A stretch of 27,270 nt of DNA. Source: a virus. Taxonomy: Duplodnaviria > Caudoviricetes. The notes beneath the pieces are model-generated. The model worked only from the letters and a program-made list of their open reading frames with translations, ran no database searches and had not been told where the DNA came from. Positions 1-27,270 of this stretch are shown in pieces. How positions within the stretch are numbered: the first letter of the stretch is position 1; every line of letters starts with the position of its first letter. The stretch spans positions 1 through 27,270 of the IMG/VR virus record IMGVR_UViG_3300010359_000066; one strand, given 5' to 3'. The translations under genes were made by a program, and so were the position numbers.

Positions 1-984
1 CAGGGCCAGGCGGCGTACATGACCGCCTACCCCGCGTTCAAGAAGACCACCCCACCCGGGGTGCTGCCGGGGCTACCGGCCATGCCGTACGGCACCGACG
101 GCAGAGAGCAGAACGCGAAGGCCTCCACGATCGAGCCAGGCAAGTTGTTTCCGTTCGACGTCAATCCGATCGACCAGCCCCGTTCGGGCGCCGACGCCGA
201 CAAGCTGATCGGGCAGATCCGGGAGATGCTCGAGTGGGCGCTGCCGAGCGTGGTCCAGGGCATGGTCGGCCAGGACCAGTCGGGGTACGCGCTGAACCAG
301 GCGGCGTATCTGGCGCGGCTGGGCTGGGATCCGATCGTCTCGAACGCCGAGGTCGCCCTGGGCGATCGGACCGGCTTCGAATCCTGGCTGATCGAGTCGC
401 GGCTCGGCGAGAAGGTCTACGCCTGGGGTGAGATCGAGGCCAAACGCGGGAAGAAGATGATCGGCGGCCAGACCAAGGCGACCTGGCTCGGCATCGGCCC
501 CGAGGATCTCAAGGGGGTACATCGCTACGAGGCCAAGCTCTCACCGTCCACCCCGTCCAACGAGATCATCGAAACCAGGGCCATCGGCGAGAAGATGCAG
601 TTGAAGCTGATCAGCTACGAGGACGCCGTCGAACGGGCGGGTTCGAACCCGGACGAGGTCGAGAAGTCGTGGTTGCTGCACGACCTGAAGAACTCCCAGG
701 AGATCCAGGGCGAACTCAAGAACGCGATCCTCCAGAAGGTGGCGACGATCCGCTCGCAGGCCGCGCAGGCGGCCGGGGTGCCACCTGAGGTGCTGAATCC
801 GGGTGCCACGGGCGTACCCGGTGGGACTCCGGGTGCTCCCCCGACACCCGGTCCAGGCGGGATGCCCGGCAACCCCGTGCCGTCTCCAGGGCAGGGGCTG
901 CCTATGGGTCCGCCAGGCGCGGCGCCCGGTACACCCGTCGTACCGGGGCCGCCGCCAGGCGCCATGCCGATGCCAGGAGGCTAG
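1..984 (+). CDS. Portal protein, C-terminal part (5' truncated by window)
   Basis: Frame open from base 1. Helical region with SGYALNQ...IVSNAE and a crown-like segment (LISYEDAVERAGSNPDEV) followed by a disordered Pro/Gly tail, typical of podovirus-type portals. Lies upstream of the head genes. Confidence 0.65.
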   Translation, partial: QGQAAYMTAYPAFKKTTPPGVLPGLPAMPYGTDGREQNAKASTIEPGKLFPFDVNPIDQPRSGADADKLIGQIREMLEWALPSVVQGMVGQDQSGYALNQAAYLARLGWDPIVSNAEVALGDRTGFESWLIESRLGEKVYAWGEIEAKRGKKMIGGQTKATWLGIGPEDLKGVHRYEAKLSPSTPSNEIIETRAIGEKMQLKLISYEDAVERAGSNPDEVEKSWLLHDLKNSQEIQGELKNAILQKVATIRSQAAQAAGVPPEVLNPGATGVPGGTPGAPPTPGPGGMPGNPVPSPGQGLPMGPPGAAPGTPVVPGPPPGAMPMPGG

Positions 985-2070
985 ATGCCGGGACCAGCCA
1001 ACATGATGGACGAGGTCGCGACAGACCTCGCCGCGTGGATCGACAAGACCGCCAGCGAGGTGGCGCTGGCGTTCGCGCCCGGCCGCGCCCCGTTCTCGGC
1101 GAACATCACCGAGGACCAGAAGCTTCAGTACTACCGCAGCCAGCTTTTCAACCCCGACGGCTCGCCCAACGTCCAGGGCCGCACGGCGCAGCTTCAGCGC
1201 CTGGGCGTTGAGGGATTCGGGCTGGTCTACAAGGCGATCATCAAGCGTTGGCCCGAGTTGAAGATCCCTGCGCCGCCTTCGATCGAAGTTCCGAGCGAAT
1301 GGCCTCGACCAGCGCCTGGAGGTCCGCCACCTGGCCCCCCATCTCCAGCAGGAGCGCCTCCAGGGCCACCACCCGGCCCTCCAGTCGGTCCGCCACCTCC
1401 GGCAGGCCCCCCAGGGCCGCCTGGTTCACGTCCGGGTCCACCACTACTTCCACCCAACACTCCTCCTATGCCACCGGTACGGGCGATGGCAACGGGTGGC
1501 GTCGTCACCGAGCCAACGCTGGCCCTGATCGGCGAGGCTGGTCCCGAGGCGGTCGTGCCACTACGCGACTACCAACCGACACCCTATCAGCCGCCTCAGC
1601 CCACGGTGGAGCAGTCATTGCGAAATCTTGGCACCGGCTTCGCGCCGGGGCAGCAGCCACCCGAGCAAGGCGAGATCCAGGCGTACATCGACCAGGCCGC
1701 CAGGGCGCGTGGCATCGACCCCGCCACAGCAATGTCGGTGGCGTACTTCGAGGGTGGTCGCGACCCGGCCAACCCCAACCAAGCCGCGTTCACCGACCCG
1801 AACGTGCGCGGCAGCTTCAACACTGGCTCGTCGTGGTGGCCGTTCCAGCTTCACTACGGCGGCCCAGGCTACGAGCAGTACGGTACCGCCGCTGGCCTGG
1901 GCAACGAGTTCACGCGCCAGACGGGCTATCAGCCGGGCGACCCTGCGGCGTGGAAGGCGTCGGTGGACTTCGCCCTGGACAATGCGCTCAAGGGTGGCTG
2001 GAGCCAGTGGTATGGCTCTCGTCCCGCAGGCGTAAGCAACTGGCAGGGTTTGCCACCGAGGAGTGCCTGA
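985..2070 (+). CDS. Probable virion/ejection protein: N-terminal domain, Pro-rich linker, ATGGVV..GEAGPEAVVPL motif, C-terminal lysozyme-like (transglycosylase) domain
   Basis: GGAGG RBS just before ATG 985. C-terminus IDQAARARGIDPATAMSVAYFEGG...PFQL...GWSQWY resembles the lysozyme/SLT fold with a catalytic Glu. Confidence 0.7.
   Translation: MPGPANMMDEVATDLAAWIDKTASEVALAFAPGRAPFSANITEDQKLQYYRSQLFNPDGSPNVQGRTAQLQRLGVEGFGLVYKAIIKRWPELKIPAPPSIEVPSEWPRPAPGGPPPGPPSPAGAPPGPPPGPPVGPPPPAGPPGPPGSRPGPPLLPPNTPPMPPVRAMATGGVVTEPTLALIGEAGPEAVVPLRDYQPTPYQPPQPTVEQSLRNLGTGFAPGQQPPEQGEIQAYIDQAARARGIDPATAMSVAYFEGGRDPANPNQAAFTDPNVRGSFNTGSSWWPFQLHYGGPGYEQYGTAAGLGNEFTRQTGYQPGDPAAWKASVDFALDNALKGGWSQWYGSRPAGVSNWQGLPPRSA
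1241..1453 (-). CDS. Nested antisense gene: 70-aa coiled-coil protein
   Basis: AGGAGGAG RBS (complement of 1460-1467) 6 nt before GTG. Ten consecutive heptad core positions are hydrophobic (L,V,L,L,M,V,L,V,I,L). Contains RVVALE. Confidence 0.6.
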   Translation of the reverse strand: MEVVVDPDVNQAALGGLPEVADRLEGRVVALEALLLEMGGQVADLQALVEAIRSELRSKAAQGSSTRANA

Positions 2071-2071
2071 G

Positions 2072-3568
2072 ATGACGACGTACGACTACGCGAACTTCAC
2101 TGCTTCGGGCGACGCACGGGCGTGGGCCAAGCAGATGGCCGACCAGGCCTTCCAGCAGGCGCAGATGCAGGGCATGAGTGGCAATCTGGCCCTGGACCAG
2201 GCGAAGTTCGCCTGGCAGAAGGTCATGGACACCGCCGGGCTGACCGGCAAGTTCGAAGACAACTGGACCTTCCCGGCCAACCAGTGGTTCACCTCCCAGT
2301 TCGGGGAGTGGATGCCCAACGGTCCCACTGCTGGCCAGCAGACGATGGCTCGCGAGCAGCAGACGTACGAGCAGCAGCAGGGCTACGGCTCGCTCTACGG
2401 GCAGTACTACGCGCCTGGCACGGCACCCTCCCAGGGCCAGCAGACCCTCTCGGCCCAGGATCTGGCGATGCGGAATGCCCTCGGCGCCGCTGGGGTGACC
2501 GGCTACTACGTGGCGCCGGGGAGCGCGGCGGGTGCCCAGGGTGTGCAGACACTCCAGGGCCAGAACCAGCAGTTCCAGCAGGGCCTCCAGACGCAGCAGG
2601 AGCAACGCGCCGCGCAAGCGCAGGGGCAGTCGCAGGCGATGCAGTACCTTCAGCTACTGTCGAACCTGCGCGGACCCGCCGACTGGGCCAAGTACCAGCA
2701 GGTGCTCGGCTCCACGCCCGGTGGCATGCGCGATCTGGTTGGCGCCGCCATGGGCCAGTACGTGCCTGGCGGTGGCGCCACCACAGGCATGGCGCCGCAG
2801 GCCGTCAGCCTTCAGAGCATGATGGGCGACGTCAGTGGCAACCCGTACTACGGCCAGGGCGGTGGTCAGTTGCTCACGCCCAACGTGTACGGCCAGAACT
2901 CGCAGGGCATGTACACCCAGCAGTACCAGCCGAGCCAGCAGACAATCGCGGGGTACCAGCAGGCTGCCACTCAGGCCTACCAGCCCCAGCAGCAGTGGGC
3001 GCAGCCGGGCGGCCAGATCTCTCAGGAAGGCATGTGGGGCGGCCCGAAGAGTGGTGCCGCCTGGGACCAGTACAGCGCTGCCCAGCAGCAACGCCAGGCG
3101 CAGATGCCGCAGATGCAGACGCAGACCAGCGGCGGCCTGGGCATGGGCAGCTTCGGTGCCGCGCAACCGGCGCAGATGTTCAGCGGCCAGCAGCCGTCGC
3201 AGTACCAGGGCGGTCAGCCGGCCCAGTATCAGAATGAGCAGTGGGCCAGCGGCGCGTATCGCGGCGGCACTGGCGGCCTCGGGATGGGCAACATGGGCGG
3301 CCAGACCTGGGGCAGCGGCATCGGCGTCGGGCAGCAGCAGCCCACGCCGCAGCAGCAGCAGCAGGGCCTTGGCAACGGCACCAACCTGCCAGCGCCGAAC
3401 CAGATCTCGGCCCAGGGCTGGAAGAACATGCAGCCGTCGCAGCAGCAGATGCTGCTCGGCATGTACGAGGCCCAGGGCTGGGACAAGGGCGACGTGCAGT
3501 CGCTCTACAACCAGAGCCTGCCGAAGTACGCCACCAACTCGCCGACCGCTGGCACCTGGCGAATGTAA
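2072..3568 (+). CDS. Gln/Gly-rich low-complexity protein, probable DNA ejection/pilot protein
   Basis: GAGGAG at 2058-2063 favours ATG 2072 over GTG 2063. High GC3, Q/G/A/M/Y-rich, very few charged residues, located between other ejection-type genes. Confidence 0.6.
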   Translation: MTTYDYANFTASGDARAWAKQMADQAFQQAQMQGMSGNLALDQAKFAWQKVMDTAGLTGKFEDNWTFPANQWFTSQFGEWMPNGPTAGQQTMAREQQTYEQQQGYGSLYGQYYAPGTAPSQGQQTLSAQDLAMRNALGAAGVTGYYVAPGSAAGAQGVQTLQGQNQQFQQGLQTQQEQRAAQAQGQSQAMQYLQLLSNLRGPADWAKYQQVLGSTPGGMRDLVGAAMGQYVPGGGATTGMAPQAVSLQSMMGDVSGNPYYGQGGGQLLTPNVYGQNSQGMYTQQYQPSQQTIAGYQQAATQAYQPQQQWAQPGGQISQEGMWGGPKSGAAWDQYSAAQQQRQAQMPQMQTQTSGGLGMGSFGAAQPAQMFSGQQPSQYQGGQPAQYQNEQWASGAYRGGTGGLGMGNMGGQTWGSGIGVGQQQPTPQQQQQGLGNGTNLPAPNQISAQGWKNMQPSQQQMLLGMYEAQGWDKGDVQSLYNQSLPKYATNSPTAGTWRM

Positions 3569-3571
3569 GCC

Positions 3572-6500
3572 ATGACGATGCTGCCGGACATCGACCAGAC
3601 GTCGTGGGACGAGTACGAGAAGCAAGAGCTTCAGCGGCAGCTTGAGCAGAAGCAGCAGGGCTTCACCCTGCAAAGCATGATCGGTGAGAAGGTCGCCGGT
3701 CTCCAGAGCCTGGTGGGCGGCGGCGCTGGTGCGGAACAACAGGCCGTCGCTCCACCACCTCCCCCCGCGCCCGAGCCGGCTCCCGAACCGTCCGTTTCCC
3801 AGGCGCCTCCCGAGCCGGCTCCGGCACCTCCCCCGCCGCCACCTCCGCCTGCACCTCCCGCGCCCGTGAACAACCAGCAGGACTGGATGGCCCAGGCGAT
3901 AAGTGCCGTGGGCCGCGCCGGGGGCGACGTGCAGCAGTTCGCGTCCAACCTGGGCAGCGGCACCGGCGACATGGTTGCTGGTGCGATCAGCGCTGCCGGC
4001 AAGGCCGGCGCGGACGTGCAGCAATTCGCAGCGAATTTACCTACCCTACCAGCGCCACCTCCGCCGCCACCGACCCCAAGGGTGCCCACGCCGTCACCAC
4101 CTCCTGTTGCACTCCAATCTGACGGCGCGGCGGGTGGTGGCAGCCTTCAGGACTACGCTCGCCAGGCCGCGCAGCGGGTCGGCATTGACCCCGACATCTT
4201 CACCCGTCAAATCCAGCAGGAGTCGGGTTTCAACCCGAACGCCAAGTCGCCGGCCGGGGCCACGGGCATCGCCCAGTTCATGCCGGGCACCGCCCAGGGC
4301 ATGGGCATCGACCCGTCCGATCCGTACGCCGCCCTGGACGCGGCGGCGAAGCTGGATCGCCAGAATCTCGAGAAGTACGGCGACTACCGCTCGGCCCTCG
4401 CGGCGTACAACGCCGGCGGCGGCAACGTGGACAAGTACGGCGGGGTGCCGCCGTTCGAAGAGACCCAGCGCTACGTCCAGAACATCCTGGGCGGCGCAGG
4501 AGGCGCCATTGGCAGCGCCGCCTCCGCCGCTGGTGGGGCGATCGGCGGGGCGGTTTCGGGCGCCGTCTCCGCCGGCCGCCAGGCCGTCACGGACATCTCC
4601 CAGTTCGGCGATAAACAGTTGAACAACGACGAGGCGTACGCCGCGTGTGGACCCGCCGCAGCGGTGCGCTTCGCTTCCATGTACGGCCGCAACCCGAGCC
4701 TGCGCGAGGCGGTGGACCTGGCCAAGCAGGTGGGCTGGACGGCCGCCAACGGCATGGCCGGTCTCGCCTCCGAGAAGAACTTGATGGACAAGCTCGGCGT
4801 CGCCACCAAGATGGTCAGCGGCGGCAACTGGGATCTGTTCGCCAAGGAGGCGCAGAGCGGCAACCCCGTCACCATCTCGACGCCTGGCCACTACTTCTTT
4901 GCCGACGGCTACGACCCGCAGAGCGGCGCGTTCCACGTCGGCCGCAGCGGCTCGGACCTGCGCCAGGGCAGCGAGTGGATGACCCCCGCACAGATGACTG
5001 CGGTGATGGGGCCAGTCCAGGGCGGCCTGCTCGCCGACAACCCGCAGGTGCCGCAGCCGTCGATCGCCGATCAGGACACCAACCCGCTCGGCTACCTGGG
5101 CCGCCTCAAGGACTCCATCACCAGTGGCATCGGCGGTGCCGCGTCCGGCGTCGGCAGCTTCATCGGCAGCAATGTGGGCCAGACCGCCAGCGACCTGGGC
5201 CTGGGAGCGCGGGGCATCGCCGACGCCCTGGGCGGCATGGCCAAGACGCAGGGCGACCAGTTCGCCTCCGACGCCGACGCCGTGCGGCGGCTCAACGACA
5301 CGATCATGGCCACCCCGCCCGGCCAGCCGCTGGAGACAGCTCTCCGGGGCATCGAGGGGCGGCTCCGCGACCTGAACCTGCCGACCACGCCGACGGACCT
5401 GTGGACCCGCGCAGAGGAACCCACGGGCGCCGTCGCCGAGGGGCCGGGCCTGGCAGCGCTCGGACGCGGGTTCAGCGCCCTGGGCACGGGCGTGAAGGCA
5501 CTCACCGACGTCACCCAGGAGATCAGCCCTGGCACCGCCCTGGGCCGCATGCAGGCGGGTGAGGAAGCGCTGCTCTGGTCCGACCCCTCGGCTCGAGCCG
5601 TGATGCTCGCCAACGGGATGTCGCCGGATATGTCGATGGGGGAGTCGGCGCGAGCGCAGATCAGCATGTCGCCGACCGATCGCGCCATCCTCGGTCAGGC
5701 CAGGGCCGACATCCGCGCCCAGGGGCCAGAGGCGGTGTCGTCGGCGGCGTTCGGCGAAGGCACCCGCCGCGAGGAGTACGAGAACCAGTACAACACGCTG
5801 CTCGGCCTGGCGTCGATGGGCATCGCCCCCGAAGGCCTGGCCAGCGGCGCCGGCCGCTTCGCTGCCAGCCTGGCGGTGGACCCTGGCAGCGCCCCCTTCG
5901 CCGCCCTGGGCGCGATCCCCGATGCGCTGCGAATAGTTCGTGGTGCTGCGCCCCAAGCGGGTGAGGCGGCGCGTCTGGTGGAGCGCGGGGCGAACTACCT
6001 GCCAGGGACGCCGGAGTTCAACTTCGAGCAGGCCGCCCAGGCCTCGCGCGATGCCGCCGCCGACGGGCTGACGCATCTCGATCTCCACAACATGCCCGGC
6101 TCGCCCTTCACCCTGACCGGCGGCAAGGGCACACTCAAGACGAACCCCGGCGGCGCCCCGACGCAGGATGCGCTGCGCGAGCTTCTCGACGCCAACCTGC
6201 ACAACAAGGACTTCTACGTGGACCAGGCCGACGACGCCGAGCGGCTGGTCGGCGACAACAAGGCGGAGTGGTTCAGCCTGAACGCGATCAACTCCCCGCT
6301 GACGAAGGTGGAGCGTCAACTGGAGGAGTCGATCAACGCGATGGGTCTGGTGCGCGAGGAGGCGGCGAAGGCTCGTGCCGCTGGGCAGGACGAGCAGCAG
6401 GCGATCCTCAACGCGGTCCGCGACAAGGACCGCCTCAGCCTTGCCAGCACGACTGCGCCGAACAAACGCGCCGATATCGAAGAGTCGTATCTGACGGGAC

Positions 6501-9500
6501 GCTCAGAGGTGACGGGGGCGCCGAAGACGTCCTCGTTCGCAGGCAACTACACCTCCGCTGGTGAGCGGGTGTTCGATCCGCGCATCACCAGCGACGTACA
6601 TAACTGGCGCCTGTTCAACGTTTCTGATGACACCAAACGGGTGGTTCGCAAAGGTAAGGAAATCATCGAACGGCCCTGGGAAAAGAACGCCGCCAATAAC
6701 GACACCGCGTACCGGTTTGTGGAGGCCTCACTCAATGACCTCGCGCGTGAGAAGGGCCTGGAGGGGCATCAGGTCCAGTCCGCCCTATGGAGCGGCATGC
6801 GCGGTCTGCAAAGCGACCCGGAGGCGTACGCCTTATGGAAGGCCGGCAAGTTCTCAGACGCCGTGCGGATGGGCCGCGAGCGGAGCCTGTTCAACCTGCC
6901 AGGCGCGGGTGAGATCGAGGTCGCCATGCAGGCGCCAGGCGTCCAGAAAGCGCTCGCGCGGTACGGCCACCTGCTGAAAGACCCGCCGCCGCTCCAGGGC
7001 TTCGGCATGACGCGGGAGTACCCCGGCTTCGGCGCTGGCAAGCCCAAGGCCCGACCGGCGCGTCCGTCAGGTGCCGCGTTCCGCACCGCCGAACGCGCTG
7101 TTGCGGAGGCCGGTGCGCCGGTCGTGCAGGGCTTGAGTGGTGACGTGGTCCGCGCCCTGGGCACCACACCCGAAGGCATCATCCCGTGGCTCGGCGCCGC
7201 GCACCGCGTGGAGGAAGTGGCGCCCGGTCAGTTCGCGATCCACCTCCCCTCCGGCAACAGTCAGACGGCGCGGTACGTCGCCTCGCTGATTGGCGACGCC
7301 ACCGGTGCTGACTCGGTGCCGATCCACATTCCGAATTTCCGCGCTCCGGACATCGGCGGTTTCAGCGTCGTGGCGGACCCGGAGGCCATCGCCGCCTTTC
7401 GCACGGAGCTTGACGCACAGGGCGTCCCGTACCTCCGTGGGACTACAGGAGCCTCCGTACAGATCCCCCTGAAAGCGGGGTTGGACGGCACCGAAGAGGG
7501 TATAGTTCAGGCGGCGCAGCGAGCCGGTTTGCCGCTGGAGTCGCTGAATCACTACGCGGGAGCAACCGTCAATGCCGTATCCGGAGAGTACACGTCAACG
7601 CTTGGCGAGCTTGGGCCTACCTTTGGACCCGCTACCGCCGAGCGATCCGATCTACAGCAACGGGCTATTAGTCGGCTTCGGGAACTCGGCGCCGGCCGAC
7701 CAGGCAGCTACGCCGGAGACACCAGCCGCATCGCCGCTCCCGACCTATCAGGCGGGGCAGTATCAGGTGCCGACCTCGGAGGGAACCTCGCCTCCGTCAT
7801 CGCTCGAGGAGCAGGCGAAGGCCTGAGATCCGACCTCGCCCGAGGTGCCATCACTGGTGGTATCTCGGGCGGGTATGCCGCCGCCCAACAGCCTGGCGCC
7901 AGCCCTGAGGACATCGCCCTCGGCGCCCTGACCGGCGCCTCCGCTGGCGCCGTACGCGGCGGCCTTACCAGCGCCATCCCGAGCCTGGACACCGCCCGTC
8001 TTGGGCACCTGGCCAACATCATCGGTCGGGACGGTCGGCAGCTTACGAACGAGGACGGCAAGCTCCTCGGCAAGCCCACGCCGCTGGACGAAAAGCTGTG
8101 GATCCCCGGTCGGCCCGAGCCTGGCGCCGACCTGGCCAAGCTGGTTAGCCCGGCCGGCAACCTGCTGAGCACCGTCGGTACCGGCACCACCGAGGCTGGC
8201 ACCGAGGCGACGGGTATCGCTCGGACCCTGCTCGGCGCGGAGCCGTGGACGTACACGCCGCCCGAGGACGTCACCAAGTCGCTGCCCAACCTGATGCACA
8301 TGGCCAACGGCATGCCCGACGTGCAGGCTTCCCTGGCACGGACGAGCGAGGAGTCGAAGGCCCTGATGCAGAAGTACCGCCAGGGCACCATCACCCACGA
8401 CGACCTGATCCAGATGGCCGCCGAGAGTGTCGGCATGACCGCTGACGACTTCCGCAAGACCGAGGTCGGCAAGGCCTTCCGTCCCGAGGAACTGCTCGCC
8501 CTGCGGGGTGCGGTGGCGAAGTCCACCGACGACTGGCTGCGCACCGCTCGCGAGATCCAACAGCAGGGCGGCGTCGAGAAGCTGAGTCCCGAGCAGAAGG
8601 TCAACGCGATGCGCCAGATGCTGGACGCGGCGCAGCTTCAGGCGGTGGGTGTCGGCGGCGCCAGCACCGCTGCGCGAACACTGAACCAGCAGCGCATCAA
8701 CGTCACCCGCATGCTGATGGAGCAGTTGACCAAGGGCACCGAACTGAAGTCCGCCACTGCGGCGCTCACCGAGGCTCGGGCACGTGAAGCCTGGGCCAGC
8801 GCCAAGTTGGGCATCAAGCCGCGCCAGGGCCTCGAGGCGCGGGTCGGTCCGTCGCCGGCGGGGGATGCGATCCGTGGCCAGGCCAAGACCGCCGCCGAGG
8901 CGTACCAGGCGCGGCTGGACGCCGCCAGGGCTGACCTTCGCGCCCAGGGCCGCTACGACGAGAAGAACTGGAACGCTCGCCTGGCGGAACTGGAAGACAA
9001 GGCGAACATCTCTCGAGACGCCGGGATGAAGCAGGCGGTCCAGGCCGAACGCGCCAGGGTGAACGGCAGCTACGACAACTACATCGACGCCGTGAAGGCC
9101 GAGCTTCAGGCGCAGGACAACTTCGACCAGAAGACCTGGGACGCAACGCTGGCCAAGCTGGACAAGCAACACCAGAGCATGCAGGAACGCGGGTCGATGT
9201 GGAACCGCCGCGACGTCACCACGCCCGAGGGGCAGACGGCCTGGTTGCAGGGCATGGCGAACAACGCTCGCGAGGACGCCAAGGCGGAGAACAATCGCGC
9301 CATCGCCGCCTGGAACCGCCAGCTACGCGACGCCGAGACGCAGCGGAACATCGCCAACCGCATCCTCGGCCGTCTTGGTGGCGAGAAGGTCACCGACGAG
9401 ATGCTCAAGGGCATGATCGAGGCGATGGGCAGCGGCGACACGATGCAGATGGCCAAGTACCTCCAGGGTCTCAAGAAGGTCGGCTGGTGGGACCGCATCG

Positions 9501-11284
9501 GCACCCTGCGCTACGCCAGCATGCTCTCCGGCCTGGCGACGCACGAGGCGCAGCTTCTCGGCAACACGGTGATGGGTGGCCTCGCCATGGGTGCCCACCC
9601 GCTCGCCGTCGGTGCCGACATCGCCAGGTACGGCGTCGGCCGCGCCCTGGGCCAGGACGTGGAGCGCCAGCGCTACATGTCCGAACTGCCGGCGATGATG
9701 CGCGGCATGAAGGGCGGCTGGCACTCGGGCCGCGAGGACGCGCTGTCGATCCTCAAGACCGGCATCAACCCCGCCGAGGCGTCGCGGAACTGGGAGGCCC
9801 TGGGCAGCCCTGGCTTCGCGATCGAGCAGACTGCCCTGGGCAAGGCGCTCGGAGATACGGGCAGCAAGGCTGTGAACGCTGCCGTTGAGGGTCCGCTCCG
9901 CGCCCTGGGCGCAGGCGATGCCCTGATCCGAGGCACGATGCGCGGCGCGTTCGCCTACCAGCTTGCCGAGCGCCAGGCGATCCGCGAAGGCTTCGCCGCA
10001 GGCTCCAGGCGCAACGATCGCGTAGAGGAGATCGTGCGCAACCTGCACGAGTTCCCCGAGCTTGTCCAGCAGGCCGACAACATGGCCAAGCGGGTGGTGC
10101 TGCAAGAGGGACGTGGCGAGATCTCGCCGCTGGCGCAGATCCGCAGCAAAGGCATCGCTGGCAACGCCTTCTCTCTGATCGCGCCGTTTGTGCGGACCCC
10201 GTACAACATCGCCGCCCAGGGCGCCGGCTTGACGCCACTCGGCTATGCGGGTGCGCTGACTGCCCTGGCGAAGGGCGACACGGGTGAGTTCGCCGATCGC
10301 GCCGCCAGGGCCACACTCGGCACAGGCATCCTGGGCGGCGCGTACGCCCTGGCCAAGAACGACCACCTGACGGGGGCGATGCCGACCGATCCGAGCGAGC
10401 GCTCCACACTGCCGCCCGGCTGGCAGCCGTACGCCCTCAAGCTGAACCTGCCCGGCCAGGATCAGCCAACGTACGTCAAGTACTCGAACCTGGCTGGTCC
10501 GATCGGGGTGCCGCTGGCGCTGGCGTCGGCGATGGTGGACGCCGAGAGGGACAACCGCTACGTGGAGCCAGGCAACGTCGTGCAGCGCATGTCGAACTAC
10601 ACCGGGCGGATGGCCGGCAGCTTCGGCAAGTACATGCTCGATCAGACGATGATGCAGGGCCTGGGCGCGGTGTATGACGCCGTCAACGAACCCGAGCGGA
10701 AGGGCGAGAACTTCCTCGAGTCGATGGCTGGTCAGTTCGCCCCGTACGCGGCGATGACCCGCTCACTCGATCGCGCCCTGGGCACCGGTCCTCGCGACCC
10801 GCACGGCATCCTTGACGCCCTGGAAGCGGCGTACCCAGGCCTGAGCGGCCTGGTGCAGCCCCGTCGCGACGCCCTCGGCCGCGAGGTGCGCGAGACGCAG
10901 ACCGGCCTGCCAGCGATCATCTCGCCGGCGCGGTACGGCATCGAGCAGGACGACCCGACCCTCCGCGCCCTGGCGGCGGCGGACCAGGGCATCGGCGCCG
11001 CGCCGACGTCGATGCGCGGTTTCGACCTGACGCCCGAGGAGCGGCAACGGGTCTTCCCCGCCCAGGCCGGCTACTACATCCAGCAGGCGGTGCAGGACAT
11101 GGCCTCGCGCCCTGACTACCAGGCCAGGGACCGCGATACGCAGCAGACAATCATGGCACGGGTGATTGAGCAGGCTCGTGCCCAGGCGTTCGCCGACCTG
11201 TACAACTCGTGGTCACCCGAGGAACGCCTGCGGCGCCAGGAGATGAACCGTCAACGCACCGCCGCCGAGGCGCGGCCCTACTAG
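3572..11284 (+). CDS. 2570-aa polyvalent internal virion/ejection protein: SLT lytic transglycosylase (~4145-4490), C39-like Cys peptidase (~4590-5040), HhH-GPD glycosylase-like domain (~6200-6830), coiled coil, conserved C-terminal region
   Basis: SLT motifs QQESGFNP, GIAQFMP, AAYNAG, ETQRYV; peptidase motifs SQF...ACGPAA...GHYF; APKTSSF..ITSDVH..QSALW; C-terminal PFVRTPYNI / GWQPY / RRDALG motifs as seen in large podovirus internal proteins. Confidence 0.8.
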   Translation: MTMLPDIDQTSWDEYEKQELQRQLEQKQQGFTLQSMIGEKVAGLQSLVGGGAGAEQQAVAPPPPPAPEPAPEPSVSQAPPEPAPAPPPPPPPPAPPAPVNNQQDWMAQAISAVGRAGGDVQQFASNLGSGTGDMVAGAISAAGKAGADVQQFAANLPTLPAPPPPPPTPRVPTPSPPPVALQSDGAAGGGSLQDYARQAAQRVGIDPDIFTRQIQQESGFNPNAKSPAGATGIAQFMPGTAQGMGIDPSDPYAALDAAAKLDRQNLEKYGDYRSALAAYNAGGGNVDKYGGVPPFEETQRYVQNILGGAGGAIGSAASAAGGAIGGAVSGAVSAGRQAVTDISQFGDKQLNNDEAYAACGPAAAVRFASMYGRNPSLREAVDLAKQVGWTAANGMAGLASEKNLMDKLGVATKMVSGGNWDLFAKEAQSGNPVTISTPGHYFFADGYDPQSGAFHVGRSGSDLRQGSEWMTPAQMTAVMGPVQGGLLADNPQVPQPSIADQDTNPLGYLGRLKDSITSGIGGAASGVGSFIGSNVGQTASDLGLGARGIADALGGMAKTQGDQFASDADAVRRLNDTIMATPPGQPLETALRGIEGRLRDLNLPTTPTDLWTRAEEPTGAVAEGPGLAALGRGFSALGTGVKALTDVTQEISPGTALGRMQAGEEALLWSDPSARAVMLANGMSPDMSMGESARAQISMSPTDRAILGQARADIRAQGPEAVSSAAFGEGTRREEYENQYNTLLGLASMGIAPEGLASGAGRFAASLAVDPGSAPFAALGAIPDALRIVRGAAPQAGEAARLVERGANYLPGTPEFNFEQAAQASRDAAADGLTHLDLHNMPGSPFTLTGGKGTLKTNPGGAPTQDALRELLDANLHNKDFYVDQADDAERLVGDNKAEWFSLNAINSPLTKVERQLEESINAMGLVREEAAKARAAGQDEQQAILNAVRDKDRLSLASTTAPNKRADIEESYLTGRSEVTGAPKTSSFAGNYTSAGERVFDPRITSDVHNWRLFNVSDDTKRVVRKGKEIIERPWEKNAANNDTAYRFVEASLNDLAREKGLEGHQVQSALWSGMRGLQSDPEAYALWKAGKFSDAVRMGRERSLFNLPGAGEIEVAMQAPGVQKALARYGHLLKDPPPLQGFGMTREYPGFGAGKPKARPARPSGAAFRTAERAVAEAGAPVVQGLSGDVVRALGTTPEGIIPWLGAAHRVEEVAPGQFAIHLPSGNSQTARYVASLIGDATGADSVPIHIPNFRAPDIGGFSVVADPEAIAAFRTELDAQGVPYLRGTTGASVQIPLKAGLDGTEEGIVQAAQRAGLPLESLNHYAGATVNAVSGEYTSTLGELGPTFGPATAERSDLQQRAISRLRELGAGRPGSYAGDTSRIAAPDLSGGAVSGADLGGNLASVIARGAGEGLRSDLARGAITGGISGGYAAAQQPGASPEDIALGALTGASAGAVRGGLTSAIPSLDTARLGHLANIIGRDGRQLTNEDGKLLGKPTPLDEKLWIPGRPEPGADLAKLVSPAGNLLSTVGTGTTEAGTEATGIARTLLGAEPWTYTPPEDVTKSLPNLMHMANGMPDVQASLARTSEESKALMQKYRQGTITHDDLIQMAAESVGMTADDFRKTEVGKAFRPEELLALRGAVAKSTDDWLRTAREIQQQGGVEKLSPEQKVNAMRQMLDAAQLQAVGVGGASTAARTLNQQRINVTRMLMEQLTKGTELKSATAALTEARAREAWASAKLGIKPRQGLEARVGPSPAGDAIRGQAKTAAEAYQARLDAARADLRAQGRYDEKNWNARLAELEDKANISRDAGMKQAVQAERARVNGSYDNYIDAVKAELQAQDNFDQKTWDATLAKLDKQHQSMQERGSMWNRRDVTTPEGQTAWLQGMANNAREDAKAENNRAIAAWNRQLRDAETQRNIANRILGRLGGEKVTDEMLKGMIEAMGSGDTMQMAKYLQGLKKVGWWDRIGTLRYASMLSGLATHEAQLLGNTVMGGLAMGAHPLAVGADIARYGVGRALGQDVERQRYMSELPAMMRGMKGGWHSGREDALSILKTGINPAEASRNWEALGSPGFAIEQTALGKALGDTGSKAVNAAVEGPLRALGAGDALIRGTMRGAFAYQLAERQAIREGFAAGSRRNDRVEEIVRNLHEFPELVQQADNMAKRVVLQEGRGEISPLAQIRSKGIAGNAFSLIAPFVRTPYNIAAQGAGLTPLGYAGALTALAKGDTGEFADRAARATLGTGILGGAYALAKNDHLTGAMPTDPSERSTLPPGWQPYALKLNLPGQDQPTYVKYSNLAGPIGVPLALASAMVDAERDNRYVEPGNVVQRMSNYTGRMAGSFGKYMLDQTMMQGLGAVYDAVNEPERKGENFLESMAGQFAPYAAMTRSLDRALGTGPRDPHGILDALEAAYPGLSGLVQPRRDALGREVRETQTGLPAIISPARYGIEQDDPTLRALAAADQGIGAAPTSMRGFDLTPEERQRVFPAQAGYYIQQAVQDMASRPDYQARDRDTQQTIMARVIEQARAQAFADLYNSWSPEERLRRQEMNRQRTAAEARPY
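3893..4040 (+). repeat. Internal protein duplication AISAVGRAGGDVQQFASNL / AISAAGKAGADVQQFAANL
   Basis: Two near-identical 19-aa units in the N-terminus of the giant protein. Confidence 0.8.
4023..4037. promoter_or_regulatory. Perfect palindrome AATTCGC-A-GCGAATT, operator-like, inside CDS
   Basis: 7-bp perfect inverted repeat built from rare codons (CAA TTC GCA GCG AAT TTA), whereas the sister protein repeat uses common codons. Confidence 0.4.
7572..7826 (+). CDS. Overprinted +1-frame gene (84 aa) inside the giant protein gene
   Basis: GGGAG RBS at 7558-7562, 9 nt before ATG. Host-frame A/T-ending codons rise to about 35/85 here versus 5/60 at 8342-8521 (hand counts). TATAGT -10-like hexamer at 7501-7506. 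Confidence 0.6.
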   Translation: MPYPESTRQRLASLGLPLDPLPPSDPIYSNGLLVGFGNSAPADQAATPETPAASPLPTYQAGQYQVPTSEGTSPPSSLEEQAKA

Positions 11285-11293
11285 GAGGATCCC

Positions 11294-13054
11294 ATGGGAC
11301 AACCAACGCCTCCGCTCCCGACCGGTGGCGGCGCCGCTCGAGCGACGCAGGTGCCGAACCTGCCGAACATGCAGATGGATCCGACCACCCAGGCCAACAT
11401 CCTGGCGCAGATCCAGCGCTCCGGGTGGAACGCGTCGCAGCCCACGCCTGAGATCCAGTTCACCCAGGATCCGGGCGGCAACCCGACGCCCGTCGTCAAG
11501 GGCTGGTCGATGGTGATCACCGACCCGAAGACGGGCACCAACGAGAAGGTCGGTCTGAGCTACTCGCCTGGTGGGCGGATGCCGTGGGGCATCACCGACG
11601 CTCCGAAGTCACTGCCGACGGATCCCGCCGTCGCCGGCAGGACCACGGTCAAGACCAACCAGGGTGTGTACTCGTACGACCCGAAGACGCAGACCACCAC
11701 GTACCTGATGCCGTCCGACATCCCGAACGCCGACGAGGAGATCTCGAAGGCGGTGGAGCGGCAGGACCGCGAGGCGCTGCGCAACGAGAAGGAAGCCAAC
11801 TACCAGGCGGGGCGCGGCTACCAGACCGACGCCGACTACCACAAGATGGCGGACGACGCCGCCAGGACCGGTATCAGTGCAGGCCAACTGGCAGAGAACA
11901 TCCGCCAGTTCAACGCCGACCAGGCCGAGAAGATCCGCCAGTTCGACATCAAGCAGGCCGCTCAGGACAAGAAAGACGCCCAGGACATCCTCCAGTCCAA
12001 GGCGACCGTCGGCCAGATCAACGCGCAGACCGGCCAGATCACCACCAGCACCAGCAAGACGCAGCAGGAGATCGAGCAGTCCGCCGAACTGTTCCCCCTG
12101 ACGAAGGAGCAGACGCAGGCCACCACGGCTGGCATCAAGGCGCGAACTGCTGCCGAGGAGCAGGCGCAGAAGATCGCCGCCGCGCCCACGCTCCAGGGTG
12201 GCCTGACCACTCCATACCTGACCACGGTCAACCCGCTCACTGGCCAGGTTGACCAGAGCCAGATGAACAAGGCCTACCTGCCCAAGACCCAGGGCGAGAT
12301 CGCCGCCAGGGTCGGGCAGATCCAGTCCCTGGCGCAGGCCAAAGGGCAGGAGATCCAGGCCAAGGTCGGCCAGAACGGCTACACCGCCGACCAGGCGCTG
12401 GCGGACTACAACAAGTGGTGGGACCAGAACGTCGCGCCGCAGACCCAGGCACTCCAGTCCGCCCAGGAGGAGAACGCCTTTACTCGAGCCAAGGACGCGG
12501 CGCAGGCGCGGCAACAGGGTTACCAGACCGCCCTGGGCGCAGGCACCCAGGCGATCAATGCCTTCAACGCCGAGGCAGCCAACCGGGTCGGGCCGAACTA
12601 CGAGAACGTCATCAATCAGATCCGCTCGGGCAAGGACATCAAGAACATCGACATGACCGGCGCCTTCACCTACAAGGGGCCGTCCGTGCAGGACACCGCC
12701 AACCAGGCGGTGCAGAACTCACTCAAGACGATGGGCGCCGACGCCCTGCCGCAGTTCCAGGGCGTGGACATTCCAGGCCTGCTGAACCGCACCCAGTACA
12801 TGCCAGGCGCGATGCCGCCGCAGGGGCCGCCAGGGCAGCCGATGCCCTCCCAGGGACCGCCACCAGGGCCGCCGCAGCCGATGCCCTCCCAGGGACCACC
12901 ACCACCACCCATGGTCTCGAGCGGCACCCAGGGGCCTGGCAATCCCTGGGCGAATGGCACACCACCGCCAGGCACGACCTGGCAGAACGCCAACCTGCCG
13001 AACCCCTTCGACTATTTGAAATACCAACTGACTGACCGTTACGGCGGCGCCTGA
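11294..13054 (+). CDS. Q/A/T-rich coiled-coil protein with Pro-rich C-terminus, probable ejection protein
   Basis: Strong AGGAGG RBS, long helical Q/A-rich middle, high GC3, position in the ejection cluster. Confidence 0.6.
   Translation: MGQPTPPLPTGGGAARATQVPNLPNMQMDPTTQANILAQIQRSGWNASQPTPEIQFTQDPGGNPTPVVKGWSMVITDPKTGTNEKVGLSYSPGGRMPWGITDAPKSLPTDPAVAGRTTVKTNQGVYSYDPKTQTTTYLMPSDIPNADEEISKAVERQDREALRNEKEANYQAGRGYQTDADYHKMADDAARTGISAGQLAENIRQFNADQAEKIRQFDIKQAAQDKKDAQDILQSKATVGQINAQTGQITTSTSKTQQEIEQSAELFPLTKEQTQATTAGIKARTAAEEQAQKIAAAPTLQGGLTTPYLTTVNPLTGQVDQSQMNKAYLPKTQGEIAARVGQIQSLAQAKGQEIQAKVGQNGYTADQALADYNKWWDQNVAPQTQALQSAQEENAFTRAKDAAQARQQGYQTALGAGTQAINAFNAEAANRVGPNYENVINQIRSGKDIKNIDMTGAFTYKGPSVQDTANQAVQNSLKTMGADALPQFQGVDIPGLLNRTQYMPGAMPPQGPPGQPMPSQGPPPGPPQPMPSQGPPPPPMVSSGTQGPGNPWANGTPPPGTTWQNANLPNPFDYLKYQLTDRYGGA
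12835..12897 (+). repeat. 24-nt direct repeat GCAGCCGATGCCCTCCCAGGGACC x2 (period 39), encoding QPMPSQGP
   Basis: Exact copies at 12835-12858 and 12874-12897. Confidence 0.9.
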
Positions 13055-13065
13055 GAGGTAGTACG

Positions 13066-13818
13066 ATGCAGCCCGAACAACCAAGCACCCCTTCAGCGGA
13101 CGCTCAGGCGCCCGATGCAGCGGCCCAGGACCAGACTTCTGGCCAGCCCGAGGAGGGGTCTTCCGAATCGCCCAGTTGGTGGCAGCGACTGTTCAACCGC
13201 CGACCGGCAGGGGAGACCGAATCCGAAGGCGGGGAGTCCGGACAACCAGGCGGCGCGTCGTCAAAGCTGAGCCTGACCCAGGAGGAGTTAGACCGACGAG
13301 TCCAGGCCGAGACTGACCGTCGAGAGTCACGCCGCGCCGCGCAAGCGCAGGCCAACGAACGCAGGCGACTGCGGGACGAGGATCCCTGGGCGTACGCGGA
13401 GCAGGATCGCCAGCAAGAGCAGACCGCGATCGGCAATGCCAACGTGGAGCAGTTCTTCGCGAGGATCGGATCCGAACACGATCGGGCGTCAATCGACCCC
13501 GTCATGGAGCAACTGCCCAGGGCAGAACTCCAGCGGATCATGGGACTTGAGGGTGCAGGCGCAGGACTCGAAGGCCGCAAGCTGGTTGTCAAGGAAGCCA
13601 TGAAGGCACTCGAGAAGCACTGGAAGGCCGAAGGCGCCAAGGACGCCGAGCGGCGGCTTCGATCAAACCCCGCGTTCCGCAAGCAGGTACTCGCGGAGAT
13701 GCGCGGCCAGGTGGTCGAACCCGAACTGCTCCCCGCGTTCAGTGGCAGTTCGGCAGACGAGAAGGTCTCGGACATTCTCCGGGCCTCCATCGGCATGAGA
13801 CACAACAACCTGGGCTGA
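13066..13818 (+). CDS. Capsid scaffolding protein
   Basis: Acidic disordered N-terminus, LTQEELDRRVQAE helix, charged coiled coil, immediately upstream of the major capsid gene; GAGGT RBS. Confidence 0.75.
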   Translation: MQPEQPSTPSADAQAPDAAAQDQTSGQPEEGSSESPSWWQRLFNRRPAGETESEGGESGQPGGASSKLSLTQEELDRRVQAETDRRESRRAAQAQANERRRLRDEDPWAYAEQDRQQEQTAIGNANVEQFFARIGSEHDRASIDPVMEQLPRAELQRIMGLEGAGAGLEGRKLVVKEAMKALEKHWKAEGAKDAERRLRSNPAFRKQVLAEMRGQVVEPELLPAFSGSSADEKVSDILRASIGMRHNNLG

Positions 13819-13863
13819 GCGACGTTGAGCTAATCGCGCACCTCGGCCCTGAGGGAGCTAGAG

Positions 13864-14871
13864 GTGCCGTACAACTCGATCGCCACCCGCGCCACACCTG
13901 GCAGCGGTCCGCTTATCCCCGAGGACGTTCAGCGGGACATCGTCCAGTCCATCGAACAGAAGAGCGCGGCACTCCAACTCATGCCGCACGTCCGGATGAA
14001 GAGGGCGCAGCAGCGCATCCCGGTGATGTCGCAGCTACCCGTGGCGTACTGGATCACCGGCGCCTCCCTGGACGCTCGAGACATCGGCATGAAGCAGACG
14101 ACCACCCTCGCCTGGGACAACGTCTACCTCAACGCCGAAGAGATGGCCGTGATCGTGCCGATCGCCAAGAACCTGCTTGACGACATGGACTACGACTTTT
14201 GGGCACAGGTGAAGCCCAAGGTCACCGAGGCCTTCGGCGTCGCCCTGGACGAGGCGATCTTCTTTGGCGTGAACGCGCCAACCACCTTCCCGCCGGCGAT
14301 CGTCACGGGCGCCAACAGCGCTGGCAACCTCGTGGTCGCTGGTACCTCCACGGTGGACTACGTCGATGACGTCAACAATGCGATGGGGCTGGTTGAGGCG
14401 GACGGTTTCGACGTCACCGGCTTTTGGGCACGGCGCCAGGTCAAGGCCAAGCTGCGCGGCTTGCGCGACACCACCAAGGGGCTGCTGTTCAACCCGGACG
14501 CGCCGCTCAGCGCGTCGATCAACACCGGCTCGCTCTACGGTGAGACGATCGTGTTTTCGAACGCTGGTCTGTCAGGCTTCGCCACGGGCGCCGCGTTCTA
14601 CTCCATGATCATGGGCCAGTGGGACCAGTCGATGCTGGCAGTCCGCGACGACATCTCGATGGAGATGTTCGACACGGGCGTCATCACCGACAACGGCTCG
14701 CCCCCGGTGATCCAATACAACCTGATGCAACAGGACATGGTCGCGTTGCGTGTGACGGCGCGGTTCGCCTGGGCGATCCCCAACCCGATCAACCGCCAAC
14801 AGCAGACCAAAGCTTCGCGGTACCCGTTTGCGGTCGTGCAGCAGAAGGCCAGCACCGGCGGCGAGGGTTAG
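13864..14871 (+). CDS. Major capsid protein (HK97 fold)
   Basis: 335 aa; motifs LIPEDVQRDI, AYWI.G, EEMAVIVPI, FGVALDEAIFFG, GQWDQ, NLMQQDMVALRVTARFAW typical of phage capsid family proteins; GAGGGAG RBS before GTG. Confidence 0.92.
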   Translation: MPYNSIATRATPGSGPLIPEDVQRDIVQSIEQKSAALQLMPHVRMKRAQQRIPVMSQLPVAYWITGASLDARDIGMKQTTTLAWDNVYLNAEEMAVIVPIAKNLLDDMDYDFWAQVKPKVTEAFGVALDEAIFFGVNAPTTFPPAIVTGANSAGNLVVAGTSTVDYVDDVNNAMGLVEADGFDVTGFWARRQVKAKLRGLRDTTKGLLFNPDAPLSASINTGSLYGETIVFSNAGLSGFATGAAFYSMIMGQWDQSMLAVRDDISMEMFDTGVITDNGSPPVIQYNLMQQDMVALRVTARFAWAIPNPINRQQQTKASRYPFAVVQQKASTGGEG

Positions 14872-14874
14872 ACC

Positions 14875-15042
14875 ATGCCGGGTGGGCGCCCCTACAAGAA
14901 GCCCGTCTCGAAAGCACAGATGCGATTCTTCGGGGCCGCAGCCGGGGGCCAGGTTCCCGGCTTCGACCCCACCGAGGCGCAGAACAAGCTGCGCGGCGTC
15001 AAGGAGTCGAAGCTGCCCGAGCGGAAAAAGAAGAGGAAGTAA
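14875..15042 (+). CDS. Small basic protein (55 aa, MPGGRPYKKPVSKAQMRFF...LPERKKKRK), absent from the ORF track
   Basis: Fills the gap after the capsid gene; TAATG coupling with the next gene; SKAQ.R and LPE.K pattern of small basic phage head-region proteins. Confidence 0.7.
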   Translation: MPGGRPYKKPVSKAQMRFFGAAAGGQVPGFDPTEAQNKLRGVKESKLPERKKKRK

Positions 15043-15290
15043 TGGTCAAGATCCACACGCTTGTCCCGCTCACCCATCCGACCACGGGTGAGCAGTTCGC
15101 GGCGGGTACCGAGGTGGACGTCGCCCAGGAGGTCGCCGCCGACTGGAAGGCCGACGGCAAGATCGCGTACGCCGCCGACGTCGATGCCGCCGTCAAGGCC
15201 GCCAGCGAAGGCAACTTCTCGGCCAGGACTGGTCGCGAGGAGATCGCGAGCACCAAGTCGGACGAGCCGGCGCCGAAGAGGAAGACCTGA
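15042..15290 (+). CDS. Small capsid accessory protein 1 (82 aa)
   Basis: GAGG RBS, TAATG overlap, motif F.AG..VDV....A..W...GK. Confidence 0.7.
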   Translation: MVKIHTLVPLTHPTTGEQFAAGTEVDVAQEVAADWKADGKIAYAADVDAAVKAASEGNFSARTGREEIASTKSDEPAPKRKT

Positions 15291-15484
15291 TGCCACGCCT
15301 GCGTTTCCTGGCGCCGTCGGTCGATCCACGCCCCGATCATCCAGCCACCACGTACGGCCCAGGGCACGAGACGGACTACGTGGCCGAGGACTACGAGTAC
15401 ATCAAGTCGCTGCTACTGGAAGGCAAGGCCGAGCTTCTCGACGGACCGCCGCCGCCAGCGCTCTTCGCGGCACCTGCGCCATGA
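15290..15484 (+). CDS. Small capsid accessory protein 2 (64 aa)
   Basis: TGATG coupling; motif YGPGHETD...IKSLLLEGKA. Confidence 0.7.
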   Translation: MPRLRFLAPSVDPRPDHPATTYGPGHETDYVAEDYEYIKSLLLEGKAELLDGPPPPALFAAPAP

Positions 15485-15894
15485 GCAGCGTTGTCTTCAA
15501 TGCGGACGCCGTGGACTCGGTGACACCCACCACCGTGTACGGCAAGGGGCACTCGGGCAACATCGCCGACGAGGCGTTCGTCGCCAGCCTGATTGCCAGC
15601 GGCAAGGCCTCGTACCAGGGCGCCACGCCACGTGGCATCTACGTGGCGCCGATCGGCACCACCACCGCCACGGTCAACTTTGTCGTGGACCAGCCATGCA
15701 CGGCGATGGCAGTGAAGTACGGCACGACCACGGCGATCGGTAGCAGCCAGGCCGCGACGCCAGCCTCTGGTCAGGGCGCCGTCACTGCTGCCCTGACCGG
15801 CCTGACCACCGGGACGCTCTACTACTACGCCGTCACGGTGACCTATGGCAGCTTCGTGACGCAGTCACCGACCTACACCTTCAGGACGGCATGA
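15481..15894 (+). CDS. Capsid decoration-like protein with C-terminal fibronectin type III domain (137 aa)
   Basis: ATGA coupling; N-terminal YGKGH...VASLIASGKA; FN3 signature TTTATVNF...VKYGTT...LTGLTTGTLYYYAV...TFRT. Confidence 0.75.
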   Translation: MSSVVFNADAVDSVTPTTVYGKGHSGNIADEAFVASLIASGKASYQGATPRGIYVAPIGTTTATVNFVVDQPCTAMAVKYGTTTAIGSSQAATPASGQGAVTAALTGLTTGTLYYYAVTVTYGSFVTQSPTYTFRTA

Positions 15895-16787
15895 TCACGC
15901 TCGCGCAGCTTGAGCAAGAGGTGGCCCGGCGGACGGGGCCGTTCTTCCAGGCTGGCCAGGATCCGAGTACGCCGACCACGTCCACCACGGCGGCGGCGTA
16001 CATGCCCACACTCAAGAGCAACGCCCTCCTGGGTGGGCCTGAGAACCTCTGGCTGCTGCGGCGTGGGGTGCTTGTCGGAGGTGCCACCACGCCGCAGCCC
16101 ATCACCTCAGCGGATCGAATCCGCATGGTGCAGACGTTTGACGCCTCAGCGGGGCGCGTCGTGGTGGACCGCAACTGGCGCGACCCGATGTACCCCAATG
16201 AACTCGCCGACTTCACCCACCTGCACCCCGAGCAGGAGCTTCGAGTGGCAGTGCTCGCCGGGCTGCGCCGCTGCTTCCTTGAGGACATGATCGCGGCGGT
16301 AATTACCAGCGCCTATGGCGACATCGACCTGACGTACCAGGCACCGTGGATCACCAACCCGACCCAGGTGACCAGGGCGCAGTATGGCTGGACAAAGCCC
16401 TGGGCGGACGCGCCATTCGAGGCGACCATGCAGTCGGGCCACGTCATGCTGCGCGGCACCAGCGGCTCGTACGCTCCGGCCAACATATGGGTGACCGCTA
16501 TGCGCCCCGCGTGGTCGTGGGTCAACGGCGCCGACTCCACCGCTGGGCCGAGCGCCGACACCGACGTGCTCAACGTCGATCTCGACTACGCCGCCGCCGC
16601 CGGCCACATCGAGGCCTGGCATCTGTTCCCGTCGCATATGTTTGCCGCAGCCGCAGGCAACCTCCAGGCGACGCAGGAGACGGCGGCGCGAGAGTTCACC
16701 CGTCAGTCGCTCATTTGGGGGCCTGAGCCGGCGCGGCGTGTCGGGTTCCCCAGTGTGGTCGGCTCACATTCCACGGTGGTGCTATGA
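15891..16787 (+). CDS. Head-tail adaptor / tail tubular protein A-like
   Basis: N-terminal TLAQLEQEVARR helix and C-terminal helical pair typical of adaptors; position after the head genes. Confidence 0.5.
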   Translation: MITLAQLEQEVARRTGPFFQAGQDPSTPTTSTTAAAYMPTLKSNALLGGPENLWLLRRGVLVGGATTPQPITSADRIRMVQTFDASAGRVVVDRNWRDPMYPNELADFTHLHPEQELRVAVLAGLRRCFLEDMIAAVITSAYGDIDLTYQAPWITNPTQVTRAQYGWTKPWADAPFEATMQSGHVMLRGTSGSYAPANIWVTAMRPAWSWVNGADSTAGPSADTDVLNVDLDYAAAAGHIEAWHLFPSHMFAAAAGNLQATQETAAREFTRQSLIWGPEPARRVGFPSVVGSHSTVVL

Positions 16788-17071
16788 CGATTCCTATCGA
16801 GCAACCCTCGCCCCCCGAGACCGTCGGTGGTCAGCCGCACAACGCTGCCGAGGTGAACGGCCTGGTCGGCTTACATCTGCGGGAGTTCCTGCGCATCAAG
16901 GCCGTCATCAATCAGGATCAGGATTGGTTCCTACCGACCGACCTCAAGGTCGCACCGTACTACTTCACCACTGAGCAGGAGACGCTCATCAAGTCCGCGT
17001 TTAGCTCGCTCGATACGGCGCTCGATGCGCTCGACATGACCTTCATCAACCGGCTGGTGGGCATGGGGTGA
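16784..17071 (+). CDS. Hypothetical virion-associated protein (95 aa)
   Basis: ATGA/GTGA coupling on both sides; protein-like helical composition. Confidence 0.65.
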
Positions 17072-19230
17072 CGCTCGAGACGCCCAACGCCAGCGACCCC
17101 AGGGTCAACTACAACCCGGTTGGTGGCGAGCCGTTGCCGCCGACGTGGTCGCAGGGGCCACCTGGCCCCCCTGGGCCACAGGGGCCAATTGGCCCGGTCG
17201 GTCCGCCAGGCAAGGATGGCGCGACCGGCATCGCTGGCGACCAGGGTCCGCCAGGCGCCACCGGTACCCAGGGGCCGGTAGGCCCGGCTGGCCCCACAGG
17301 CTCGCAAGGGCCGCAAGGGCCGGGTGGTGTCCAGGGGCCACAGGGCGCCCAGGGCAACGTCGGCCCATCAGGCCCCGGTGGGCCTCCGGGTCCACAAGGT
17401 CCGATAGGGCCTGGGGTGAAGCCCGGTGGTACGGCTGGTCAGGTGTTGACGAAGCAGTCTGCGGCTGACTTCGACACGTACTGGCAGGCGCTGAGCGGTG
17501 GCGGCGGAATCACCCTGCCACTGACGCAGAACCTGACGTTCAGCCCTGACGCGACGTGGAACATCGGCACCAGTATCAGCGCTGGTCGGCCCTACCGCAT
17601 CTTCGCCATGAGCGATCTAACGCTCGGCAACAACGACATGCAGTTGACCGCCGACACGTTGGCGTCGTCGAGCAGCCTGACGCTCAGCGCGACCACGTCT
17701 CAGATGACGTTCAAGACCAACAACGTCTCGCGGTGGTACATCGACTTCAGCGGTCACTTCAGGGCGCAGACGGACAACACGTACGACATCGGCACTGTCA
17801 ACAGCACGCGGCCCCGCTCGATCTACGCCGCGACGAGTGTGGAGGCGCCGAGCAATTACCTCTACAACATGTACACCAACGCCTCGAACTACGAGCGGTT
17901 GGAGATCAACTGGTCGGGGAACGTCGCGTATCTGCTCTCCAGCGCCCTGGGCACCGCCACCCAGCGACCGCTGACCATCGGCACCAACGGCGGCTACCTG
18001 GCGCTGCGGACCAGCGGCACGGATCGCTGGACGGTCCAGCCCACCGGACACCTGGTCGCGGCTGCCGACAACGCGTACGACATCGGCGCGAGCGGGGCGA
18101 ACCGTCCGCGCGACGTGTACGTGGCGGACAAGCTTGCGGTCAACGCCACGCTGCCCACCGGCAACACGCGCTTTCAGGTCGGCGGCGACGGCTACATCAC
18201 CGGTCTCTTCGGCATCGGTGCCGGCCCACAGGGCGGGGTGGCGCTCACGGTGGGTGGCTCGAACTACGGCCACGGGTTGTGGAGCACGTGTGCGGTCAAC
18301 CCGGCTGGCAACGGCTGGCAGATCGACGCCGTGCGTGTGGATGGGGTGCCGACCAACACCGGCAGCTACACCAGCGTCGATTACCGCTCGTTCTATATCG
18401 GTGCCATCACCGTGCCGGCGGGGTACGCCTTCAACTACGGCCTGTACATCGGGGCGCCCAGCGGTGCTACCACCAACCTTGGTCTGTACAACGTGGGCGC
18501 CACGCAACTGATTGGCACGCTGAATGTTGGGAGTAACGCCACGCCGCCGACGATCAAGGCGTTTGGCGCCTCGCTGAGCATCGATTCACGCGCTAGTACG
18601 TACGTGACTGGCCTGAGTGGTACGGCAGTCACAGGCAACGCGTACTTTGATGGCACCAACTGGCAACGCTACGACACTGGCCAGCCGGCCACACTCGTCA
18701 ATCCCGCGCCGGCAGCCATTTATTTTTACACCGCGCCAGCCGGCGCAAACCCGATCCCGTGGGCTAACCGGGTGACGGTGGATGCCGCCAGCGGCCTGGT
18801 CACTATCGGTGGCAATCTCTCGGCGGCCAACTATCCGGCCGGTGCCTGGACTGCGGCGCCGTTCACTGCCAACCAGGGCGGTGCCGTCGGCGCAACGATG
18901 AACTCCAGCCGCTGGACTCAGCACGGCAAGACGGTCATCGTCAACCTCTATGGGCAGATGACGAGCGCCGGGGTGTCGGGCCAGGTGATTCAGATCATTC
19001 TGGACAACTCGGTTCCACCGCCGCTGAACGTTGGCGGGTATTTCACCAACGGGGTCTTCCTGTATGTGCGCTCCGGGGTCGCTTTTTACACCGGCGCGGT
19101 CACCATGGCCGGTGGCCGAACCCTCCAGCTAATGGACTCTGGCCAGAATAATTTCCTTGGTGCGACACCCGCGTTCGGCGCCGTCAATGGCGACTTCGTC
19201 TCGATTCATCTGGTGTACGAGACAGCCTGA
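17068..19230 (+). CDS. Tail fibre with collagen-like (Gly-X-Y) segment and beta-rich receptor-binding region
   Basis: About 29 G-X-Y triplets (~17155-17415), [10 protein letters not shown] motif, repeated D..YDIG....RP..+Y units. Confidence 0.85.
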
Positions 19231-19233
19231 ACG

Positions 19234-21309
19234 ATGAGCCTGCTCAGTTCGCGTCGCCGCCCCTGGCCGTACCACATGCGCATCGGCTCGATCCTGGGTG
19301 ACGCAGTGTCGCGCCAGGGCTTCATGCTGGTGCCCAACGACCAGGGCCTGATGGTCGGGAAGAAACAGCAGATGCTCGATCAGGTGGTGCCCAGCGAGCA
19401 GGAGTACGGCTCGGCACCGGTGTACCGCGAGCGGACCTCGGTGCTGCGGCCGACGGCTGGCTATGGCGAGCGTGTCCAGTCCAGCTACGGCGATCGCCGC
19501 TACTACTGGGGGCACAACATTCAGGTGGAAGGTGGCCTGTTCGGCAAGGGGCCGCTGCTGCACAAGGTGGCCCCTGCCGCCGCCATCCCCGGCAACTACG
19601 GCGTGGTGAAGTTCATTGACGCGCCGCAGCCAGGTCTCACTGTGGCGCAGTTCATCCTCTCAGGGACCAAGGTCTTCCGACGGACTGATGACACCGACGT
19701 CGGGCAGATTGTCGATCGCGACTTCGGCTCTACGAAAGGCGTGATGGACGGCGTGGTATTCCAGGGCGGCTTCTCGGGTGCCCAGGCCAGCCTGTACGTC
19801 ACCAACCAGGCCGGCGAGCTATGGGAGCGCACCCCCGGCGGGACGTGGACGCAGTGCCTCCTGCCGAGTGGGTTCGCGGCGCACAAGCTGGAAGTGGTCG
19901 GCACCGAGCTATGGGCTGCGTACGTCCAGACCTCGGTCATTCGAAAGGTGACCTCGGACCCCAAGGTCGCTGCCAACTGGTCGGGTCCGTTCTTCATCGG
20001 CGACCCGTCGTCCAACATCTCAGCGCTGCGCCAGACCAACAACCAGCTTTGCATCTTCAAAGAGGATGGCTCGGTGTTCACGCTGAACTCCGACGGCTCG
20101 GCGAATGATCTGCTGCCTGGTCTCGCCGGCCCGAGTTCAGCAGACAACGGCTTCAGGGCCACGGCGTGGCTCGATCGCATCTGGTTCAAGGTTGGCCGTA
20201 CTACGTACTTCCTCTCAATGCCATCGGCCGAGCTTCAGCCGATCGGCCCAGGGCGCCTGCTCGATAACGCCTCACCCGTTCGGGGTGACTCATGCGCCTT
20301 CGTCGGCTGGGGTGGCTATCGGGCGTACATGACGCTCTACAACGCGGACACCTCGACCAGCTACCTGCTGAGCTATGGCAACTGGGAGTCCAGGGACACC
20401 AACGAGGGGCAAGCGCAGAAGGTCGCCTTCGATGACCAGTGGGACGGCAGCATGGCCGAGTGGCCGGGCCGTCACGCGACGGCGATGGGCATCTCGAACG
20501 CCAGCGGTTTTGATCGGATGTACATCGGCTTTGCCGATGGCCGGTGGGACTGGTTTCGCCTGAATCGCTCGGTGTTCGCGATCGGCGCGGATAGTCCCGT
20601 GGAGCCGCCGCCCGAGTTCACGACCGACGTCAGCGAGATCGTTTTCCCGCTGCACCACGCGATGTTCGCCGCCGACATCAAGCACTGGCTGGGCTTCTCG
20701 ATCTTCGGCCCGGTGATGCAACAGGGCGACGAGGTCCAGCTTTACTACCGCCTGATGGCCAGCGCCGGCGCCCCGCCGGTCGATCCGACGGCGCAGTGGA
20801 TCTACATCGGCGAGTTCATCAAGAACGGGCAGCGCATCCCGGCCCCGGCGAACCTGGCTGGCAACGCACTCTCGCTGAAGGCGCAGTTGTTCAACACCAA
20901 CCAGGCCGACACACCGATCCTTGAACTGGTCGCGGTCCACGAGCGAGTGGTCCCAGCGTTCAAACGCGACTTGCACCTGACCGTCGATGGCAACGGCTTC
21001 CACTCGCGCCTGGACGGCGCCGTCGTGCGCTTCGACGCCGACAAGGCCCACAAGACGATGATGGACGTCGCCGCCGCGCCAGGGTCGTGGGCAATCGAGC
21101 TACCCGACGAGACCGTCAACGAGATTGCCCTGTTCGGGTACTCCGAGCGAATGCTGCCGATGCAGGCAGGTGGCGGCCACTCCTGGGCGATCGACATCGA
21201 CATCACTCAGTTCCGGATCCTGACCATCTACGGGATCATCCGTCGCCTGCGGGGCACCCGCATCGGGGATCTCAAGGGCTACACGATTGCGAGCTTGCAG
21301 TACTTATGA
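19234..21309 (+). CDS. Tail nozzle / tubular protein B-like (predicted beta-propeller)
   Basis: 691 aa, beta-strand-rich repeats (LCIFKEDGSVF, LYVTNQAGELW); size and position match podovirus nozzle proteins. Confidence 0.55.
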   Translation: MSLLSSRRRPWPYHMRIGSILGDAVSRQGFMLVPNDQGLMVGKKQQMLDQVVPSEQEYGSAPVYRERTSVLRPTAGYGERVQSSYGDRRYYWGHNIQVEGGLFGKGPLLHKVAPAAAIPGNYGVVKFIDAPQPGLTVAQFILSGTKVFRRTDDTDVGQIVDRDFGSTKGVMDGVVFQGGFSGAQASLYVTNQAGELWERTPGGTWTQCLLPSGFAAHKLEVVGTELWAAYVQTSVIRKVTSDPKVAANWSGPFFIGDPSSNISALRQTNNQLCIFKEDGSVFTLNSDGSANDLLPGLAGPSSADNGFRATAWLDRIWFKVGRTTYFLSMPSAELQPIGPGRLLDNASPVRGDSCAFVGWGGYRAYMTLYNADTSTSYLLSYGNWESRDTNEGQAQKVAFDDQWDGSMAEWPGRHATAMGISNASGFDRMYIGFADGRWDWFRLNRSVFAIGADSPVEPPPEFTTDVSEIVFPLHHAMFAADIKHWLGFSIFGPVMQQGDEVQLYYRLMASAGAPPVDPTAQWIYIGEFIKNGQRIPAPANLAGNALSLKAQLFNTNQADTPILELVAVHERVVPAFKRDLHLTVDGNGFHSRLDGAVVRFDADKAHKTMMDVAAAPGSWAIELPDETVNEIALFGYSERMLPMQAGGGHSWAIDIDITQFRILTIYGIIRRLRGTRIGDLKGYTIASLQYL

Positions 21310-22553
21310 GCGACCTCACCAGCGAACTGAACCTCTCGCTTGCCGTTGACGACGACGACACTCGCGACTACCTGGCTCAGTCCCTGCGAGACAGCCTCAC
21401 GATCATCGATGGGCTGTTCAACCAGGCGACTGGCCACGCCCATAACGGCTCACATCAGGGTGGCCAGCTTCAGTTTCTGGACCTGAGCGTCGGCGGGAAT
21501 CTGACGGTCACGGGCGCCTCGGACCTCCACGGCTCGGTGCATTGCTACGCCAACCTGACGGTGAACGGCATCGCGACGCCCAATAGCCTCGACGTCACGA
21601 CCACCAGCCACCTGCGGGGTGCGGTGACGATGGACGCCGGCCTCACCATCACTGGCGCCATCAACTCCACGGGCACGGTCACCATCGGCACCGATTTACA
21701 GGTCAATCGCGACCTGGCGGTGGCACGGAACGCCAGCATCACCGGCACGCTCACTGTCGGTGCCATCACCACCGGCGGGGGTGGCCTGAACGTGGGCGGC
21801 AACCTGATTGCGAGCGGCGTCGTCATCGCCGCACGCTACTGCACGACTGGCTACGACACCGGTCAGGTGATGAGTATCAACGGCAGCGGCGTCGCCTCTG
21901 GCTACTGGTACCAGCGTGGCTCCACCAGCTACCGCTGCTACGACAATGCCGACTTCGCCTATGGTGTGGGGATCGCGGCCAGCACCCTGGTCCAGCGTGA
22001 CGGCTCGGGCCAGGTCCAGGCCCAGGGCGTGTACATGCCATCGGGCGCCCAGGGCGGACGCCCGACCTACGTCGTGGGCCAGACCGGCGACGGGTGGATG
22101 CGATGGTGGCCAGCGAACGCTATCGGCCCCCCAGCAGTGACACGCTTTATGCAAGGCAGCATCGGCGTCCCTGGCCTTGGTCCAGGCGGTGGCAACACCG
22201 ACGCCTACATCTCGGCGTGGTCCAACTCGCTGGGGGCGGGTGGGCTACCAGGCAGCACCTTCAGCGTCCCGTACGCCGGCTACTACTCGATTGCCGGCGG
22301 TTGCCAGGGCAGCAACCTGACAGGCAACAGCGAGACGCTGCGGATCCGCCTGATCTCCAGGGACCACGGCGAACTGGACAATGCCGACACCCCCATCAAG
22401 ATCAGCAGCTACTGGGGCGCGTACTTCTCGTGGTCGGGATTTCTGAACGCCGGCGAGACGCTGCGGATCAACTTCCAGACCAGTTTCGACGCGATCAACG
22501 GCCAGGGCGAACTGCTTGTGGCGTTCATCCCGGTCTCCGACTACCCCAACTGA
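21306..22553 (+). CDS. Tail spike/needle-like protein (415 aa)
   Basis: ATGA overlap gives start 21306; GHAHNG (HxH) motif; L.V.G.L.V.G trimeric beta-helix repeats; C-terminal beta-sandwich (FSVPYAGYYSI...LNAGETL). Confidence 0.65.
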   Translation: MSDLTSELNLSLAVDDDDTRDYLAQSLRDSLTIIDGLFNQATGHAHNGSHQGGQLQFLDLSVGGNLTVTGASDLHGSVHCYANLTVNGIATPNSLDVTTTSHLRGAVTMDAGLTITGAINSTGTVTIGTDLQVNRDLAVARNASITGTLTVGAITTGGGGLNVGGNLIASGVVIAARYCTTGYDTGQVMSINGSGVASGYWYQRGSTSYRCYDNADFAYGVGIAASTLVQRDGSGQVQAQGVYMPSGAQGGRPTYVVGQTGDGWMRWWPANAIGPPAVTRFMQGSIGVPGLGPGGGNTDAYISAWSNSLGAGGLPGSTFSVPYAGYYSIAGGCQGSNLTGNSETLRIRLISRDHGELDNADTPIKISSYWGAYFSWSGFLNAGETLRINFQTSFDAINGQGELLVAFIPVSDYPN

Positions 22554-22563
22554 GGAGGGACGC

Positions 22564-22863
22564 ATGGAAGGACTCGAGATCGTAGAGAACGGGGTGGCGG
22601 ACGCCCTGCCGCCGCTGTTCGATACGGAAGCACACCTGGGCGCTGGCGCCCTGCGGCGCTTGAGCCGGCTCCAGCAGCGTGTGGAGGGGGCTACGGACGT
22701 CGCCCAGGCCGCGATCAACGCACACACCGCCGCACGGCAGGCGTATGAGGAGGCCTTCTTGGCGGCCTGTGAGGACGCGCAGATCTTCGTCCCGCCGGGA
22801 CCGCACGACGTGGACATCGACTGGGCCAGCGGCGCGGTGCGCTTCACGGTGAAACAGCAGTGA
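22564..22863 (+). CDS. Helical protein (99 aa), possible fibre chaperone
   Basis: GAGGAGG RBS before ATG 22564; coiled-coil centre; follows the spike gene. Confidence 0.6.
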   Translation: MEGLEIVENGVADALPPLFDTEAHLGAGALRRLSRLQQRVEGATDVAQAAINAHTAARQAYEEAFLAACEDAQIFVPPGPHDVDIDWASGAVRFTVKQQ

Positions 22864-23042
22864 GCGAGTACTCCATCGGCCCTGGGGTGCTCCAGGCGAT
22901 GGCCGACGCCGGCGATGAGCCGAGGTCCGACGAGCAGTACGTGATCCTCGCCGAGGGGCACAAGATCTCGCAGACCTTCGGCCGCGATGCGCTCTACTAC
23001 TGGCTCGAGGAGGACAACGCGGTTCGCCGCGCTCCCTTTTGA
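22860..23042 (+). CDS. Endolysin N-terminal part (60 aa), putative cell-wall-binding module
   Basis: GTGA coupling; G.P.SDE.Y...Q.F...L.YW pattern reminiscent of LGFP-like wall-binding repeats; ends in CCC TTT TGA. Confidence 0.6.
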   Translation: MSEYSIGPGVLQAMADAGDEPRSDEQYVILAEGHKISQTFGRDALYYWLEEDNAVRRAPF

Positions 23043-23532
23043 GGCAGGTGGAAGCTGGCCCGAGCCGCCCGTCACGTGGGATCCGTACACCGACCAGCCA
23101 CCGCAGGTGTACTCGTGGACGTGCTCGGCCTGCGCCACGGACTGGGTGCTGCGAGCGACGCACATGGGCGGCAACGCCGACATCTACGCCGGCCGCGAGG
23201 ACACCATCTATGCCATTGGCTACCCGCAGAACATCAACCCCCAGTACGGCCTCATGGACGGCAGCGGGGCGCAGCTTCAGCGGGTGCTCGGCGAGTACGG
23301 CATGGACTCCGAGCACGGCTGGCTGGACTACGACACCGTGTACGCCCTGGCCCAGGACACCACGGGCATGATGTCGGGCGGCGCCTGGTACCACTGGGTC
23401 GCCTTGCGCGGCGTCCAGGGCCAGAACCTGTGGATCGCCAATTCAGCCCCTGGCTACAAGGGCGTGTGGGATGTCCTCAGCAGATCCGACTTCAACCGAC
23501 TCGGCCCCTTCTCAGTCGTCTACCTCGTCTGA
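23041..23532 (+). CDS. Endolysin catalytic part: C39-like cysteine peptidase, probably reached by +1 frameshift from 22860-23042
   Basis: Q...WTCS...YHWVAL...IANSAP (Q/C/H/N); protein-like sequence begins right at the upstream stop; lies just before the holin-like genes. Confidence 0.7.
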   Translation, partial: EAGGSWPEPPVTWDPYTDQPPQVYSWTCSACATDWVLRATHMGGNADIYAGREDTIYAIGYPQNINPQYGLMDGSGAQLQRVLGEYGMDSEHGWLDYDTVYALAQDTTGMMSGGAWYHWVALRGVQGQNLWIANSAPGYKGVWDVLSRSDFNRLGPFSVVYLV

Positions 23533-23746
23533 GCCGCCGCGTGATCCACGCGGCACGGTGGCGATCATCCTGGCCATCGCCGTCGGGGTGTCGCTACTGG
23601 TCTTCGAGGGCTATGTGCTCTACGAAGCTATCTCCAGCGTCAGGGGCTTGAGCGAGAACTCTACCCAGGTGCTCATCGCCGCCTTCTCAGGCCTCATCGG
23701 CGCCCTGGCGGTGTACCTGGGTGGCCGCGTCATCGGAGGGAAGTGA
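23471..23746 (+). CDS. Holin-like two-TM membrane protein (start uncertain: ATG 23471 or GTG 23558)
   Basis: Hydrophobic stretches VAIILAIAVGVSLLVF and VLIAAFSGLIGALAVYLGG. Confidence 0.6.
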   Translation: MSSADPTSTDSAPSQSSTSSEPPRDPRGTVAIILAIAVGVSLLVFEGYVLYEAISSVRGLSENSTQVLIAAFSGLIGALAVYLGGRVIGGK

Positions 23747-23747
23747 C

Positions 23748-23894
23748 ATGCAGATTGCTATGCCCACCATCACCGTCGGCTGGGTGATCGCGCTACTGGT
23801 GTTGATCCTGGCGATTGTGCTGATCGTCGTCAGTCAGGTGCCGCTCATCATCGGCCTGCTGATCGCGGGTGTCGCCCTGTCGCGGCTGCTCTAG
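23748..23894 (+). CDS. Second small membrane protein (48 aa, MQIAMPTITVGWVIALLVLILAIVL...), holin-like; absent from the ORF track
   Basis: GGAGGG RBS 7 nt upstream; two hydrophobic helices. Confidence 0.7.
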   Translation: MQIAMPTITVGWVIALLVLILAIVLIVVSQVPLIIGLLIAGVALSRLL

Positions 23895-24200
23895 CGCTTC
23901 TCGGGCGATGCCTATCATCGGTGTCTGGCCGTGCGCGATCTTCACTAGGGCTATTCGCAGACGTGCGACTTCAGCCCACGTGTCGGCCAGCTTCTGCTGC
24001 CATTGATCGTTCTCGGCTTCGGACTCGATCAGACGGGTGCGGAGCATGTCGATCTCTCGCTCGTAGATGGTCGCCACGCTGTTGGCCTGGGCGCGGAGTT
24101 CGTCACGCTCGCGTTCGACCTTCCGAATCGGATTGCGAGAGCAATCAGGATCGTGACCGGCGCGAGCATCCCACTCGCACTCAGCGCATTCGATGCTCAT
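23793..24200 (-). CDS. Hypothetical protein with C..C..H..C motif and coiled coil
   Basis: CAEC...GHDPDC, then ERERDELRA...EVARLR...AREAL, a pattern common in small phage early proteins. Confidence 0.65.
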   Translation of the reverse strand: MSIECAECEWDARAGHDPDCSRNPIRKVERERDELRAQANSVATIYEREIDMLRTRLIESEAENDQWQQKLADTWAEVARLRIALVKIAHGQTPMIGIAREALEQPRQGDTRDQQADDERHLTDDDQHNRQDQHQ

Positions 24201-24212
24201 GGTTTGGTAGAC

Positions 24213-24503
24213 CTAGCCATCTTTAGGGCTACCAAGCGGCGAGCGGACCCCCTCGTGGGTCATGCTGACCAGATCGAGAGGGCCGACGCCGTAGCTGACC
24301 GTGCCGTTGATGGCGCGGATTGTCAGGATGCCATCGCCGTAGCTCACGTCCGGGTGGTCGATGTTTTCCAGTAATGCGTCGGCGATACGGATTCGCTCGT
24401 CGGCTCGAAGGACCCGCAAAGAACCGTGGGGTTTGTCCAAGTCCAGCCGCATCGTTTCGATGACGCACTCTCCCGTCGGCGGCTTGTTAGATCTAAGCCC
24501 CAT
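24213..24503 (-). CDS. Hypothetical protein (start uncertain)
   Basis: Protein-like beta-rich sequence (GDGILTIRAINGTVSY); tiles between neighbours. Confidence 0.55.
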   Translation of the reverse strand: MGLRSNKPPTGECVIETMRLDLDKPHGSLRVLRADERIRIADALLENIDHPDVSYGDGILTIRAINGTVSYGVGPLDLVSMTHEGVRSPLGSPKDG

Positions 24504-24681
24504 GAGAGCTACCAAGTGGCTTGCGGCGTGGACATGGCTGCCAGGAAGCAGCGCTTCCAAGTTGTACGCCACACTTGATGCACACTGAATCCCAGCGTGG
24601 TGGCTGATCGGGGTTGTCGGGATTGCCCTGCCAGATATGGGCGGGGCGCCGCGAGATTCGCTTGGTCACTCTAGGCCCCAT
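24493..24681 (-). CDS. Small Zn-ribbon-like protein (62 aa)
   Basis: HIW...CIKCG...PCP; GAGG RBS. Confidence 0.55.
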   Translation of the reverse strand: MGPRVTKRISRRPAHIWQGNPDNPDQPPRWDSVCIKCGVQLGSAASWQPCPRRKPLGSSHGA

Positions 24682-24688
24682 TAGAGCC

Positions 24689-24883
24689 TCACGGGATCCG
24701 CGACAGGATGTTGAGCCCGAAGAGCACCACGGCGACGATGGTGCCGATGACCAGGGCGTAGATCGGCAGAATCAGCCCGACCAGGCGCCACGAGGCGGCA
24801 TCGATGCGGTCAACGATCCGTGCCTCGGTGTGGGCGAGGACTAGCTCTAGCTCGTGGTGCTGCACGTATTCCTGGGTGGCCAT
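24689..24883 (-). CDS. Small coiled-coil protein with C-terminal membrane anchor (64 aa)
   Basis: AGGAG RBS before ATG 24883; YV..HEL...EARI then a long hydrophobic helix. Confidence 0.7.
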   Translation of the reverse strand: MATQEYVQHHELELVLAHTEARIVDRIDAASWRLVGLILPIYALVIGTIVAVVLFGLNILSRIP

Positions 24884-24901
24884 CGTACTCCTGACTCCCT
24901 G

Positions 24902-25100
24902 CTTGGTACTCCAGAATGGTACTCTGCGAGGCCCGTGCTCACCCGCACTCACCGACGCTCAGCGACGCTCTTGAGATTGGATCGTGCCTTGTGAGGGGCC
25001 TCAAACGGGGGTGTGTTCTTCACGGCTGAACACGCACCTCCATCTCGTCTGAGATCAGAATGGGGCCTTTTCGGCCCCTTGGTACTTCGGATTAGTACTC
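24902..25100. repeat. Pair of 23-bp imperfect direct repeats flanking a hairpin-rich core (attP arm-site or operator-like)
   Basis: CTTGGTACTCCAGAATGGTACTC (24902-24924) vs CTTGGTACTTCGGATTAGTACTC (25078-25100), 19/23 identical. Confidence 0.7.
25062..25080. terminator. GC-rich hairpin, possible intrinsic terminator
   Basis: GGGGCC-TTTTC-GGCCCC; U-tract short on both strands. Confidence 0.45.
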
Positions 25101-25118
25101 AAAAATCCCCAGGTACCG

Positions 25119-25313
25119 TCAGCCATCCCGGTACACCCTCATGAACCGCTCAACAGTCTCCTCGCTGAGGCCGAATTCTGCGCCGGCGATTGACAAAGAG
25201 ACGACCCGGTCGCCGCGCAAAATCCCGTCCTCGTCAATGTGCCCCCGCACCACCATGGGGTTTCCAGCGTCGTCCATCGCGAGCATGTAGAGCGGGTTGG
25301 GGTACTCACTCAT
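25119..25313 (-). CDS. Hypothetical protein (64 aa)
   Basis: Overlap-coupled to the upstream gene; protein-like. Confidence 0.6.
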   Translation of the reverse strand: MSEYPNPLYMLAMDDAGNPMVVRGHIDEDGILRGDRVVSLSIAGAEFGLSEETVERFMRVYRDG

Positions 25314-25596
25314 CCAGCGGCACCAGCTTGATCGCCCTGGTCGGCTGCGGCATGCCAGGCGGCGCCACCCAGGTCTCCTCCAGCGGCACTACGCACAGGA
25401 ACATCGCGTCGCCACTGTGCTCGCGATGCCAGGCGATGTACGCCTCGGCGGCGGCACGGTTGGTGTAGGCGGTGATCACGTCAAACCACCCGTCCTTGAT
25501 GTCCGCGCACACCACGTAGACCCACCCCTTGGGCAGCGGTGTGTCGAAGATCTCTTTCAGCAGGGCTTCAGTTGCTCGGGTCGGAGTCTGTGTCAC
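25306..25596 (-). CDS. Hypothetical protein (96 aa)
   Basis: GGAGG RBS before GTG; VYVV....VITAYTNRAAAEAY pattern of small phage proteins. Confidence 0.7.
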   Translation of the reverse strand: MTQTPTRATEALLKEIFDTPLPKGWVYVVCADIKDGWFDVITAYTNRAAAEAYIAWHREHSGDAMFLCVVPLEETWVAPPGMPQPTRAIKLVPLDE

Positions 25597-25789
25597 GGAG
25601 CCTCCAGGCAGTCAGGTTGGGCGACTCGTGCTCACCCTCAGGCAAGCAGTCGCAGTCTTCGAGCAGGCACTCATCCGGGTCGCACATATGGCTGAGGCCG
25701 GCCACCTGCATGCAGCCGCAGACGGGGCAGTGATACATGCCGAGCGGCGCCCCCTTCAGGGCGACTGGATCCTCGGGGCACTTGACCAT
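25568..25789 (-). CDS. Cys-rich putative metal-binding protein (73 aa)
   Basis: TGATG coupling at 25789; YHCPVCGC...H.C...C...CDC. Confidence 0.65.
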   Translation of the reverse strand: MVKCPEDPVALKGAPLGMYHCPVCGCMQVAGLSHMCDPDECLLEDCDCLPEGEHESPNLTAWRLRDTDSDPSN

Positions 25790-26163
25790 CAGCGCTCCAC
25801 CAGATTGAGAAACAAGTCCCACCGCTGGCCGTTCAGTTCGACCCAGGTCTCCAGCTTGAGCTTTGGATCGATGTGCTTGAGCGGCAGGCGGACCCCGGTC
25901 CGGGCGCGTTCCATCTCCTTGCGGGTGCTGAAGCTGGCGACGGTGACCAGCCCGTTCCGATAGTCCGCGACCATCTTCTTAGCCAGGCTGATCCAGATGC
26001 CGCCCGGCTTCTTACGCCCGGGGTTACGCGCCTGGTTGCGCGGCACGGACTTGGTGGTGAACGTGATGTCGTCGTCGGTCACTGTTTCCGGGGGTACCTC
26101 GCTCGTTGGCCTGGGCCGGTTGTGCCGCCCACGGATGTATGGGCGGCGCGGCTGGTCGCTCAC
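25789..26163 (-). CDS. Basic hypothetical protein (124 aa), possibly DNA-binding
   Basis: GTGA coupling; K/R-rich; alpha/beta C-terminal domain. Confidence 0.65.
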   Translation of the reverse strand: MSDQPRRPYIRGRHNRPRPTSEVPPETVTDDDITFTTKSVPRNQARNPGRKKPGGIWISLAKKMVADYRNGLVTVASFSTRKEMERARTGVRLPLKHIDPKLKLETWVELNGQRWDLFLNLVER

Positions 26164-26546
26164 GCGCCAGCGTGGATGCGGAACTGGCGCTGGATCTGCT
26201 GCACCGCATGGCGGACGGTCTTCTTGGACGAGCCAGGAAACTTGCGCCGCATCGCCTCGTAGGCTCGATCCTCCAGGCCCATCCAGTCCTGCTTCTCGAC
26301 CAGATCATGGCACGTCTGGCAGGCCCCCCAGGCGCCCCACGACTGGCCCATCGGCCCAGGGTTGACGAGGAAGTCTCGAGCGACCTCGTTGGCCACCACG
26401 GGCGTCGCCGAGCAGAAGTCGCAGATGGGGTTGGTGGAGCGCGGTTCCACCCTGGGGCACACCTGGCACCGCCAGACCGGCACGTCGTTCTCCCGGCCGG
26501 CCTCCATCGGGAAGGCGCAGTGCAGCGGCGCCGGTGCGCTACTCAT
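26160..26546 (-). CDS. Zn-finger protein (128 aa)
   Basis: CQVC, CDFCS, WGACQTCH motifs. Confidence 0.7.
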   Translation of the reverse strand: MSSAPAPLHCAFPMEAGRENDVPVWRCQVCPRVEPRSTNPICDFCSATPVVANEVARDFLVNPGPMGQSWGAWGACQTCHDLVEKQDWMGLEDRAYEAMRRKFPGSSKKTVRHAVQQIQRQFRIHAGA

Positions 26547-26775
26547 CCAGCTTTGCCTCCAGGCGGTCCGCCCAGTTATCGATGATCTCGTACGGGATCG
26601 GGCGGCCGACGGTGTCATGCCGCCAGCGGCGGATGTCCTGACTCACCTCCGCCATGACGACGCGCAACTCGTGGTACTTGATCGTCGGGCGCTGGCGGCC
26701 AACGCCCATGGCATCAAGTTCTTCCTGTAGCTCGCGCACTCGATCGATGACACGGCGTTGCTCTTCAGGGTTCAT
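26539..26775 (-). CDS. Helical hypothetical protein (78 aa)
   Basis: GAGGTG RBS about 10 nt before ATG 26775; overlaps the next gene. Confidence 0.65.
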   Translation of the reverse strand: MNPEEQRRVIDRVRELQEELDAMGVGRQRPTIKYHELRVVMAEVSQDIRRWRHDTVGRPIPYEIIDNWADRLEAKLDE

Positions 26776-26801
26776 GTTCGCGTTGCACCTCAGTGTCCAT
26801 C

Positions 26802-27270
26802 TCACTCCGGTACGGGGAATGCCTCGGCGCCGCGCCCGTCGCTGCGCCAGACCAGATTCTGGATCGTCTCCTGGCGGCGCCAGAAGTTCCAGGCTTTGAT
26901 GACCAGGGCGACTAGTAGCTCGCGCCCCCTGGCGCTGTTGTCCCACGCCGTGTACTGGCTCATGAAGGTGTTCCGCAGCCGCAGGATGGCGCTGCCCCTG
27001 GGCAGGTTGTCGCCCTCCACGAGATGCTCCACAAAGATGGCGGCGGCCTGGGGATCCGTACGGAAGAGCAGCGTCATCGCCGTGGCCCACAGACCCGTGC
27101 CGCCGATGAAGCCGGCGTTGTGGATCCGTGTGGCCAGCAGCACCCCCTCGCGGACCTCGGGGTGCGCGTCCACGTAGGCCACCTGCTCGGGGATCGACGG
27201 TGCGGTGTTCGGGTCGCGGAACGACGAGACGTACACCCGCCCGAAGCGTTCGATGATGATCAGCGTTCGA
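26802..27270 (-). CDS. C-terminal part of a phage protein usually annotated ParB-like (5' end outside window)
   Basis: Frame open to the window edge; F..HL..G..L..GS.IL.LRN....LVIKAWN.WR pattern recalled from actinophage ParB-like proteins; the ParB domain itself is not in the window. Confidence 0.5.
   Translation of the reverse strand, partial: RTLIIIERFGRVYVSSFRDPNTAPSIPEQVAYVDAHPEVREGVLLATRIHNAGFIGGTGLWATAMTLLFRTDPQAAAIFVEHLVEGDNLPRGSAILRLRNTFMSQYTAWDNSARGRELLVALVIKAWNFWRRQETIQNLVWRSDGRGAEAFPVPE

Follow-up and report, generated by a model that had tools for sequence, protein, structure and literature searches.

Genomic context of the antisense reading frame

The window (the whole stretch of DNA analysed here, 27,270 nucleotides) is the record of a virus of the Caudoviricetes that is 62% complete and has a GC content of 60-74%. 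Its plus strand carries a virion module consisting of the genes for a probable portal, a likely virion protein (designated here as the host gene, as it harbours the antisense reading frame), a Gln/Gly-rich protein, an SLT protein, the major capsid protein and collagen-like fibres (Table 1). The gene at the left end itself gave no family match in PHROGs or Pfam searches. The Pro/Gly tail of this probable portal (769-984, plus strand; found also in relatives) has a low-complexity look and strong protein conservation (747 silent versus 36 replacement changes), and it was used as the control for the linker statistics.

The host protein consists of a conserved three-helix N-domain, a Pro/Gly linker, a tape-measure-like motif and a variable C-domain. 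For the N-domain, neither a family match nor a match in cultured phages nor a usable Atlas match was obtained, and a comparison of its model (pLDDT 69) with BFVD and PDB revealed no similar fold at E≤0.001. The C-terminal domain of the window protein (1486-2070, plus strand) had no Pfam match. Note that the domains behind the MAxGG motif are swappable, with at least three kinds or none at all in this place (L007, L009, L010, L012, L020).

The phage family is temperate, since all 16 near-complete relatives possess an integrase of one type or the other; a temperate lifestyle is one of the features by which morons are recognised. Tyrosine integrases are encoded in 11 of 20 related records and serine recombinases in 7, the two never occurring together, and even close kin (G001-G020) switch between the two types. 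No integrase was found among the ORFs scanned in the 62% complete window. One of the relatives (G001) encodes in addition a C5 cytosine methylase and a GP88-family protein (L165:9584-10876 and 11739-12548, both on the minus strand). The searches for the bacterial host resulted in two weak matches in prokaryote genomes, and the capsid protein is 41% identical to that of Arthrobacter phages. A distant relative of the host gene (L161, 46% identity) is located on a 7.6-kb contig in a Devosia MAG, which is possibly mis-binned and was not taken as an indication of the host.

Table 1. Features of the window around the antisense reading frame
Feature	Position	Strand	Basis
Upstream gene (3' part), likely portal	1-984	+	Two genes after terminase in relative G001
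Host gene, 361 aa, likely virion (ejection-type) protein	985-2070	+	Gene order (for the role)
Pro/Gly linker, 75 codons, holds the antisense gene	1261-1485	+	Codon and third-position composition
MAxGG...TLALIGEAGPEAVVPL motif	1477-1569	+	Match to tape-measure-protein profiles (phrog_10093, E 1.1e-5)
Large internal-virion-type protein, 2570 aa, with lytic transglycosylase (SLT) domain	3572-11284	+	Domain match
Antisense ORF (70 aa) from GTG to TGA, wholly within 985-2070	1241-1453	-	ORF list
Coiled-coil core, residues 21-56, five heptads	1286-1393	-	Heptad analysis; AlphaFold2 helix
RVVALE, R-h-x-x-h-E trimerisation motif, residues 27-32, g-a-b-c-d-e register	1358-1375	-	Definition as in the accessible text of PMC3203266
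Shine-Dalgarno sequence AGGAGGAG, 6 nt before GTG	1460-1467	-	AGGAGG core 8 nt before GTG
Polar C-terminal tail of the antisense product	1241-1285	-	Sequence determined by the overlapping plus-strand protein
Speculative extended -10 candidate (TG-A-TAGGGT), ~120 nt before the start	1581-1589	-	Pattern scan

A heptad pattern written in synonymous third bases

A preliminary description of this DNA, made from the letters alone, had proposed that the linker hides an antisense gene for a coiled coil, with a ribosome-binding site 6 nt before its GTG, unbroken 4-3 heptads and hydrophobic positions set mainly by the synonymous third bases of the plus strand. The ribosome-binding site, the heptads and their dependence on third bases are found in the window. 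The Shine-Dalgarno sequence lies just inside an in-frame TAG (1468-1466, minus strand), and a gene caller also predicts the ORF, from the GTG at 1444 (P0005). The ten heptad positions are all hydrophobic (L24, V28, L31, L35, M38, V42, L45, V49, I52, L56), and each of these residues is determined by an A at a synonymous plus-strand third position.

In the antisense frame, the second codon position of the minus strand coincides with the wobble position of the plus strand. For this reason, G/C-ending minus-strand codons for Leu, Glu, Ala, Arg, Val and Asp correspond to Pro, Gly or Ala codons of the plus strand, so that an antisense helix costs a disordered linker little. The third positions of the linker are indeed unusual: A or T is present in 44 of its 72 codons, compared to 23±4 expected from the codon usage of the Pro-rich control (p=1e-4), and A/T-ending codons make up 59% in the linker versus 10% in the N-domain of the host gene. 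Of 1365 segments of 50 codons scanned, the linker is the most A/T-ending one, the next two being in frames judged to be mis-started. Other Pro-rich stretches are also A/T-enriched at third bases (~32%).

The periodicity was quantified with a heptad score, a simple measure of our own. The antisense frame scores 9.75, the highest value over all six frames of the window, which neither 2000 synonymous permutations nor 2000 draws based on control codon usage attained (p≤0.0005 each); under the strictest null model, in which the junction composition is fixed, p=0.004. The pattern is thus rare in codon shuffles, the check that had been suggested for it. The 17 portal tails used as controls (the mis-called L040, L041 and L048 being omitted) score at most 4.0, and three of them have p<0.05 under the first null only. 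With the junction composition fixed, p stays at ≤0.01 for just 5 of the first 10 coiled-coil linkers, and part of the periodicity is therefore due to the spacing of Gly on the plus strand. Furthermore, presumably non-coding frames in the window and in three other genomes score 8.0-8.75, so that a single sequence is suggestive and the case is carried by the evidence from the family. A DNA tandem repeat could be ruled out as the origin of the periodicity, as none is present within the linker.

Codon choice was compared between 10 coiled-coil linkers (the first ones, selected by eye) and 20 portal tails including the mis-called L040, L041 and L048. For Pro before G, CCA (corresponding to antisense Leu) is used at 70 of 110 junctions in the coiled-coil linkers versus 48 of 252 in the portal tails, and codons resulting in antisense Pro amount to 8 of 187 versus 106 of 496.

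Distribution of the antisense coiled coil among relatives

Three scans provided a sample of loci (L001-L160) with at least 67 distinct host proteins, that of the window included; duplicates, loci with a profile score below 60 and two loci lacking the linker motif (L048, L120) were dropped before counting. A metagenome scan with the low-complexity linker inside the query gave no matches, whereas an alignment query did. Among the matches listed, 19 host proteins have a short linker (<32 codons) and 48 a long one; 34 of the long linkers score ≥7 in this antisense frame, the other 14 stay at ≤4.5, and none falls in between. Interruption of the frame in close relatives would have spoken against the gene, according to the preliminary description, and this outcome did not arise: the coiled coil is present in 34 of the 67 host proteins among the matches listed, although it is absent or degenerate in the 14 other long-linker and the 19 short-linker ones. 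The linkers of carriers differ from those of many non-carriers by 40-60 codons in length.

The 34 carriers among the matches listed represent 27 lineages (<85% identity), with the core consensus RLxLAVxRLEDLAARLEVL. The products, as deduced from inferred starts, range in length from 59 to 104 aa, with a median of 68, and acidic proteins make up 24 of 26. Automatic gene callers predicted 17 of them, including that of the window, which is not evidence of expression. Note that the window product is divergent: against a profile built without it, it is the best of the window frames with a non-significant E of 0.34, and its membership therefore rests on position, frame, length, placement in the tree and its own statistics. 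One relative (L019, minus strand, about 3287-3388) possesses in the same antisense slot and frame a hydrophobic, membrane-like peptide of 34 residues (19-residue hydropathy 3.25, p=2e-4 versus control codon usage).

A profile search among 1.84 billion representatives resulted in 54 matches. Inspection of 14 new ones showed 8 short sequences carrying the tail that the host gene imposes, 5 longer simple repeats and 1 unrelated weak match. No stand-alone copy was detected in 20 whole records; the sensitivity of this search is limited, since it missed one divergent carrier.

Selection on the two frames

Substitutions were counted in DNA-only pairwise alignments along a minimum spanning tree, and isolated ones were classified according to their silence on each strand. 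In the core, delimited using the alignment of the minus-strand protein, 22 pairs showed 56 substitutions silent only on the minus strand, 34 silent only on the plus strand and 16 silent on neither, the corresponding shares of sites being 0.30, 0.33 and 0.37. The same three classes numbered 26, 351 and 59 in the N-domain, 5, 747 and 31 in the portal tail, and 3, 71 and 14 in linkers that lack the coiled coil. Omega was ~0.24 for the minus frame (p=3e-8) and ~0.43 for the plus frame (p=0.004), and both frames are therefore constrained. As the plus-strand wobble position of the core changes more slowly than the plus-strand second position (34 versus 56 changes at near-equal numbers of sites, p=0.008), plus-frame selection alone cannot explain the core. 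These comparisons of sequences indicate that purifying selection acts on the predicted antisense protein in the core.

The minus-strand signal is confined to this part. In the first 15 linker codons, where no minus-frame selection was seen, 5 minus-silent changes contrast with 53 plus-silent ones, and the whole linker has 64 versus 106. A single Arg is kept in 26 of the 27 lineages by means of CGG, CGC or CGA, while the plus-strand residue varies between Ala, Gly, Pro and Val.

The shuffles, the occurrence in 34 of 48 long-linker relatives and the frame-blind substitution test support the central proposal of a real antisense coiled-coil gene under selection on the minus strand, and we regard it as very probable that the antisense stretch is a protein-coding gene under selection.

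Predicted product

The product is predicted, with high probability, to be an amphipathic helix forming a coiled coil. AlphaFold2 predicts a single helix (residues 7-69, mean pLDDT 88), as it does for any such sequence. In the family, three hydrophobic stripes run through each heptad (90%, 69% and 63%), flanked by Arg and Glu, and this pattern fits trimers or higher oligomers.

The window product had been described as likely trimeric because of its RVVALE, which does match R-h-x-x-h-E in the proper register. The motif is present in 11 of the 27 lineages (window and 10 relatives) and absent from 16; in the 10 relatives its heptad register, under profile alignment, differs from that of the window. 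According to the accessible text of PMC3203266, the R-[VILM]-x-x-[VIL]-E motif of coronin-type trimers is also found in some dimers and antiparallel trimers; the window product and the 10 relatives share this motif with coronin-type trimers, and no homology is implied. The motif assignment stood; for the trimer itself, we would put the chances somewhat below even.

The window product had no PHROGs or Pfam match at E≤0.01. Weak matches to CAP_N-CM (products of 6 of 16 relatives; P0013 at the cut-off with 19 bits) were regarded as generic coiled-coil likeness. Furthermore, 1 of 22 alignment members matched an unnamed PHROG, the sole match among solved structures was a designed hexamer peptide (E 0.028), and the look-alikes proposed by the Atlas language model were all below its 0.9 mark, clusters of capsid scaffolding proteins reaching 0.82.

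Start signals and a putative promoter

At the end of the linker, most carriers encode the plus-strand motif P-[MI]-[MLVI], which corresponds on the minus strand to the hexamer CATCAT, TAGCAT, TATCAT, TACCAT, CAGAAT, CACAAT or CACTAT. In 22 of the 27 lineages, such a -10-like hexamer is located 7-8 nt before an in-frame GTG or ATG, compared to 0 of 159 control starts; note that this rule was framed after viewing the data and that the lineages share ancestry and are not independent. Of the other five lineages, four (the window among them) possess a Shine-Dalgarno sequence instead, and L058 fits neither rule. Hexamer variants other than that for Met-Met use rare plus-strand codons (CTA, ATA, GTA, ATT) in 9 of 9 cases, against a background of 3 of 63. 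An upstream TG extension accompanies all 19 C-starting hexamers and none of the 5 T-starting ones.

The individual loci differ in the arrangement of these signals. In L020 and L053, the hexamer is untranslated on the minus strand, since there is an in-frame stop and no start codon upstream. In L010, the motif is gone and a different hexamer lies exactly 8 nt before ATG. L054, L069 and L088 have kept the hexamer and lost the adjacent GTG, and a Shine-Dalgarno sequence precedes a later start. The window has its Shine-Dalgarno sequence and no adjacent hexamer; this element is particular to the window copy, as most relatives carry the -10-like hexamer before the start. Hexamers of the TACCCT type (L001, L019, L042) can arise from a plus-strand Shine-Dalgarno sequence and stop codon.

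In high-GC bacteria, leaderless genes are marked by a TANNNT near the start (PMC3160421), and TGN extensions strengthen promoters of the TANNNT type (PMC3898074). Two observations speak against such a promoter here. With the 8-nt spacer, the first base of the hexamer is 14 nt from the start, slightly beyond the ~12 nt given in PMC3160421, and the spacing exceeds the typical one by 1-2 nt. Furthermore, TANNNT at 7-8 nt was found at 0 of 597 gene-like starts in four genomes of the phage family. In the window, a scan of 1454-1800 for extended -10 elements yielded two candidate sites (three pattern rows), and no -35/-10 pair was found for the antisense ORF. Altogether, we infer with some confidence that the antisense gene has a putative sigma-70-type extended -10 promoter of its own, combined with a (near-)leaderless start in the majority of relatives; the window copy would use a Shine-Dalgarno start.

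Origin of the antisense gene

A tree of 34 loci was calculated from a part of the upstream protein and the N-domain (quick method, midpoint root). All 22 carriers fall into one clade of 29 rows (SH-aLRT 90), and the host gene of the window is inside the carrier clade. Five deeper rows and seven rows within the carrier clade are without the coiled coil, the latter through deletion, decay or replacement. This topology fits one gain and repeated losses of the predicted gene. The tree based on the N-domain only was poorly resolved and forced at least 5 changes.

The antisense gene probably originated by overprinting, opposite the linker. It is wholly nested in an open plus frame that is itself under selection, and the antisense frame shows purifying selection. 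Furthermore, its distribution is narrower than that of the host gene (34 of 67), and the searches made revealed no stand-alone homologue.

Comparison with known systems

Two systems resemble the locus in the kind of protein encoded. In lambda Rz/Rz1, a coiled-coil protein shares DNA with a Pro-rich one; Rz1 is a lipoprotein encoded on the same strand, in the lysis cassette. Spanin pairs are recognised by a membrane anchor and a lipobox and by same-strand nesting in the lysis cassette. In contrast, the antisense gene is on the opposite strand in a virion module, and its 70-aa product has no cysteine, hence no lipobox cysteine, and no N-terminal membrane anchor. HBZ of HTLV-1 is a retroviral leucine zipper encoded antisense; it has a basic region, whereas the antisense coiled-coil products are mostly acidic.

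The nearest arrangement found is that of Tab in the Pseudomonas prophage JBD26, a defence gene on the minus strand of the late region with its own promoter, which is expressed in the prophage (PMC10884400). The antisense gene resembles it as a minus-strand gene within a late region, its own promoter being predicted here. Tab is located between the two terminase genes (small and large), and anti-Tab is its partner gene (PMC10884400), whereas the antisense gene is wholly nested in a coding sequence, no partner gene was seen, and it is known from sequence. Besides Tab, morons in general are close: they consist of additional inserted DNA that deviates in GC and brings its own promoter and terminator, e.g. 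HK97 gp15 (PMC3594210). Like gp15, the antisense gene is a patchy accessory unit in a virion operon of temperate phages, and a promoter of its own is predicted; unlike morons, it shares the DNA of the host gene, its GC (68%) is the same as that of the surroundings, and a simple scan of 700-2200 revealed no terminator. Therefore, it works at most like a moron, as two moron features (terminator; inserted DNA of deviant GC) are lacking. In the accessible texts on Tab and morons, neither overlaps a host gene.

Embedded antisense genes under purifying selection with evidence of translation have been reported as a pair in P. aeruginosa (PMC8850804) and as a trio in E. coli O157:H7 (PMC9927249). Going by the accessible parts of these reports, full embedding and purifying selection are shared with the present case; the differences are that the latter concerns a phage family, is known from sequence, and displays gain, losses and turnover of start signals across 27 lineages. 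The literature searched (largely open-access, main texts) contains no description of such an arrangement. Antisense frames account for 6.6% of annotated virus overlaps, and the median overlap in DNA viruses is ~16 nt (PMC8903798, accessible text); Ardern and colleagues consider antisense overlaps little studied even in viruses (PMC7457138, accessible text). The case described here is a full nesting of 210 nt with family-wide evidence of selection, controls from the same genomes and relatives without the gene, and thanks to these the birth by overprinting and the origin of promoter and start signals can be traced. Other Pro/Gly linkers with A/T-rich, conserved wobble positions may conceal helical antisense proteins as well and could be screened for.

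Possible role of the antisense gene

On balance, we slightly favour the view that the locus is an overprinted, moron-like accessory gene for a coiled coil, probably with its own promoter in the prophage state. Overprinting opposite the Pro/Gly linker of a probable virion gene would have created a new coding frame, the own promoter would drive its transcription in the prophage, and the resulting cytoplasmic coiled coil of 60-100 residues would act as a moron-like accessory protein. Expression in the lysogen is suggested by analogy, and the chances that the main role is there appear evenly balanced. As for the job itself, the likeliest candidate, proposed by analogy and tentatively, is a decoy helix interfering with a superinfecting relative or with a coiled-coil protein of the host. 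If the product protects lysogens, it would represent a defence gene invisible to context-based searches.

A more elaborate version of this moron-like reading is similarly speculative. The disordered virion linker would serve as a de novo expression slot, in which an antisense extended -10 element written in rare plus-strand codons drives a new-born defence or host-control protein, the hydrophobic pattern of the latter being laid down in wobble bases of the host gene. Such a unit would be a moron that arose through overprinting and not through insertion. The slot would turn over by relocation of the promoter, by the change from a leaderless to a Shine-Dalgarno start, and by rebuilding the coiled coil (window) or swapping it for a membrane peptide (L019).

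Alternatively, the antisense gene may be real and serve the lytic cycle, its product being either a minor component of the virion or a small coiled coil that acts as scaffold or chaperone for fibres or ejection proteins. Its location in the virion module and the weak capsid scaffolding look-alikes (0.82, below the 0.9 mark of the tool) speak for such a helper. However, the gene opposes the direction of the late operon, so that both strands would have to be transcribed at once; it is absent in 33 of the 67 relatives listed, including complete genomes without a copy elsewhere; and the slot of L019 contains the hydrophobic peptide. We therefore regard this role as unlikely.

Less likely still is that the locus mainly provides an antisense transcript, which would damp terminase-portal read-through into the ejection and transglycosylase genes, the protein being secondary. 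DNA conservation within the unit peaks in the hexamer region, hexamers of a similar kind are present in 7 of 32 relatives that lack the coiled coil, and the product varies by lineage (window, L069, L019). However, in none of these 7 does a GTG follow 8 nt downstream, and the core is under selection at the level of the minus-frame protein. Moreover, a conserved RNA structure could be ruled out on both strands (consensus energy ~0, z<-2 in 0 of 27).

A shadow frame, in which PPG-type repeats with A/T-ending Pro codons yield antisense Leu, Glu and Val without any selection, has become quite improbable. The genetic code does force this alphabet, and the third bases of the other Pro-rich stretches and the scores of the presumably non-coding frames (see above) are in line with it. 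However, the pattern is missing in the control Pro-rich tails and in the linkers without coiled coil, and the slow wobble position of the core speaks against it, so that the shadow frame is largely refuted for the family. The least probable alternative, a backward, in-frame insertion of an older free-standing coiled-coil gene into the host gene, would explain the 40-60 codon difference between linkers, but no stand-alone homologue was found among the 1.84 billion representatives (8 of the 9 inspected new short matches have a host-forced tail), and outgroups possess Pro-rich tails of up to 83 codons with no coiled coil.

Two further frames of the window were noted. One at 25529-25963 (plus strand), opposite small leftward genes, reaches a heptad score of 8.5 and is probably a shadow frame. 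Within the host gene, a short ORF at 1505-1615 (minus strand) is in the same antisense frame as the coiled-coil gene, and its ATG is located 6 nt after a TG-C-CAAGAT element at 1633.

Follow-up and report, generated by a model that had tools for sequence, protein, structure and literature searches.

An out-of-frame gene nested behind a glycosylase-like module of a giant phage protein: a conserved peptide predicted to bind the module and candidate for its inhibitor

Polyvalent phage proteins are read as single open reading frames (ORFs). The locus described here raises the question of whether the linker behind an internal module of such a protein also encodes, in a shifted frame, a small partner of that module; if linkers hide partners, current annotation overlooks a class of regulators. 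The locus lies on a virus record of 27,270 bases, and "the window" below means that whole stretch. An earlier note on this DNA had proposed an overprinted immunity gene. We find a conserved nested gene in the linker behind a two-domain module (D1 and D2), with a product predicted to bind D2. The full proposal, in which this product likely acts as the module's cognate inhibitor, stands at about an even chance.

The giant protein and its internal module

The host gene (positions 3572..11284, plus strand) encodes a 2570-residue giant phage protein of the polyvalent or internal-virion type, and sits in a co-oriented block of virion genes, among them genes for a major capsid protein (13864-14871) and a collagen tail fibre. 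Pfam places an SLT transglycosylase domain at residues 195-292, and a weak C39-like peptidase domain covers residues 352-455. The D1-D2 module occupies residues 863-1345 and is thus internal, with a long helical part C-terminal to it. The protein therefore joins disparate conflict-related domains (SLT, C39-like, D1 and D2) in one large chain, as polyvalent proteins do. Homologues that share D1-D2 also bear LPD38, ART-PolyVal-like or ddrB-ParB domains; the giant protein of the window itself had no LPD match in Pfam. Its PHROG matches include an internal virion protein with an endolysin domain. Together with the SLT domain and the virion gene block, these matches suggest that virions package and inject the giant protein.

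D1 (6158..6859, plus strand) resembles HhH-GPD DNA glycosylases and is related to DUF7178. It keeps the K-T (residues 985-986), T-x-D (residues 1006-1008) and Q-x-x-x-W motifs, and K133, T134, D156, Q217 and W221 are invariant in 14 loci. An AlphaFold2 model was made of residues 802-1376 from 6 sequences (mean pLDDT 66). The best fold match of D1 (VIA) was 1kea (Z 6.6, rmsd 4.4, 184 aligned); ROS1, OGG, EndoIII, AlkA and phage PUGT came next, and the best matches include a phage base-modifying transferase, 8z2m. The top matches were all HhH-GPD proteins; their Z scores of 5-6.6 lie below the level at which the tool is reliable, and the family is consistent among them. A distant homologue (L038) passes the DUF7178 model (PF23802) with 47.7 bits against a cut-off of 27; the window's own D1 has no Pfam match. 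On the model, we regard D1 as a putative HhH-GPD glycosylase-like domain.

D2 (7082..7606, plus strand) is an alpha/beta domain with ferredoxin-like units, and its fold matches were generic ferredoxin-like ones only. It is tied to D1: all 23 of the D2-aligning homologues longer than 900 residues match D1 upstream (P0019 was left out as spurious). The BFVD matches of the module were large uncharacterised or polyvalent phage proteins, and Foldseek against the PDB returned nothing at E ≤0.001 for either model. The idea that D2 is SAM-lyase-like was not adopted, as it had a single tied match (9gab, Z 5.8, rank 28) and no sequence match.

A conserved gene in the +1 frame

The nested ORF runs from 7572 to 7826 on the plus strand, wholly inside the host ORF, and encodes 84 residues. 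An SD-like GGGAG (7558..7562) precedes its ATG by 9 nt, and homologues have SD-like sites at the same place. The frame, start signal and length given in the earlier note were all recovered. The product begins with a helical segment, followed by a conserved LPPxDPIYxxG core (encoded at about 7632-7664) and a low-complexity, unconserved tail that is probably dispensable past about residue 40. No signal peptide or lipobox was evident by eye, and searches of Pfam, PHROGs, proteins and the Atlas returned no match for the peptide. Gene finders miss the gene.

Base composition is a weaker guide than it had seemed. Across the nested span, 36 of 86 host codons (42%) end in A or T, so that the earlier figure of about 41% holds on recount. 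The GC3 of 0.85 across the whole host gene falls to 0.55-0.68 in a Pro-rich N-terminal linker (about 3750-4100) as well, and a dip in host GC3 is therefore not decisive alone. Likewise, the GC3 of about 75% claimed for the nested frame was reproduced (0.75) and is no evidence when taken alone, since the third position of the nested codons coincides with the first position of the host codons, where GC is high gene-wide (0.73 over the span and similar elsewhere). The longest +1-frame ORF within D1 (6561-6977) has a mild host GC3 dip at 6570-6750; as a second nested gene, this ORF (start at 6561 or 6735, end at 6977) was rejected, being an Arg/Cys-rich shadow sequence with a host GC3 of 0.85.

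The decisive evidence for a gene with its own start signal, as the earlier note had proposed, is conservation among homologues. Host-frame queries gave nine loci in the clade of the window (L002, L003, L004, L005, L008, L016, L017, L021 and L031), not counting the window's own contig (L001) and two duplicates (L006 and L007); L002 and L004 are 93% identical. Chance rows were dropped from the pattern scans: 5 of 8 in the scan that gave L016, L017 and L021, while the 10 rows of the scan that gave L031 comprised 6 contigs already counted, 3 unrelated ones and 1 new one. In all nine host-found loci, a +1 ORF with the motif P-P-x-[DHSE]-[PE]-[IVLA]-Y-x-x-G was present at the same place, so the predicted P.DPI[YF]..G motif is indeed conserved. 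The cores read LPPNDPIYSSG, LPPDDPIYSSG, LPPDDPIYSDG, LPPNDPLYSSG, APPNSPAYKLG, APPEHPVYREG, LDPSDPIYSKG and LPPDDEVYSSG. The locus L031 lay outside the training alignment and was the sole non-training match in one search with the peptide profile.

A start codon stands 16-29 codons ahead of the core in each of the nine. Five loci (L003, L005, L008, L021 and L031) have an ATG with an SD-like site, an arrangement that precedes 0-1.7% of positions elsewhere in these genes; in the other four the start is weak, being a GTG 4 nt after GGAGG in L002 and L004, and an ATG without a good SD in L016 and L017. L002 and L004 have ACG in place of the ATG of their relatives, with the nested core intact. In L002, L004 and L008 the N-terminal helix is swapped for a Pro-rich stretch, again with an intact core, which possibly represents decay or a shortened functional unit.

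The three frames were compared over a 13-codon core in 14 loci, a stretch picked on the motif, with 3 of the 14 loci found by motif. Identity was 0.50 and mean BLOSUM 2.80 in the nested frame, compared to 0.32 and 0.89 in the host frame and 0.37 and 1.15 in the third frame. Synonymous and non-synonymous pair differences numbered 272 and 590, respectively, in the nested frame, and 89 and 801 in the host frame. The host codons CGA TCC GAT CTA were kept in the window and in all four loci tested (L002-L005), an outcome expected by chance at about 1e-4 each from the codon use of each gene, and in L008 a host D-to-A change corresponds to a nested I-to-L change. At the protein level, the back-translated nested signature occurred at the aligned site in 20 of 25 homologous proteins, with 0.37 expected (P0013 and P0027, which carry frameshifts or truncations, were excluded, and P0019 was dropped as spurious). 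The ORF thus lies wholly inside another on the same strand, in a shifted frame, with conservation at the protein level, as embedded overlapping genes do. From these sequence comparisons, it is almost certainly a real gene.

The nested gene probably has its own promoter as well. A candidate -10 element, TATAGT (7501..7506, plus strand), aligns with TATAAT in L003 and TATACT in L005. It takes up one of the three ATA codons of the host gene, and is one of only two TAnnnT hexamers on the plus strand of the 27 kb window that match TATAAT in at least 5 of 6 positions; the minus strand has none. Of 10 loci in the window clade, 7 have a near-consensus -10 hexamer no more than 130 nt upstream, compared to 1 such hexamer in about 59 kb of background (the rest of the host ORFs of these loci). 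Distances elsewhere were 109 nt in L008, 36 nt in L021, 13 nt in L031 and 26 nt in L040; in the distant clade described below, none of 4 loci tested had the hexamer. The -10 element of the earlier note therefore stood, recurring as it does upstream in relatives. Its -35 did not: TTGGAC is present 14 nt upstream of TATAGT, and no -35 match was found upstream of the nested gene, nor did a sigma-70 promoter scan of 7000-8000 return any site. Considering sequence evidence only, an internal promoter is likely in the window clade. In L031, one candidate ATG follows the end of a perfect TATAAT by 7 nt, the spacing that a leaderless transcript would be expected to have. Elsewhere in the window, two small minus-strand ORFs (23793-24572) lie near the second -10-like hexamer (23913, plus strand), where the direction of transcription likely switches.

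The family extends beyond this clade. A blind scan of viral contigs with the back-translated motif gave 11 stretches, of which 4 (L038, L039, L040 and L041, the last being the contig of L003) lay in the +1 frame directly behind a D1-D2-type module; the other 7 were judged chance rows. L038 and L039 are members of a distant clade, whose host motif DW[KS][DK]NPNGE doubles as the SD-like site and start codon (ATG) for a short peptide, MAK...LPPDHPIF.EGP. In a D2 scan of this clade, all 7 loci had a nested ORF of the form MAK..[DH]P[IW]F; 2 of these were the seeds, 4 are 96-99% alike, and one scan pattern spanned the SD and start region itself. If linkers do hide partners, then "motifs" of the host frame, RSDL and W..NPNGE for example, partly reflect the core, SD and start codon of a second gene. 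D1 is alignable across the two clades, and a profile comparison of their D2 domains gave no significant homology (probability 0.5%, E 0.13). Additional SD+ATG +1-frame ORFs with low host GC3 were seen in giant genes of the distant clade (L129:560-733, L130:623-796, and L134:476-583, 1013-1138 and 1844-1966); these are possible further nested genes.

Outside the giant gene, 3 of 85 rows from a motif scan of genome contigs look like family members (L062, L112 and L085), and the other 82 were dropped as chance. The three sit in bacterial metagenome-assembled genomes (MAGs), incomplete genomes that gave no DUF7178 match over the cut-off and no D1-D2 match. L062 and L085 share 45% identity over 60 residues (E 6e-10). 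The L062 peptide has an SD and ATG and is the first of several small ORFs. This run, at L062:2426-3633, comprises 4-5 small ORFs with the free-standing gene at its head; several have SD-like sites, and the contig is not prophage-like. Captured genes for small inhibitors may be arrayed here; the small ORFs beside L062, one at about 3449 apart, gave nothing convincing against homologous loci or phages. At L085:2135-2734 (minus strand), a DUF4160 toxin-like ORF adjoining DUF2442 is split by an insert of about 115 codons, the +1 frame of which encodes a member of the peptide family and which bears a weak likeness to the end of D2 (E 0.02-0.04). The motif also opens a separately called 99-residue protein, P0032 (E 0.12), found in a profile alignment search that took in proteins of 82-2000 residues. 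Peptide-profile scores are inflated on motif-selected rows, as a probable antisense chance row (L087) gets 24 bits. A single-sequence scan with D1-D2 found no relatives in viral or genome contigs. tblastn of a phage collection gave no match for the D1-D2 of the window, the L017 peptide or the L038 D1-D2, and tblastn of plasmids gave none for the L038 D1-D2; there is therefore no annotated isolate at hand.

Predicted binding and role of the peptide

The earlier note had suggested co-folding the peptide with the upstream domains. D1+D2 (505 residues, 14 alignment rows) co-folded with peptide residues 1-42 (17 rows) scored 0.64 (runs 0.64, 0.52 and 0.66), compared to 0.00 for the best of three controls. 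Among solved complexes, 116 of 157 reach the pass mark, as do 2 of 215 mismatched pairs; with one's own alignments these counts are approximate, and by the method's own account 7 of 44 neighbour pairs chosen blindly also passed. The runs share at least 61% of contacts, and the partner pLDDT is at least 64. In the models, peptide residues 1-28 lie on host residues 1177-1181, 1254-1265, 1303-1312 and 1322-1329, all in D2, with T7, L11, L14 and L16 of the peptide facing I1261, L1304, V1312, L1322, L1325 and H1327. The proposed co-fold thus passed, as a prediction that supports binding, and the predicted interface touches neither the glycosylase-like D1 nor its active site. The dual-coded host residues (chain positions 482-505) lie outside the interface, which is therefore not a trivial effect of shared codons. 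The helix that gives the best-resolved contacts is Pro-rich in L002, L004 and L008, and missing from the short peptides of the distant clade; consequently, the interface is not universal, and only the LPPxDPIY contacts can be general. Based on these models, it is reasonably probable that the nested peptide binds D2.

How these observations might fit together is as follows. A transcript driven by the internal -10 would start near 7513, so that the peptide could be made apart from the late structural operon. Its first 28 residues (the helix and LPPxDPIY) are predicted to dock on the second ferredoxin-like unit of D2. The giant protein would be packaged and injected, with D1 presumably acting on DNA bases, and the peptide might hold the module off in the producing cell or switch it off after entry. 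The inhibitory role, taken by itself, falls slightly short of an even chance.

Other explanations of the locus have to be weighed against this one. It is very improbable that no second protein is made and that a conserved host-frame motif (RSDL), or a signal in the DNA or RNA, has left the +1 ORF as a by-product. The core DNA is near-identical within the close clade, as such an explanation would have it, and chance +1 ORFs with an SD and ATG do occur in these genes, for instance at 6735-6977 of the window; however, chance ORFs retain the host GC3 of 0.85. Moreover, the host residues vary in distant loci (RSDL, QPGV, APGV, GPSY and RPMV) while the nested ones stay similar, a start codon is found ahead of the core in every locus, and the RNA of 7510-7700 shows no unusual folding (z -1.13).

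If the gene is real and its product binds D2, the peptide could still be a chaperone, an activator or a packaging or ejection adaptor of the giant protein, consistent with a predicted site away from the putative catalytic residues of D1 and with a gene that can also be read from the late operon transcript. We consider this rather unlikely: the separate -10 suggests uncoupled expression, for which a stoichiometric assembly factor has no need, and free-standing copies occur in three bacterial MAGs (incomplete genomes) without a D1 or D2 match. Those same free-standing relatives (L062, L085 and L112), the 99-residue P0032 and the gene's own start signals would suit an independent early effector that hits a host target, for which the linker is merely a permissive site. 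That, too, is unlikely, as all phage loci examined have the gene at a single site immediately after D2, even where the other domains differ, and the co-fold passes with D2 and gives 0.00 with an unrelated protein.

Returning to an inhibitor of the module, a broader and more tentative generalisation, on the doubtful side, is that giant injected proteins bear effector-plus-antidote cassettes, in which the inhibitor is overprinted with its own promoter behind the module, and that bacteria capture free-standing copies (L062, L112 and L085) to neutralise the injected enzyme. With D2 as a specific predicted target and a peptide some 30 residues long, the effector-inhibitor question becomes testable; such a test would open a first way into the DUF7178-like module, so far uncharacterised.

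Comparison with known systems

In phage lambda, Rz1 is a same-strand, +1-frame gene fully inside Rz, and its product, a lipoprotein of the lysis system, binds the Rz product. The nested gene described here is likewise embedded in a phage gene on the same strand and in the +1 frame, with a binding partner that in this case is predicted. In contrast to Rz1, the peptide has no evident lipobox or signal peptide, and its gene sits in the linker of a 2570-residue protein.

The giant protein resembles the phage-type polyvalent proteins described by Iyer et al. 2017 (PMC5512222) in being a giant multi-domain protein with a lysozyme-type domain. The main text of that paper describes no nested partner genes: "glycosylase" and "overlap" occur 0 times in it, and "nested" occurs twice, both times for a hairpin structure. 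In the literature searched, mainly the main texts of openly accessible papers, no account of nested genes within polyvalent phage proteins was found.

The comparison with MuF polymorphic toxins made in the earlier note survives as an analogy only, since a MuF domain was not found in the giant protein (P0001), either among its Pfam matches (E up to 0.1) or among its PHROG matches. Jamet et al. 2017 (PMC5576092) report a small ORF after 89.4% of 191 MuF toxin genes. As in those systems, a small ORF here comes after the putative enzymatic domain of a phage protein that is probably virion-associated; here, however, the module lies within the chain, and the small gene is contained wholly in the host ORF in a shifted frame instead of following its stop codon. 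In Rhs elements, as summarised in PMC7043789, an internal promoter drives a toxin plus its antitoxin. Those elements resemble the model proposed here in having a promoter inside a giant toxin-delivery ORF and a toxin-antitoxin logic, and differ from the present locus in being bacterial, whereas the product in the window is an out-of-frame, embedded peptide.

Follow-up and report, generated by a model that had tools for sequence, protein, structure and literature searches.

Endolysins composed of two polypeptides from one gene were described for CTP1L, CD27L, CS74L, Lys170, LysIME-EF1, and LysP7951: the full-length enzyme is accompanied by an accessory domain translated from an internal start, and the two assemble as complexes with ratios of 1:3, 2:2, and 1:5 (PMC9430671). 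The word "frameshift" is absent from the main text of that source. Programmed +1 frameshifts are known from other genes. At the influenza A PA-X site, UCC_UUU_CGU, the P-site tRNA-Phe slips on UUU-C with a CGN codon in the A site (PMC3498833). The +1 shifts in Listeria phages of the PSA/A118 type occur at CCC_UGA in structural genes, and that of prfB occurs at CUU_UGA (PMC5009743, PMC3711429, PMC10885494). Phage tail assembly chaperone genes (G/GT) use a -1 shift and give a short abundant and a rarer extended product.

In this work, comparative sequence analysis was applied to a 27,270-base stretch of a virus record (hereafter, the window), which contains capsid, tail-fibre-like, and SLT-bearing genes and one gene that is very likely subject to ribosomal recoding and probably encodes a two-product endolysin made by programmed frameshifting. 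Like the internal-start endolysins, this gene would, by analogy, give a full enzyme and a free domain; unlike them, it has an N-terminal domain and a broken frame and lacks the defining internal start. The PA-X site resembles the TTT-CGN junctions of 41 of the 97 relatives with a +1 break (see below), whereas the system described here has a bacterial host, carries a stop at the A site or adjacent to it, and exists in -1 and in-frame versions within one family. With the Listeria phage and prfB sites the window shares a +1 slip next to UGA in a bacterial system; the differences are that Phe is the conserved slipping codon, that the gene is a probable lysis gene, that the A-site stop is dispensable, and that the internal Shine-Dalgarno (SD) stimulator, which in prfB-type sites closely precedes the P-site codon, was not found. 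As in G/GT, a short abundant and a rarer extended product are proposed, although the gene is a different one, the window uses +1, and no downstream structure was detected. No endolysin made by frameshifting, and no two-part lysis enzyme produced by such a route, came up in the literature searched, which comprised mostly titles and the beginnings of abstracts, with subscription journals poorly covered. The family-wide toggling of shift direction is unusual.

Gene layout and authenticity of the frame break

The features of the locus, in window coordinates, are as follows:

22564..22863, plus strand: upstream ORF of 99 aa, its TGA stop overlapping the GTG with which the small domain begins
22860..23042, plus strand: LGFP-like accessory (predicted cell-wall-binding) domain, 60 aa, zero-frame product
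23034..23040, plus strand: slippery site CCC-TTT-T (Pro-Phe), where re-pairing in the +1 frame to CCT-TTT is possible
23040..23042, plus strand: TGA at which the free domain terminates; it occupies the A site while Phe sits in the P site
23041..23076, plus strand: Pro/acidic linker in the +1 frame, assigned by amino-acid composition, end approximate
23077..23532, plus strand: cysteine peptidase domain of the papain/C39-like type, encoded in the +1 frame
Gln 23104, Cys 23122, His 23392, Asn 23440: predicted catalytic set of the peptidase
23558..23746, plus strand: small ORF with two hydrophobic segments and an inferred start codon, holin-like candidate
23748..23894, plus strand: very hydrophobic ORF of 48 aa, holin-like candidate

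The 99-aa upstream ORF has no Pfam or PHROG match, and the small-domain ORF is likely translationally coupled to it. The latter starts with GTG and ends with GCT CCC TTT TGA at 23031-23042; re-reading from TTT at 23038-23040 in the +1 frame continues with GAG GCA GGT and reaches a stop at 23530-23532, which gives a predicted product of 59+164 = 223 aa and confirms the coordinates and product length of the preliminary description. The site appears to reflect more than chance: the heptamer CCCTTTY occurs on the plus strand of the window only once, at 23034, and TTT accounts for only 24 of the 181 Phe codons in the window genes.

The preliminary description had suggested checking for four versus three T at 23037-23040. 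A contig of run X1 (possibly the source of the record) spans 22523-23322 and a contig of run X2, from another study, spans 22940-23389; these assembled contigs, as distinct from raw reads, show 0 differences and 0 gaps relative to the window and are thus identical to it across these positions, and run X3 does not bridge the junction. Since contigs of two studies match the junction exactly, the frame break is not a sequencing indel; it is real and conserved. A sequencing error, a pseudogene, or DNA-level phase variation in which only the in-frame genomes are active retains almost no plausibility and is already largely refuted: in-frame versions do exist, one base apart in a short C/T run, but the junction was matched exactly in the two studies, 126 split junctions stand against 11 in-frame ones, and the split loci keep the catalytic residues and evolve with dN/dS of about 0.2.

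Relatives and junction classes

Related loci (at least 255) were gathered in six collection scans, three of which contributed the best 80 of 100, 83, and 105 matches, respectively. One locus, L176, was left out as probably the window's own record, and the window was added instead. After merging of identical 120-base junctions, the matches listed contained 142 distinct junctions with the small domain, and a further 24 loci carried the peptidase without it. The peptidase lies in the +1 frame at 97 of the 142 junctions (the window counted), in the -1 frame at 26, and in frame at 11; another three shift -1 into an Amidase_2 domain and five are truncated where the contig stops. The counts are of distinct junctions and should not be read as numbers of independent events.

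In a peptidase tree of 139 rows built by a quick method, the -1 class requires seven changes, six of them forced by well-supported branches, and the in-frame class requires five, three of them forced. A tree of small-domain DNA from which the junction codons were excluded requires 13 phase changes, at least six of them forced; recombination may inflate the counts on both trees. Members of the different classes are intermingled on the two trees, and switches among +1, -1, and in-frame arrangements have occurred repeatedly.

The three amidase loci (L086:2177-2719, L101:2168-2716, and L192:891-1436) combine the small domain with a zinc amidase of the Amidase_2 type through a -1 shift at C-CCT-TTC, which suggests that the switch is portable between catalytic domains. 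A different arrangement was observed at L169:1698-2000, where another small ORF, LGFP-like by eye, is terminated by TAG just before the same peptidase; there the peptidase is in the +1 frame without a start codon and without the Pro-Phe slippery motif, possibly as a result of another recoding event or an error.

Codon signature and proposed slippage mechanism

All 97 junctions of the +1 class have TTT followed by T or C, compared with 105 TTT among the 625 other Phe codons of these genes; CCC precedes TTT in 88 cases and another codon in nine. In the -1 class, T precedes TTY at 26 of 26 junctions and at all three amidase loci, and these 29 junctions comprise 18 of the form C-CCT-TTY, a canonical X-XXY-YYZ heptamer, and 11 of the form GCT-TTY. 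In total, the codon phase of the motif predicts the direction of the shift at 126 of 126 junctions. The in-frame relatives read PF-E, PF-G, PF-D, or PF-L at the junction with no extra residue, as expected of the +1 or -1 product and not of a -2 product, and a -2 shift was ruled out on this ground.

The preliminary description had interpreted the site as a "shifty stop" and had proposed to look for TTT-TGA and the frame break in homologues. The break and the TTT proved to be conserved throughout the +1 class, but the stop did not: the A site holds TGA in the window and in 50 of the 97 +1 junctions, and a sense codon in the other 47 (CGN in 41), while 29 further junctions shift -1 and 11 are in frame. 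In those 47 +1 relatives a stop follows two to four codons after Phe. Thus, a stop is not essential in the A site, though one follows within a few codons. A pause at a hungry codon is not evident for the sense class, given that CGG makes up 85 of 364 Arg codons here and is thus no rare codon. The junction position +4 (window 23041), the middle base of the A-site codon, is G at 91 of the 97 +1 junctions (TGA or CGN), and this may reflect linker residues or a recoding preference.

No conserved stimulators were detected near the junction. Neither an upstream hairpin, nor a downstream one (mean z of 0.00, -0.87, and -0.06, with similar control regions), nor an SD or other purine-rich element is conserved among the relatives, and simple folding of the -1 relatives with pseudoknots excluded showed no downstream structure above control. 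In the absence of a hairpin and of a nearby SD, the efficiency of the shift may be low. Stops close the peptidase frame within 10 codons upstream of the junction in 24 of 97 +1 loci and 13 of 26 -1 loci, which confines the shift to the junction region.

These patterns suggest the following model. Most ribosomes would halt at UGA and release the free 60-residue predicted wall-binding domain, and a minority would slip +1 at CCC-UUU-U to produce the 223-residue protein with the domain, the linker, and the peptidase. The peptidyl-tRNA-Phe (anticodon GAA) would re-pair from UUU to UUY, possibly assisted by a slip of tRNA-Pro from CCC to CCU and by slow termination. Slippage on UUU and on CCC yields an identical peptide; the nine junctions that lack CCC suggest that the slip on Phe is the required one. 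The two phases of the Pro-Phe motif would then have opposite consequences, with CCC-UUU-Y allowing only +1 and C-CCU-UUY only -1. Re-pairing of tRNA-Phe across a conserved break, as originally suggested for the window, is in agreement with TTT-Y at 97 of 97 +1 junctions and T-TTY at 29 of 29 -1 junctions.

The match between phase and direction fits ribosomal tRNA-Phe slippage, since RNA polymerase could not sense codon phase. Slippage of the polymerase on CCCTTT(T/C), with mRNAs one base shorter or longer, is an improbable source of the second product. Nearly the same DNA run, CCCTTTY, is common to all classes, and polymerase slippage on mixed runs was reported for the Roseiflexus IS630 element (PMC5009743), homologues of the locus being found in Chloroflexota genomes as well; against this, the runs hold only three or four T, the direction follows a codon phase that the polymerase cannot read, the 11 GCT-TTY and nine non-CCC variants retain only the re-pairing of Phe, and no upstream hairpin is conserved.

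Translation, selection, and fold of the peptidase

The shifted frame of the linker consists of 64% Glu, Asp, Pro, and Ala with about 0% Arg, compared with 23-24% Arg in the other two frames; this linker-type composition begins right after Phe and in the shifted frame only. The shifted frame is free of stops over the next 10 codons at 97 of 97 +1 and 26 of 26 -1 junctions. All complete peptidase frames are intact, with at least 140 aa and Gln-x5-Cys (88 of 88 in the +1 class and 21 of 21 in the -1 class), and 14 more run off their loci. The median dN/dS of the peptidase is 0.20 in the +1 class (57 usable of 68 pairs) and 0.22 in the -1 class (16 usable of 18 pairs). The out-of-frame peptidase is therefore under purifying selection, and linker and peptidase are both selected.

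The claim of the preliminary description that the peptidase has no credible start of its own held on comparative grounds, but the missing ribosome-binding site cited for it turned out to be a weak sign. In the peptidase frame of the window, no start codon follows the junction until GTG 23107, which is the codon next to that of the conserved Gln 23104, and the relatives share no conserved start. No SD match was found at ATG 22987 in the window; the same is true of the small-domain GTG at 22860, so a missing ribosome-binding site alone proves little and the comparative data carry the point. Reinitiation at TTG 23039 was rejected, since it lies in the wrong frame. The frequency of an A right after start codons was also counted but set aside because of confounding.

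The most direct alternative, that the locus contains two separate genes and that the peptidase starts at ATG 22987 or, in relatives, at a Met three residues before the conserved Gln (Gln-3), is very hard to sustain. Start codons do occur at Gln-3 in 76 of 123 shifted loci and further upstream in 54 of 123. Only six of these 76 Gln-3 codons, however, are preceded by an SD of at least four bases, compared with 85 of 122 small-domain starts; 17 of 122 loci lack any start codon before Gln, and the window itself has Gln instead of Met at this place. Moreover, the Met is present in 17 of 19 fusions to a helical domain (described below), an aromatic-Asp/Asn motif upstream of Gln-3 is conserved in 109 of 123 loci, the position of ATG 22987 is common to only 10 of 122, and separate genes would leave the slippery codons unexplained.

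The peptidase has no Pfam (C39 included) or PHROG match, and no cultured phage matches it. Its structure model (pLDDT 86) retrieved in Foldseek the C39 peptidase domains of PCAT/ComA, the pseudomurein endoisopeptidase PeiR, and papain-like toxins with E values from 1e-5 to 1e-3. The initial designation "C39-like" is thus appropriate at the level of the C39/papain-like fold, but not as membership of the Pfam C39 family. C39 peptidases use Asp as the third catalytic residue. The present peptidase shares with them the papain-like fold, Gln-x5-Cys, and His, and differs by an invariant Asn135; the other invariant residues are Q23, C29, and H119.

The LGFP-like domain

The small-domain ORF of the window has no Pfam or PHROG match, and the Pfam LGFP family (PF08310) matched 0 of 29 members of the small-domain set at E values up to 5. 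The structure model of the domain (pLDDT 90) has LGFP clusters as its Atlas neighbours (0.91). The best VIA match is the C-terminal domain of C. glutamicum mycoloyltransferase A (Z 6.4, rmsd 2.4, 55 aligned residues); the top matches, 6swz (Z 6.4) and 6sx4 (Z 5.7), are both under the guide value of Z 8, and Foldseek retrieved nothing for the domain at E 0.001. The LGFP fold comprises one short helix together with three to four strands. The C-terminal domain of mycoloyltransferase A presumably consists of LGFP repeats. Based on these models, the small domain may be described as LGFP-like, with a modest likeness, and as a predicted wall-binding module. LGFP motifs were proposed as wall anchors and are present in one mycobacteriophage endolysin, with three repeats in Barnyard gp39 (PMC3314691). 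The LGFP repeat of PF08310, as in gp39 and in mycoloyltransferase A, is normally tandem, whereas here it is a single N-terminal copy without a Pfam match.

A search of all representatives with the small domain gave 53 matches, a few of them spurious. Proteins of the Amidase_2, NlpC/P60, and glucosaminidase types carry the domain as well, at either end, and GH25 is a weak further case. The signature of internal-start endolysins was found only in two homologues with C-terminal copies, L262 and L263, where an in-frame ATG lies 5 nt after AAGGAGG or GGAGG. Among the 22 C-terminal copies, 12 have a Met at positions -8..+3 relative to the domain start, compared with a background of 15%, and the other 10 have no Met there. 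At L262:1464-1500, in a Chloroflexota genome, two tandem AAGGAGG-N5-ATG internal starts precede the C-terminal copy, which is followed by an SLT gene.

Genomic context and probable role in lysis

In 65 of the 93 loci whose flanks are complete, the gene has a homologue of the 48-aa hydrophobic ORF next to it. The neighbouring ORFs are candidate holins, as judged by hydrophobicity and position, and a hydrolase domain with an accessory domain adjoining holin-like genes is an arrangement found in endolysins. In three near-complete relatives, no amidase or other lysis-cassette hydrolase was detected among 129 ORFs (at least 90 aa, low-GC3 ORFs excluded); the other wall hydrolases among them are domains of giant virion proteins and, in two of the three, a small transglycosylase near recT. 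Because the small domain is shared with other wall hydrolases, the neighbours are holin-like, and no other lysis-cassette hydrolase was found, the gene product is likely an endolysin. The endolysin assignment made from the window alone is therefore consistent with its context, namely the holin-like neighbours and the occurrence of the domain in amidase, NlpC/P60, and glucosaminidase proteins.

Alternatively, the two products could be part of the virion, one as decoration and the other as a peptidase bound to the particle, by analogy with capsid and tail genes that are expressed by frameshifting. The gene comes after tail-fibre-like genes, and structural genes are where the +1 shifts at CCC known from phages occur (PMC5009743). 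Nevertheless, this role is unlikely given the holin-like neighbours, the sharing of the domain with wall hydrolases of these three types, and a giant virion protein that already provides an SLT and a C39-like domain. This 2570-aa protein (window 3572-11284) is encoded upstream of the capsid gene and carries the SLT domain and a weak C39_2 stretch, to which the peptidase shows no similarity; its counterparts in relatives carry DUF7178, GNAT, and LPD38. The small transglycosylase near recT is Rpf-like (PF06737) and lies in the replication region (L266:5337-5705, L270:3570-3944).

Possible functions of the free domain

The preliminary description proposed that a binding domain is supplied both free and fused, and this is what the locus is predicted to encode: the probable binding domain would be made as the zero-frame 60-aa protein and within the shifted 223-aa product. 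By analogy with the two-polypeptide endolysins, we somewhat favour the interpretation that the free domain is itself a wanted product, which would co-assemble with the full enzyme or bind the wall alongside it. An N-terminal domain could not be freed by an internal start, so the frameshift would do the job. Where the A site holds a sense codon, a stop follows it immediately in 43 of 47 and in 12 of 12 loci, compared with stop rates further on of 0.030 and 0.004 per codon; such tight placement suggests that release of the free domain is selected. Relatives appear to make free and fused domains by other means as well, including the internal starts and a separate gene: L076 combines an in-frame fusion with an independent gene for the domain, the latter without the slippery motif. 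In addition, an unnamed helical domain fused to the peptidase is also encoded as a standalone copy in 19 of 20 loci, which include two duplicates, the twentieth being cut by a contig end. This domain of about 50 aa (L175:4622-5474, L006, L008, L010, and 16 further loci) belongs to no Pfam family and is a candidate oligomerising or binding module.

The same frameshift could instead serve dosage or timing by throttling a toxic enzyme, with the free domain as a by-product or a competitor for wall sites. This function is a serious contender, though we consider it the less probable of the two. Two complete genomes (G002, G004) have the in-frame fusion only and no separate domain gene, which indicates that the free domain need not be in large excess in every case; the product ratio can evidently invert, and the lack of stimulators makes low output likely. 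Dosage control fits poorly with the tight placement of stops after sense A-site codons, and the internal starts, the separate gene, and the duplicated helical domains add free domain without lowering enzyme output. The in-frame junctions keep C-CCT-TTY in 11 of 11 cases, with a -1-frame stop one or two codons on; free domain could be released in this way, or the arrangement may be left over from a recent origin.

A broader proposal, that we advance tentatively, is that the Pro-Phe motif acts as an evolvable ratio switch (+1, -1, or in-frame) for a multi-subunit endolysin of soil phages, that the in-frame form sheds free domain by a -1 slip into the stop, and that single LGFP-like units assemble in trans into a repeat stalk that is encoded in tandem elsewhere.

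Significance and possible hosts

If the frameshift is confirmed, lysis genes would be added to the few phage genes known to be decoded in this programmed way, and two-product endolysins would gain a route that is workable with an N-terminal binding domain. The family represents a natural mutagenesis panel, with one motif in +1, -1, and in-frame arrangements, with stop or sense codons in the A site and no obvious stimulator, and the minimal rules of bacterial tRNA-Phe slippage therefore become directly testable. Such lysins are missed or truncated by gene callers. The analysis also points to an unannotated predicted wall-binding module for uncultured soil bacteria, possibly Chloroflexota.

The genome searches covered Chloroflexota and Gemmatimonadota. 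Of 401 Chloroflexota genomes, two contain the small domain and a third the peptidase, and these three belong to a single class; one of 301 genomes matched in the phylum of a record labelled Gemmatimonadota, namely that record itself. The host is possibly a member of Chloroflexota, whereas the LGFP neighbours and the capsid, the best cultured matches of which are Arthrobacter phages at 41%, lean to Actinomycetota. Additionally, a terminase large subunit with an intein-like segment was observed in a relative of the -1 class (L272:12166-14406).
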